Origin: Octopus vulgaris
Lineage: Eukaryota
Reading direction: 5' to 3'
Assembly (NCBI GenBank): GCA_951406725.2
Contig: OX597833.1
Location: forward strand, 64,480,001-64,544,000
DNA: 64,000 bases
Shown: piece by piece, positions 1 to 64,000 of the stretch
Layout: the number at the start of each line of letters is the position of its first letter
How positions within the stretch are numbered: the stretch's first letter is position 1
Position numbers and translations under genes: made by a program
Notes under the pieces: generated by a model
Told to the model about the DNA's origin: nothing
The model's input: the letters and a program-made list of their open reading frames with translations, nothing else
Database searches by the model: none

Positions 1-960
1 CTAACAGCATTTCTTACCCGACGTGCGAACGATTCTGCTGCCTCGTTGCCTTACAGCTCCCCTTTGATATTGCACATTAAATGTATTTTATTTCATAACT
101 TCACCTATAAAATATTGTATGAAGTGGGGTGATACAGATCGAATACGGTGTGGGTTTCTCTGGGAAGTGCTTTTAGCATAGCTACGGTTTGATCAAAATG
201 GTGCAAAATTGGTGAAATTTTGCTTTCAAATTCTTGGAGAATAAAGTTATCGATTATATCGCACTGAATACTTGACTGCTCTTCATTTTATTGATGATGG
301 TAGGAGGAATATGAATATCGATCTCAAAGTTATTTGAAAGCAGAATGTGAACGGACATATTTTTTTGAATTCCAATCTGCAAGTGAAGTGTCTCCCCTCC
401 TCTGCAATTTAATATTCTTCCTAATTTTGGCACAATGCCAGCAATTTTGAGGGGACGGTTGTTAGTTGATTACACCTATACTAGTACTTGATTTAGGATT
501 TATTTTATGAATCCCGAAAAAATGAAATGGAAAATTAAGATCGTAAAGAATTTGAGACGTAACAATGGGTCTGCCAGATGGCCATCTTCTCAGGACTAAA
601 ATGGTACTTCTTGTATCGATACCGAATGGATAAGTGGCAAAGTCGACTTCGGTGGAGTTTGATCTCAGAACGTGAGGAGAGGAAAAAATGCTGCTAAATA
701 TTCGTCCTTCTCGCTAAGGATACTGTTAGCTAAATCGGTTCCTTCTTCCACAATTCAATACTGGGTTTCAAATTTTTGTACAATGCCAGCAGATTTGAGG
801 AGGGCTGGGCAAATACACCGATCCCAGTGATCAAATTGTACTGATTTTATCGACCCTGAAGTTATGAAATGCAAAACTGACCGCAGCAGAATTTCAGCGC
901 AGGAAGGTCAAAATACCGCTAAGTATTTTGCCCACTATACTAACGATTGTACCACACCGG
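1..960 (-). mobile_element. Cluster of highly degraded family B-related SINEs
   Basis: Repeated degenerate TTTATCGACCC..GAAA..AAAGTCGAC..GGAATTTGA motifs near 290, 505, 610 and 846; CACAATGCCAGCA recurs at 430 and 779. Confidence 0.55.
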
Positions 961-1236
961 CGCTTTCTTCCACAATTTAATATTAAAATTTAAACAATAT
1001 TACATGTCCAGATACTATATTTGTGAAGGGAGGACAGAATCCACGAGATCGATTCCAACGGAGGTAATACCTTACGGCAAGGATACAAGATTTCATTGGC
1101 ACAGGGAGGAATTTAGATGTTGCACGAACAGCAGCCGAACCAAGAAAGAAAGGTCAGGTCATCTCTCTTCTCTCCCCACGTGACCGGTGTTCGGCCAAGC
1201 CTAAACTTTGTTTCTTATAGAAACATACATACATAA

Positions 1237-1309
<73 letters not shown>

Positions 1310-1438
1310 CAGTAAAAGTAATTAAGATTCAAGTGAGTTCTGTTGAATTCACATGAATGAGGTACTTAACTTAGATGCACCAATGTTTCATGAATGTAGC
1401 CTCACCCTCTTAGATGTTTTGAGAACTCAGATGTTTTT

Positions 1439-1524
1439 TCGACTGATGAGTGCGGGTCATGTGTATTTGCTGCAATATTTGCAGCCTTAATAAAGGTGGT
1501 CTTTGTACGAAACAATTGTACCGA
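1439..1524 (+). ncRNA. Type I hammerhead-like motif with extended stem II in a (TA)n-flanked element (about 1310-1558)
   Basis: CTGATGA 1443-1449; stem II GTGCGGG/TTTGTAC with wobbles and internal hairpin GCTGCAA/TTGCAGC; GAAA 1509-1512; palindromic stem III ACAATTGT; GUA site at 1518-1520; short stem I TCG/CGA with a mismatch at the core. Confidence 0.6.
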
Positions 1525-1863
1525 CATATTGATCCATTTTTGTTGCTTTTTTCTTGCTTATATATATATATATATATATATACATATGCGTGTATGTGTG
1601 TGAGTGTGTATGTATATATATATGTACATATATATCATGACCTAACTGTTATTTTCTCAGATGCAGCACGTAATTTTGTCAGTGAACAGGTCGCGGTCTC
1701 AAACAGATGAAATTATTTTGACAAATCAAATTTAAATGTTGAAGTGAATCTTACGGTTTTTGTATATTTCGTTAATGGCTTATAACCACCTTCTACGCTG
1801 TAATTGCTTTCGTTCCAGCACACAATATCAGATCATGTCACTTGCTATGCAAGTATATCTCCG

Positions 1864-1908
<45 letters not shown>

Positions 1909-2119
1909 TATATTAAGTCTTTGTACGTATTCATCTATGCAAATATGAATAATGAACATACGATGCACGTTGAGTAACTGAAAAGTCTCATTATTTAGAA
2001 GCGAATACACAATAACTGCTATGATTCCATTATAAACTACGACGAGTGTATATAATACACACAAGTAGATATATATTATATATACATCATATACCACTCA
2101 CACGCACATATATAAAGAC

Positions 2120-2237
<118 letters not shown>

Positions 2238-2594
2238 CATATTGTGTATATATTTAGATAGTAATATTTAATAAATATTACTTTATTTAATAACACCACC
2301 TGTTTACGTGTGAATACATTTTCCTGGAACTCGGATATTTCTATAGAGAATGGAACGATGTTTGAGGAAGTAAGAATGATGAAGATGGTTAATATGAAAT
2401 ATAATGAAATGAAATATCTTACAGAAGCAATATCTGACGAGCGGATAGCGTTTTATGAATACCAGATATTATCGGAAAGAAGCAAATCTGATATTGTCGG
2501 ATATACATACGAAAGATTATACATACATAAATACATACACACTCACACACAGACACATACATATACATATTCATAAATATATACATATACATTC

Positions 2595-2639
<45 letters not shown>

Positions 2640-2891
2640 TATGCGTACCTGTCTATTGTAGCACATAGGTAATTCTACGTTTGTATAACGGCTTTCACGA
2701 ATCCTCACTGAGCACAGATTATGTTGTGATGACGGATGATTCCAGAAGCAAGTTGTGGAAGATAAACAAATTTGAGCATTATAATCCATGCGTTAACTGT
2801 GGCGAGAAACTCACCTTCTTTTAGCGTTTTTTTTTAAATTTCAAATTCCATATTTCTCTGTTCATTCCCTTGCCACACTTTCACTCGGTTA

Positions 2892-2937
<46 letters not shown>

Positions 2938-2997
2938 ATCTATCAATCTGTCCATTTATCTATCGATCTATCCACCTCTCTTTCCCTCTCTGTCACC

Positions 2998-3050
<53 letters not shown>

Positions 3051-3284
3051 AAACTTACTTGGAAAATGATGCGTAGTGTTCGATCATATAATAATATAAA
3101 TAATATATAAATATATGCATATATACATACATACATATATGTACATATCTACATATATATGTATATATAGATGCATATATGGATACAGGACATCAAAAAA
3201 AAAACTGAACACAATGAGAAACGAAAACATAGAAAACGAACATTTTTTCGAATAACGAAACAAAAAACAGAGAAACGAGACTCG

Positions 3285-3321
<37 letters not shown>

Positions 3322-3323
<2 letters not shown>

Positions 3324-3574
3324 TGGAGTAAACACATAAATGTGAAACAAGGTGGAAAAAAAGAGTACTCAAATACCAGTGGTAGAGTAATATGCTTTAT
3401 TTAAAGCAGCAGAAAATTCAACAAAATCTGTACTAGTTCTCGTTGCCGTTCATCAGACAGTTTTTGCTAGAATAGAACCGATATCGGTTCCATTCTACCA
3501 AAAACTGTCTGATGAACGGCAACGAGAAACTCAGAGTAACAAATTTTGTCGGATTTTCTGCTGCTTTAAATAAA

Positions 3575-3575
<1 letters not shown>
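3322..3575. mobile_element. Palindromic Penelope-like terminal fragment with minimal hammerhead motifs
   Basis: Imperfect palindrome 3395-3575 centred on CCGATATCGG. CTGATGA..GAAACTCAGAGTA at 3509-3538 with a damaged mirror copy on the minus strand. Ends in AATAAA; (TA)n flanks. Confidence 0.6.
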
Positions 3576-3613
<38 letters not shown>

Positions 3614-4447
3614 AACACATATGCATATACACATATCTATATATCTACATGTTTGTGCGAATATAGTTTCTAATGTAGGAATATAGTGTACAAATGTAAG
3701 GTTTATCTGAGAAAGTCTTCTTTCAAATGTCTTTGTTAAAACAACGCAGGTCACACTCAAGATGACGTCAGCAGATTATTTAGACACCGATGATCTGACG
3801 TCATTTTACCACGTCAGCAACGATCATCAAATATCTCTCTCTCTCTCTTTGAATGTTCCGGTGTAAATATATTTATGCGTGCGTCTGTGTTTAATTACAA
3901 AGTTTACCTTAACGGTTAAGAGGACCAAAGGTAACTCATATACGCTCTTTACTAAAATTAAACCAACACCCATAAATGATACAGGTTTTAACACCTTGCA
4001 GGTACTATATCTTTATCCGACTAGTGGCGGCCATTTGCCAATTAAACTCCAACGTCAAACTGCACATAATTCATTTCAAACTTCTGTATATATATAAATA
4101 TTTTATTAGTATTAATCGAATAATGTTGCATATATAGATCATAATTTTTTTTCACTCTCGTAACTCTGTGGGTATTTTATCTGTCTCTGCTTTTATCTCC
4201 TCCAATTTCTTTTTCTCTGCTTTTCTCTCTCAGAGGCAAATTTATTTTAGGATAAGCGATATTGTGGATCTGTGTTTTTTTTTTTACTTCTGTTTGTATA
4301 ACATTGATTAATATTAAAAGCTCCGCAGTATAAAGAGGTTATAAATGTGAGGCACAGACTGAGAGGGATGTTATGCAAGCAAGGATGCGTGGCTATAAAA
4401 AAAGCACTTTTTCATAAAGATTTACAATTCTGATTCCATTTACTACG

Positions 4448-4489
<42 letters not shown>

Positions 4490-4565
4490 ACATCCATATA
4501 TATATCTGTATGAATATATATATATGTATATATATGTATGTATATATATATATATGTATATCTAA

Positions 4566-4695
<130 letters not shown>

Positions 4696-4798
4696 GCACA
4701 CACACATATAGATATATAAGCTCGCATATGTACTTGTGATATATGGATGTACAAACGTTTTTTATGTAAATATATATATGTAAATATATATATTTATG

Positions 4799-4839
<41 letters not shown>

Positions 4840-5406
4840 ACGTACATATAGATATATACATGTACGCTTCTCTGTGGGAGTGCGTGCGTGCGTGTCTGTA
4901 TACGTACGCACATATCCACGTATATATATGCAATCCATTCAACTCACCATAATACTTTATTGTCTTCGTATTATATTTGTTAACGATGATGTTATTATTA
5001 TAGCGTATATTTCCTTCCATAGATGTTTTATGTTACCTTCCATACACCCATAAACCATGTGTTGATGCTATTTAATACTCTGTCACATACATATTGCTTT
5101 CTCCTTCATCCTCCCAGTTTTGTCTTTTTCAATATCATTGACCGATATTGTGTTCTATAGGAGAAGAAGGCAAATAAATGGTTCAGTCAGATTCCAATAA
5201 GCATTTTATGGGATCCTCTTCAGAAAACAATTTCGTGTCCATACTCTGATTTACTGTAATGGTTGCTTCATCTTTTCTCTTCTTTCTCTCTTTCTTTTTT
5301 CTTTTCTTTCTTTCTTTCTTTCTTTTTCTTCCTTTCTTTCTTTCTTTTTTCTTCATTCCTTCCTTCTTTCCTTTTTCCTTCCTTTCTTCTTTCTTTCTTT
5401 CCTTTT

Positions 5407-5446
<40 letters not shown>

Positions 5447-5589
5447 TATTTATTTCCTACTCTCTTTCTTTCTTTCTTTTTTGTCTTCGCATTTGGTAAA
5501 TATTTCGTGGTGGAATCTTTCTTTTCAACTTCTTTTAAGGTTTCCTTTTATCATTTTTTTATTTGTGCGTATGCATTTTCAGACAAAGG

Positions 5590-5882
5590 TTAGTTGTTTT
5601 GTTCCTTCTCGAGCCATGCCTGGCTCATAAGGGGCGGTCCCCCCCCCCCCCGCTGGACGGGACGCCTGTCCGTCGCAGGCGAGCTGCAAGATGCATGAGG
5701 AGAAAGTGAGATAAAATTATGGTGAAAGAGTCAATAGAAGTCCGCCATTACCTTCTGCCGGAGCCGCGTGGGCGCTTAGGTATTTCGCTCATAAACACAC
5801 ACATCGCCCGGTCTGAGATTCGAACCCGCGATCCCTAACCCCGAGTCCGCTGCTCTAACCATTAGGCCATGTACCTCCACTG
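5590..5882 (-). mobile_element. tRNA-derived SINE related to family C with a different tail
   Basis: Head TGGCCTAATGGTTAGAGCAGCGGACTC..GGTTCGAATC; tail CCTTATGAGCC..GCTCGAGAAGGAAC; flanked by CAAAGGTTAGTT repeats. Confidence 0.8.
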
Positions 5883-6283
5883 CAAAGGTTAGTTTTTTTC
5901 CAGATTTCTATCTTTTGCTTGTTTCAGACATTTTGATTTTTCAAAATTACCAAGCACCCACACCACCACACACACGCACGCACGCACACACATAACTAAA
6001 ACCATGCTGCTGCACCGCCTTAAAGAGTTTAATCGAACAAATCGAACCCAATACGTAACTTATATTGAATTCATTTATTTTGTTTATCTTGTTTATCACA
6101 TGCTTAAGACCGAAATTTGAAAGGACCACTGAAACAAATCCATTCTTAAAGGTGTATCCTTTAACTAAATTCTGTTGCCTTTAACTTAAGTACCATATTC
6201 AACTGAATCTAAACTTTACTAAACTTATATATACATACACACACACACACATATATATATATGTGTGTGTGTGTGTATATATA

Positions 6284-6502
6284 TTTCTTTTTACTACCCA
6301 CAAGGGGCTAAACATAGAGGGGACAAACAAGGACAGACAAAGGGATTAAGTCAATTACATCGACCCAGTGCGAAACTGGTACTTTATTTATCGATCCCGA
6401 AAGGATGAAAGGCAAAGTCTACCTCGGCGAAATTTGAACTCAGAACGTAACGACAGACGAAATACCGCTAAGCATTTCGCCCGGCGCGCTAACGTTTCTG
6501 CT
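6284..6502 (-). mobile_element. SINE family B
   Basis: Reverse-complement match to 10521-10755. Confidence 0.85.
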
Positions 6503-7106
6503 ATATATATATATATATATATATTGAGTAGTTGAATGAATTATCTTATACTTTTAATATATATATATTATATATATATTATCCTATACTTTTAATATAT
6601 ATATATATATATACACATACATACATATACATATGTACAACCATTCATGTGACGGAGTCTTTTACAAATACAGCCATAAAGGCGGCAACGCTATGACAGA
6701 CTGTTCCGTTTTAACCGATTAGATAACCACAACATGGGGAATGTGTGGACAGCTACAAAATCTTGCTCTTCTAATAAAATTTAACCAGAATCCATCAGGA
6801 ACCTATTGTTTTCGTATCGATTTTAAGATCCATTCTATTCTCAGAACTAAAAACGGCCGGCGACAGGAATACAAAAGGCAGCATTTTAACTAGGAAGCTT
6901 TATACGTCATTCTCTCGTAGTCATACGTCGAAAGGTTCGTAAGCTTCAACGGCAGAGCATAAAAGGTTTGACGAAATGGATATGGCGGCCCCGTAGTATT
7001 CCCGTTGTAGAAGCACTCTATTCAAAAGTGACAATGATAAATGAGATCCAATATATACAAACATAGGGACCTACATACACACATAAATATATACATATAT
7101 ACATAC

Positions 7107-7163
<57 letters not shown>

Positions 7164-7165
<2 letters not shown>

Positions 7166-7330
7166 CGCAGGAGTGGCTGTGTGGTAAGTAGCTTGCTAAG
7201 CAACCACATGGTTCTGGGTTCAGTCCCACTGCGTGGCATCTTGGGCAAGCGTCTTCTGCTATAGCCCCGGGCCGACCAATGCCTTGTGAATGGATTTAGT
7301 AGACAGAAACTGAAAGAAGCCTGTCGTATA
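7164..7330 (+). mobile_element. SINE family A, 5' half
   Basis: Matches the first half of 8221-8640 and stops at the internal microsatellite. Confidence 0.85.
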
Positions 7331-7854
7331 TATGTATATATATATGTATATATGTATGTATGTATATATGTATATGTATATATACAAACACACAGACACT
7401 CATATAGATGCCAATGAAATTACCTCAACTTGATTCATTGAATTTTATACGAAACTACTGAAGGTTTCTGTTTTCCCAGATATTTATTGGCAGCAGCCAT
7501 ATTGAGTCAGAGTTTTGAAGGGATTTTACTCACATGTACGGAATCCATTATTTGACAGGGACCCATTTTACCCATGTCTCTCAAATGGTTAACGCCGTCT
7601 CTTGCGCTACATTCTTTTTGACAGTTGGTTCGCCAATAGTTACTCAAACACATTAAAATAATTCCATGTGATTCACACCTGTAAACACAAATCTATACAC
7701 GGCAAGGCAATTTTTTTGATTTCCAGATACTCAGTGAAATGGCGGTATTAGAAGAAGAATGGTCACGGTGCCACTTAGCGTGAGAGAATTTGGCAGCGCG
7801 TAAAATAGAGACAAAATTCTTAATGGAACAACTAAACGCGCACATATAAATATG

Positions 7855-8001
<147 letters not shown>

Positions 8002-8220
8002 CATTGTTCAGTTTTATTTCAAGATTTCATGTCAATAGAGATAGAGCTGGTTTCTAACCAAGATGCAAGGCTTCTTCACAGGAATTTCAACAACATCAAC
8101 ATCGTATTTTTCTATGTATGTATGGAGGGATGGATTGACGAATGTGTGCAGATTTCTATGTTTTGTTTCGTGTATGTATTCCCATGCATATATTTGCATG
8201 TTTAGCTATGCTCATATATA

Positions 8221-8383
8221 CGCAGGAGTGGCTGTGTGGTAAGTAGCTTGCTTACCAGCCACATGGTTCTGGGTTCAGTCCCACTGCGTGGCATCTTGGG
8301 CAAGTGTATTCTGCTATAGCCCCGGACCGACCAATGCCTTGTGAGTGGATTTGGTAAACAGAAACTGAAAGAAGCCTGTCGTA

Positions 8384-8414
<31 letters not shown>

Positions 8415-8640
8415 GTATGTGTGTATATGTTTGTGTGTCTTTGTTTGTCCCCCTAGCATTGCTTGACAACAGATGCTGGTGTGTTTACGTCCCCGTCACT
8501 TAGCGGTTCGGCAAAAGAGACTGATAGAATAAGTACTGGGCTTACAAAGAATAAGTCCCGGGGTCGATTTGCTCGACTAAAAGGCGGTGCTCCAGCATGG
8601 CCACAGTCAAATGACTGAAACAAGTAAAAGAGTAAAAGAG
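8221..8640 (+). mobile_element. tRNA-derived SINE family A, near full length
   Basis: A/B-box-like head (GTGGCTGTGTGG..GGTTCAGTCCC), internal (TA/TG)n tract, (GTAAAAGA)n tail; many homologues in the window. Confidence 0.85.
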
Positions 8641-8953
8641 TATACGTAAATGATAAACTTCTGGAAACTCATATAAACAACTTTGGCGTGCTGTTGGTTT
8701 CAGTGCGTCTCAACCTCAGTTGTGCCTATGGTTTCATAGCAAACTGCATTGAACAGTGAAGTCACAGCTTTGCAACACATTATCTGTACAAAAGAAACTC
8801 CTGCGCTTGAATCCCTTTGAATACGAAACGTCTGCAGAGATTTATACAAATTACGAAGTGATTTTGCTCAGTTATTTAGACATATATAACGAAGATGAAC
8901 ATATATGCAGGATGACAAACATGAATAGTAAATCTATTTATATATTTTTGCAG

Positions 8954-9040
<87 letters not shown>

Positions 9041-9044
<4 letters not shown>

Positions 9045-9140
9045 GAAATGAAGAAAATGCTGACAAAATAATTTAAGTAATTTAAGTATTTTTTACTTAA
9101 TTACTTAAATTATTTTGTCAGCATTTTCTTCATTTCCTTT
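9041..9140. repeat. Near-perfect inverted repeat (about 47-bp arms)
   Basis: AAAGGAAATGAAGAAAATGCTGACAAAATAATTTAAGTAATT followed by its reverse complement. Confidence 0.9.
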
Positions 9141-9602
9141 TTTATATATCACAACTCGTGTTCTACATCTCCTTTTTTAAATATATATATATATGTGTGT
9201 GTGTGTGTGTATCAAGTAGTTAGCGTTAAAAACCTCATAAGGGAAATTTTTCTATCAATTATTTCTCTTAAATATACATACTTATATTAAGGGCATTACT
9301 TTACATAAGTACCTCACGCTAGGAGGGACTCCTAAAATCAAAACTACCATAATAAATAAATTATCATGTTAGTTTTGACTTTAACAGTCCCTCATATGCG
9401 GCCTGTTATGCTTACATTTGACACAATTTTTGATGGGAATATTCCACCAGTATTCCTTGAGTTGATGTTTATGAATGTATTCAATAACATAAATTTTCTA
9501 AGTTTGTATCAGGACAATCTTTTTTGCGGATGGCATTGTAAATTGTTTTAGCCAAACTCTTCTATTATAGGTTGTTTGTGGTTGTCTGACTCAGATGATG
9601 TT

Positions 9603-10092
9603 TATGTATGTATGTATGCATGTATGTATGTATGTATGTATGTATGTATATATGCATGCATGTATGTATGTGTGTATGTATGTATGTATATATGCATGTA
9701 TGTATGAATGAATGTATGTGTGTGTATGTACGTATGTGTGTGTGTATGTATGTATGTGTGTATGTATGCATGTATGTATGTATGTATGTATGTATGTATG
9801 TATGTATGTATGTATGTGTGTGTGTATATATGCATGTATGTATGAATGAATGTATGTATGTATGTATATATGTATGCATGTATATATGTATGTATGTATG
9901 TATGCATGTATGTATGTATGTATGTATGCATGTATGTATGCATGTATGTATGAATGTATGTATGTATGTATGTATATATATATGTATGCATGTATATAAG
10001 TATGTATGTATGTATGTATGTATGTATGTATATGTATGTATGCATGTAAGTATGTATGTACGTATGTATGTGTATGTATGCATGTATGTATG

Positions 10093-10131
<39 letters not shown>
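9603..10131. repeat. (TATG)n compound microsatellite
   Basis: Direct inspection. Confidence 0.95.
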
Positions 10132-10134
<3 letters not shown>

Positions 10135-10520
10135 TATACATACATACCTTGAAATGTGGTTACTTTGAACAAAATATGATAGTTTCTTTCCTCTTATTCC
10201 TTGTTACAAAATTTCTTACAGAATTGTTTAAATGTGTTGCTAAACTTGGGAATTATGTTTCTATGATAATATAATTTCAATACGTAAAGATAAAATTTGT
10301 AAATATAACTTTCATTATCCACTCCAAGAAAGAACTTATCAAATTCTTCAAATTCCAGCAAAAACAGACATTTTTGCAAGATATGAATGCTTTTGTCAGT
10401 AGCTAAAGGACTTGTTGCATAAAAGATATAAGCTTTTGTTAAAATATAATGTTAATACAACTAGTTGATGATTTTCTATTGAAGTGTTTTCCATCACTTT
10501 GGTATATTTGTAATAACTTA

Positions 10521-10755
10521 GGGCGGCGAGCTGGCAGAAACGTTAGCGCGCCGGGCGAAATGCTTAGGGGTATTTCGTCTGTCGTTACGTTCTGAGTTCA
10601 AATTCCGCCACCGAGGTCGACTTTGCCTTTCATCCTTTCGGTGTCGATAAATAAAGTACCAGTTTCGCACTGGTGTCGATGTAATCGACTTAATCCCTTT
10701 TATCTGTCCTTGTTTGTCCCCTCTATATTTAGCCTCTTGTGGGCAGTAAAGAAAT
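10521..10755 (+). mobile_element. tRNA-derived SINE family B (Meta-domain-like) with target-site duplication
   Basis: Head GGCGGCGAGCTGGCAGAA..GAGTTCAAATTCC; central GTCGACTTTGCCTTTCATCCTTTCGG domain; flanked by TATATTTGTAAYAACTT direct repeats. Confidence 0.85.
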
Positions 10756-12394
10756 ATATATTTGTAACAACTTGTGTCACATGACATTGTTCGCCCCACA
10801 CCACCGCATTTGATTATCTAGCGGGTTTAATTCAAAGTAACACTGATCACTGTTTCCGGCAGTAAGCAAGCTGCTACCATGGTTCAGACTAATAGTTTCC
10901 ATTATAATTTAGGTATTTAAGATTTTAAAATGTTTTTCCTATTTATGGACAATATTTTACCCTTAGAATTAATGAGCTGTAACCCCAAATTTATCATTTT
11001 TATTATTATGGCTTGATAATCAGAATCAGTTTTCCTTTCTGTTGCAAAGTCTAATTCTTTAAACCATATTCTGTTATTTTTAGGATCAACTTATAGTTTG
11101 GATCGAGTCATAAGCGTAATTTTGAACATAAGTACATATATGCTCACCTACTTGCATACCTGGATCAACGAACAGGCCGTCTCTACTTTTTCGATATTTA
11201 TCCAAATGAAAGGCTGCCATCTTGAATTGATACAGTTTACTGTCTGTTGCTGTATTGCTGGCGTTGCTGTTAGAATGTAGCCATACTGAGAAGATGCCGC
11301 AGAAATCTTTCTTGATCTATTATTAGCCGCTGGAGGGCGGGATTGGCACTGTTCTATCGATTGCGATCGATGAATAGCAAAATTAAACCCAGCGAAATTT
11401 TAGCTCAGACCATGGAGAACATGACTGATTTCTCATAGCATTCTACTCAACGCTCTAAAATAGCTTTTTATTCGACATTGACTTTGTTAACAGATAACAA
11501 GAACAAAAATCGGAGTCTAACACAGAAATAATCTGCTAATCATACGACATTGTATTCCCATGCATATAGTTGCATATCTAGACAGGTTCATATATACGTA
11601 AGCGATAAACGTCTGGAAACTATTACAGATTTTTTTTTACAGTTCCAGTGATGGATTGGATCTGTAGTCTTCGAATAAGCTTTCTCCTTTCTGGTTTTGA
11701 GAATCTTAATTGGCAGAAATAGTCTGCCAATAATACGACATTGTTGGTCACATGGACTTTGCAGGCAGTCGACCCCCGAGTAGGCCATTTTGTGGTCAGC
11801 GATTTACTGCTGACCGCTCATATATTATTCTCCCACTGTGCAATTTATCCATCTTCAATATACAATAATTTTATTTAGATAGCCCACCTAGTCCACCCAG
11901 TCCACCCATGACCACCTCGGTTATTTTTCAGGTTTATTGTATGCTGTAATTTATTATCCAATCTGTTCCTTTCTATTTTTCTTTCAAGACAAAAGGCTAC
12001 ATTTTGTGAGACTTTTGGATGACTGCACTTTTTAGCATACACAGCGACCATTTATAGACTTCTTCTGGTATCATTGACTCGTGACAGACACAATAATCGA
12101 ACGAGATAGGAATCTCATATTAAAATATATGGCTTCCTGACGGTGAGAAGAATTGGAGAGATTTACTATTGTTGCGGACAAGTGGGTAGAATTGATTTCG
12201 GATACGGTATTAATTTCAGTCAGGCGCCAAATGGATCTGTGCGTTCATCATGTCTTTTGGAACGTAAGCAGGTGTAAATGGTTGTCGCCTATGAAAATGG
12301 TTAAATCGATTCTCTGAGTATTGTGTTCTGTGTATGTATGTATGTGCATGTTTAAGTATCTGTGCGTATATCTACACACACGCACATACACATA

Positions 12395-12500
12395 TATATA
12401 TATATATGGGAATAGGGCAAGAGAGAGGGATAGTGAGAGAGGGAAATACAATACAGACACTTCCACACATACAGGCCCTTATACTTGGACATATGTATGC

Positions 12501-12548
<48 letters not shown>

Positions 12549-12644
12549 GGAAAGGGCAAGAGAGACGGAAACTGAGAGAGAGAAAGACAATATAGATTCT
12601 TCCGCACATACACGCCCTTATACGTGGACATATGTATGTATGTG

Positions 12645-12680
<36 letters not shown>
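12395..12680. repeat. Diverged ~139-bp tandem duplication bounded by (TA)n
   Basis: ATGGG..AGGGCAAGAGA..CCCTTATAC.TGGACATATGTATG occurs twice. Confidence 0.8.
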
Positions 12681-12682
<2 letters not shown>

Positions 12683-12928
12683 GAGCGTGGCTCAGTGGTT
12701 AGCACGTGGGAAATATGATCGTAAGATTGTGGTTTCGGTTCCTGGACCGGGGTGTGTGCTGCGTTCCTGTGTAAAACACTTCATTTTACGTTGCTCTAGT
12801 CCATTCAGGAGGCATAAATGAGTAAGTCTGCGATCGATCGGCGTCCTGTCAACATAGGGAATGAATACGCCACTGAAACTGGGAAACCGTCCCTTACGAG
12901 CCTGGGATTGCTCGAGAAGGAAACATAA
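12681..12928 (+). mobile_element. tRNA-derived SINE
   Basis: GTGGCTCAGTGGTTAG A-box and GGTTTCGGTTCC B-box; tail shared with 5590-5882. Confidence 0.7.
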
Positions 12929-13098
12929 AATGATATGCATATATATATATACATATATATGCATACATACACTCCTATGAATATATATATATATATATAT
13001 AACACAAATATATAAAGATACCATGCATTCACCACTTCAAGCTAAAACTTATATTCTTTAAATATCATTTTCACTATTGTTGTTGTTACTTTATTGAT

Positions 13099-13166
<68 letters not shown>

Positions 13167-13500
13167 TGTGTGTGTGTGTGTGTGAGAGAGAGAGAAAGAG
13201 AGGGAGATTGATAGATAGATATATGCAGAATGCATATATATGAGTGCGTATCTGTGGCTGTACGAGCGTGTGTGTATTTATACTGATAAACCTACGAAGC
13301 TAATATTAAAAATGTTACAAAACTTGAACTTTCTACACTTGTATTAAGTTCACTATTCACCGAATGATCAATCATTAAAAAAAAAAGGTTACTTTAACTA
13401 TATATATGTGAATGTACCCAGTTTGAACGTAAAACGGCTGAAATATTTGAGCCGGATATGGTTGCTTTAAATACTAAAATTTTCGGTGCTATATATATAT

Positions 13501-13757
13501 ACCGGAGTAAACACATAAATGTGAAACAAGGTGGAAAAAAAGATTACTCAAATACCAGTGGTAGAGTAATATTTTTATTTAAAGCAGCAGAAAATTCAAC
13601 AAAACCTGTTACTCTGAGTTTCCCGTTGCCGTTCGTCGGACAGTTTTTGCTAGAATAGAACCGATATCGGTTCCGTTCTAGCAAAAACTGTCCGACGAAC
13701 GGCAACAGGAAACTCAGAGTAACAGGTTTTGTTGAATTTTCTGCTGCTTTAAATAAA
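13501..13757. mobile_element. Second copy of the palindromic Penelope-like fragment
   Basis: Homologous to 3322-3575. Near-perfect palindrome 13574-13757 centred at 13665/13666. Core reads CCGACGA in both arms. Confidence 0.6.
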
Positions 13758-15139
13758 TAAATAAATATATATATATATATATATATATATTATACATGCC
13801 TGGTGACCCGCAAACCATCTGTTGATGGTTGTTTTTTTACCATAAATAATTTTGTAATGCATTTAGACATGTCTTTTTCAGACACTTCAGCCAAGTGACC
13901 GATCAGGTGTTGATCAAGCCCCAGTTGGTATTTAGTTAACACTTCCCCCTTGGCCCTGTCCTTTCCAAGACTCATACCTTCTGTTCCTTCTAGAACTTGC
14001 ATTTTTGATCTAAGCTACCTCGATCTAACCTTCGGTGTGTCTATGACAAACCTGAGTTTTCTTCCACCTACTGACATCTGAAACGCCAAGAATCGTGGAA
14101 GATCTACAGAGGAACTAGACAAGCAAACCCTCTGTATCCCATCTCGCTGGAATGATACCTTACTTCAGACAAATATCTTTTTTCTACAGCTCCAGCGCTT
14201 CTGCTTTTTTCTTTCTCCTACTCACATCAGACTCTATAATCAAATATGCCACATCTGCTAGAAAACCTTGACAGAATTATTGCATCGCTTAATATATACG
14301 CAATGATAAGTTTTTTATAGAAAAGAAAAGACACAAAATATATATATATGTTGGTGAAGCACCATCTGTTGAAAAAAGATCCCTCACATAGATTATATGC
14401 TGAAGTGTTTAGTGGTATATAGACACACAAAAAAAAAGAGTTTTAACCACACTCTATGATATGTCATACATTTTAATTGCGTCTTTTGTAACAGAAAATC
14501 TTATGTAGACGGGTGATACAATGGCCAATCGGACATTTTGGCTATTCAAAAATACCAAGTATACACACACATACAGTCAAAGACACATTCGTAGAAAGCA
14601 AAATGTAGCCTACAGCTTCTTACAATCGTCGAACTGACAAGCGAGAAGACTGTACAGTTCAACACGTGATCAATTTTTGTCAGGTAATTCTTAAATACAA
14701 TGACTATATGGCATTGTGTATTTTACATTTTGTAATTCCTTAAGCTCTTATCGCTTCCAAATGACAAATAAGTTTTTGTTGCTTTTCTTATCTTAGAACT
14801 CTTAAGTGAGAGAAGATAGGAAAATGAATAACATATTTAACTCAGATTACGCTCTATGGTTTCATAAGTATCATTTCGAATAGAGAGAAAAAAAAAGCAA
14901 AGAGGAAACGACACAAGCACATACCAAAGCATATACACACATGTGTGTGTCTGTGTGAGGGACAGAGTGATATATAGAGAGAGAGCGAGGGAGGGGGAGA
15001 AAGAGAGAGATAGAAAAAGAGGTGACGAGTATGTGAGGTGAATTTCTGCTCCTGTTAGAATAGGTGGTGATCATGTCTAAAATCTCTTATATACATTGTG
15101 TGTGTATATGTGGGTATATATGTATATGTATGTATGTGC

Positions 15140-15313
<174 letters not shown>

Positions 15314-15659
15314 TATGTATATGTAAGTATGTATGTATACAATCATATTATCAAGAACATATAATTATGTAGGTGTACATACGTATATGTATTTAGACAC
15401 ACACATATATATATATAGATATGTATATATGTATATGTATGTTCTGCATATATACGTATGTGTGTGTCTGTGTGTATGTGTGTATTTACATGTGTATGTG
15501 TGTCTCGTGGACAAGGTACACCAAGACGCAAAGCACAAAAACCCGGAGTGTAATCCGAGAAGGCGATGTGATACAAAATGAGATACCATGACAACGTTCA
15601 GTCTTACATTAACAAGACAGAATATAAAACACTTACAAATCATTTCGCCCGATCACCAC

Positions 15660-15822
15660 ACCTCCTCCTCCTCCTCCACTTCCTCCTTCTTCTTCTTCTT
15701 CTTCTTCTTCTTCTTCTTCTTCTTCTTCTTCTTCTTCTTCTTCTTCTTCTTCTTCTTCTTCTTCTTCTTCTTCTTCTTCTTCTTCTTCTTCTTCTTCTTC
15801 TTTATTATCATTATCATCATCA

Positions 15823-15890
<68 letters not shown>

Positions 15891-15914
15891 GTGCAATTTT
15901 CTGTATTATTATTA

Positions 15915-15955
<41 letters not shown>

Positions 15956-15986
15956 TCTTTAGAGACACGTTATCTATTATTATTAT
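15660..15986. repeat. (CCT)n(CTT)n(ATT)n compound trinucleotide microsatellite
   Basis: Direct inspection. Confidence 0.95.
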
Positions 15987-16172
15987 AATTAATATTGACC
16001 GTCTTATTTACCTTCTTTCACATATATACTTTCTCCTCTATCTACTCCTCTCTTCTCTCTCTCTTGATCTCTCTCTGTATATATTTCATATATATATTTT
16101 TATATATTATGTATGTATGTATGTATGTATATATATATTCAGACGCATATATATATATATGAACAAAGACAT

Positions 16173-16232
<60 letters not shown>

Positions 16233-16560
16233 AAATACATATCTGGGTGTGGGGGTGGGTACATGACTATCTTTAAACACATCTTATAACCTAAAGGTCT
16301 TATAAGTTGCAAAGAATATATCCAAGATCAAGATATCCCGTAGATTTCGAACAGACGTATTTTCACTCCTCAGGCCCAAAAAAGAAATATTAGGAATAAA
16401 AATATCTATGGAAACATACAGACATACACACACACACACATGCATACAGACATATATACATACATAGACAGACGTATATACATACACACACATACACACA
16501 TATATATACATATATATATATGTATATATATGATATGTATGTATATATATATATATATCC

Positions 16561-16602
<42 letters not shown>

Positions 16603-16716
16603 GTACATGCATATGTATATTTATATATATACATATATAGTTTTGTATCAATGTGCATACACATATTCATAAATATTTTATACATTTAAATACGTATTCA
16701 TGAACTCACTTGCATA

Positions 16717-16753
<37 letters not shown>

Positions 16754-16804
16754 ATATATATCTATATATAGATATATATATGTGTGTGTGTGGATATATA
16801 TATA

Positions 16805-16866
<62 letters not shown>

Positions 16867-17582
16867 AACACAATAATCTGCTATATACAATATAAATAAT
16901 AAGACACTCTAATTAGAGTAAAATTAAAAATAAATCTCAATTTAAATTAGATAATATAAAGTAAAATGCTAATAAAGAAACAAAATAATAAAATCTATAA
17001 AGTGCATGGAATTAAATCTAAAAAGTCAAATAAATAAAATGGAAAATCAAATATTCAATGAATGCTAAAACGAAATAAATATAAAAGAACTAGAATATAT
17101 ATCTAAATGATCTTATATCGACATGTTAATTGTTTTTTTTTTCTTTAGTTATAAATTATATTTATGATATTTTTGCTTATATTGTATTATTCGATTTTCG
17201 CTTTAATTTTAACCATTTTTGAAAAACTTTTATATCGATTAACTTTTAAAAGATTCAATGAATTTATGTCTGCAGTGAATAAGTTTTTTTCCGTTGTTGT
17301 TGTCCATGAATATTGTAGTATCATCTTTTAAATTCTCTAGTGTCTTTCTTGTACTAAGGAGGTGATTGTTTCTAGGAATTTGGTACAGTTTAGCTGTCGT
17401 TCGATATTTCCAGAGAAGTATAGCACAGCATTTCCAAGCCATACCATAAAAGCAGAATATAAAGTTTCCTGAAGTATTTAACGATGAAAGCGCAAGTGTG
17501 ATTTTCAGAAAATAGTGTGGACTTTTTATATATTATCGAAAGGTTTCTTGGAGAGATCTTTCGTAGCTCTGCGAAAATGTAT

Positions 17583-17965
17583 ATACCTATTTCTTTAATA
17601 CCCACAAGGGGCTAAACATAGAGTGGAAAACAAGTACAGACAAACGGATTAAGTCGATTATATCGACATCAGTGCGTCACTGGTACTTATTTATCGACCA
17701 CGAAAGGATGAAAGGTAAAGTCGACCTCGGCGGAATTTGAACTCAGAACGTAAGCGCAGACGGAATACCTATTTCTTTACTACGCACAAGGGGCTAAACA
17801 CAGAGGGGACAAACAAGTACAGACAAACGGATTAAGTCGATTACATCGACACTAGTGCGTCACTGGTACTTAATTTATCGACCACGAAAGGATGAAAGGT
17901 AAAGTCGACCTCGGCGGAATTTGATCTCGCCCGACATGCTAAGGTTTCGGCCAGTTCACCGCCTT
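17583..17965 (-). mobile_element. SINE family B dimer with GAAAATGTAT target-site duplication
   Basis: Two tandem bodies; GAAAATGTAT at 17573-17582 and 17966-17975. Confidence 0.85.
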
Positions 17966-18324
17966 GAAAATGTATGTACTGCTCTGTTTAAAACTGCTCC
18001 TTATTCTATGATATAAACTTTGTTTTAAGATGATCTTAATCGAAATATTTTGTGTCTTGGGAGGGTCATTAGGCCAAAACAATAACCCGCGCAGCAGTGC
18101 ACCTCATTGGCGTAATGACTTTCTCAAGTTAAAAAAAAATGTTTCAATTCAAGAATTCATATGAAGAATCTTGCAAACCAAATACAAAAAAAAAGGAACT
18201 AAATTAAAATCTTTCATCAAAATTTCATATTAATTTATGCAGCAAACAACAGCTTTTGAATTTTATTCGACCTTGGCGGAAGAATTCTGCAAGAACCTTA
18301 AGAAAAATTCTTGAAATTTGAGGA

Positions 18325-18590
18325 GATTTGTCACCGAAGCTCAATGAAGGCGTGCACAAGGATTTCATCACCCTGCGCGCACTTTGGACAAGCCCGTCTG
18401 ACAGCACATCCGTGCCTGTAGGGTTTATCTCGAACCGGTAGCGCCTCCCAGTAGCACTGCCTGGCCAAGAACATCTGGAAATTATCCATGACAGTTCCCG
18501 ACTGAAAACTCCGGAACAGATTAGCCACTTCATTTTCGTCAGCGCCCAGAGTCCCCTGAAAAGGTCATCGCACTTCCCCGACCCTAACGA
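18325..18590 (-). pseudogene. Tx1/L1-clade LINE ORF2 C-terminal fragment (zinc-knuckle region)
   Basis: Peptide WEALPVRDKPYRHG..CPKCAQGDEILVHAF resembles the CCHC (zf-RVT) region; degenerate. Confidence 0.55.
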
Positions 18591-18889
18591 TAAAAATAAT
18601 CCTATCTACTATAGGCCCAACGCCTGATATGTAAGGAGGGGGGATTTTAGTCGATTACATTGACCCCTGTATTTCACTGGTACTAAATTTGTCGACCCGA
18701 AACGAGGAAAAAAAAGGTCGGCCTCCGCAGAATTTCTACCAAGAACATAGCGACAGACGAAATAAAGATAAGCATTTCACATAATAATAATAATAGTAAT
18801 GATATTCATAATATTAATAATAATGTAGTTATTGTGCAACAAGCAACATATAGGTGCCTAAATTCAACATCATCCGAAGCTGTTTATAC

Positions 18890-18932
<43 letters not shown>

Positions 18933-19104
18933 TAATACATATATGCATATACATGCATGTATATATGTATATATATACATATGTTATACATGTATGTATA
19001 TATGTATATATATATATATATGTATATATGTATATATATGTTAGACATATATATATATACACACTCACGCACACGCATATATACATACATATGTACACAC
19101 ACAC

Positions 19105-19149
<45 letters not shown>

Positions 19150-19893
19150 TATATACGTACATAAAACCATTACAACTTCCACACACAATTCTATATCTTA
19201 ATTCGTATCTACGACGCTGGAAAAGATTTGATCGTAGAAAATATAAGATGTAATTTATTGTTCCTACATTACAGCATTAATATAGTTTTGTGCAATAAAA
19301 TCAACTTCAAACGATTTTAAAAGGCTTCCAAACCATTAAGGCGAACAGAATTTGTTATAATAATCCATAAGTGTAGGAAATATTTATCGGTTCCCATCGA
19401 GTGTATATATATGTATGTATATCCTTCCTGACGTGTATCTGCACATGCATCTATATATACATAGATACATATATATACATATAGAAATATATATGTATAT
19501 ATATATGTATGTATATATATATTTATATATATGTATGTATATGTACATACATATATTGTTCATTTGTATATATACTTATACATACATACATACATAAATA
19601 TACATATGCATATGTATGTGTGTGTATGTTCGTGTGTATATATACACGCATTTATTTATATACAAACATGCATACTCACTCATTCATGCATCCACAGATA
19701 CACATATTCACACACACACAAACACTTAGACATACACAGACACAAACTCAGAAATATATATATATACACATATATATGTATGTATATATATCTATACATA
19801 TGTATATATATAGTTTTCCCATTTATATATGTATTTGTATATATATATATATATAAGGATATATATATATATATTAATATATATATATGTATA

Positions 19894-19949
<56 letters not shown>

Positions 19950-20588
19950 TATGTAATGTAAATATACCCCTATTTTTTTCTATGTGGTTGTTTTTATACT
20001 TGTGCGTGCGTGTGTGTGTGTGAGTGTTTGTGCAAGCAATAAGTGTAATTAATTCAATAACAACTGATCTGATAATGGATACACTCTTATTTGATGAACA
20101 CAAATCAAATATCTGTGCAACAGAACGCCATATGTATTCGTCGTAACGGAGAAGAAACTGATTCTATATATGGCGGAATCTCTACGCCGTTTGTTCAAAC
20201 AACTATTAAAGTTGGCGTACATAACGCCTTTCATATCTGTGCGTCTGCGCATATGCGTATACCTTTGTATATGTACGTGTGTCCGCCCGTTTGTGTGTAA
20301 GTATTTTTTTAAATATATATATGTATACGAATTGAAGTATGTCAGTTAGCATACGTTTTTCTGTGTGTTTGTGTAAGTGTTTTTCAATATATAATAATAT
20401 ATAGATCCTTTTTTTACTCGCTCGGTTTTTGCTCTTTATTATTTATCTCTGTGTAATGAATAAATGGTTATTTCTATATGAATATAATTTTACGTATTCC
20501 TTTATTCATGCATATTTATGTATATAATGAACACACACATGCACATATAAATAGCAGTATGTGTATGAGTATATATATATATATATAT

Positions 20589-20626
<38 letters not shown>

Positions 20627-20669
20627 GAAAAATATTGAGGGTATATGTTTACCTACGTATAATACATAC

Positions 20670-20763
<94 letters not shown>

Positions 20764-21409
20764 GCAGCAACACACATATTTACAGACACAGCACACGCGT
20801 AGACACATACACACACATAGATATGTATATGCATTTAATGTGCACAATATTTTAAATAAGAGATGATAATAGTTTCTTGCTAAGGAGACACTGTGATTAG
20901 ATAGGGTCTTAATGGATAGAAAGCATTAGTAGCTCTTAGTTTAAATACTGTGTACATTAAATGATATTTATCTCTGACAGGATGGAGTAGTATTTTTGTT
21001 AATCTTACCTTTTAACGGTAGAAATACACACACACAAATACATACTCACACACACACACATATAGATAGGTAATTATAAAATCCCAGGATCACAGCGTAG
21101 TTTCTAAACACCGGTAGGTATAAAAAACAACGCTCAGTCGAACGTGGTAGGCTTTTCTATATCCAAAATTCGATGCAAAAATTTTTCTCACCTCCGGGAA
21201 ACGAAAGCAGGTTTGGATGGAGAGGATGCTTGCGTTGGGTCAAAAGCTTCTTAACGGGGTCTTTCGTCTTGTCCCTGCTGGTTTGGGATAAAAATTGACC
21301 CTTTCTCGTCTTGTATGATAGATAGATACTAGTTTTAGCTCACGGGCTGTGGCCATGCTGGGGCACCGGTGAATACCGAAAGTTTTCATGCACTACCTGC
21401 CTGATATAT

Positions 21410-21494
<85 letters not shown>

Positions 21495-21495
<1 letters not shown>

Positions 21496-21691
21496 CCTCG
21501 TGTGTACCGTTGGCGATTTTTTTTCCTCTGTCTTCCCTTCTCTGGATCTTTCCTTCTCCTATGTTTCCGACGAAGAGCTCCGCTCGAAACGTTGAACCTC
21601 CTTCTTTCTTTCCTGAGCGTCCAATAATACCATATTTGTTCCACGTCCTCGCGTTGTTGTGTTTTTTTTTGTGCTTTCTTGTTTGGATTAA

Positions 21692-21695
<4 letters not shown>
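21495..21695 (+). mobile_element. Penelope-like terminal fragment with variant minimal hammerhead (21563-21597)
   Basis: GTTT-CCGACGA-A-GAGC-tcc-GCTC-GAAACGTT-GAAC; pyrimidine-rich; ends in (TA)n. Confidence 0.45.
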
Positions 21696-21727
<32 letters not shown>

Positions 21728-22019
21728 TGGGAACGTATCATCTCTGCTGAATAGTGTATAACAGTTTCAGCGATGAAGCCGCGTCAGGAAGGCCAATGAA
21801 ACACGGTAGATTCACAGCATCATGAATAACGATCTCAGCGAGCCAATGAGAAACGTGGACGAGCTGATGAATGTGGCAGGGCCCACTTTACAAACATGGC
21901 CGTGGAATTATGAGATAGAAGTATTATTCGGTTAGGAGAGTTTAGCTCATATTGCGGAAAATCCGGACAAAGTGGGTGGGGTGGTAAGGGCTATGTGACC
22001 ACTCTCTAACAACATGTTA

Positions 22020-22247
22020 CCTATTTCTTTATTACCCACAAGGGGCTAAACACAGAGGGGACAGACAAGGACAGACATAGGTATTAAGTCGATTACATCG
22101 ACCCCAGTGCGTAACTGGTACTTAATTTATCGACCCCGAAAGGATGAAAGGCAAAGTCGACCTCGGCGGAATTTGAACTCACAACGTAACGCAGACGAAA
22201 TACCACTAAGCATTTCGCCCGGCGTGCTAACGTTTCTGCCAGCTCGC
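22020..22247 (-). mobile_element. SINE family B
   Basis: Match to family B copies. Confidence 0.85.
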
Positions 22248-22499
22248 AGCTAACTTCTCTGGACGGAATAACCTGGACTGCTGAGCCCAGAACAACGAAG
22301 GAAATAGTTCCAACGCGGTCGGTGATCATACACTGCCAAGATCCGATTGGACTTGTTTATAGTGAGTGCTTTGGGTAAAATGGGAGGAACTTGTGCGATC
22401 TTGTCGTTATGTCTCTTTCGTACTCGCATGCAGGCCGTAAGATGAAGCTGAGGTCAGTCGTTTTGAAGATCTTGTCTACGGTGTATTCTCGCTTTTTTC

Positions 22500-22881
22500 C
22501 CTTTCAGTCATTTTACTGTGGCCATGCTGGAGCACTGCCTTTAGTCGAGCAAATCGAACCCAAGACTTATTCTTTGTAAGCCCAGTACTTATTCTATCCG
22601 TCTCTTTAGCCGAACCGCTAAGTTACGGGGACGTAAACACACCATCATCGTTTGTCAAGCGATGTTGGGGGTACAAACACAGATACACAAACATACAAAC
22701 GCACACATATGTGCGTTTATACGACGGGCTTCTTTCAGTTTCCGTCTCCAAATCTTGTCAGAAGGTTTTGGTCGGCCCGAGGCTATAGTAGAAGACACTT
22801 GCACAAAGTGCGAAGCAGTGGGACTGAACACGGAACCATGTGGTTGGTAAGCAAGCTACTTACCACACAGCCACTCCTGCG
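22500..22881 (-). mobile_element. SINE family A
   Basis: Reverse-complement match to 8221-8640. Confidence 0.85.
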
Positions 22882-23480
22882 CCAAATTTTTCGGCGATGA
22901 TTTAGATTTTCTTCTTCGGCATTCCGTTTTTTTGAAAATATATTTTCCTTTACGTTTTCAGATGACTAATGTAACCTGCAGTTGCTATTATTTAAAAAAG
23001 ACTAGACGATCACTAATGGAACGTCTTATGTTTTCTCTATTGCAGAAAATTTGTGACTAAAAAGCCAACAACGAAGTAACTTGGCGTGCTTGTGTCTTAA
23101 AGAAATTAATAATCACATATCTGAATGAACTCGGCCGCTTTAAAGAAGACAGCCATATGTCAGCCGCTGTCCTTGGCTATGTTTTACTAAATTACGAATT
23201 AATAAATTAGAGGTAATCATACCAGAATTCGATCTACCTAACAATTAAGGAGTTCTTGAAACATTCGTCTAATATCAATGATGCAGCTTGGTATTTTAAT
23301 CATATGAATGAAAACCGTTTTAACACACCTTAGTTTATGGAAAAGAAAGCCAGAAAAATGCGAAAAGAAATAGACAAAAATACGATCAATCTCACGTCGA
23401 TATGACATACTGAAAGCCTCGGCTTCCGTAGTCTTTTAATCGTATCCATTCCCACTTTGGTGTTGTTATCCTATACTGGC

Positions 23481-23731
<251 letters not shown>

Positions 23732-24592
23732 TCGTATTGTCTAGTCAGACAACAACTTATGTGAAGAGAAAATCCAACACCAGAATCATATTAAGTGTTA
23801 AGATGGCAGAAATTCTAAACATTATAGTTTTACCGATTCCAAAGCATACATTAATTTTTTTTATCTGTCTACATTTCTCTCTTTTTTTTTATCCTTTACT
23901 AATCTTTTCTATTTAATATCATATATGGAACATATAATCTACTCCAGAAATCATCATCATCATCATCATCATCACCATTACCATCATCAACGACATCTTC
24001 ATCAGCATCATCATTATCGTTTACATCAGCAGTAGCCGCATCGAAATTCATCAACATCATCGTCATCGGTTTCCATAAGGAGCAAGCGCGACAAATATTT
24101 TAAAATGAGGCTTAGATTTCATTTCTTCGTAATGCAATTCGATTAATTCATATTTGGGAGATTTATACAGAGAAGGGAAAAAAAATATGTCTCGGTTAAT
24201 GTTGCTCTTAGAAACTACTGTGAACAGCACAAACGACTGAGTGAAGGAAAAAACCTACACGATACCAAGAGAACAAGAGTAATAATAAATATAGAGCTTA
24301 TAAGCCACAGGTATGAAAATATTATGGAAGATATGCAATATATGAGAATATGGAACATGTAATCATGTTGCATCATATATACATATATGTGTGTGTGTGT
24401 GTGTGTGTATGTGTGTATTTATATGTATACACATACATACATATATATATGTAACTAATAATAAATATGTATATGTATATATATATACATATATATATAT
24501 GCATGTACATATATATACATACATACATACGTATATATATATATATGTGTATATATATATATATATATACAGACATATATATATATACAGAC

Positions 24593-24634
<42 letters not shown>

Positions 24635-24973
24635 GTACAGACACATATACATATATATATATATAAACCCGTGTTTGTAATTTCTTACTGAGAAATGGAT
24701 AAACAACCGTAAGAAAACTTGTTAGATTTGTAAAGAAATTTTGCATTCCGGTAATTAAAATATGTGTACATAGTTTGTATGTGTGTATGCATGTATGTAT
24801 GTATGTATGTATGTATGTATGTATGTATGTATGTATGTATGTATGTATGTATATATATATATATGTGCGTGTCTATCTCTTTCTGTTTGAGACTATGCAT
24901 ATATATATATTTACGTAGATGTATACATTTGTTTGTATTACATGTATTTTCATATCGTATGAAAATACAGTTA

Positions 24974-25016
<43 letters not shown>

Positions 25017-25566
25017 ATACATTCGGATACGAACATATACTTTCATATTTATTGTTTGTTTGAAGACAACAAATAATATAGCAACGCGAATGCACGTATG
25101 TACATGCGTATCTGCACATGTATATGAACTTGTTTTTGCACAAGCGTGCTGTGTAAATATATATATATATGCGTGTGTGAGTGTGTGTGTGTGGATGCAT
25201 ACGTATCACATACATACATACATACGTAATCATACATTCTCGAGCGGAAAATATATAGGACACGAAACATATGATTAAATTGTACAATACCGTGAGTTGC
25301 CATCTGGTCCGCCATTGCTGTAATTACTCTAGAGCAACTAGACACGTGATTGTTTCTCTCACAATGGATCTACTTTCATTTTCTGTCTTATGTTTGTGTA
25401 AAATTATATATCTCAGGATTGCGGCCAATAGCGATTTTCAGCATTGGTTATGTTGGAGCCGGGCTGAATGTCTGTTACAAATATGCATTCTGCCCTACTG
25501 CTGACTATCTATACGTACTTAGTTCAAATCATATTGATGAAATAAGTACCATTGTATACCTTCTAT

Positions 25567-25817
25567 CGTAACGGCAGACGAAATACCTATTTCTTTACTA
25601 CCGACAAGGGGCGAAACACAGAGAGGACAAACAAGGACAGACAAACGGATTAAGTCGATTATATCGACACCAGTGCGTAACTGGAACTTATTTAATCGAC
25701 CCCGAAAGGATTAAAGGTAAAGTCAACCTCGGCGGAATTTGAACTCAGAAGTTAACGTCAGACGAAATACCACTAAGCATTTCGCCCGGTGTGCTAACAT
25801 TTCCGCCAGCACGCCGC
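25567..25817 (-). mobile_element. SINE family B plus the start of a second unit
   Basis: Match to family B; the same AATA|GGTATTTCGTCTG junction as in the multimers. Confidence 0.85.
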
Positions 25818-26208
25818 TCAGACAAATTCATTTCTTTCCTTTAATGTTTTGCAAATTACTTATTAAACGGTTACATCCAAATCCTCTGTAATCGACCAAA
25901 CCTAGATGCAATCCCACCGCGTACGACACCATAAAAAGAGAAAGGAAATCTAGTAGTAAAATGCCCTGAATCGTTCTAAGCAAATATCGGTCCCACATAC
26001 ATCGCATTATGTGTGGCTCGAGTGCTTCTGCTGGAAATCATGTATCTACTTTATTTATTAATTGACTCTCTTTTCGATCATTTAAATGACAGAACAGACG
26101 TCGCTACATTTAAACTCGGCCACTTGCAAAGGTTAAAACAGCAGACGATTCTAAATTAAAAGTAAACAGAGTAACACACACATAACTCACACGGACACCC
26201 ACACAGAC

Positions 26209-26296
<88 letters not shown>

Positions 26297-26345
26297 TCTA
26301 TATATATACATAGTATGTATATATATATATGTGTGTATATATATA

Positions 26346-26381
<36 letters not shown>

Positions 26382-26994
26382 TATATATACACACATATAT
26401 ATATACATATTTATATGCATATATGTAAATATATACATATACACATATATATACATATATATATGTATATATATATAGACGCGCGAATATATATAGATAT
26501 ATATATATGTATGAATGAATGTATGTATGTATGTATATATGCGTGTGTTTATGTCTGTGTGGGTAAACACACACACACATGTATATATATATATATAAAT
26601 ATCAAGCTGTGTATATACAAATATATACACATTTATATATGTATGAAAACACACACGCACAAAACTTATATATATATGTGCTTGTGTGTGTGTGTGTGTG
26701 TGTGTATGTGTGTATGTGTGTGGATTTGTGTGTGTGTGTGTGTGTGTTGGGTTCTTTAAAAAAAAATTACACCTCTGTCTCAACGTTTTATCGCCTGTCT
26801 TTTTTTCCTCTCAACATGTGATATTTAATAAATCGATAAATCAATAGAAATTGTATTTTCGATGAATTATCAATCGATTTAAAATTCTAAGTCACACCAT
26901 TTAAATTTCTAGACTTTTAATATCATTTGTTACTCAAGCAGTGAGCTGACATCAATAATACACCTATTAATCACAGTGGAATATCAATATTTTC

Positions 26995-27152
<158 letters not shown>

Positions 27153-27429
27153 AATTCCACTATAATTATGTTCACTACTTCACAAGTTCATTCGCTCGTT
27201 GTCTGTCTGTCTTCGTATGCTTGTGAGTATGTATCTACGTATGTCTGCATATACGTACGCATGTATGTACATGTGTGGATATATGTATATATATGTGTGT
27301 GTGTATATATATATATTTATATATATATATGCTCACACGTGCACATGGAGCACATATATTCACATTTTAAACTATATATTTACCTGTCTTTTGTTTCAAT
27401 TTCATCTGTCTATTGTTACACATATGTAT

Positions 27430-27969
<540 letters not shown>

Positions 27970-28796
27970 GTTTTGTCACACTATTCTTTAATCTCGTAGA
28001 CTCGTTCTCATTCTGCACCTTTCTATTTCTCTCCCTCCCCCATCTCTCCCTTTCTCCGTCCGTTCTCTTCCCTCACTCACTCACTATACACTTTCCCCTC
28101 TCCTTTCACTCTTACCCTTCCGCCGTCTCTCTATTCCTTGTCTCTCTCTCTCCCTTTCCTTCTCCCTATATCGTCATCGTTCTGTTATTTACGATCAAAC
28201 AGAAACGCAGCCATTATTTTCACAGGTAACAGACAAAAATATCCGTTTGTTCTCTCTGCAAATGAGGAAATGACAGTTTTTGTAGAATTTCACACAGAGA
28301 AAAAAACCAACAAACAAAATTAATCAAAATAAATACAAAACACAACTCGGTAACTCGGCACCAAATATCAAATGATACAACGCCACAGCGACTAAACAGC
28401 GGCACAGTTTGCTAAAAATATCTGTCAGGTCTACAAAAAAAAAAGAGAAAGAAACATATTAGACAATGTGGAACGAAATCTAAAATGTCATCGTCAATTT
28501 AGTAATGTGATGTTATGTGAGTAATGTTGAACAATAGGGTCGTTAATTAGGGATTTCATTAGGCTTTACAGTATTTGAGTTATGGTCTTTATGGATGGAG
28601 AGAGTAAAAGGGATGTGCCTGTAACTCGGTGCATACTAAATATCACAACGAACTATGTTCGATACCCGTTCTTTTTAATATCCCACAAGTAAACGCGATT
28701 AATATGTGAAGGTAATCAATCTATTACCACTATCGTTTGTGTTATTTTGCCAATATTTGGAAGTGTAAATAATAACACACATACACACATACACAA

Positions 28797-28864
<68 letters not shown>

Positions 28865-28865
28865 A

Positions 28866-28933
<68 letters not shown>

Positions 28934-29588
28934 CATACATACATACATACATACAAACACAAATACACCACAAACGCACACACAGATACACACACAATAA
29001 GAGTGCGTGAAACTGAGAGGGCAATATGTTGAATAAAATCCTTATTAACTGATCCTCTTGTATTTTTAGGGTCCAAAACCAGGAACTTTTCAGCACTCAG
29101 TCGTAGTTGTTGTTGCATGTTGGAACTTAAGTCGCTTAAACCTGTTTTGTCTCACCGTTGACTCAAACAGACAAAGATACCGACTGAATAAATATGAAAT
29201 CAACGAAGAACAAACACTGCTGTCGAGTTGTTCGTTTAAAACAGTGCTTCTCACTCAAAGTCCATGTGGGCTCTGGTTGTCCATGTAAGATTTTGGCGTA
29301 TTCACATAAGCAAAAGTTTTAGATTAAGGATCGACTATAATCTTGTGTCTATGAAAAAAATTCCTGTAGATGTATTTCATGGTTTGTAGCCGTTTACTCA
29401 ATATGCAGGAATTGAACAACTATTTTGTATATCATTAAATACCTTTGAAGAGATTCGATTTTCAAATAATTTTAGATTTTATTAATTTTCTGAAGTCTGT
29501 AATTGAAACAGCTGTAAGGTATGTTTGTCAATTTTTTAATTACTAAATAATAATTTATTAGTTACCACTCTCTTTTCTTATCTTATGT

Positions 29589-29639
<51 letters not shown>

Positions 29640-29791
29640 TATATAAACCATAGTCTATATAGTTACCTTGCAGTTGAGTATTAAATATGGCGTTGAATAT
29701 TTTAAATAAACTTTGTATAGATAATTAAACAGTACTTTCATAGGATTTTGCTATCCCTGAATGAGGTTTGTAATCTATAATTGTGCTTCTG

Positions 29792-29887
<96 letters not shown>

Positions 29888-29904
29888 CGCTTGTCAATAG
29901 TGAC

Positions 29905-30187
29905 AAATTTTGTGTGCGGCTCATACAGTCCTCTCCATACGCTTTCTGCAACATTGCGTAGGCCTCTGAGTAGTTATCGCCATGACAACTTTCTCTGTCA
30001 TGGTTAATGTGACGATCACACGATACACACCTTCCTTCCCAACACTGTAAGTACCGGAAGTGCGCTAGAATGTTAATGCGCAATCACAGTGGAGTTCAAG
30101 GCCAATCTTTACCTAGCAAATTTTTTCTTCGTCCTTTCGTGTCGTTCATACGGCAACATTCCGGTCAATTATTGATCAGACCTCGTA
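29905..30187 (-). pseudogene. Tc1/mariner 5' remnant (TIR plus transposase N-terminal HTH fragment)
   Basis: TA-CGAGGTCTGATCAATAA TIR-like end; peptide SEAYAMLQKAYGEDCMSRTQ resembles the mariner transposase HTH region. Confidence 0.7.
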
Positions 30188-30245
30188 TATATTTGCGTGT
30201 GCGTTGTTGTGTGAGTATATGTGTATGTGTGTGTGTATGTGTATG

Positions 30246-30276
<31 letters not shown>

Positions 30277-31204
30277 CAAGCATATACGCACAGGCATATA
30301 TACACACCGGATTTCTATGTCATTTTTCTTTCTGATTGTCCTCCACACTGAGTGCTTTTACAAATCTTCGCCAATGTACACATGGAAACAAAAGTCTGAG
30401 GTTTAAAAGAATTATCTAAAAAGTAGTCTTTAAACGTCGAATGGCAGTGGTGGTCCGCCAGAACAAAATGGTAATCGAAGATGTTCATCTATAAAATATA
30501 CTTGGGAATCACTGATCTAAAATCTCCAAGGCGGTACTCCAGCATGGCCGCAGGGCAATGGCTATAACAGATAGACGACAAAAGATGAGATAGTCACTGC
30601 TTCTTTCGTTGAATATTCGCCACATATCTAAGTTAACATGGAGAGAAACATAATAATAATATTTTCGCGTGATGGGGCTTTTAACAATAAGAAGCTATTT
30701 TTCTGGGCGGTCTGTGACCCCAGATGACATTCGAAAGAAAGATCACAGTGATTAACATCGTAAAACTTTTCTCTAACCAAAAAGCATTTTAAGTCTTCAA
30801 CACAAAAGAAAATGAAGCATAAAAATTGGCCGAACCTGCTGCCATTCATCTCGGCAGTTAATTCTGAGTTATTGTTACATGTCTGCCGAATCTGAATTTA
30901 AAAAGCAGACGGAGAAGATGCGGATCCATAAAACACGGCAATAGGAACAACATGATAAATTAGCTGCTAAAATAATCGTTATTTTTTTCTTCCATTTTGT
31001 GCGAGTATGTGTGTATATCTGTGTGCGTGTGTGTTGGTTTCTGTGACGTAAAATATTTTATGGTGAAGGACAAAAGAGAGTTCTAAGCAGTTAAGCAGGT
31101 ACCGAAAAAGCATACATACACATTCACACATCACACATCACACATATATACACACACACAAAAAACACATACACCAACACACCACAGACTCACACACCCA
31201 CATA

Positions 31205-31243
<39 letters not shown>

Positions 31244-31316
31244 TAATTTTAATATATCCATATATATATATAGACCCACATACATATATATATATATACA
31301 TACACACAACACAAGT

Positions 31317-31366
<50 letters not shown>

Positions 31367-32785
31367 ATATGCATATGGAGGTAATCGTTCATATATGAAT
31401 GTGTTTGAGTGCGTGTATTTGTGCATATAAACGCACACATACATAAGTGACTCACGCGTTAAAAAGTTCATGCATTGAACCTGTGTATGTGTGAGTATGT
31501 GACCGCGTGTATGGCTGTGTGCGGTGTACCTTCTTGGCTAGCAAGCAAGCTGTCTATATTTGCTACACAGACTCAATTATGTATAGCCGCCATTATTCTT
31601 GCATAACACTTTATCTAATCTTCCATTTTTCTTCCGTTGTTCGCCTCGACTTTACTCCATTAATATTATGGTTTCTCTGATAAAAGCCAAGAAAACCAAA
31701 AACCTGTTTGCATCAGATTTGATTTTGGAGCATAAATGCTCGAATGTATCCACGCGTCTGTCTGTATGTCATCACACATTCACACACAAAAACACATAGT
31801 CACATAAACACACACAAACTCGGTGCCCCAGCATGGCCACAGCTCGTGAGCTGAAACTAGATGAAAGGAAATGAAATATATATAATCACTCGCCTTATTG
31901 CGATTCACCTATCACGCCGGACATGCAAAAAATAGCAGCCACACCTTTCCTTTTCTGGGGAACGGAGCCGTTGACGCATGATTTCAATGCAACATACGTT
32001 GAAAGCATGCGTAATAAAATGGAAGAGAAAAAAGCCCACGAAACAAAACGCAGTACATCAAGGACTTTTCTGGCCAATATATGTAAAGTTGTATCGCGGA
32101 CTTCTCAGTATGTCGCGTCTCTCCGAGAAAGATGGGTATTTATAGCTTTTTTCGATTTGAATTTGCATTTGAACAAGCATTCTCAAGCCTAAAAATCAAT
32201 AGATTAATAAATAGTGATACAGAAAGTGCACTGCACTGTATAACACTTTAATATATCAAAAGAATAAACGTAATGTACAGTAGATGAGTAAACAAATAAT
32301 CGCACATACTGTATCGGATACGAAACTAAGGAGGCGAGTGTATGCTAGTGTTTTGCATTTACCTGCATACTGTTAAAAGTGAAGTTCAATCTTGCTTGCT
32401 TGCCTGCTTGCAATGTTACACAGCCAAACTCGCGCATAATGAGGAAATACTTTGAAAGTAAAGTGCCCCTAAAATGTGAATGCGAATGGAATAAAACAAG
32501 TTTCGCGTAAATCGAACCAGTAGTTATTGAGATATTCGGGGTTTTGGTTATAGATACCCAAAACAGTGCATAATGGGAAAATACTCCGAAAATAACTTCA
32601 CCCTGAAAGGAAAGAAACTCTAACGCTTCGATTAGAGACATGATAGGCAAAATATTTTTAAGTGAAAGCGACTTTTAAAATACGGTAAATATTTCGTAAA
32701 AGACCCGTTCGTGACCTCGATGTTAAATTTTTTTTTTTCATAGGTTTCTTTCGAGTGCTTTCAACGTATCTCACCTCCAAAGATT

Positions 32786-32890
32786 TGGCTGCTATTTCTA
32801 GCACACTCTGCTACCACGTAACAGCTATTTGCGATAAAGGACTCGAAATACGTGTTACGAGGTAGTAGAACATGCAAGAAATAGCAGCCA
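32786..32890. repeat. 105-nt fold-back (hairpin) element
   Basis: TGGCTGCTATTTCTAGCA/TGCAAGAAATAGCAGCCA, TCTGCTACC/GGTAGTAGA, CGTAACA/TGTTACG, TATTT/AAATA. Confidence 0.8.
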
Positions 32891-34244
32891 CACCTTTCCT
32901 TTTCTGGAGAGTGTTGTTTTGCATTTATCTATATACTATTAAAAGTGAAGTTCAATCTTGCTTGCTTGCCTGGTTGCAATGTTACACAGCCAAACTCGCG
33001 CATAATGAGGAAACACTTTGAAAGTAAAGCGCCCCTGAAATATGAATGCAAATGGAATAAAACAAGTTGACGCTTGATTTCGATGTCACATTCGTTGAGA
33101 GCATGCAAAATAACATGGAAGAGAAAAAAACCCACGAAACAAAACTCAGTTGCTCTTCATGACGAATGTCCTCCTAAAATTGTAGCGATATGCGTAGTAA
33201 TTTGTGAACGTGCATAAATTACATTCACGAACACACACAGAGAAATATCCTGCCTTTTATATATATAGATTATAAGAGGCCTCTGACCAACTGTGCCCGG
33301 AACGTGATGTTGTTACGCGTGATAATAATTTGAATTTGCGGCGAGAGACTATCTAACAGGGTTTCTACGTTTCAGATAACTTAACAATCATCATAGAAGC
33401 AAATAATTGAACATGATAGAAAAACAAAGAACAGCGAAGAAGATGGAAAAGTTATGGAAATGTTATGAAGCTTGGTATGTGTGAATTAGATATAAATGAT
33501 TCAGGAAATCCTTTCTTGGAATCGTAAACAATCCGAAAATTAATAAGATTTCCAAAACGTAATTCATTCCAGCATGAAAGTAAGATATTGCTTAAATCTC
33601 TGCTATTTGTTTACGCTGTTCTTATTCCTCTATTCTACCACGCTCACGCAGAATATAGACAGATTTTAATCTCGGTATACATTATTCAAATTTCATTCCA
33701 TTTCTAATTATATTTGGATAAAACCGATTATAATTTATCTTATGACGTAAATGTTCCGCTTGTATTTTGGATGTTGTACACAGGTTTGTTTTCTGTGTTA
33801 TTGTAGAATTACAAAGACATGTGGTGTTTCCTATCCAAAACTAATTTCTACACGCTTGCTTCACATTTCGTTTACAATAATTTAAATATATTTGCATAAT
33901 CAATTCGCGGTTCATGCGGTTTATTGATCCAGTTTTGTTTCAGGTACAGCATCTCAAACTGGTTTAGCATCCCCCCCTACATTTGCCCGTCTTTCCCCTT
34001 TCTTAAATTATAGAAGCAAATAAGAAAATGACTTTCATCCGTGATTTATATTCAAGGTGATAATCGGGGGCGGATTTTCTAATTTTATTTCGTGAAAAAA
34101 ATTGGTCAACTTGTCATATATTTCCGGCGTTTTTTTTTTCTATCTTGTAGAACAGTTTCTTGTCTCTTGCTATAACATTCGAACCTCAGAATTAGGTCTT
34201 CCAATTTATTATAAAATCCCCCAAAATATGAAAAGAAGGAAATC

Positions 34245-34403
34245 CAGTAGTGGCTGTGTGGTAAGAAGCTTACTTCGCAGCCACATGGTTCCGAGTTCAA
34301 ATCCCGCTGCATGGCATGTTAGGCACGTGTCTTATGCTATGGCCACGAGCAGACCAAAGCCTTTTGAGTGGATTTGGTAGGCGGAAACTGAAAGAAGCCG
34401 GTC

Positions 34404-34455
<52 letters not shown>

Positions 34456-34618
34456 GACAGGCTTCTTTCAGTTTCCGTCTAGCAAATCCATTCACAAGGT
34501 ATTGGTCGGCCCGAGGCTATAGCAGAAGACACTTGCCCAAGGTGCCACGCAGTTGAACTGAACCCGGAACCATGTGGTTGGTTAGCAAGCTACTTACCAC
34601 ACAGCCACTCCTACGCCT
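34245..34618. mobile_element. Two SINE family A 5' halves in inverted orientation joined by (TA)n
   Basis: 34245-34405 on + and 34451-34618 on -. Confidence 0.8.
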
Positions 34619-34982
34619 ACATATGCATATATGTATATTATGAAGTAGCTTGTCCTTTCATGAATTTGTACGTATATTTGTCAAATTTTGGGAATGCACA
34701 TGGTTGCCATTTTCTGGAAACATATTTTCGTATTTACTCTATGGAGGAAGGCAACTTTCTTAAAAAATATGAGACTTAAGAAACCCTTACCAATTCCCTT
34801 AATAAAATCGACAAAATCAGTATCAGCCCATGTCTTTTGGTCACTATATATGACCAAATATCCTTGAAAGTTCTGCCCGATATGTAACTGACCATACAAC
34901 AACTATGAGGAGGACAAGCATAAAAGTCTTACAATATCTATTGACGTACATTTACGATGATTAATTGCTAAGAATAACAAAA

Positions 34983-35579
34983 AACAAGAGCACTCAGAGA
35001 ACGCAAACCTCCGCCGCGGCAACACCCACGTCCTCTCAACGATTATCCAGAGATGACTTTAAAAATTAGAATATCTGAAATAAATTCGACTGCTTTCACG
35101 AAAGACAATACTAGAAATGAACCCGTCAGCTCTCAAACATTAAAAAAAAGAAAAAACGGAAAAATAATCCAGAATTTTCGTCCTTTACCAGATCGATCCC
35201 ACAGTCTAATCCAGTGCTTTTCAACCTTTTTGCTGGAGCGGAACCCCCAAAGAAACATTCCACTGGCTCGAGGAACCCGTGTGCAATGATTTAATAGTCT
35301 TATGCACACGTATCTGCACAGGAGAATTTAAAAATTACTGCCGATTTTAACAGTTTTGTAACTTCTTGCGGAACCTCTGGACTGTACCGGCGGAACCCTG
35401 GTTGAAAACCACTGGTCTAATCAGTTCGTGCCAGACACGAGGCCAAACATCCCTGAAAATTTCAACCGAAAATATTCAGCGATTCTTGTGATATCTTGTC
35501 CAAGGACAAACAAACAAACAAACGAACAAACGTGACTGAAAAAACAATACCTCCGACTTCGCTGAGGCGGACGTAATAA
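34983..35579 (-). mobile_element. Helentron-associated (HINE/DINE-1-like) non-autonomous element
   Basis: Subterminal inverted repeats CCTCCGCC/GGCGGA, internal inverted repeat, (TTTG)n microsatellite, terminal palindrome GCACTC..GAACGC, T-rich insertion site. Confidence 0.6.
35212..35414. mobile_element. hAT-superfamily MITE
   Basis: TIRs CAGTGCTTTTCAACC / GGTTGAAAACCACTG; perfect 8-bp TSD GTCTAATC (35204-35211 and 35415-35422). Confidence 0.85.
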
Positions 35580-35938
35580 TGCATAAACTCCATGAACTTG
35601 ATCGATTCGCTACCTACGCCATTTTGAAATGAAATTGACGGGTAATTAAATAATAAGTACTGCATGAAATTATTTTACATATTTTTTTTTTAACATTTAG
35701 AATCGTCTTTTTTTTTACTTGTTTTCTCTTTTTACTTGCCGTCATTATTCTCTACATTAACTTTAAAATTTATTTAATTACTGCATTATGTTTGAAATAA
35801 AATCATAACAATTTTTACCAACCAACTAAATAATCAGACGACAGGAAAGACGAAGAGAAAATTGTAATATTTAATTATAGTAATTTGGAGAATTTTTGTG
35901 GAAAGACAAGTACTTTCCAATGTCCGATACTACCGTGC

Positions 35939-35986
<48 letters not shown>

Positions 35987-36330
35987 TGTGAATGCATGTG
36001 TGAAATATATGTGCGTGGGTGTGTGGAGGTGTGTACACATACACACACATTTATGTGCATGTGTGTGTCTACATATATATATATATATATATATATTCCT
36101 CTTTACAGATACTCACACATATATATATGCATGTATATTTATGTATATATATATATATATATTCCCGTGTGCGCGTGTGTGGATTTGCATATATGTGTAC
36201 GAGTGCATGTATTGCAGTGGGAATATATCTATGTAATTATATATGCGTATATAAATACACAAACAAGCGCCACGTAAGCATGAATACACCCCCCCACATA
36301 TATGTATATGTATATATATATACACACACA

Positions 36331-36405
<75 letters not shown>

Positions 36406-38118
36406 CGCTGTCGGACGCATAAACAGGACTACAAGCACACATACCCACATGCATTGGTGCGAGGCACAATATGAGAAGAATTGATTTAGGAAGTAAATTT
36501 GCTCATGATTACAAAAAAAAGAAAAGAAAGAAAAAACCAGCCTCAGCATATAGTCCTATACGCATTTGTGGAGCTCCACTATAGATACATACGCATAGAT
36601 GTAGAGAACGGATAACGAAGATAGGTAATTGAGTGTAAAGTGAAAATTTGCATCGAAGGCAAAATCAAGAACAAACGATATCTATCTACGATGTTATAAA
36701 TTAAGCAACTGGCCGTCAGAAGCCCGTTGTAAAGTCTGTACACACTTAATCAGACATACTTATACATTCATATGTAATCGAAAACGTAGATATACACAAA
36801 CATACACACGCGTACACACGCATGTATATATAATTACATATGTTATTCAACGTTGCTAGGGTGTTAGGAAACATCTACATTGCAAGAAATAAGAGCTAAA
36901 CCGCTCTGATACTGTCCTTAACGGACATGAATGGAAGCATATACACTAACAGGGAGCATAATCGTCCGAAATGTTGCCGATTATGACATTTAGTGACGTT
37001 TGTAAATCTTTCTGATGAAACATTGTAAACTGCTGTTTATATATATATGACGGGCTTCTTTTTAGGTTTTTTTTTCGTCTGACGAAATTATACTCATGTC
37101 ACATAAATGTAAATTTAATGTACAAATTTGTACATTAAATTTTTGAGTATCAATCGAAACGGTTGTAAGAAGCGAAGACGAGCAATTTGCAATTTGTTGT
37201 TTATGATAAACAGTTATTGACTTTTTAATCTCCATTTTCTTTTATTTTTACAAACACACACACACACACACATACACACACACACACACACACATATCTT
37301 TAGATGCTGAAACAAGTCAACCAGTAGTCAAAAGCAACGGGTAGACCAAGAACGATATCCTTGGATAATATTGTCAATCACAGTTGGTCACTAATGTGAA
37401 TCTTCGCCGAAAAGGGAGATTACAGTTGCTTCTGGTAGGACCCTATAGAGGAGGTACCCGAGGGCGCTACCCTCATGCTCTTTTCAGAAACAAGAGGCTG
37501 CACAAAGAAACGGATGTAGGAATTTCATTTTGGTGCAATCGGAATCAAACTGGAACCCTGATATACGAATTTTCTAAGCAAACATTATAAACATTTTCCT
37601 ATATTCTATTTCGAATCTAAACCGTTTCGAAGATAAAAAAAACCTCCCCCACCACACCGCCATGCTCTCGTCGCTGCCTCAAATTCACTTTCAGATTTAA
37701 ACATTCCTGTCTATATGAAAATGAAAACGAAATGTGTGCATTTGCCCTCTTTCTGAATCTGTGTAATCTCCTCACCTTATATTAAGTGGAAACCGTTGTC
37801 TTTTTTTTCTTTTTCCGTTCTGAAGATAGATTATTTTCTTGAAGAAAAAAAAAATAATAATAATAATAAAAACAAAAGTAAAAACCTCGAAATGTAAAAA
37901 GAAAAAAACGAAAGACATGAACAAACAAACAAACGAGTTATTTGCTTTCTAGACTAAAAGCCGATTTATAATCAATAACGATTGTCAGGCATTTAAAATG
38001 AACACGTGTAGCTATATACGTATCGATTTGAAACTTAGGTACACAGTCGTACATTTTAAGGGAAGGGAAGAGGCTGTGATCGAATTTAGTCGACTGCGTT
38101 CTTCGATGTTGCTCAGAT

Positions 38119-39444
38119 ATTTTATCGACCCTAGAAGGGAGGAAATATTAAACAGACTCCGGCGTGATTAGAAATCTGAACGTAAAGTGACACAACAATG
38201 TAATATCCAAATTTTCTATAATGGATGGTATCCCAACCGTGACTCTCACGTTTGTTTAATTGTCTATCATCATCTAAATGCTCATTTTATCGACACTAGA
38301 AGGGAGGAAATATTAAACAGACTCCGGCGTGATTAGAAATCTGAACGTAAAGTGACACAACAATGTAATATCTAACTTTTCTATGGTGGATGGTATCCCA
38401 ACCGTGGCTCTCACGTTTGTTTAATTGTCTATCATCATCTAAATGCTCATTTTATCGACCCTAGAAGGGAGGAAATATTAAATAGACGCAGGCGTGATTA
38501 GAAATCTGAACGTAAAGTGACACAACAATGTAATATCCAAATTTTCTATAATGGATGGTATCCCAACCGTGACTCTCACGTTTGTTTAATTGTCTATCAT
38601 CATCTAAATGCTCATTTTATCGACCCTAGAAGGGAGGAAATATTAAACAAACGCAGGCGTGATTAGAAATCTGAACGTAAAGTGACACAACAATGTAATA
38701 TCTAACTTTTCTATAATGGATGGTATCCCAACCGTGACTCTCACGTTTGTTTAATTGTCTATCATCATCTAAATGCTCATTTTATCGACCCTAGAAGGGA
38801 GGAAATATTAAACAAACGCCGGCGTGATTAGAAATCTGAACGTAAAGTGACACAACAATGTAATATCCAAATTTTCTATAATGGATGGTATCCCAACCGT
38901 GACTCTCACGTTTGTTTAATTGTCTATCATCATCTAAATGCTCATTTTATCGACCCTAGAAGGGAGGAAATATTAAACAAACGCCGGCGTGATTAGAAAT
39001 CTGAACGTAAAGTGACACAACAATGTAATATCCAAATTTTCTATAATGGATGGTATCCCAACCGTGACTCTCACGTTTGTTTAATTGTCTATCATCATCT
39101 AAATGCTCATTTTATCGACCCTAGAAGGGAGGAAATATTAAACAAACGCCGGCGTGATTAGAAATCTGAACGTAAAGTGACACAACAATGTAATATCCAA
39201 ATTTTCTATAATGGATGGTATCCCAACCGTGACTCTCACGTTTGTTTAATTGTCTATCATCATCTAAATGCTCATTTTATCGACCCTAGAAGGGAGGAAA
39301 TATTAAATAGACGCCGGCGTGATTAGAAATCTGAACGTAAAGTAACACAACAATGTAATATCGAAATTTTCTCTGAAGGATGGTATCCCAACCGTGGCCC
39401 CCGCGTTTGTTTAATTGTCTATCATCATCTAAATGCTCATTTTT
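38119..39444. repeat. 165-bp tandem repeat, 8 copies
   Basis: TTTATCGAC starts at 38121, 38286, 38451, 38616, 38781, 38946, 39111 and 39276; a few variants between copies. Confidence 0.95.
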
Positions 39445-39625
39445 ATATATATTGTTGGTTATCCACACATCCTCTGATATAGCAAAGGATTGAATATAAT
39501 CCAACCATGACCCTCACTTTTGTTTAATTGTCTATCATCGTCTAAATGCTCATTTTTATATATATTGTTGGTTATCCACACATCCTCTGATACAGCAAAG
39601 GATTGAATATAATCCAACCATGACC
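39408..39625. repeat. 113-bp tandem duplication at the end of the 165-bp array
   Basis: TGTTTAATTGTCTATCATC..CCAACCATGACC at 39408 and 39521. Confidence 0.9.
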
Positions 39626-40596
39626 ACCTCTTTTAAAGTATTAATTTCAAACTTTGACAGAAGCCCAGCAATTTCGGGAGAAGGATAAATCGATCATCTC
39701 GACCCCCAGTGATTAACTGGTTCTTATTTTTAAGCCTGCACTAACCACGAAGAAAGAAAAATATTTGCTGTTACCATTCGGTTATTTTAGATGATGGCGG
39801 AGACTAATTTATTAAATGCAAATTGTTGGGTGTCGACGAGGACTTGGCTGTTGTTTCTGTTCTGACTGGTGACAGCACAGAAGTATTTTCCTTGGCACGA
39901 CATAAATTTTAGATAAAAATTGTTTTTTTAGGTTGGGTAAACAATGTTTTAGTTTAGACAATTGACACCGTTCGTTCCTGAGCTTCTTCAGGTTTCTTCA
40001 GAAAGAAACGAAGGAACGAAAAACAAAAAATAATATAAAAACAATAAGGAGAAAGGACTGAAAGAAAGGAAGGAAATGATGAAGGAAAAGCAAAAAAAAA
40101 AAAAAATACTGCAAAGAAGTATTGCCAGAATGAAAGGATATTAACAAAATAAATATTTTTCACATTGCTAAAGGCTATTTGCAGTGAAAGGAATTAATAG
40201 ATTCCGCTGTCAGTCACGTGGCATATCCGAAAATAGAGCTGAAGTCTCTTGCGATTCTATAGTACTAATAATAAATGGCTTCGTGTATTGATACAAGAAT
40301 TCATATTGGTAGATAAGACAGACATACAGACATACAGGCAGGCAGATACATCGTTGTTGATTAACTCAACGGCAGTAGGAATGGTTACCGAACCAGTAAG
40401 AATTATTAGTCAGGTTTTATTCAAATTACGACATAAAATATGAGCAGTGGGTGGTAGAAGAGTCAGGGCGGTGGGGACAAGATGACTTGTGTGATTTGTT
40501 CCGATATTTTGGTCTGTGAGTTAAAAATCCCTCAATGTTTCATTCTGCATTTTAGAATTGAGAAATAAAGTACCAGCCCTATTATTTAGGAATATA

Positions 40597-41262
<666 letters not shown>

Positions 41263-41990
41263 AAAAGCAAATAATAATAATAAGCCTTTCCACTAGAGGC
41301 ACGAGATCTGGAATTTTAGAGGAACCGCTAAGTTACGGGAACGTAAAGACGCCAACACCGGTTGTCAAGCGATGGTGGGACGATAAACACAGACACGCAA
41401 ACACACACAAGAAGAAGAGGAAGGCGGAAGAGGAGCAAGAGGAAAAGAAGGGGAAGGTGGGGAGATGGGGAAGAAGAAGAGGAGGAAAATGAAGAAGGAC
41501 ACGAAGGCGGAGAAAGAGATAAAAAAGAGGAGGTAAAATGAAGAAGAAGAAGAAGATGAAGAAGACGAAAAGGAAGGCGGAGGAGGGAAGTAAGAAAGGA
41601 AGAATAAGAGGAGGTAGGAGGAGAGGAAGAAGGAAGAGGAAGGAGGAGGGGGTAGAAAAAGGTAGAAAAGAAGGAAGATGATGATGAGGAGAATAACAAG
41701 AAGAATTTTGTGTCTGTTGACCTGGAAAGTTGTAAGTCAGAGTTTATTTGGGCAGAATTTGAGCTGTGAGCCTGGAAATCTGGAAGATATCCAGAAATCA
41801 TCCTCATCCGGTTCTCAAACGAGTTCGCCATGGAAACACCTTTTCCACGCAGATAATCGATATTTGAAAATAGATTGTTATGATTAGGTATGAAAATTTT
41901 AAACCGATGTTTGCAGTTATCTTTGAAAGGGCGAATCATATCGGTGATTATGCTTATACTACGAACAATACGGTATCTACAAAGGCTCTA

Positions 41991-42587
41991 AGGCGGCGAG
42001 CTGGCAGAAACGTTAGCATGCCGGGCGAAATGCGTAGCCGTATTTTGTCTGCCGTTACGTTCTGAGTTCAAATTCCGCCGAGGTCGACTTTGCATTTCAT
42101 TCTTCCGGGGTCGATAAATTAAGTACCATTTACGCACAGGGTTCGATGTAATCGATTTAATCCGTTTGTATGTCCTTGTTTGTCCCCTCTGTGTTTAGCC
42201 CCTTGTGGGTAGTAAAGGAATAGGTAATTCGTCTGCCGTTACGTTCTGAGTTCAAATTCCGCCAAAGTCGACTTTACGTTTCATCCTTTCGGGGTCGATT
42301 AAATAAGTATCAGTTAAGCACTGGGGTCGATGTAATCGATTTAATCCGTTTGTATATCCTTGTTTGTCCTCTCTTTGTTTAGCCCCTTGTGGGTAGTAAA
42401 GAAATAGGTATTTCGTCTGCCGTTACGTTCTGAGTTCAAATTCCGCCGAGGTCGACTTTGCCTTTCATCCTTTCGGGGTCGATTAAATAAGTACTAGTTG
42501 AACACTTGGGTCGATGTAATCGACTTAGTCCCATTGTCTGTCATATTTATCCCCTCTATGTTTAGCTTATTGTGGAGAATAAAGAAT
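41991..42587 (+). mobile_element. SINE family B trimer (one full unit plus two headless units)
   Basis: Repeat units restart at 42223 and 42407 (about 184 bp). Confidence 0.85.
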
Positions 42588-43266
42588 TAAAAAAAATATT
42601 ATGCACGCATCTGGGACTCACCCTCGGTCACACATTTCTGTTTGCGACGCATTAAGTCGAACTGGGAAAGCTCATGTGAAGAAAATGGCAGGCCGAGGAA
42701 TTTTAGAATAAATCTATGATAGACTCCGACCAGAAATTCATTTGGAAGAGACCAAACACTTTGCCTTCGACGACGCCAAGTACCTCCCAAAGGATGTCTT
42801 CGTTGTTCCTCACCATTAGCCCTTTATCTATATTATTGCTATAGTACAAATTCCCTTGACCGTTTTATCCGCTTGGTAGAGGGTGGTAAGCGCCTGACAC
42901 CACCACTACTACTACTAATAATAATAATATTAATAATAATGGTGATGATAATTTTTAAAATAACAACAAAGGCTAGTTTTTTTATATATATATTTATTCG
43001 TTAATTACTGTAAGCTTTATTGATTGGTTAAGTATACACAATGGAAAATTATAACAAAAGCACAGATGAGAAACCTTTGTTTTTAATCAACTTTATCAAC
43101 AACACATTGTTTGTTTGGCTAAGCAGAAATTTTTGAAGAGATAATCTGATTAAATTTTCACGTAATTTCGATTGTTAATTAAATGAAGAAAAGATAACCG
43201 AACAACCACAAAAAAAATTATATATAATATACTTATATATACATGTATGTATATATACATACAAGC

Positions 43267-43301
<35 letters not shown>

Positions 43302-43318
43302 AATGTGTGTGTGCTTGC

Positions 43319-43438
<120 letters not shown>

Positions 43439-43688
43439 GTATGTATATATGTATATATACATATGTATATGATAAGTGAGATCAGTGTTTTCATTCATGT
43501 ACGCAACAATATAAACAATAATGGCAATATCATAAAATTCCTTCGTTGGCACTTTGCCAATTTGTGTTGTGGAGGAATTCTTTCAGTCCATCGTCCATCT
43601 GTGGTTTCGTCTGTGTGTATATGGGCTTTCGTTTGTGTGTGTGTGTGTGTCTCAATCCGTGCCTGTATGTGTATAAATACATGTATGT

Positions 43689-43734
<46 letters not shown>

Positions 43735-44666
43735 GTGTGTGTGTGTCGATGTATATATATATATGTGTATGTGTGTGCATGTTTGTATATGTATGTGTGT
43801 GTACATGTGTGTGTTATATGTATATACACATACATATATATTTATAATTCATTCATACATCCGTACACAACACACACACACACACACACACATACATACA
43901 TATATATATATATATAACATACAGATATATATGTATATATATACGCATTTTTTATGTACATATCTCTATTCATATACATGTATGGATATTTATATATATA
44001 TATGTATATATATATGTATATACATATGTACATATATATATATATATATATATACATACATATATATACACCTATATATATATATTTATATATAAAGTTA
44101 TATACCTACTCGTATTCATAGTTGTGTGTGTATGTATATATATATATATATACACACATACATACATACAAACATATACGCACGCATATGTTTGTACGTA
44201 TCTGTTTACGTATATAAAGTTTCATTCTGTCCAAACAAAAATACGGAGAGTAGACACCTTGAAACCATTAAATGCTTTGATGCATTTAGTTCGGGTCTGG
44301 CGAATTCTTCGAAAGTGCAACCTCTAAAACAAATGAAATAAATTCATTTGTTTTCTCTATTTATTTGTCTCGCTTTCTTACACGAGACTTACTCCGAGAT
44401 TTTTTCTAGTGTAGACTTGTTCATAAACGATAGACGTGCTTACGTCTTCAAAAATACAAAACCAGTCGCTGAATCGGTATTTTTTCCTGTTCAATTTTCT
44501 GAACGGTTGTTGAAATCGAAGTACGGACAGCTCTCTTGGATACTTACGTTAGAAAATATGTTGTACTCCCGGTAAAAACAATGTCTGAAAGTTTGTGATG
44601 TGCTCAAAGAAAAACATAGGCCCAAATCGTTATTGAATTACGCGATAAAAAATTAGAATACATATA

Positions 44667-44977
44667 TCACCGTGATCACCGTGACCGAACAGGTTATCAG
44701 ATGTTGCTACACATCGCTGGTCACAATGCGCTTTGCATTGTTTTAACCATCAAGTGACGCCACCCCGCTGGCTAAGCGAGCAGGCCAACAGAAGAAAGAG
44801 TGGGAGAAAGTTGTGGCGAAAGAGTACAGCAGGGATCACCGCCACCCCGTGCCGGTGCCTCGTGGAACTTTAGGTGTTTTCGCTCAATAAACGCTCACAA
44901 CGCCCGGTCTGTGAATCGAAACCGCGATCCTACAACCGCGAGTTCGCTGCCCTAACCACTGGGCCATTTCGCCTCCA
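44667..44977 (-). mobile_element. tRNA-derived SINE family C
   Basis: Minus-strand head GGCGAAATGGCCCAGTGGTTAGGGCAGCG..GGTTTCGATTC and (CACGGTGAT)n tail; its 3' part recurs at 49865-50010. Confidence 0.8.
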
Positions 44978-45384
44978 GATTACATATATATATGTTTTAA
45001 AAGTACATTTTGTGATGGACATGTATGGAACGATTTTTTCTTAATTGTAGTTATGTACCATTAGAGATTATGTTGGCCTAAGCATCATCATCAACAATAT
45101 AAACAACAATAACATCAGCAGCAGCAGCAACATCGATACGAAAACGTATCATTTCAAACCAGTCACTCACCTGTAATGCGCTTATCTCCTGAAATCGCTG
45201 TTTTCGATGAGGAAGTTGACGACGACAACGCCGATACGAAGATGATGATGTCAATGATGGTGGTGGTGGTGGTGGTGGTGGTGGTGGTGGTGGTGGTGGT
45301 AGTGGTGTTGGTGATGATGATTATGATGATGATGTGTGGATGATGATGTTGACGGTGACCACGACGACGGCAACGAAGGATTTG

Positions 45385-45502
45385 ATCGGCCCGAGGCTAC
45401 AGTAGAAGACACTTGCCCAAGGTGCCACGCAGTGGGACTGAACCCGGAACCGCGTGGTTGGTAAGCAGGCTACTTACCACCATACAGCCACTCCTACGCC
45501 TA
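45385..45502 (-). mobile_element. SINE family A head fragment
   Basis: Match to the family A 5' region. Confidence 0.8.
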
Positions 45503-46341
45503 TAATTCTGATAAATTTCACTCACATGTTATGGTGAACTGGATGCTATAACGAATGATTTTACCCATGATGCCAGACGCTGAGATCGAACGTGGAGATT
45601 CGAGTTTGTGAAACGAACTTCTTAACCATTCCGCCACATTCTGTGTGTAATGCAGGATAAATAACACAAGTATAATTTGAAACGGTGCAAGGAGAATGGC
45701 GTAAATCGAATCGAGAAAGCAGCCGAGCAGGAAGTTGTCTTTCAGTATATGAACAACGGCAAAGAACAAAAGAATTATCAATTTCTGTTGATGCGGCAGA
45801 TGGTTCTTCTGTTTTGATACGACTTTGCCTTTCTTTCCTTCCCCTGGGAATCAATATAACCAGTTCGAAGAGTCTTTTATCGATCCCCGAGAGATGAAAA
45901 ACTTCGGTCGATACTAAGTTTCGATACTCATGAAATCTGACAACGAGACGCAGTTTGAAGCCTTTTCTTTGATCGCTGGACTTGTTAGAGAAAGTCACAA
46001 CACTCCGACTTACGTCACAAACGGTGTCTTTAAAAATATAAAGGAAACGCGTATTAGATATTATAATCTTAAGTAAACAGCGTCTGAAGACAAACGAAGA
46101 AAAAAGGCAGGATGCTCATGGATGGAATATCTTTCATCTTACGACTACTCGATACGTGTTGACCTGCGGTTAAACGACAATGCTAAAATTTAGTGCATCA
46201 TCATCACTATTTTCTATAGGCACCCTCCTACGTCTGTCACTTTACCTGCTAGAAGTAACAGGTCTGTTTCTCTCAAATTACAACTTACTGGCTTTAAACG
46301 GAAACGAAAATACTGACTACTGTCAAAAGAAACATATTAAA

Positions 46342-46739
46342 CTAGCAGTATCGCCCGGCGTTGCTCGGGTTTGTAAGGGAAATAACTATATAAGCATTTT
46401 TAGGGATGTAAAGTATAATAGCCATCTCAATATGGCTAACCACAAAGGGGAGGGGTGTTACTGTAGCTTTTTACGTTCTGAGATTTGATAATAAACTTTT
46501 AGAGTGTTACTTTCCTTATATATACCAAAAATGCATTAAAAATTGGGAAAAATTTATGGTAATTTTTTTTTTAATCGTAGACTCATCGTCGACGCGCGCT
46601 AATACCCAGAAGGGCTCGATATGAATCACGACTATAAGATACCCGGTTTTGGTTAAACTGCACCACAAAATGTGGGAGTAGTTAGGAATCTAAATCGTAG
46701 GAGACAGACATCACACAAACTCTCTTTTATATATAAAGA
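46342..46739 (-). mobile_element. Non-autonomous Helitron
   Basis: Minus strand begins TC(TTTATATATAAAA) and ends with the CCCGAGCAACGCCGGG hairpin then CTAG; inserted between A and T with no TSD. Confidence 0.75.
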
Positions 46740-46842
46740 TTTTATCAATGGTAAATTAGAAAGTGCTTTCTAACCGAATCGGTAACGTGGCTTACGTAAG
46801 TGTTGATACACTAAAGATTTTAAAACTGACATGTGTGTATAT

Positions 46843-47253
46843 AGGCGCAGGAGTGGCTGTGTGGTAAGTAGCTTGCTAACCAACCACATGGTTCCGGGTT
46901 CAGTCCCACTGCGTGGCATCTTGGGCAAGTGTCTTCTGCCATAGCCCGGGCCGACCAATGCCTTGTGAGTGGATTTGGTAGACGGAAACTGAAAGAAGCC
47001 TGTCGTATATATGTATGTATATATATATATATGCGTGTGTGTATTTGTGTGTCTGTGTTTGTCCCCCTAGCATTGCTTGACAACCGATGCTGGTGTGTTT
47101 ACGTCCCCGTCACTTAGCGGTTCGGCAAAAGAGGCCGATAGAATAAATACTGGGCTTACAAAGAATAAGTCCCGGGGTCGATTTGCTCGGCTAAAGGCGG
47201 TGCTCCAGCATGGCCGCAGTCAAATGACTGAAACAAGTAAAAGAGTAAAAGAG
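46843..47253 (+). mobile_element. SINE family A, full length
   Basis: GGCGCAGGAGTGGCTG head through GTAAAAGAG tail. Confidence 0.88.
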
Positions 47254-47379
47254 TATATGTATATACACGCCACGTTCGCCAGCGCGCATTTGTTTTTCAT
47301 ATTCGTTTAGAGCAAGTTGTATTACACCTAGTACCCTTTTCATTCTTTTTCTCTCTCTTTTGCTCGGGTCAAAGCCTTT

Positions 47380-47700
47380 AGTTTGACCAGTAAATTAAGT
47401 ACCACTTGCGTACTGGGATAGATCTAATCAACTTCCCCAGTCCCCCAAAATTTCGGTCCTTTTGCCTGGAGTCGAAAAGAATATATATATATTCACACTC
47501 ATGGCGGCGAGCTGACAGTGTCGTTAGCGCGACGAGCGAAATACTTAGCATTATTTCACGTCTTAACGTTCTGACTTCAAATTTCGCCGGGGTCGACTTT
47601 GCCTTTCATCCCTTAAGTACCAGTTGCGTACAGGGATCGATCTAATTGACTGGTGACCTCCCCTTAAATTTCGGGCCTTGTGGCTGGAGTAGAAAGGAAT
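47380..47700 (+). mobile_element. Older SINE family B-related copies
   Basis: Degenerate head and central domain at 47501-47700, with a duplicated tail at 47385-47480. Confidence 0.6.
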
Positions 47701-48249
47701 ATCATCAGTGTTAGGAGAAATACCGCAAATATTCTAAGACAGTGAATCAACTAAAGTCCCTACACATCAATCTCTCCCATTTGTTCCTTGTCTAATACAT
47801 TATAGGATAGCAGACTGTAGTCTGGACCCTTTCCTGGGTAACCGGGGAACAAAGGGAATTTATCTATATGCCGAACACCATTGAAGCGACGATATTCAAT
47901 GGGTTCCTCAGAAGTGATCCAATATTAGGTCAAAGTGTTTTATCCTATAACCGGGTATGTTTTACTAACGGGAATGTAAAGTAAAAACACAGACACGGTT
48001 CATCGACCTGATCTCTACACAGCCAGATTCCGTCTACTAAATTTAATTATCTATTTTATACTCTGCGAGGATAATAGATAAATATGAAACAAGTTGTCGC
48101 AGGCTATCCTATAGCAAAACGAATAATTTAACTATAATACCGTGCCGGCGAAAATTGAATCCAAATTTATGAATATCCGCTTCCGACCTAAAAAGATCTC
48201 GTGATGTGCATGCTGTCAATATCTGCTGTTATAATCCTCTAAGCATAGT

Positions 48250-49040
48250 GCGGTGAGCTGGCAGAAACGTTAGCACGCCGGGCGAAATGCGTAGCCGTAT
48301 TTCGTCTGTCGTTACGTTCTGAGTTCAAATTCTGCCGAGGTCAACTTTGCCTTTCATCGTTTCGGGGTCGATAAATTAAGTACCAGTTACGCACTGGGGT
48401 CGATGTAATCGACGTAATCCCTTTGTCTGTTCTTGTTTGTCCTCTCTGTGTTTAGCCCCTTGTGGGTAGTAAAGAAATAGGTGTTTTGTCTGCCGCTACG
48501 TTCTGAGTTCAAATATCACCGAAGTCGAATTTGCCTTTCATCCTTTCGTGGTCGATTAAATAAGTACCAGTTACGCACTGGGGTAGTTATAATCGACTTT
48601 ATCCGTTTGTTTGTCCTTGTTTGTCCCCTGTATGTTTATCCTCTTGTGGGCAATAAAGAAATAAGAAACGTTAGCACGCCGGGCGAAATGTGTAGCCGAG
48701 TTCAAATTCCGCCAAGGTCGACTTTGTCTTTCATCCTTTAGGGGTCCATTAAATAAGTATCAGTCACGCACTGGGGTCGGTGTAATCGACTTAATCCGTG
48801 TGTCTGTCCTTGTTCGTCCTCTCTGTGTTTAGCCCCTTGTGGGTAGTAAAAAAATAGGTATTTCGTCTGTCGTTACGTTCTGAGTTCAAGTTCCGCCAAG
48901 GTCGACTTTGTCTTTCATCCTTTAGGGGTCCATTAAATAAGTATCAGTCACACACTGGGGTCGATGTAATCGACTTAATCCGTGTGTCTGTCCTTGTTTG
49001 TCCCTTCTGTGTTTAGCCCCTTGTGGGCAATAAATAAATA
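48250..49040 (+). mobile_element. SINE family B tetramer with 14-bp target-site duplication
   Basis: Units at 48250, 48480, 48664 and 48857; TATAATCCTCTAAG at 48230-48243 and 49041-49054. Confidence 0.85.
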
Positions 49041-49587
49041 TATAATCCTCTAAGTACCTAACACTGTGAGAAACCCACAGAAAACAATAAAAGACCGGTA
49101 AATAGATTTCCTGAGTTAAGCATTTTCATCGCAGAACAAAACACCGACCTGCCTTTGTGTGAAGGTTTCAAGTGTAATCATTGATTCTTTTGCAATATTA
49201 ATGCAGTTTTCAAAAAGCTTTAATAGCAAATTCTTCTGAGATTTTTCTCAGCTGAAAAGAATTACCAGCTCATAGAAGATTTTTGTTTTTGATTATTATG
49301 ATGATATAATCGCATAATCACGGACATTACTAAGCTGAGTTTATTCAGAAAATGAGTTTATCCAGTTAAGATTTTTGACAATAAATAAACTGTGGATTCT
49401 TATTCGTGAATAATATCTAACATCCTGTAGTTTGTTCGGCAATCTTTTCATCTTTGTAAAGGTATTTAATTTATTACTGTGACTCAATCAGATAACGTGA
49501 CTCTAGCTTAATGTTTTAAGCACGTAGTTATAGCAACAAAGAAATAAAGCTGTATACACTTGAACATCGTAAATGTTTGTGTGTGTA

Positions 49588-49649
<62 letters not shown>

Positions 49650-49650
<1 letters not shown>

Positions 49651-49793
49651 TTTATTTAAAAGCAGCCGAAATTCAACAAAACCTGTTACTCGGAGTTTCG
49701 CATTCCCGTTCGTCAGAGTGTTTTGTTACAATTTACCCCTGGAATCTGAATACTCTTTTTTCCACCTTGTTTCACATTTATGTGTTTACTCCG

Positions 49794-49797
<4 letters not shown>
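49650..49797 (-). mobile_element. Rearranged one-armed copy of the same Penelope-like fragment
   Basis: Shares the GGAGTAAACACATAAATGTGAAACAAGG block and CTGACGA..GAAACTCCGAGTAACAGG on the minus strand; (TA)n flanks. Confidence 0.55.
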
Positions 49798-49865
<68 letters not shown>

Positions 49866-50010
49866 CACCGTGATCACCCTGACCGACCAGGCTATCAGAT
49901 GTTACTACACATATCTGGTCACAGTGCGTTTCGCATTGTATTACCCGTCAAATGACGCACCCCGCTGGCTAAGCGAGCAGGCCAACAGAAGTAAGAGTGA
50001 GTGAAAGTTA

Positions 50011-50468
50011 TCAAGGACGACAGGAAGCGTTGATGCTTTCTAGGGCTAAATAGCGGTGGATATAATTCCCTTTATGGGACTGTCACATTAAGTTGGCAGT
50101 ATACTACTGCTCTATCGTACCACCACAGCTTATATCTCTCTGAGATATTTAGAAATTTAATATTTCTCTTTTTTGTGATCAGTGAATTTACTTCACTGAA
50201 ATTATATATGTTTACAAAGTCTAGACAGGTATCTGCAGCCGACTAGCAAGCCATGCAACTCCAGACTGATGACGAGCAAGAGTCAGAAACTAGTCCCTGG
50301 GTGCAGGCTTGGCTGGATGGGGGTACTTGTCTCCTCCTTATAAGCATAAGGACACAGGAAATGTGTCAAGGCCGACAGGGAGCGTTGATGGTTCCTAGGG
50401 CTAAATAGCGATGGTGTGATTCCCTTTATCGGACTGCCACGTTAAGTTGACAGTATACAACTGCTTTC
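50011..50468 (+). mobile_element. Older ~355-bp repeat (about 1.3 copies) containing a hammerhead; putative second retrozyme family
   Basis: 50011-50113 is repeated with divergence at 50366-50468 (period 355). A hammerhead motif and several hairpins lie between the copies. Confidence 0.65.
50223..50332 (+). ncRNA. Type I hammerhead ribozyme (partly decayed) with long stem I
   Basis: CTGATGA 50266-50272, GAAA 50286-50289, palindromic stem III ACTAGT, GUC site (cut after 50295). Stem I segments CCAG/CTGG, TGCA/TGCA, AAGCC/GGCTT, CAGCC/GGCTG, AGACAGGTAT/GTACTTGTCT. Stem II is weak and an A/C mismatch lies next to the core. Confidence 0.7.
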
Positions 50469-50496
50469 TCTCTCTATCTCTTTCTATATATATATA

Positions 50497-50876
50497 CTAG
50501 CAGTATCGCCCGGCGTTGCTCAGGTTTGTAAGGGAAATAACTATAAAGCATTTTTAGAGAGTTATAGCCAAAAAATGGAAAAAAATGATGGTAAATTTTT
50601 TTTGAGATTAAAAAAAGGTTGAGTTGCGTCCCCTAGACAGTTTGTGGTTTGTGTTTCTGCTTCTCGACCCCATGTCGAATTTATCGATTTTTTTCTGAAC
50701 TGGGGGAACTTTTCAAAATTTTCGCTGCGTTAGTTTTGAATTATGACATTGGGCTATGTGTGTGTCAAGTTTCATCAGAATCGGTTGAAAGCCGTGGTCA
50801 GGGTGAGGGTACAAGCAAACAGACACACAGAAACACACACAGACAAACTGCCGTTTATATATATATATATATATAT
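50497..50876 (-). mobile_element. Non-autonomous Helitron with the same 3' end as 46342-46739
   Basis: Shared CTAGCAGTATCGCCCGGCGTTGCTC..GGGAAATAACTATA terminus; different interior; 5' end merges with (TA)n. Confidence 0.7.
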
Positions 50877-51270
50877 AACGATAAGAGCAGGAGAGATACA
50901 AGGAAAGAAGGAAGATGCAAGTACATCTTGTGTTCTTTATTTTAACGCTATGTAATTTCACACATGCTTTTATAGCAAAACGGTAACTCGTTGCGTGTCG
51001 TGTCTTCTTCCTGCGAGATTCTCGCTAACCCAATTTCTTATTAATGGCGGACGCTTGTTTAAATATCCACTTCCCCACTGCTGATGTCCTCGCTTACAAC
51101 TTCACACCGAATGGCTGGAGTAGTTTAATAGATTTTTCAGTGAAAATATATTAATATAGATTGCATTGTTCTGCCGCAGAGTTTATTGTGTAACTGCAAT
51201 GAGGTTTCTATAGGTCCATTGTTTAAAATACTGTTTACAATAATGAGAAGTTCGTGATGCGCCATTCATA

Positions 51271-51306
<36 letters not shown>

Positions 51307-51387
51307 GGATGTGAGTCTGTACATATATATATATATATGTGTATGTATATAAATACATATATATATATGTATATATATGTATACATA

Positions 51388-51436
<49 letters not shown>

Positions 51437-51554
51437 CAATTAAGGAACGGCCATAATAGGCCATTCACCCACTAGAAATAACAGCCAAAGCTTCTACCGC
51501 AAATAAAGATCAATTCCGTAAACAGGAGAAAATTAAAAAAACATTTACCCTGTA

Positions 51555-54086
51555 ATTTCTTGTACGGTATACCGTTTCATCTGCTGTTTAATGGTAAACT
51601 AACCTGATTAAATTAAATCAAGCCAATCTTCCATAAGCCCTCAGATTCTTCAGCAAGAAATAGCTCAAGTCGGAACAGATATTTACACGAGGCATACCCA
51701 ATCCTGCCAAGGCAATATCTGACCTAAAATTTTCAAATCGTCGCACTCGCGCCAAATTTATCGGCAGCAAATAAATCGTCGATTCCATTACGGAATTAAC
51801 CAAAAAATTCATAATTAATCAATATAGGGTGGCAAGGAAAATTTTGTAGAATTTTTTTGCCACCAGCGGCCCAGTGGGAAAAAATTAAATAGTCATAGAC
51901 CATTTTTAAGTTCAACATTAACAATTAAGGAACGGCCATAATAGGCCATTCACCCACTAGAAATAACAGCCAAAGCTTCTACCGCAAATAAAGATCAATT
52001 CCGTAAACAGGAGAAAATTAAAAAAACATTTACCCTGTAATTTCTTGTACGGTATACCGTTTCATCTGCTGTTTAATGGTAAACTAACCTGATTAAATTA
52101 AATCAAGCCAATCTTCCATAAGCCCTCAGATTCTTCAGCAAGAAATAGCTCAAGTCGGAACAGATATTTACACGAGGCATACCCAATCCTGCCAAGGCAA
52201 TATCTGACCTAAAATTTTCAAATCGTCGCACTCGCGCCAAATTTATCGGCAGCAAATAAATCGTCGATTCCATTACGGAATTAACCAAAAAATTCATAAT
52301 TAATCAATATAGGGTGGCAAGGAAAATTTTGTAGAATTTTTTTGCCACCAGCGGCCCAGTGGGAAAAAATTAAATAGTCATAGACCATTTTTAAGTTCAA
52401 CATTAACAATTAAGGAACGGCCATAATAGGCCATTCACCCACTAGAAATAACAGCCAAAGCTTCTACCGCAAATAAAGATCAATTCCGTAAACAGGAGAA
52501 AATTAAAAAAACATTTACCCTGTAATTTCTTGTACGGTATACCGTTTCATCTGCTGTTTAATGGTAAACTAACCTGATTAAATTAAATCAAGCCAATCTT
52601 CCATAAGCCCTCAGATTCTTCAGCAAGAAATAGCTCAAGTCGGAACAGATATTTACACGAGGCATACCCAATCCTGCCAAGGCAATATCTGACCTAAAAT
52701 TTTCAAATCGTCGCACTCGCGCCAAATTTATCGGCAGCAAATAAATCGTCGATTCCATTACGGAATTAACCAAAAAATTCATAATTAATCAATATAGGGT
52801 GGCAAGGAAAATTTTGTAGAATTTTTTTGCCACCAGCGGCCCAGTGGGAAAAAATTAAATAGTCATAGACCATTTTTAAGTTCAACATTAACAATTAAGG
52901 AACGGCCATAATAGGCCATTCACCCACTAGAAATAACAGCCAAAGCTTCTACCGCAAATAAAGATCAATTCCGTAAACAGGAGAAAATTAAAAAAACATT
53001 TACCCTGTAATTTCTTGTACGGTATACCGTTTCATCTGCTGTTTAATGGTAAACTAACCTGATTAAATTAAATCAAGCCAATCTTCCATAAGCCCTCAGA
53101 TTCTTCAGCAAGAAATAGCTCAAGTCGGAACAGATATTTACACGAGGCATACCCAATCCTGCCAAGGCAATATCTGACCTAAAATTTTCAAATCGTCGCA
53201 CTCGCGCCAAATTTATCGGCAGCAAATAAATCGTCGATTCCATTACGGAATTAACCAAAAAATTCATAATTAATCAATATAGGGTGGCAAGGAAAATTTT
53301 GTAGAATTTTTTTGCCACCAGCGGCCCAGTGGGAAAAAATTAAATAGTCATAGACCATTTTTAAGTTCAACATTAACAATTAAGGAACGGCCATAATAGG
53401 CCATTCACCCACTAGAAATAACAGCCAAAGCTTCTACCGCAAATAAAGATCAATTCCGTAAACAGGAGAAAATTAAAAAAACATTTACCCTGTAATTTCT
53501 TGTACGGTATACCGTTTCATCTGCTGTTTAATGGTAAACTAACCTGATTAAATTAAATCAAGCCAATCTTCCATAAGCCCTCAGATTCTTCAGCAAGAAA
53601 TAGCTCAAGTCGGAACAGATATTTACACGAGGCATACCCAATCCTGCCAAGGCAATATCTGACCTAAAATTTTCAAATCGTCGCACTCGCGCCAAATTTA
53701 TCGGCAGCAAATAAATCGTCGATTCCATTACGGAATTAACCAAAAAATTCATAATTAATCAATATAGGGTGGCAAGGAAAATTTTGTAGAATTTTTTTGC
53801 CACCAGCGGCCCAGTGGGAAAAAATTAAATAGTCATAGACCATTTTTAAGTTCAACATTAACAATTAAGGAACGGCCATAATAGGCCATTCACCCACTAG
53901 AAATAACAGCCAAAGCTTCTACCGCAAATAAAGATCAATTCCGTAAACAGGAGAAAATTAAAAAAACATTTACCCTGTAATTTCTTGTACGGTATACCGT
54001 TTCATCTGCTGTTTAATGGTAAACTAACCTGATTAAATTAAATCAAGCCAATCTTCCATAAGCCCTCAGATTCTTCAGCAAGAAAT
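51555..54086 (-). ncRNA. Six minus-strand copies of the same hammerhead: 51555-51661, 52040-52146, 52525-52631, 53010-53116, 53495-53601, 53980-54086
   Basis: Reverse complement of the 54388-54494 motif, repeated every 485 bp in the inverted part of the array. Confidence 0.88.
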
Positions 54087-54387
54087 AGCTCAAGTCGGAA
54101 CAGATATTTACACGAGGCATACCCTTGTTAATGTTGAACTTAAAAATGGTCTATGACTATTTAATTTTTTCCCACTGGGCCGCTGGTGGCAAAAAAATTC
54201 TACAAAATTTTCCTTGCCACCCTATATTGATTAATTATGAATTTTTTGGTTAATTCCGTAATGGAATCGACGATTTATTTGCTGCCGATAAATTTGGCGC
54301 GAGTGCGACGATTTGAAAATTTTAGGTCAGATATTGCCTTGGCAGGATTGGGTATGCCTCGTGTAAATATCTGTTCCGACTTGAGCT

Positions 54388-54494
54388 ATTTCTTGCTGAA
54401 GAATCTGAGGGCTTATGGAAGATTGGCTTGATTTAATTTAATCAGGTTAGTTTACCATTAAACAGCAGATGAAACGGTATACCGTACAAGAAAT
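54388..54494 (+). ncRNA. Type I hammerhead ribozyme with extended stem II
   Basis: Stem I ATTTCTTG (54388-54395)/CAAGAAAT (54487-54494); core CTGAAGA (54396-54402); stem II ATCTG (54403-54407)/CAGAT (54466-54470); GAAA (54471-54474); stem III A-CGG-TATA-CCG-T; cleavage triplet GUA, predicted cut after 54486. Confidence 0.88.
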
Positions 54495-54872
54495 TACAGG
54501 GTAAATGTTTTTTTAATTTTCTCCTGTTTACGGAATTGATCTTTATTTGCGGTAGAAGCTTTGGCTGTTATTTCTAGTGGGTGAATGGCCTATTATGGCC
54601 GTTCCTTAATTGTTAATGTTGAACTTAAAAATGGTCTATGACTATTTAATTTTTTCCCACTGGGCCGCTGGTGGCAAAAAAATTCTACAAAATTTTCCTT
54701 GCCACCCTATATTGATTAATTATGAATTTTTTGGTTAATTCCGTAATGGAATCGACGATTTATTTGCTGCCGATAAATTTGGCGCGAGTGCGACGATTTG
54801 AAAATTTTAGGTCAGATATTGCCTTGGCAGGATTGGGTATGCCTCGTGTAAATATCTGTTCCGACTTGAGCT

Positions 54873-54979
54873 ATTTCTTGCTGAAGAATCTGAGGGCTTA
54901 TGGAAGATTGGCTTGATTTAATTTAATCAGGTTAGTTTACCATTAAACAGCAGATGAAACGGTATACCGTACAAGAAAT
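54873..54979 (+). ncRNA. Type I hammerhead ribozyme (array copy)
   Basis: Identical to 54388-54494, offset +485. Confidence 0.88.
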
Positions 54980-55357
54980 TACAGGGTAAATGTTTTTTTA
55001 ATTTTCTCCTGTTTACGGAATTGATCTTTATTTGCGGTAGAAGCTTTGGCTGTTATTTCTAGTGGGTGAATGGCCTATTATGGCCGTTCCTTAATTGTTA
55101 ATGTTGAACTTAAAAATGGTCTATGACTATTTAATTTTTTCCCACTGGGCCGCTGGTGGCAAAAAAATTCTACAAAATTTTCCTTGCCACCCTATATTGA
55201 TTAATTATGAATTTTTTGGTTAATTCCGTAATGGAATCGACGATTTATTTGCTGCCGATAAATTTGGCGCGAGTGCGACGATTTGAAAATTTTAGGTCAG
55301 ATATTGCCTTGGCAGGATTGGGTATGCCTCGTGTAAATATCTGTTCCGACTTGAGCT

Positions 55358-55464
55358 ATTTCTTGCTGAAGAATCTGAGGGCTTATGGAAGATTGGCTTG
55401 ATTTAATTTAATCAGGTTAGTTTACCATTAAACAGCAGATGAAACGGTATACCGTACAAGAAAT
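55358..55464 (+). ncRNA. Type I hammerhead ribozyme (array copy)
   Basis: Identical to 54388-54494, offset +970. Confidence 0.88.
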
Positions 55465-55684
55465 TACAGGGTAAATGTTTTTTTAATTTTCTCCTGTTTA
55501 CGGAATTGATCTTTATTTGCGGTAGAAGCTTTGGCTGTTATTTCTAGTGGGTGAATGGCCTATTATGGCCGTTCCTTAATTGTTAATGTTGAACTTATAA
55601 ATGGTCTATGACTATTTAATTTTTTCCCACTGGGCCGCTGGTGGCAAAAAAATTCTACAAAATTTTCCTTGCCACCCTATATTG

Positions 55685-55741
<57 letters not shown>

Positions 55742-55830
55742 GTATAAATATATATATGTATATATATATATGCAGCGAATTATATTTCGTACGATACTAC
55801 AAGAAATCGCACAAACATACTTATACGCAT

Positions 55831-55889
<59 letters not shown>

Positions 55890-56093
55890 CATATAGCTAC
55901 AATTCTCTGTATTGTGTTAAACGTGCATTACCTCGACCGGTGCCTTTCCTGTATTTGCTGTTCTTGGTAGCAGTAAGTGTTCTCTTCAGAAGGTTTTTCA
56001 ACACAGGCCGGTTTGAGGGGATATAAAATCTTCAATGGAGCAGGCCATTAATCGCATTACGAAACACAAGAGATTACATGATTCTATTATTCT

Positions 56094-56324
56094 TTTATTG
56101 TCTTATTTTTTCAGTCATTTGACTGCGGACATGCTGGAACACGGCCTTTAGCCGAGCAAATCGACAACGGTACTTATTCTTTGTCAGCCAAGTACTTATT
56201 ATATCGGTCAATCTTGCCCAACCGCTAGGTACCTGGGGGCATAAAATACACCAGCATAGGTTGTCAAGCGATGTTGGGGGTGGCAAACACAGACATACAA
56301 ACATATACATATATACATACATAC

Positions 56325-56385
<61 letters not shown>

Positions 56386-56780
56386 TGTGTGGTAAGTAGC
56401 TTGTTTACCAACCACGTGGTTTCGGGTTCAGTCCCACTGCGTGGCACCTTGGGCAAACGTCTTCTACTATAGCCTCGGGCCGACCAAAGCCTTGTGAGTG
56501 GATTTGGTAGACGGAAACTGAAAAGAAGCCCGTCGTATATATGTATATATATATATGCATGTGTGTGTTTGTGTGTCTGTGTTTGTTCCCCTAGCATTGC
56601 TTGACAACCGATGCTGGTGTGTTTATGTTCACGTTACTTAGCGGTTCGGCAAAAGTGACCGATAGAATAGGTATTGGGCTTACAAAAGAATAAGTCCCGG
56701 GGTCGAGTTGCGCGATTAAAGGCGGTGCTCCAGCATGGCCGCAGTCAAATGACTGAAACAAGGAAAAGAGTAAAAGAGTA
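56094..56780. mobile_element. SINE family A 3' half (-, 56094-56330) next to a near-full copy (+, 56382-56780)
   Basis: Both match 46843-47253; separated by (TA)n. Confidence 0.8.
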
Positions 56781-57156
56781 TATCAGTTGTAAGTGAAAAG
56801 ATATAGATATATATGCCCATGTATACTGAAATTCACATGCATATCTATTTCGTATGTATATATATATGTATTTATAAAACCGCCCACATAGAGACACATT
56901 GCGCACACACACATGCGCGCACACACACACACTCATATATAGTTGAAATTTATAGAAAAAGCAGAAGACGAAGAGAGGTGTATGAACAACAAGCAAGTGC
57001 ATTACTTTGACACTCGAGAAAAATATAGAGGTCTTTAACATTTCGAGCCTACGCTCTTCAAGAGAAACGAATGAGAAAAGATATAGCGACGGAATTTTAA
57101 AAAAATGGAAAAAAAATTGTACAGTTCAGCGGTCTAACATTACGATATATATATCT

Positions 57157-57383
57157 GCGGCGAGCGAGCAGAAAAGTTAGCACGCCGGGCGAAGTGCTTA
57201 GCGGTATTTCGTCTGCGTTACGTTGAGTTCAAATTCCGCCGAGGTCGACTTAGCCTTTCATCCTTTCGGAGTCGATAAATTAAGTACCAGTTACGCACTG
57301 GGGTCGTTGTAATCGACTTAATGCCTATGTATGTCCTTGTTTGTCCCATCTGTGTTTAGCCCCTTGTGGGTAATAAAGAAATA
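57157..57383 (+). mobile_element. SINE family B
   Basis: Match to family B copies. Confidence 0.85.
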
Positions 57384-57400
57384 TATATATATATATATAT

Positions 57401-57610
57401 AACGGGAAGCTTTATGAAAATAGACAAAAGACGAAGGCAGGTGGAAAACAAACGAACAATTGTATTAGTATGGCGCTCAGGAAATATAAATAAAACAAGT
57501 CTTTAACGTTTCGAGCCTACGCTCTTCAACAGAAAGATACACAGAGAGAAAAAAAACACAGAAAGAAGGAGAGAAAAAAAATGCGTGCAGTAGCTAACGA
57601 ATCAATATAA
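57401..57610 (-). mobile_element. Penelope-like terminal fragment with variant minimal hammerhead (57501-57536); related degraded copy at 57033-57068
   Basis: Minus strand reads CTTT-CTGTTGA-A-GAGC-gtag-GCTC-GAAACGTT-AAAG. Confidence 0.45.
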
Positions 57611-57857
57611 GAGAAAATAAAAATACAACAAACGGGACAGTTTATGCGAACAAGTTCAAGGTTGAAAGTTCAAGGTGAGAAATGTGTAGACGTCGTGGTA
57701 TATTTTTTAAGGATTTCACATCAATGCAAAGTCACTTTGATCCGCGAAAGAGAGGTGCAGCCAATGGTAAGTATCCAAGAGGTAAAGAAAATCCAAGGTA
57801 GAGGTAAGTGTTGATAGTGGTATTGGTAGAATATAGGATGAAAGTGAGACCACGTGA

Positions 57858-57948
<91 letters not shown>

Positions 57949-58889
57949 CACACACTGACAGAAGGAACTTGAAAGATGTAGAGAGATAGAGTGAGAGAAA
58001 GGGAGAAAGGGAGAGAACGGGGATGGAAATAGAGACTCACACACCCATATTTAATTTCTTCATATTCATTTAATATTCAGGAAATATTCAGTTAACGTAT
58101 GTATTCATACATTCATATATTCATGTCTATTAATGCCTCTTTTCTTATAACACATACGTAATACATATATACATACCTACATAAGTAGCCACATACATAC
58201 ATACATACATACATACATACGTAAATACATTCACACATACATATATACTTGCATAAATATTTATATACATATAGATGTGTGTGTGTATGTGTGTGGACTG
58301 ATATATATATATATATATATCTGTTCATATGTACACGTACTTTGATGGAAATATAAATATGTATATTCGTATGTATATGTGATGTGTGTTATTTTATGTC
58401 TACGGGCATGTGTGTATATATATATACATATATATATATATACATATGTATATATATACATATATATAGGCACACACACACACACACATATATACATCTG
58501 CTGGGTAGCAAGAATAAAAATCAATCATTGTTGAATCTCCGATTAATTCGATTTGACATATGAAAGCCACACAAGCCTTTAGGTAAAAGGTTGGACACAT
58601 TGTTTAAGTTTGTTTTCTTTTTCCCTCCTATTTCTTCTTCATCTTCTTCTTCTTCTTCTCCTCGCCCTCCTCCTCCAGTTTTCTCCCCTTCTTCTTCTTC
58701 TCCTCCTCCTGCTCCTCCTCTTTCTCTTCTTTTTCTCCTTCTTCTTCCATGCACAAGTCTCCAATCTAATCAAGAAGTAATTTACATTGTTTATACTGGG
58801 CATGCACAAAAAGATGGATAACATTTGTAAATATAATTGCGTTGCAGCTAATTCAAATGTTAAAGAATACCTACCAAGTGCATCGCACT

Positions 58890-58920
<31 letters not shown>

Positions 58921-59217
58921 GACACAAACAGGGGCAGAATCACATACATCCATACACACATACATACTTATTTATATATATGTATATATACAGACACACA
59001 AATGTATATATATATATATGTATACATTTGCAATGTGATATACTTATATATATATATGCGCGTGTGTGTGTGTGTGCTTTCTGTGTTTATATTTATAATT
59101 ACATACATACATATATGTTTGTACAAGAATGCATATATGTATATACGTTTGCATATATGCATATATATGTATATATATATATGCATATATATGTATATAT
59201 GTATGTATATATGCATA

Positions 59218-59295
<78 letters not shown>

Positions 59296-59378
59296 TATGC
59301 ATATATAGATACACACACATATCTATGGCTATCCAAACGGACGTACATGAATATATTCATACATAGATACATGCATAC

Positions 59379-59434
<56 letters not shown>

Positions 59435-59663
59435 CTGCGTGTGTGTGTGTATGGGGAAGGATAGAATGATATTGAGATAGTGAGAATGATTGAATGCAAT
59501 ACACGAATATAAAACAAACATAATTCAATAGACCTCATTATCTTCCTCTGTTTCAAATTGTCTCTCGCTCACATCTGTCTACCGCCGCCCTTCGCCCCGC
59601 TTGATATGTCCTTCCTGTCCCTCTTTCTCTTTCTCTCTCTATCAATTTTGTCTCGCTGTCTGT

Positions 59664-59700
<37 letters not shown>

Positions 59701-59941
59701 CCTCTCGCTGTGGAGATATAGAGATGCTGTGAGTGCGAGTACGTAAGAGGGTGAGACAGAGAGAGAGACAGAGAGAGACAGAGAGAGAGAGTGAGAGTGG
59801 CGAGGGAGATACGAGGAAAGAGAGAGTGAGACAGAGAGAAGTAACTGGAAAAAGAGAAAACTACAGCAAGATTTAAGAGAAATAAATTGTAGGTGTATAA
59901 ATATAAATACCTGTCTATATATATGTATATGTATATGTATA

Positions 59942-60029
<88 letters not shown>

Positions 60030-60094
60030 TGCATATATACAATTACATATTTATATGTATACATATATATATATCCACATATGTTTGTATATAC

Positions 60095-60133
<39 letters not shown>

Positions 60134-60147
60134 TGTGTATAGTTTTG

Positions 60148-60181
<34 letters not shown>

Positions 60182-60242
60182 CTATACCCATATCTATCTA
60201 TCAAGCCATCTACCTATCTCTTCCTCTCTCTATCTCCCTCGC

Positions 60243-60293
<51 letters not shown>

Positions 60294-61017
60294 GTGTGTG
60301 TATGTGTGTGTGTGTGTGTGTGTGTGTCTGTGTGTGTGAGAACCTATGCGTGTGTGTATGTAAGTATATATTCGTACGGGCGCGGTCACATATCCTCATC
60401 TATGTGTCACCGTTTGTCTGTGTGCCTCATTTCTCTCTCACTATCTCTCTTTCTCTCTCTTTCTCTCTTTCACTCTAACTCTCTCTGTCTCTTTTTCCCT
60501 CTCTCTCTCTCTCTCTTTCTCTCTTTCTCTTTCTGAGTGTGTGCCTTCTTATAAATTTGCCTATGAACTCTTTGTACATGTATGCTTCCAGTAAATGATT
60601 GTTTAAGATCAATACAAATAGTTACAACCTCGGGCTATAACTGTCTTTAGTGTAAATGGAAATTTAATTACAATGTGGAAAAGACAATCACACACAGAAA
60701 CAAACACGCACACACATCTATCTAAAAATACGCACAATGACACACACACACACATAGATATGTGTGTGTCATTACATATGCATATATGTATAAGCATGCT
60801 CTATCTGTTTAATCACGCGTATATTGATGTATGTAATTATAGACACATATGTATTTATACGTATACATAAATGCATATACACATACATACGTAGATGTAT
60901 ATATACATTTACACATGTTCACATTTACATATATAAATACACATACACATACATACCGGAATCTATATATACACATATATGTATATATGTGCATATATAT
61001 ATGTATATAATAATATT

Positions 61018-61076
<59 letters not shown>

Positions 61077-61197
61077 ATGTACATATATATATATACATAT
61101 ACATATACATATATATACATATATATATACACACAAACACACATATATATATAAATTTTATATGTATATATATACATATATATATACATATATATAC

Positions 61198-61239
<42 letters not shown>

Positions 61240-61250
<11 letters not shown>

Positions 61251-61979
61251 TAAATATATATTTATTCATTTGTACATGTATATTTACATACTCACATTCA
61301 CATCTATTTCCAGGCTATGCAAAACAAAACAATGAAATCATTGTTTTTAAATCAATTTATCTAGCAACAGAAAATAGAAACATTTCGTTTCCTTCATTAA
61401 AATCCATTATATTTTCATAATGATTTCCTCCTATTCCTTTCTGTAATTTCGCAGACGCGTATAATACATAATACAATATAACATATAAGACAATCTAATA
61501 TATCTCGTGATGTTTTTCTTTAAATATATTTTAGTCATCAATTATTTTATTGTTTGTCTCGGTTATGTTATATCACTCGAGCGGCCATGCTGTATCACTC
61601 ATCAAAGATGGCTTTCGTTTCTTTCCAGACTATATTTGACGCCATTACCTCTTTTAAATTTTAGTCTGCTGACCTTATTTTATTGATTTTTATAATTCTT
61701 AAATCGTTGATTTATTTACTGTCTCGATGTAAAAGGAAGCTAGATTCATATTTTACGTCTTATGTGATTATATATGTATATATATATATACACGCATATA
61801 CGCTCTCTTTGTTTTTATGTTTGGCTATTAGATAAATCATAGCGTAATATTATAAAATATTGTTTGTGATCCATATTTATCCCATCAGCAAAATGATAAA
61901 ATGCAAAACAATGCATACTTGGACAAGCATGGTTTATTTGTTTGTTAATGCCACTGAATGAAGATAAACACGTACACCA

Positions 61980-62046
<67 letters not shown>

Positions 62047-62274
62047 CTTTTACTCTTTTACTCTTTTACTTGTTTCAGTCATTTGACTGCGGCCATGCTG
62101 GAGCACCGCCTTTAGTCGAGCAACTCGAACCCGGGGACTTTATTCTTTTGTAAGCCCAGTACTTATTCAATCGGTCTTTTTTGCTGAACCGCTAAGTGAC
62201 GGCGACGTAAAAACACCAGCATCGGTTGTCAAGCAATGCTAGGGGGACAAACACAGACACACAAACATATGCGC

Positions 62275-62318
<44 letters not shown>

Positions 62319-62375
62319 ATACTTAAATACATTTATATATATATTTATATATATACTTATATACATATTTATATA

Positions 62376-62408
<33 letters not shown>

Positions 62409-62549
62409 CGTATATATATATATATATATATATACATAAACATATATACGTATATACATAAGCATATATATATATGTATATGTACATATATATATATATA
62501 TATATATGTATATACATACATATATATATATACATACATATATATATAT

Positions 62550-62622
<73 letters not shown>

Positions 62623-63359
62623 TAAATATATATTTATTCATTTGTACATGTATATTTACATACTCACATTCACATCTATTTCCAGGCTATGCAAAACAAA
62701 ACAATGAAATCATTGTTTTTAAATCAATTTATCTAGCAACAGAAAATAGAAACATTTCGTTTCCTTCATTAAAATCCATTATATTTTCATAATGATTTCC
62801 TCCTATTCCACTTTATTGAAACGGAGTAACTGGCCTTATAATTTATAATACAATATAACATATAAGACAATCTAATATATCTCAGTGATGTTTTTCTTTA
62901 AATATATTTTAGTCATCAATTATTTTATTGTTTGTCTCGGTTATGTTATATCACTCGAGCGGCCATGCTGTATCACTCATCAAAGATGGCTTTCGTTTCT
63001 TTCCAGACTATATTTGACGCCATTACCTCTTTTAAATTTTAGTCTGCTGACCTTATTTTATTGATTTTTATAATTCTTAAATCGTTGATTTATTTACTGT
63101 CTCGATGTAAAAGGAAGCTAGATTCATATTTTACGTCTTATGTGATTATATATGTATATATATATATACACGCATATACGCTCTCTTTGTTTTTATGTTT
63201 ATGCTATTAGATAAATCATAGCGTAATATTATAAAATATTGTTTGTGATCCATATTTATCCCATCACGTAAAATGATAAAATGCAAAACAATGCATACTT
63301 GGACAAGCATGGTTTATTTGTTTGTTAATGCCACTGAATGAAGATAAACACGTACACCA

Positions 63360-63424
<65 letters not shown>

Positions 63425-63640
63425 CTTTACACTTTTACTCTTTTACTTGTTTCAGTCATTTGACTGCGGCCATGCTGGAGCACCGCCTTTAGTCGAGCAA
63501 CTCGAACCCGGGGACTTTATTCTTTGTAAGCCCAGTACTTGTTCTATCGGTTTCTTTTGCCGAACCGCTAAGTGACGGCGACGTAAAAACACCAGCATCG
63601 GTTGTCGAGCAATGGTAGGGGGACAAACACACACACGCAT
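61240..63640. repeat. About 1.37-kb tandem duplication
   Basis: TTTATTCATTTGTACATG at 61261 and 62633; near identity through the following SINE tail. Confidence 0.9.
62047..62270 (-). mobile_element. SINE family A, 3' half
   Basis: Tail-region match; part of the 1.37-kb duplication. Confidence 0.8.
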
Positions 63641-63796
63641 ACACATTTATATATACATATATACGACGGGCTTCTTTCAGTTTTCGTCTACCGAGGCTAT
63701 AGTAGAAGACACTTGCCCAAGGTGCCACGCAGTGGGACTGAACTCGGAACCATCTGGTTGGTAAACAAGCTACTTATCACACAGCAACATCTGCGC

Positions 63797-63798
<2 letters not shown>
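63426..63798 (-). mobile_element. SINE family A with a small internal deletion
   Basis: Reverse-complement match to 46843-47253. Confidence 0.85.
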
Positions 63799-63856
<58 letters not shown>

Positions 63857-64000
63857 GTATATGATTTAAGTTAGAGAACGAAGTTCGACAAATTTAATCA
63901 TATTTTCTAGAAATGGAAGAGATTAGATGTTAATATGGTATAAAACTTTTTTATTTATTCAATTCGCTAGACGATCGTTTCATACAGGAAGACATAAATT

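Follow-up and report, generated by a model that had tools for sequence, protein, structure and literature searches.

The window, a 64,000-nt stretch of Octopus vulgaris contig OX597833.1, carries a diverged direct repeat: the segments at 50003-50111 and 50358-50466 align locally with a score of 136, where 200 shuffles reached 26 at most, and BLAST returns 101 nt at 87% identity with a period of 355. An initial annotation of this DNA had reported the repeat and its period, and both are borne out, as is every motif that it named, each found in its place (Table 1). The 355-nt unit contains no ATG-initiated ORF longer than 51 aa in either strand, even when read as a circle; its register is that of the window copy, 50011 being a truncation point and no natural unit boundary. 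Within the unit lies a predicted type I hammerhead, with CTGATGA at 50266, GAAA at 50286 and the palindrome ACTAGT at 50289-50294, in which cleavage would follow GUC, at 50295. Folding gives a stem I of ~43 nt, close to the ~45 nt originally proposed, and the base of stem II in this core is a C.A opposition. Two changes private to the window copy, at 50282 and 50296, break stem II and the first stem I pair, respectively.

Table 1. Features of the window copy, in window coordinates.
Feature	Position	Strand	Basis or remark
Full 355-nt unit	50011..50365	+	Register set by the 5' truncation of the window copy
Second, partial unit (unit positions 1-103)	50366..50468	+	Ends at family end site A
End site A, first copy (unit position ~104)	50095..50115	+	Arm-end counts
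Optional ~53-nt tail	50115..50168	+	Ends at site B (unit position ~157)
Hairpin TCAGTGAA/TTCACTGA	50179..50199 (arms at 50179/50192)	+	Motif positions
Extended stem I, 5' strand	50223..50265	+	Fold and pair counts
Predicted type I hammerhead core	50266..50295	+	CUGAUGA, 3-bp stem II, GAAA, helix III ACUAGU
Extended stem I, 3' strand	50296..50332	+	Fold
Hairpin GACACA/TGTGTC, spanning the unit junction	50351..50367 (arms at 50351/50362)	+	
(TC)n(TA)n microsatellite, 3' junction	50469..50497	+	

The initial annotation had asked whether a family consensus would restore the two broken pairs, and it does: among 106 family copies, counted with the window copy left out, 104 have A-U as the first stem I pair and 88 have GAG/CUC as stem II. 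Because family copies keep both pairs, the changes at 50282 and 50296 represent private decay; contigs from presumed-RNA runs likewise read the family base at 50282. The CUGAUGA core is present in 94 of the 106 copies and the UC of the cut triplet in 104. Helix III is palindromic in 100 of them, and in 98 of 100 among the first genome matches listed, as one of two palindromes that form equally stable intermolecular duplexes, which single-change intermediates do not. The second palindrome marks one clade, indicating that it arose in a single event rather than many. Hammerheads with a short palindromic helix III are described as needing a second hammerhead for good cleavage (PMC4209133; PMC7229834).

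The CUGANGA and GAAA boxes, the NUH triplet and the C3-G8 pair of the predicted ribozyme are all canonical, with the last swapped for U3-A8 in a young sister family. The canonical G10.1-C11.1 pair before GAAA is absent, the base of stem II being C.A in 76 of the 106 copies and U-A in 27; sister subfamilies have U.U or A-U there. Subfamilies as little as ~60% identical retain the hammerhead fold, the U3-A8 swap included. In a 32-row alignment, 91% of the cells are paired and both sides differ in 17 of the 36 pairs, a level reached in none of 500 shuffles. A single divergent row nevertheless accounts for many of the double-sided changes, and the same sequences had served to draw the structure. 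RNAalifold recovered stem I from this alignment but neither stem II nor the 3' hairpins, and an Rfam scan returned no hammerhead at the gathering score or at E ≤ 5. The TCAGTGAA/TTCACTGA hairpin is kept, with variation, in all six subfamily units compared, and when folded as a circle the window copy reached a z score of -4.2 and three other copies reached -5.7 to -9.1 (40 shuffles each).

A genome search with the unit gave 2706 first-look candidates; among the 40 that were scored, the closest other copy is 91% identical to that in the window. An exact 19-base motif has 340 matches in the genome and a looser core pattern identifies at least 539 intact cores, with none for the control pattern in either case. 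The long tandem arrays that had been suggested as a check are absent: tandem core pairs number seven, at six loci, and most copies are sub-monomer stubs. Tandems with two or more hammerheads therefore exist in the family but are rare, and the window copy has just one hammerhead. Among hammerhead-anchored copies, most are shorter than one unit and the longest measures 1044 nt (up to 2.9 units); solo arms exceed 360 nt in 25 of 70 cases, 18 of them from a set chosen for length. Arms longer than one unit wrap head-to-tail into the 355-nt family unit, and in long arms the flanks of the hammerhead always close into one 355-nt circle. Copies are dispersed over many contigs; their 3' ends are fixed and their 5' ends vary, and inversions and duplications occur among them. 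Features that the family shares with metazoan non-LTR retrozymes are a non-coding unit of 355 nt (class range ~150-450 nt), a predicted type I hammerhead, tandem copies, albeit rare ones, and a lack of LTRs. Contigs from presumed-RNA runs, compared with the window copy and a young-sister trimer, contain family-sequence fragments, whose ends, strand, level and circularity are unreadable from contigs. In the literature on octopus hammerheads, retrozymes, Penelope and Tx1 elements we found no description of the 355-nt family, which may have a Repbase or Dfam entry.

The ends of the copies are strongly patterned. Out of 124 hammerhead-anchored arm ends, 55 fall at unit positions 93-111 (site A) and 44 at 146-171 (site B), so that 99 occupy two fixed sites ~53 nt apart and downstream of the ribozyme, and three lie near the predicted cut site. 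Site B is the foot of an AGAAAT/ATTTCT hairpin. We found 47 head-to-head insertions, and in the 24 with both ends classifiable the combination was A+B in 22, B+B in two and A+A in none, an excess of A+B with a binomial p of ~2e-5; the remaining 23 have an arm that belongs to neither end class. When sampling was anchored on the 3' part instead, the predicted cut site was crossed by 46 of 70 arms and was the starting point of none. Flank duplications of at least 8 nt accompany 17 of 48 solo copies as compared with 0 of 48 permuted ones, approximately seven of the 17 being TA-repeat matches, and simple insertions often show 8-12-bp duplications at AT-rich sites. Additionally, microsatellites adjoin 54 of 126 family ends versus 332 of 5216 background positions. 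A transcription start suggested by an apparent pile-up of 5' ends at unit positions 226-245 is not supported in this sample, since only four of 70 free ends lie within 30 nt of the core, in a count from which LINE junctions and inversion joints had first been separated and in which the lenient aligner can over-extend.

Two end sites and A+B inverted pairs together constitute the known tail signature of Penelope-like elements (PLEs), in which the tail arises from two internal reverse-transcription start sites (PMC11167929) and sits on one of the inverted pLTRs (PMC3846280, PMC8557442). Sites A and B would correspond to the first and second reverse-transcription starts, judging from where the arms end. 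The family shares several traits with EN+ PLE insertions (PMC3846280, PMC8557442, PMC11167929): its 3' ends are fixed and lie downstream of a hammerhead, inverted insertions are joined head-to-head and may carry a tail on one arm, targets are AT-rich or (TA)n, and duplications measure 8-12 bp. Unlike these elements, it has no ORF, its unit closes on itself, and the tail measures 53-59 nt rather than 30-40 nt.

At the window copy, the (TC)n(TA)n tract at the 3' junction is likely the target site, and we infer that synthesis started at site A in this tract and ran for 1.3 units through the hammerhead junction. The copy lacks an inverted arm, and a search of its flanks revealed no target duplication. 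Its 5' end is joined head-to-head, with no spacer, to the 3' 144 nt of a SINE. Such a joint could have formed through an inverted PLE insertion in which a different RNA supplied the second arm, or through chance nesting accompanied by a deletion. The SINE part itself (49866-50009, minus strand) is the 3' half of an abundant ~310-nt SINE with a fixed end at (TA)n, whose head appears tRNA-like by eye. On the other side, another abundant repeat directly follows the microsatellite (50486-50800) and reaches very high depth in the presumed-RNA contigs.

The genome contains intact PLEs that encode a 781-aa protein with RT and GIY-YIG and that also display the optional-tail pattern; from their Cys linker we read them as Neptune-like. 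Besides the 781-aa RT-EN frame, the abundant intact form (L151-L157) has a U3-A8 hammerhead and, upstream, a separate ORF that reaches 479 aa at most; its ends lie in (TA)n, and its optional tail is ~40 nt long. Nearly all of the Neptune-like ends listed adjoin microsatellites, as opposed to 54/126 family ends; the different tail length and the weaker microsatellite bias make the family a poor match to this abundant PLE as a partner. A GIY-YIG search gave 6136 first-look candidates, of which 150 were scored and 46 PLE loci were examined, and none of these 46 has an end homologous to the 355-nt unit. The sole alignment clearly above shuffles (L158, score 69.5) lies outside the PLE, past its end, and appears to be a copy of a separate, distant repeat.

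We also searched five PLE proteins against 173 family loci (848 kb). Matches occurred in 10 of the 173, and in none was a PLE ORF joined upstream of the unit; the nearest same-strand upstream matches are 1.3-1.6 kb away, and one case at 574 nt is the PLE's own hammerhead. Likewise, among 71 free 5' flanks, five pairs share adjacent sequence, which is family sequence in two and a LINE 3' end in three. The attachment to coding elements that the initial annotation had weighed against its own reading was thus not found, with a fused Penelope ORF at 0/173 loci. The wrap-around of long copies, together with this lack of ORF fusions, indicates that we are dealing with a retrozyme and not with the end of some coding element. 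At four of the 173 loci (L010, L041, L073, L199), a retrozyme end is followed within ~600 nt by PLE fragments of the same strand, which may reflect a shared (TA)n target.

By the features examined, the family is a metazoan non-LTR retrozyme, for which self-cleavage and a circular RNA are predicted from sequence. We consider it probable (roughly 0.78) that the window copy is a dead, 5'-truncated member of this family, a 355-nt ORF-less hammerhead repeat likely inserted by a PLE reverse transcriptase/endonuclease. The view of this locus as a decayed 1.3-mer of a distinct retrozyme is supported by pairs restored in the family, head-to-tail wrapping and the lack of coding fusions. In the proposed cycle, a copy with two hammerheads would be transcribed, and its two weak predicted ribozymes would pair through their palindromic helix III and excise a monomer, which a host ligase would close into a circle. 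A PLE protein would then bind this RNA and cut AT-rich DNA, and the two DNA ends would prime cDNA internally, one of them at site A and the other at site B; synthesis would pass the hammerhead junction and stop after ~0.2 to 3 units. With one hammerhead, since mutated, the window copy would be unable to release a monomer or circle itself, and the rarity of tandem pairs (seven, against 539 cores) suggests that few source copies remain.

It is unlikely, although it is the strongest of the alternatives, that a PLE mobilized the element from an uncut linear multimer transcribed from the rare tandems, with the hammerhead weak or a passenger and no circle formed. Such a template would agree with the absence of 5' ends at the predicted cut site (0/70), with the non-canonical stem II base, and with reports that uncut RNA is the dominant in vitro substrate of an anole PLE (PMC11167929) and that one of nine Xenopus retrozyme dimers was cleaved in vitro (bioRxiv 10.64898/2026.07.22.740005). 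However, compensatory changes across subfamilies have preserved the core, the stems and the palindrome of helix III, which argues for selection on the ribozyme, and without a circle 5' truncation would shorten arrays in each round, yet the full unit has outlasted several waves. Less probable still is that a coding PLE left the repeats behind as detached ends (pLTR plus tail) and that partial tandems account for the wrap-around. The ends, tail, inversions and duplications do match PLE stubs, a palindromic helix III is a trait of PLE hammerheads (PMC4209133), and Xenopus retrozymes are reported to derive from pLTRs (bioRxiv 10.64898/2026.07.22.740005); nevertheless, the hammerhead flanks always close into a 355-nt circle and the PLE matches, seen in 10/173 loci, are never joined upstream, so that this reading is largely refuted in our sample. 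A satellite or local tandem duplication with a chance hammerhead-like motif, with which the missing Rfam match and the mere 1.3-mer in the window would agree, has a negligible probability and is refuted by dispersed, end-defined copies on many contigs and by control pattern counts of zero.

The reading as a retrozyme fits what is described for metazoan non-LTR retrozymes (PMC7229834), with which the family shares an ORF-less unit of ~350 nt (42% GC), a type I hammerhead whose palindromic helix III is short, duplications of more than 4 bp and coexistence with PLEs. Mussel retrozyme families in the same report measure 350-390 nt, and the axolotl HHR_Amex2 has a similarly weak stem II base (U.U). 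Unlike those retrozymes, the octopus family consists mainly of dispersed sub-monomers rather than arrays, and it is known here from genome sequence; we found no description of the two fixed internal end sites or the A+B inverted pairs in PMC7229834. Minimal PLE hammerheads (PMC4209133) likewise have a palindromic helix III for dimeric cleavage and an extra base after the CUGANGA box. The family differs from them in one more base before GAAA, which leaves C.A, U.U or A-U at the base of stem II, in a stem II of 3-4 bp and in a stem I of ~43 nt. We rejected a plant-type LTR retrozyme, which has type III hammerheads in LTRs and a 4-bp duplication, since the octopus element has a type I hammerhead, variable 5' ends and longer duplications.

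A link between PLEs and retrozymes was proposed in PMC7229834 and argued by homology for vertebrates (bioRxiv 10.64898/2026.07.22.740005), whose retrozymes also form monomer-rich families for which a PLE origin and mobilization were proposed. The Xenopus case in that preprint rests on co-occurrence and pLTR homology, whereas ours rests on insertion ends, with no homologous pLTR found. The mover of animal retrozymes has so far been argued from co-occurrence and pLTR homology, and the two-start PLE signature on the insertion ends of an ORF-less element would provide direct genomic support for the link. The family also offers a small natural RNA suited to studying PLE mobilization in trans, and our reading predicts which start site serves which end of the DNA break.

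Subfamilies differ in age, with mean within-group identities of 85% for the A-U type (four copies), 89% for the U.U type, and 90% and 93% for two C.A types. In a tree with at most 14 rows per group, the window copy belongs to the C.A clade and has an end branch of 0.075. The young sister family, with a 362-nt unit and a U3-A8 core, is 97% identical within and ~60% identical to the window copy, and gave 2734 first-look candidates. It also has two end sites, 59 nt apart, and A+B ends in 11 of 13 inverted loci, which were retrieved with a query demanding one B arm. Loci of this sister (L207-L231, e.g. L219:507-1795) carry the same helix III palindrome as the Neptune-like PLE.

About 1 kb away, the window contains a young array of a 485-nt unit (51434-55688) with a type I hammerhead that has a long stem II and lies on the minus strand of the left arm. 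Alignment of the 355-nt unit with the 485-nt unit scored 19 and 23, not above the shuffle means of 25, in agreement with the earlier statement that the two are not obviously similar. Identity to the window copy ranges from 72 to 91% among family copies (subfamily mean and maximum), versus 100% among 485-nt copies across many contigs, so that the description of the 355-nt family as older stands. The repeated waves of such elements that had been envisaged are supported by subfamilies of differing ages and by the 100%-identical 485-nt family.

Two families of AATAAA-ended elements insert 17-28 nt upstream of the hammerhead core in this lineage and its sisters. We take both of these LINE families to be Tx1-like; the second encodes endonuclease, RT and a zinc knuckle, and the first gave ORF1 matches only. 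In the first family, a hammerhead repeat follows directly at 20 of 30 loci (13 of this lineage, six of a sister family and one other), and at 7-9 further loci of the 30 a short target remnant and then another LINE follow. For the second family, it follows at 11-12 of the 19 loci having the 3' end. Host-repeat sequence upstream of the LINE could be identified at seven of 20 first-family loci, six with a visible duplication of up to ~15 nt, and at none of 16 second-family loci within the 7 kb examined. Insertions of this kind (L063, L106, L289-L339, L389-L424; none in the window) show 13-18-nt duplications, 18 nt in L106, and LINE-remnant-LINE tandems. Tx1 elements that target other transposons are known (PMC4494074). 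In L063:837-8166, two head-to-head LINE copies are each followed by the 3' part of a retrozyme, one ending at A and the other at B, an arrangement that possibly records a LINE-bearing retrozyme RNA moved whole by a PLE.

The spacing of end sites varies, from ~40 nt between the two ends of the Neptune-like PLE to 53 and 59 nt in this lineage and ~100 nt in the 485-nt family, where two arms of the window array end that far apart in the unit. We tentatively propose, at somewhat under even odds, that the RNA circle acts as a portable two-site PLE start cassette of fixed polarity, with one site per end of the DNA break, and that PLE, retrozyme and LINE form a three-tier system in which the lineage is in turn the fixed target of Tx1-like LINEs. 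Under this proposal, the difference in spacing between families means that the RNA, and not the protein, would determine it.

Further repeats were observed in the window and the sampled loci. A third hammerhead-bearing repeat family occurs at 49650-49796 (minus strand) and at ~3330-3580, with cores at 49716 (-) and 3509 (+), and a related fold-back copy is present in L125. Hammerhead repeats of further, more distant families have 3' motifs in common with this lineage (L296, L299, L306, L308, L311, L317, L321, L297 and L158:5540-5770). Tandem arrays at 38119-39443, 42040-42566 and 48300-49040 have periods of 165 nt (eight copies) and 184 nt (SINE-like units).

What the first reader, a model, noticed from the sequence alone, without database searches (positions are those of the whole stretch)
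51434..55688. Young 485-nt hammerhead retrozyme array: candidate self-cleaving circular RNA replicon
Seen: about 8.8 virtually identical 485-bp monomers in a (TA)n tract, each with a full type I hammerhead (8-bp stem I, CUGAAGA, 5-bp stem II base, GAAA, stem III ACGG-UAUA-CCGU, GUA site) and no credible ORF. Neither array end nor the internal junction coincides with the cleavage site. Known: metazoan non-LTR retrozymes are tandem repeats with type I hammerheads whose transcripts self-cleave to monomers and circularise; as I recall them, described monomers are mostly shorter than about 400 nt. Inference: the array is a single recent rolling-circle reverse transcript of a 485-nt circRNA, probably mobilised by a Penelope-like RT. 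I do not recognise this family, so it may be undescribed.
Basis: partly seen in the sequence, partly recalled or inferred. Interest (0 to 1): 0.95.

Follow-up and report, generated by a model that had tools for sequence, protein, structure and literature searches.

The report
Hammerhead retrozyme with Penelope-type insertion ends
This repeat array is a very recent copy of a small, non-coding jumping RNA with a self-cutting ribozyme (a known kind, the retrozyme), and the ends of its many genomic copies carry the mark of Penelope-like retrotransposon enzymes, which points to what moves such RNAs and makes it testable.

Summary
The array is real, but it is two inverted arms (5.55 + 3.22 units of 485 bp, one mismatch in 4,255 bp, nine complete type I hammerheads), not one head-to-tail run. 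It belongs to a dispersed family (at least 2,738 hammerhead matches) in an octopus-like genome. Variation between subfamilies spares the catalytic core and includes two compensatory pairs. In 80 of 87 two-arm loci the outer ends lie at two fixed sites about 106 nt apart, one of each; none has the same site twice. This matches the known inverted-arm and 'tail' signature of Penelope-like elements (PLEs). An intact young PLE here also targets (TA)n and has two 3' ends, but shows no sequence link. Units within a locus differ by 0.16%, loci by 4.6%, which fits copying of a monomer circle; a linear multimer template is not excluded. Public contigs suggest expression and A-to-I editing. Cleavage and circles are untested. 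Nothing supports RNA-to-RNA replication, and 485 nt is within the published size range. Verdict: a new family of a known kind, valuable as a mechanistic test case.

The parts
51434..54124 (-). Left arm: 5.55 head-to-tail units, hammerhead-sense on minus; its RNA-3' end faces left and stops at site A
   Evidence: no mismatch to the unit
54125..55688 (+). Right arm: 3.22 units, hammerhead-sense on plus; its RNA-3' end faces right and stops at site B
   Evidence: one mismatch
54124..54125 (.). Blunt inversion junction where the two truncated (RNA-5') ends meet, unit phases 225 and 0
   Evidence: junction phases differ from locus to locus
54388..54494 (+). Type I hammerhead (stem I 54388-95 with 54487-94; core 54396-54402; stem II 54403-07 with 54466-70; GAAA 54471-74; stem III 54474-85; predicted cut after 54486). 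Further + copies at 54873-54979 and 55358-55464
   Evidence: cleavage not tested
51555..54086 (-). Six hammerheads of the left arm (51555-51661, 52040-52146, 52525-52631, 53010-53116, 53495-53601, 53980-54086)
54487..54971 (+). One predicted cut-to-cut monomer RNA (485 nt, 36% GC), candidate circle; its predicted fold hides hammerhead stem I
   Evidence: circle inferred
54528..54746 (+). Branched domain closed by a 14-bp helix (54528-41 with 54733-46) that holds both start sites; candidate docking domain for the RT
   Evidence: fold predicted, role inferred
54604..54617 (+). Site A (internal copy): AU-rich, partly unpaired, just after a hairpin; one outer end of insertions maps here
54707..54732 (+). 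Site B (internal copy): 26-nt unpaired AU-rich linker whose central 20 nt do not vary among sister subfamilies; the other outer end maps here, about 106 nt downstream of A
51275..51433 (.). Left (TA)n target tract
55689..55895 (.). Right (TA)n target tract; no target-site duplication can be defined inside the microsatellite

Best explanation
A protein-free retroelement (non-LTR retrozyme) that borrows the enzyme of a Penelope-like element. Steps: (1) arrays are transcribed (suggested by public contigs); (2) the hammerhead cuts the transcript to 485-nt monomers, which a host ligase closes into circles (inferred from the family; not shown here); (3) a PLE RT-GIY-YIG protein, probably a dimer, cuts a (TA)n tract on both strands and primes one cDNA from each end, one at site A and one at site B (end pattern shown in the genome; enzyme inferred); (4) each RT runs round the circle for a roughly exponential distance, here 5.55 and 3.22 laps (inferred); (5) the truncated ends are joined, giving two inverted arms with RNA-3' ends outward (shown). 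A cut linear monomer cannot be the full template: A and B lie only about 130 and 236 nt from its 5' end. My odds by step: retrozyme 0.93; PLE-type enzyme 0.88; circle as direct template 0.6; the 781-aa PLE found here as the partner 0.4.
For: End rule: 70 of 75 two-arm loci (of 99 analysed) have one A end and one B end, none A/A or B/B, 5 other; all 75 have the minus arm first. A further 20 loci picked by a hammerhead pattern gave 10 of 12. In the two sets not picked by an end, 38 of 43. PLE insertions are described with inverted truncated copies and a 30-40-bp tail often at one end only (PMC8557442, passages); the tail lies between two internal RT start sites of a protein that cuts and extends both strands and is modelled as a dimer (PMC11167929, main text). 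A PLE with RT and GIY-YIG Pfam matches has many 99-100% copies with a 781-codon open frame, sits in (TA)n, has two 3' ends about 40 nt apart, and both of its inverted copies among 12 fetched have one end of each type. Bottleneck: unit divergence 0.16% within an arm, 0.23% between arms, 4.6% between loci; 38 substitutions seen in one locus only are in every covering unit, 27 of them in both arms. No base is missing at the cut site in 265 crossings. Arm lengths fit one exponential across the one-unit mark (63 arms, KS p = 0.85). In 17 of 67 simple A+B loci both arms end at the same template point (3.3 expected). In L128 one arm alternates ABAB at two linked sites, one of which breaks stem III, as a dimer circle would give. 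Hammerhead selection: of 13 core positions only N7 (all four bases) and H17 (A or C, never G) vary between subfamilies; 98.7% of 238 stem cells pair, with 2 compensatory pairs.
Against: No cleavage, circle or strand was shown; only contigs were available. The PLE found has no significant similarity to the retrozyme (local score 57 against 45 for the reverse strand; no profile hit; shared-motif test failed), and no chimera was found. The A-B distance (about 106 nt) exceeds the published tail. In the young subfamily arms stop 4.2 times more often in the 42 nt just 3' of the cut on later laps (19 stops, p = 2e-6, window chosen after seeing the data), which also fits linear multimers with a cut 5' end; sister subfamilies do not show it (ratio 0.96). 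In vitro a PLE mainly used uncut RNA. L065 is a non-periodic mosaic of two haplotypes over 17 units; 7 of 59 two-arm loci have discordant arms. Repeating variants in L099, L173, L174 and L177 could be block duplications after insertion. The covariation rests on 14 related sequences and few independent events.
Confidence: 0.62

Rival explanations
1. Same PLE enzyme and same two start sites, but the template is a linear multimeric transcript of a genomic array, only partly cut by the hammerhead; circles may exist but are not what gets copied.
For: Excess stops just 3' of the cut site after several units in the young subfamily; both arms ending at one template point in 17 of 67 loci; the L065 mosaic; uncut RNA is the main PLE substrate in vitro; axolotl retrozymes accumulate dimers and trimers.
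Against: Arrays would inherit unit-to-unit differences and shorten each generation. Instead variants are fixed array-wide, only 4 of the single-unit variant types recur in a second locus (95 variants), and identical arrays of 7-12 units lie on different chromosomes. A monomer step is needed somewhere in the cycle.
Confidence: 0.24
2. Short PLE-type insertions of one or two units grew into arrays afterwards by unequal crossover or slippage (the local amplification discussed in the 2026 preprint).
For: Periodic shared variants confined to one arm in some more diverged loci (L099, L173, L174, L177).
Against: This array has 8.8 units with one mismatch and is identical to units on other chromosomes; arm lengths show no break at one unit.
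Confidence: 0.06
3. The circle also replicates RNA-to-RNA like a viroid, giving plus-strand multimers that the PLE enzyme then copies (the 'replicon' reading).
For: It would explain both array-wide fixation and stops at the cut site; Cervera and de la Pena raise RNA-RNA replication as one possibility for mussel retrozymes.
Against: No hammerhead core on the antisense strand; the deepest contigs of run X2 match the genomic unit exactly; inverted arms give antisense RNA by plain read-through; no direct evidence.
Confidence: 0.05
4. LINE-type twin priming, or a fold-back artefact of sequencing or assembly.
For: In this locus the left outer end lies within 6 nt of the phase where the right arm starts, as twin priming predicts. 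No raw long read across the array was seen.
Against: That coincidence is not general: 6 of 75 loci within 10 nt; no poly(A) tail; a fold-back cannot give one A end and one B end; the same architecture recurs in 87 two-arm loci, in a 69%-identical relative, and strand-inversion joints occur in an independent DNA run (X5); 19 runs with three organism labels hold over half of the words.
Confidence: 0.03

Closest known systems
Metazoan non-LTR retrozymes (Cervera and de la Pena 2020, PMC7229834; read: results and discussion, parts 2-4 of 6; supplement not readable)
   Same: Short non-coding tandem units, GC under 50%, one type I hammerhead per unit, strongly self-paired monomer, no LTR structure, co-occurrence with PLEs; their model is RT copying of a circle into tandem cDNA.
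   Different: Unit 485-493 nt against about 170-400 nt; 58-nt extension of stem II; predicted circle fold hides the ribozyme, unlike most metazoan cases they describe; fixed two-site ends and inverted arms are not described in the parts read; cleavage and circles shown there, not here.
Animal retrozymes as non-autonomous PLE sequences (Li, Clavereau, Pollet, bioRxiv 10.64898/2026.07.22.740005; read parts 1-3 of 5; supplements closed)
   Same: Proposes PLE origin and PLE mobilisation; size range 51-972 bp covers this unit.
   Different: Evidence there is co-occurrence and pLTR similarity in Xenopus; no mollusc among the groups named; insertion ends not analysed in the parts read; only 1 of 9 dimers cleaved in vitro. 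Here the ends carry the evidence and no pLTR similarity was found.
Penelope-like elements: tail and internal initiation (Frangieh et al. 2024, PMC11167929, parts 1-2 of 4; Craig et al. 2021, PMC8557442, passages)
   Same: Inverted 5'-truncated arms, two alternative 3' ends, microsatellite or AT-rich targets, two internal RT start sites.
   Different: No ORF; the two sites are about 106 nt apart rather than 30-40; arms run for up to 14 units; full hammerhead with a 4-bp stem III rather than a minimal one.
Viroids and viroid-like satellite RNAs (PMC7761336, passages)
   Same: Small, structured, hammerhead-bearing RNA expected to circularise.
   Different: Genome-encoded and spread through DNA copies; ribozyme on one strand only; no sign of RNA-to-RNA replication.

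Membership tests
Metazoan non-LTR retrozyme | Short tandem genomic units, each with a type I hammerhead | tested here: met
   485-bp units, 9 complete hammerheads; core conserved and stems covary. Rfam models do not hit.
Metazoan non-LTR retrozyme | No protein coding, no LTR pair around a unique middle, GC under 50% | tested here: met
   Longest frame inside a unit 66 codons; GC 36%; unit repeated throughout. PBS and PPT were not searched for.
Metazoan non-LTR retrozyme | Dispersed, mobile family | tested here: met
   252 matches in 40 scored of 1,282 candidates; 2,738 exact matches to a hammerhead pattern, 0 for the control.
Metazoan non-LTR retrozyme | Highly self-paired monomer | tested here: met
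   z = -7.2 linear, -6.2 circular; prediction only.
Metazoan non-LTR retrozyme | Transcribed | tested here: inconclusive
   Runs X1 and X2 (RNA is a guess) hold the unit with no cover of the unique flanks; X2 contig depth 750-3,800; one X1 contig has clustered sense-strand A>G changes. No DNA run of the same individual.
Metazoan non-LTR retrozyme | Self-cleavage, and accumulation of monomer circles | not testable with these tools
   Needs in vitro transcription and RNase R northern or raw reads; only contigs were offered.
Metazoan non-LTR retrozyme | Target-site duplication larger than 4 bp when present | tested here: inconclusive
   Ends merge with (TA)n; a duplication cannot be told from the tract.
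Penelope-like element (autonomous) | ORF with RT and GIY-YIG endonuclease | tested here: not met
   No ORF in the unit; such an ORF lies elsewhere in the genome.
Element mobilised by PLE enzymes | Inverted 5'-truncated arms with RNA-3' ends outward | tested here: met
   75 of 75 two-arm loci; 12 further two-arm loci in the same order.
Element mobilised by PLE enzymes | Two fixed internal 3' ends ('tail' at one end only) | tested here: met
   80 of 87 two-arm loci are A+B, none A/A or B/B; spacing about 106 nt, longer than the published 30-40.
Element mobilised by PLE enzymes | Sequence descent from the pLTR of a named PLE | tested here: not met
   No significant similarity to the one intact family examined or to GIY-YIG loci L130-L171; only 150 of 6,136 candidates were scored, so other PLE families are untested.
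Viroid-like replicon | Ribozymes in both polarities | tested here: not met
   No antisense hammerhead core; no Rfam ribozyme on either strand. Asymmetric replication would not need one.
Viroid-like replicon | RNA-templated minus-strand multimers | not testable with these tools
   Needs stranded long RNA reads.

The most novel reading that the evidence does not exclude
A currently mobile circular RNA is copied into the genome by two Penelope reverse transcriptases that dock on one structured domain, start at two fixed sites and both roll round the same circle, occasionally a dimer circle that forms when one hammerhead is broken. This would be a genomic record of rolling-circle target-primed reverse transcription, with template, start sites and an intact candidate enzyme all in one genome.
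Probability: 0.45. Interest if true: 0.78.

Novelty: new member of a known kind. Interest (0 to 1): 0.56.

Why it matters
Which enzyme moves animal retrozymes, and whether it copies the circle, is stated as open: the 2020 review says the repeats show no motif that reveals their partner, and the 2026 preprint infers a PLE link from co-occurrence and pLTR similarity and calls for mechanism. Here insertion ends and unit variants give a mechanistic fingerprint: a strict one-A-one-B rule, mapped start sites and a monomer bottleneck. The rule also bears on how PLE tails and inverted arms arise. Because template, start sites, target and an intact candidate protein are all defined, the published in vitro PLE assay could test it directly. 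An RT that primes internally on a circle and rolls would also be useful as a tool. The family itself is ordinary in kind; standard Rfam scans miss it.

Tried and rejected
Rfam, gathering and E<=10: no ribozyme. L1-type twin priming, suggested by this locus: not general. A-to-I editing as the source of array-fixed variants: no strand bias, A>G 10 against T>C 8 of 38. Stop hotspot next to the cut site as a family-wide mark of cleavage: holds for the young subfamily, but among arms of one unit or more in the held-out loci only 1 of 22 ended there and sister subfamilies show no excess on later laps; a U-tract with recurrent slippage lies in the same window (L049, L113), so a stall is an equal reading. 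Sequence link to the 781-aa PLE: alignment, profile and a 16-nt motif shared by four non-autonomous families all failed. Retrozyme-PLE chimeras: none; one PLE end lies 105 bp from L101. A lap-matched variant in both arms of L122 was dropped because it borders a T run. The lower depth of the X2 contig across the cut site (752 against 2,127 and 3,791) may reflect split variants and is not used. Rows dropped: L061 as a duplicate of L060 (99 of 100 loci counted); two loci lacked usable arms (97 used); L036, L051 and L173 show a very short B arm by eye but were counted as one-arm; 14 of 19 distinct units were aligned, those with large indels or near-duplicates left out. Paper searches without a description of this family or of retrozyme insertion ends; an octopus repeat annotation (PMC13282606, part 1 of 3, term search and supplement) does not contain the word ribozyme. 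Dfam and Repbase were not available; the supplements of PMC7229834 and of the preprint could not be seen and might list a cephalopod retrozyme. Earlier scan notes: nothing by sequence or place.
Full report
Observation. The feature is there. Between two TA tracts lie 4,255 bp made of a 485-bp unit: 5.55 copies on the minus strand (51434-54124) and 3.22 on the plus strand (54125-55688), with one mismatch in all and a blunt junction. The arms are inverted, RNA-3' ends outward. Each unit holds a type I hammerhead; nine are complete. The predicted cut is after 54486. No frame inside a unit exceeds 66 codons. The monomer folds well (z = -7.2). Rfam finds nothing relevant. Below, 'phase' counts from 54125 = 0, so the cut lies between phases 361 and 362.

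Host and family. The genome has 2.8 Gb in 227 contigs. I take it to be octopus-like from recalled features of its repeats; no call names it. The unit gave 252 matches in the 40 best of 1,282 candidates, many 100% identical on other chromosomes. A degenerate hammerhead pattern has 2,738 exact matches, the control none. Sister subfamilies lie 4-11% from the window's unit. Nineteen public runs under three organism labels hold more than half of the words, so the family is not an assembly artefact. No raw read across this array was seen.

The hammerhead is under selection. Across about 250 units from 97 loci, 11 of 13 core positions show at most 3 stray changes each; N7 takes all four bases and H17 is A or C, never G. 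On 14 aligned units 98.7% of 238 stem cells pair; the stem I closing pair and one stem II pair change on both sides, and slid controls pair at 37-48%. The sequences are related, so these are few independent events. In the predicted circle and in longer linear contexts stem I is hidden (probability 0.00-0.14) and forms only in the isolated ribozyme (0.94). That would protect a circle, but it also means cleavage may be slow or need help.

The ends follow a strict rule. I mapped 99 loci (the window, 38 further best matches after dropping one duplicate, 23 picked by one end, 37 by the other). Of 75 with two arms, all have the minus arm first, and 70 have one outer end at site A (phase 0-12) and the other at site B (phase 104-121): 41 A/B, 29 B/A, none A/A or B/B, 5 other. 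Twenty more loci picked by the hammerhead pattern gave 10 of 12. The sets not picked by an end give 38 of 43. By eye nearly all outer ends abut (TA)n. A relative only 69% identical has the same form. Both sites are AU-rich and largely unpaired, inside one domain closed by a 14-bp helix; phases 100-119 do not vary among the sister loci. Inner ends vary widely, and junctions show short overlaps or gaps.

This is the PLE signature. Craig et al. describe inverted truncated copies, a 30-40-bp tail often at one end only, and microsatellite bias. Frangieh et al. show that the tail lies between two internal RT start sites, that the protein cuts and extends both strands, and model it as a dimer. The genome holds such an enzyme: a 781-codon frame with RT and GIY-YIG matches and a cysteine-rich linker (Neptune- or Nematis-like by the description; clade not tested), in many copies 99-100% identical in the RT region. 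Of 12 copies fetched, 8 end at one site and 4 about 40 nt further, in (TA)n; the 2 with an inverted arm have one end of each type. Its pLTR has a minimal hammerhead-like motif with the U3-A8 core reported for PLEs. It shows no sequence link to the retrozyme and no chimera. An octopus annotation lists 31 recently active Penelope-like families, so the partner is open.

Circle or linear multimer. A cut linear monomer offers only about 130 nt from A and 236 nt from B, yet arms reach 14 units and no base is missing at the cut site in 265 crossings (insertions were not scored there, and none is listed at that site for the 40 loci). So the template is continuous across the cut. For a circle: divergence is 0.16% within arms, 0.23% between arms and 4.6% between loci (young set 0.12, 0.14, 0.78%). 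Thirty-eight substitutions seen in one locus only are in every covering unit, 27 in both arms, though some may mark unsampled subfamilies; the 95 single-unit changes are led by C>T and G>A in equal measure, as expected after insertion. Arm lengths fit one exponential. In L128 one arm alternates two linked variants over four laps, and one variant breaks stem III: a dimer circle with one dead ribozyme would give this. It is a single case and block duplication could mimic it.

Against a single circle: L065 is a non-periodic mosaic; 6 mosaic sites occur in 4 loci, of 50 with threefold cover; 7 of 59 two-arm loci have discordant arms, which suggests two templates at times; the held-out set adds repeating substitutions in 3 of 7 long loci. 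In the young subfamily arms stop 4.2 times more often just 3' of the cut on later laps, which fits a cut 5' end, a reopened circle, a stalling junction or the neighbouring U-tract; sister subfamilies lack this. In 17 of 67 loci both arms end at the same template point, which shows a shared template but not its shape. I put the circle at 0.6.

Expression. Runs X1 and X2 (RNA is the tool's guess) cover the unit but not the unique flanks; X2 has exact-match contigs at depth 750-3,800. One X1 contig (depth 23) has eight listed sense-strand A>G changes; five of these sites are never G in 228-240 genomic units. That fits A-to-I editing and so real RNA, but no matched DNA was laid, and contigs show neither strand nor circularity.

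Replicon claim. No antisense hammerhead core and no other evidence; kept as a 0.05 rival.

Comparison and novelty. It works like, and on all genomic criteria tested is, a metazoan non-LTR retrozyme; cleavage and circles are untested. The size is inside the range of a 2026 preprint. I found no description of this family or of retrozyme insertion ends in the searches made, but Dfam, Repbase, two sets of supplements and subscription papers were out of reach. Two unchecked notes of this scan report a PLE-type pattern for tRNA-bearing repeats in other animals, so the pattern may be common.

Verdict. New member of a known kind. Interest 0.56: the family is not surprising, but the A+B rule, the bottleneck and an intact candidate enzyme make an openly stated question testable.

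Noticed in passing
L163:744-5990 (G000:C6:133343243-133348489); also L160-L171: Young autonomous Penelope-like family of about 4.7 kb per unit, 781-codon RT-GIY-YIG frame, long upstream region that looks coding, pLTR with a minimal U3-A8 hammerhead-like motif and two 3' ends in (TA)n; many near-identical intact copies.
   Followed up: partly
L137:2500-2800; L192-L197: Another abundant non-coding family (2,555 candidates, 40 scored) with inverted arms in (TA)n; no convincing hammerhead in the five loci scanned; the arms look short and may stop before one.
   Followed up: partly
window 54562-54577 (+); L054:3495-3676; L137:2500-2800; L156:250-500: A 16-nt motif is shared by four otherwise different non-autonomous families, about 50-70 nt upstream of an end and followed by a hairpin; a candidate protein-binding site. 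It did not match the intact PLE above chance.
   Followed up: partly
L054:3440-4050: A 69%-identical relative with the same one-A-one-B form and, by eye, compensatory changes in the helices next to site A.
   Followed up: partly
L128:2792-4645: ABAB alternation of two linked variants, one breaking hammerhead stem III; fits a dimer circle.
   Followed up: yes
L065:737-9068: 17-unit locus that is a non-periodic mosaic of two haplotypes, with a copy of a sister subfamily about 300 bp away; unexplained.
   Followed up: partly
window 51615-51746 (run X1 contig): Cluster of sense-strand A>G changes in a probable RNA run, sparing the essential core adenines; possible A-to-I hyper-editing.
   Followed up: partly
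L060 and L061 (G000:C30, about 360 kb apart): The same insertion with the same flanks in inverted orientation: a segmental duplication or an assembly duplicate.
   Followed up: no
window 38119-39634: Array of 8 x 165 bp (97% matches) followed by 2.2 x 113 bp that shares part of the unit; no convincing hammerhead by a motif scan.
   Followed up: partly
window 42040-42566 and 48300-49040: Tandem copies of a 184-bp SINE-like unit (label recalled), 2.9 and 4.0 copies.
   Followed up: no
window 60794-61420 and 62211-62792: Two long frames on opposite strands end in the same 40 residues, which suggests an inverted duplication; seen only in the ORF list.
   Followed up: no
window 1-64000: No credible long ORF: all 44 frames of 130 codons or more look like microsatellite or low-complexity read-through by eye; short exons are not excluded.
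   Followed up: no

Follow-up and report, generated by a model that had tools for sequence, protein, structure and literature searches.

Non-LTR retrozymes of metazoans are described as tandem, non-coding repeats of low GC content with a type I hammerhead ribozyme in each unit (PMC7229834; Li et al. 2026 preprint, 10.64898/2026.07.22.740005). Both sources propose mobilization by Penelope-like elements (PLEs), with circular RNA proposed as the template of tandem cDNA, and the ends of the insertions go undescribed in their main texts. The array analyzed here is alike in having a type I hammerhead per tandem unit, in being non-coding and of low GC content, and in having no LTR. It differs in its long stem II and in its 485-nt monomer, which is above the range of about 170 to 400 nt given in the text of PMC7229834 and within the 51 to 972 bp given in the text of the preprint. 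It also differs in that most insertions of its family consist of two arms placed head to head, and their two outer ends are fixed, an arrangement absent from the main texts of both papers.

The other close relatives are EN+ PLEs. In the accessible parts of PMC8557442 and of the PLE curation guide, PLE insertions appear as inverted 5′-truncated copies in (TA)n targets, with a tail of 30 to 40 bp that is often present at one end only. A PLE protein, predicted to be dimeric, cleaves AT-rich DNA and extends its two strands, and it initiates at a pair of internal RNA sites between which the tail lies (PMC11167929). For the inverted pLTRs of PLEs, the accessible text of PMC3846280 proposes template switching or self-priming, with head-to-head repeats arising by self-priming on an antisense template, a matter left open there. 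The array resembles EN+ PLEs in its inverted, 5′-truncated head-to-head copy, its one-sided tail, its (TA)n target and its two RT start sites downstream of a hammerhead, and a multicopy non-autonomous element, Chlamys (MRC1), is known among them (PMC8557442, PMC11167929, PMC3846280, in the parts available). Unlike EN+ PLEs, the retrozyme has no ORF, its tail is 106 nt instead of 30 to 40 nt, both of its arms can be concatemers (up to 14 copies), and no homologous autonomous element was found.

A third comparison is 5′ inversion of L1 by twin priming. As outlined in the accessible sources, it is similar in that two target-primed cDNAs are joined head to head, some by microhomology. It differs from the present family, in which the second site is fixed, the arms overlap on the template, and there is no poly(A).

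We suggest that the array is probably a young retrozyme insertion into (TA)n, made by a PLE RT/endonuclease that primed both DNA ends on one sense RNA, from two fixed sites separated by 106 nt. A literature search that covered main texts, mostly of open-access papers, turned up no account of such an end signature for retrozymes. The components are known singly; in the searchable literature, neither their occurrence together nor the 106-nt tail nor the constraints seen at population level appear to have been reported.

Structure of the array and its junction

The window (the whole 64-kb stretch of Octopus vulgaris DNA that was analyzed) contains no evident gene, its 28 long reading frames being mostly read-through of simple repeats. 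With monomer phase 1 defined as window position 54125, its retrozyme array is laid out as follows:

51275..51435, no strand: left (TA)n-rich microsatellite, the insertion target (TRF and sequence)
51434..54124, minus strand: A arm, inverted, the 485-bp monomer in 5.55 copies without differences; sense 3′ (outer) end at phase 6, site A; inner (sense 5′) end at phase 226 (mapping)
54124..54125, no strand: head-to-head junction, blunt, without microhomology or inserted bases (mapping)
54125..55688, plus strand: B arm, in ribozyme sense, 3.2 copies; start at phase 1, end at phase 109, site B
54133..54238, plus strand: 106-nt A-to-B stretch of the first copy in the B arm, corresponding to the "tail" of PLEs (fold and catalogue)
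54388..54494, plus strand: type I hammerhead in the first B-arm copy (fold and covariation)
55687..55895, no strand: right (TA)n-rich microsatellite (TRF)

Exact mapping places minus-strand monomers to the left of 54124/54125 and plus-strand monomers to the right, which bears out the strand switch that the original prediction had put there. The A arm (51434-54124) matches the reverse-strand monomer with zero mismatches, and the B arm (54125-55688) matches the forward-strand monomer with a single substitution, at 55598. At the junction, GGCATACCC on the left meets TTGTTAATG on the right, with 0 nt of microhomology. The left edge of the array (phase 6) adjoins the start of the direct arm (phase 1), and the predicted overlap of 4 to 6 bp (TAACAA) is indeed present: it is 6 nt, or 4 nt if TA is assigned to the target. 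Flipping 51440-54124 was said to restore a seamless array; the inner junction does become seamless, but TAACAA is left orphaned at the left end.

The direct 3′ segment ends in ..GATTA within (TA)n and, again as predicted, is in ribozyme sense, since CUGAAGA occurs on that strand only; the ribozyme strand is thus that of the plus arm. Site A of the first B-arm copy falls at 54132 and site B at 54238, and both lie in predicted unpaired loops of the monomer circle. The window array has no poly(A), and a target-site duplication is not resolvable inside (TA)n.

A covarying hammerhead in the monomer

The hammerhead of the first B-arm copy is built from an 8-bp stem I, a CUGAAGA core at 54396, a 5-bp stem II with a long hairpin cap, GAAA at 54471, and a 3-bp stem III with a palindromic loop; the cut is predicted after 54486 (GUA). 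Further hammerheads follow every 485 bp in the B arm (54873 and 55358), and the A arm has six on the minus strand (e.g., 53980-54086). The structure, at phases 264-370, coincides with the unconstrained minimum-energy fold of phases 261-371, and the fold of the region has a z of −4.2. A search of the window against Rfam at the gathering threshold returned no match, probably because of the long stem II. The monomer is non-coding (longest stop-free frame, 66 amino acids; GC, 0.36).

On the sense strand, the hammerhead covaries. In the 72 loci that contain a complete copy, the core is unchanged, save for N7, H17 and one A>G. A pair in stem I is G-C in 40 loci and A-U in 32, and a pair in stem II is G-C in 50 and A-U in 20, with 2 mismatches, these being counts of related sequences and not of independent events. 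The palindrome of loop III is kept throughout, as TATA in 49 loci and as TGCA in 23.

Two fixed outer ends across the family

We searched the 2.8-Gb genome for other copies and examined two samples, each biased in its own way. Sample 1, biased by best identity, comprises the best 40 of 1282 scored loci and is unselected for ends; sample 2, biased by its exact B end, comprises 60 of 694 exact B ends, the first ones from two contigs, with one locus skipped as already included. A second DNA search of the genome returned only loci already known.

In sample 1, 32 of 40 loci are two-armed, and all 32 run minus then plus (head-to-head), with the sense 3′ ends outward. The outer ends are fixed at site A, with its mode at phase 8, and at site B, with its mode at phase 114. 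An A end is paired with a B end in 28 of the 32, and neither A/A nor B/B pairs occur; the four left over are L042, L047 (a complex locus) and a pair of duplicates, L060/L061. The last two (G000:C30) are 10-kb loci that are 99.3% identical and in opposite orientation, and they represent either a segmental duplication or an uncollapsed haplotype. In sample 2, an inverted arm is present at 47 of 60 loci, with its outer end at A in 43, at B in 0 and elsewhere in 4. Pooled, A/B pairing holds at 71 of 79 two-armed loci, with A/A and B/B together at 0; two of the 8 loci off the rule are one duplicated locus. Start and end phases had both been expected to vary among copies. The inner starts do vary, but the outer ends are fixed at A or B.

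TA runs flank both sides of 30 of the 32 two-armed loci in sample 1. In 19 of 21 single-arm loci, (TA)n begins no more than 45 nt from the 5′ end, and these loci share no element body; at some of the "single-arm" loci (L036, L051, L150, L163), a short stub of the other end is present. We rejected an autonomous PLE, or a truncated tail copy of one, as the identity of the family because there is neither an ORF with RT and GIY-YIG nor a common element body.

The outer ends need just 2 to 3 nt of pairing with (TA)n. Microhomology alone was rejected as the selector of the sites: 21 monomer positions give a 3-nt match (TAT/ATA), and site A is not one of them. Sites A and B are therefore likely set by protein-RNA geometry.

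Inner starts and twin priming

In classical twin priming, the outer edge is variable and adjoins the inner start, and the arms abut on the template. We scored a locus as adjacent when the inner start of one arm and the outer end of the other were no more than 10 nt apart. Adjacency occurs in 3 of 28 A/B loci of sample 1 (2.4 expected, P = 0.43) and in 3 of 43 of sample 2 (3.6 expected, P = 0.72), or in 6 of 71 pooled loci with about 6 expected, the window locus being among the six. At ±20 nt, sample 2 has 7 of 43 loci, compared to 7.0 expected. The inner starts of the 71 A/B loci are scattered over the monomer. Moreover, 62 of the 71 B arms extend more than 20 nt beyond site A, and the two arms thus overlap on the template. 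In the window, a variable start most likely happens to fall next to a fixed end by chance, although a small causal share is possible.

L1-type twin priming would have a B-primed first cDNA halted at a second primer on A, with adjacency as the causal outcome. The window suits it, in that the B arm starts at phase 1, 5 to 7 nt from site A, and near-A starts also occur at L054 and at a few sample-2 loci (L145, L156, L173, L174). We nevertheless consider this explanation unlikely, given that adjacency has no excess over chance, that most B arms pass site A, that poly(A) is absent, and that the second priming site is fixed instead of variable. Twin-priming geometry had been offered as independent evidence for an RNA-templated insertion; with an outer edge fixed at A and adjacency at chance level, it loses that role. 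The broader claim of an RNA-templated, Penelope-like insertion survives: an RNA-templated origin and two priming events with the ribozyme strand as template are supported, but L1-style twin priming is not.

Haplotypes of paired arms

The arms of one locus have a median divergence of 0.000 from each other, compared to 0.062 from the arms of other loci (L047, L060 and L061 dropped). In 57 of 58 loci, an arm is nearer to its partner than to the median arm elsewhere, and the exception, L190, is probably a match of a self-complementary stem. Dual priming on one RNA would account for this common haplotype, but so might a pair of RNAs transcribed from a single source array.

In that second case, the same two sites would be used with one RNA per arm, both RNAs coming from one source array or from a ribozyme-linked dimer. 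No template would then need to be copied twice. Source arrays are near-identical internally, and the palindromic loop III is kept, as in the dimer-acting hammerheads described in the available text of PMC7229834. However, equivalent RNAs should also yield A/A and B/B pairs, found in 0 of 79 loci, and with divergence in the family reaching 10%, a mixed pool should produce arms that do not match, whereas 57 of 58 match. We therefore regard separate RNAs for the two arms as improbable.

Single priming followed by fold-back (self-priming or template switch), or a later inversion or inverted duplication at the DNA level, would likewise yield identical haplotypes and head-to-head arms, and at 43 of 71 loci one arm could be nested in the other. 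At the remaining 28 of 71, neither arm is contained in the other and each has sequence that the other lacks, so fold-back or DNA duplication cannot be the source there. The joints link unrelated phases without palindromes, which is contrary to fold-back; the same breakpoint phase at 71 loci is not expected of DNA inversion, and the flip in the window orphans TAACAA. Altogether, we find an origin of this kind very unlikely. An assembly or fold-back read artefact at the window junction is scarcely credible: no listed contig in four other runs (two of them read to about 80%) spans 54124/54125, a gap that proves nothing, but fold-back chimeras are mirror images while the window arms start at phases 226 and 1, the outer ends of the arms are at two distinct fixed sites, a pattern found at dozens of further loci, and short-read contigs of the other runs contain many similar arm joints at other phases (short sides, 92% setting).

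Template form and inner joints

For insertions primed twice on one RNA, the points at which the arms stop bear on the form of that RNA. In 23 of 142 arms, the stop is in the 35-nt bin just 3′ of the first ribozyme cut, compared to 2 to 5 in neighboring bins; 101 of 142 arms extend beyond the first cut, and 14 of the 55 longer arms stop at a later one. Arms of more than 2 monomers number 32 of 142, the longest having up to 14 copies. In 15 of 71 loci, the B arm is 70 to 125 nt longer than the A arm, as if one common 5′ end had been reached. The stops at the cut, together with the run-through past it, suggest that the templates include cut linear RNA as well as circles or uncut multimers, the latter two being alike in these data.

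The inner joints of the 28 A/B loci in sample 1 comprise 13 overlaps, 6 blunt joints and 9 with filler. Microhomology of at least 3 nt occurs in 5 of the 19 filler-free joints, compared to 6.5% at random, and is 0 nt in the window. The filler at the joints of L057, L058, L067, L068 and L040 consists of short copies of nearby sequence, which we take to resemble polymerase-theta end joining.

Penelope-like elements in the genome

A search with the GIY-YIG profile PF01541, in which 70 loci were examined out of 6136 first-look candidates, found many PLE-type loci. None of the 70 holds a PLE with sequence similarity to the monomer (blastn and profile), and the driver is therefore inferred from the insertion signature. 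A match at L073 was rejected as a PLE-retrozyme chimera: it is 57 bp of solo A arm, inserted independently at a distance of 1.1 kb from a GIY-YIG that has decayed. An Rfam search of four PLE loci gave repeat-driven noise only.

One young PLE family has a 765-amino-acid ORF with RT (E = 1e−6, slightly below Pfam's cut-off) plus GIY-YIG at the C terminus. Its 4.8-kb partial-tandem unit has two (TA)n-abutting ends about 40 nt apart, and an inverted arm is detectable at 3 of 19 loci, all three of which pair a short (A) with a long (B) end. A second PLE family has two classes of 3′ end about 30 nt apart (L120, L121, L125, L126, L128, L130, L133). In the intact PLE family at L108, a candidate hammerhead-like motif with a non-canonical core (UUGAUAA ... 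GAAAC) is located about 70 to 110 nt before the short end.

A model of dual priming on one RNA

We propose that GIY-YIG would cleave both strands of (TA)n and that a dimeric RT on one RNA would then initiate at A for one strand and at B for its counterpart, with only 2 to 3 nt of pairing. The RNA may sometimes be linear, after cutting by the ribozyme, and at other times a circle or uncut multimer. Each cDNA would extend for a variable length over an overlapping template, by strand displacement or re-use of the template, and the cDNA ends would be joined bluntly, via microhomology, or with short, locally templated filler. More tentatively, and with some doubt on our part, a dimeric PLE RT might load at the two fixed sites of one retrozyme RNA circle, running two strand-displacing rolling-circle reverse transcriptions, one per cut DNA end.

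Several observations count against this model. No PLE among the 70 GIY-YIG loci resembles the monomer in sequence, 8 of the 79 two-armed loci depart from A/B pairing, and the 106-nt tail is longer than the 30 to 40 nt of reported PLEs. In addition, the start sites of the anole PLE in vitro did not differ between strands, and uncut RNA was used (PMC11167929).

If true, the rule of one RNA with two sites would explain in general how head-to-head inverted pLTRs and the one-sided PLE tail arise, and it would replace the antisense self-priming model. The insertions would also be direct genomic evidence that animal ribozyme circles serve as templates of PLE retrotransposition. One short RNA would make two questions testable: the origin of PLE inverted repeats with a one-sided tail, and which enzyme mobilizes animal retrozymes, so far argued from co-occurrence and pLTR similarity. 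The family supplies natural events by the hundred in which A/B pairing is strict, both arms have one haplotype and stops occur at the cut, features that together separate dual priming on sense RNA from self-priming. A compact RNA that guides (TA)n-targeted insertion in trans would define the cis signal for PLE enzymes.

Other repeats

The window has further tandem repeats. A 165-bp tandem at 38119-39634 (8 copies, 97%) runs into a related 113-bp tandem, and arrays of a 184-bp unit lie at 42040-42566 and 48300-49040; no hammerhead motif was found in either the 165-bp or the 184-bp arrays. The 184-bp unit is presumably SINE-like, with a B-box-like motif. The retrozyme family of the window is also abundant in sequencing runs labeled as two other organisms (X3 and X5). 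A second, unrelated hammerhead family is present at positions 90-574 of L079 (CUGAUGA, long stem II, GAUC loop III) in a head-to-head, two-armed arrangement in which (TA)n terminates one arm while the second extends further. Hammerheads similar to those of L079 occur in L108, L109 and L113.
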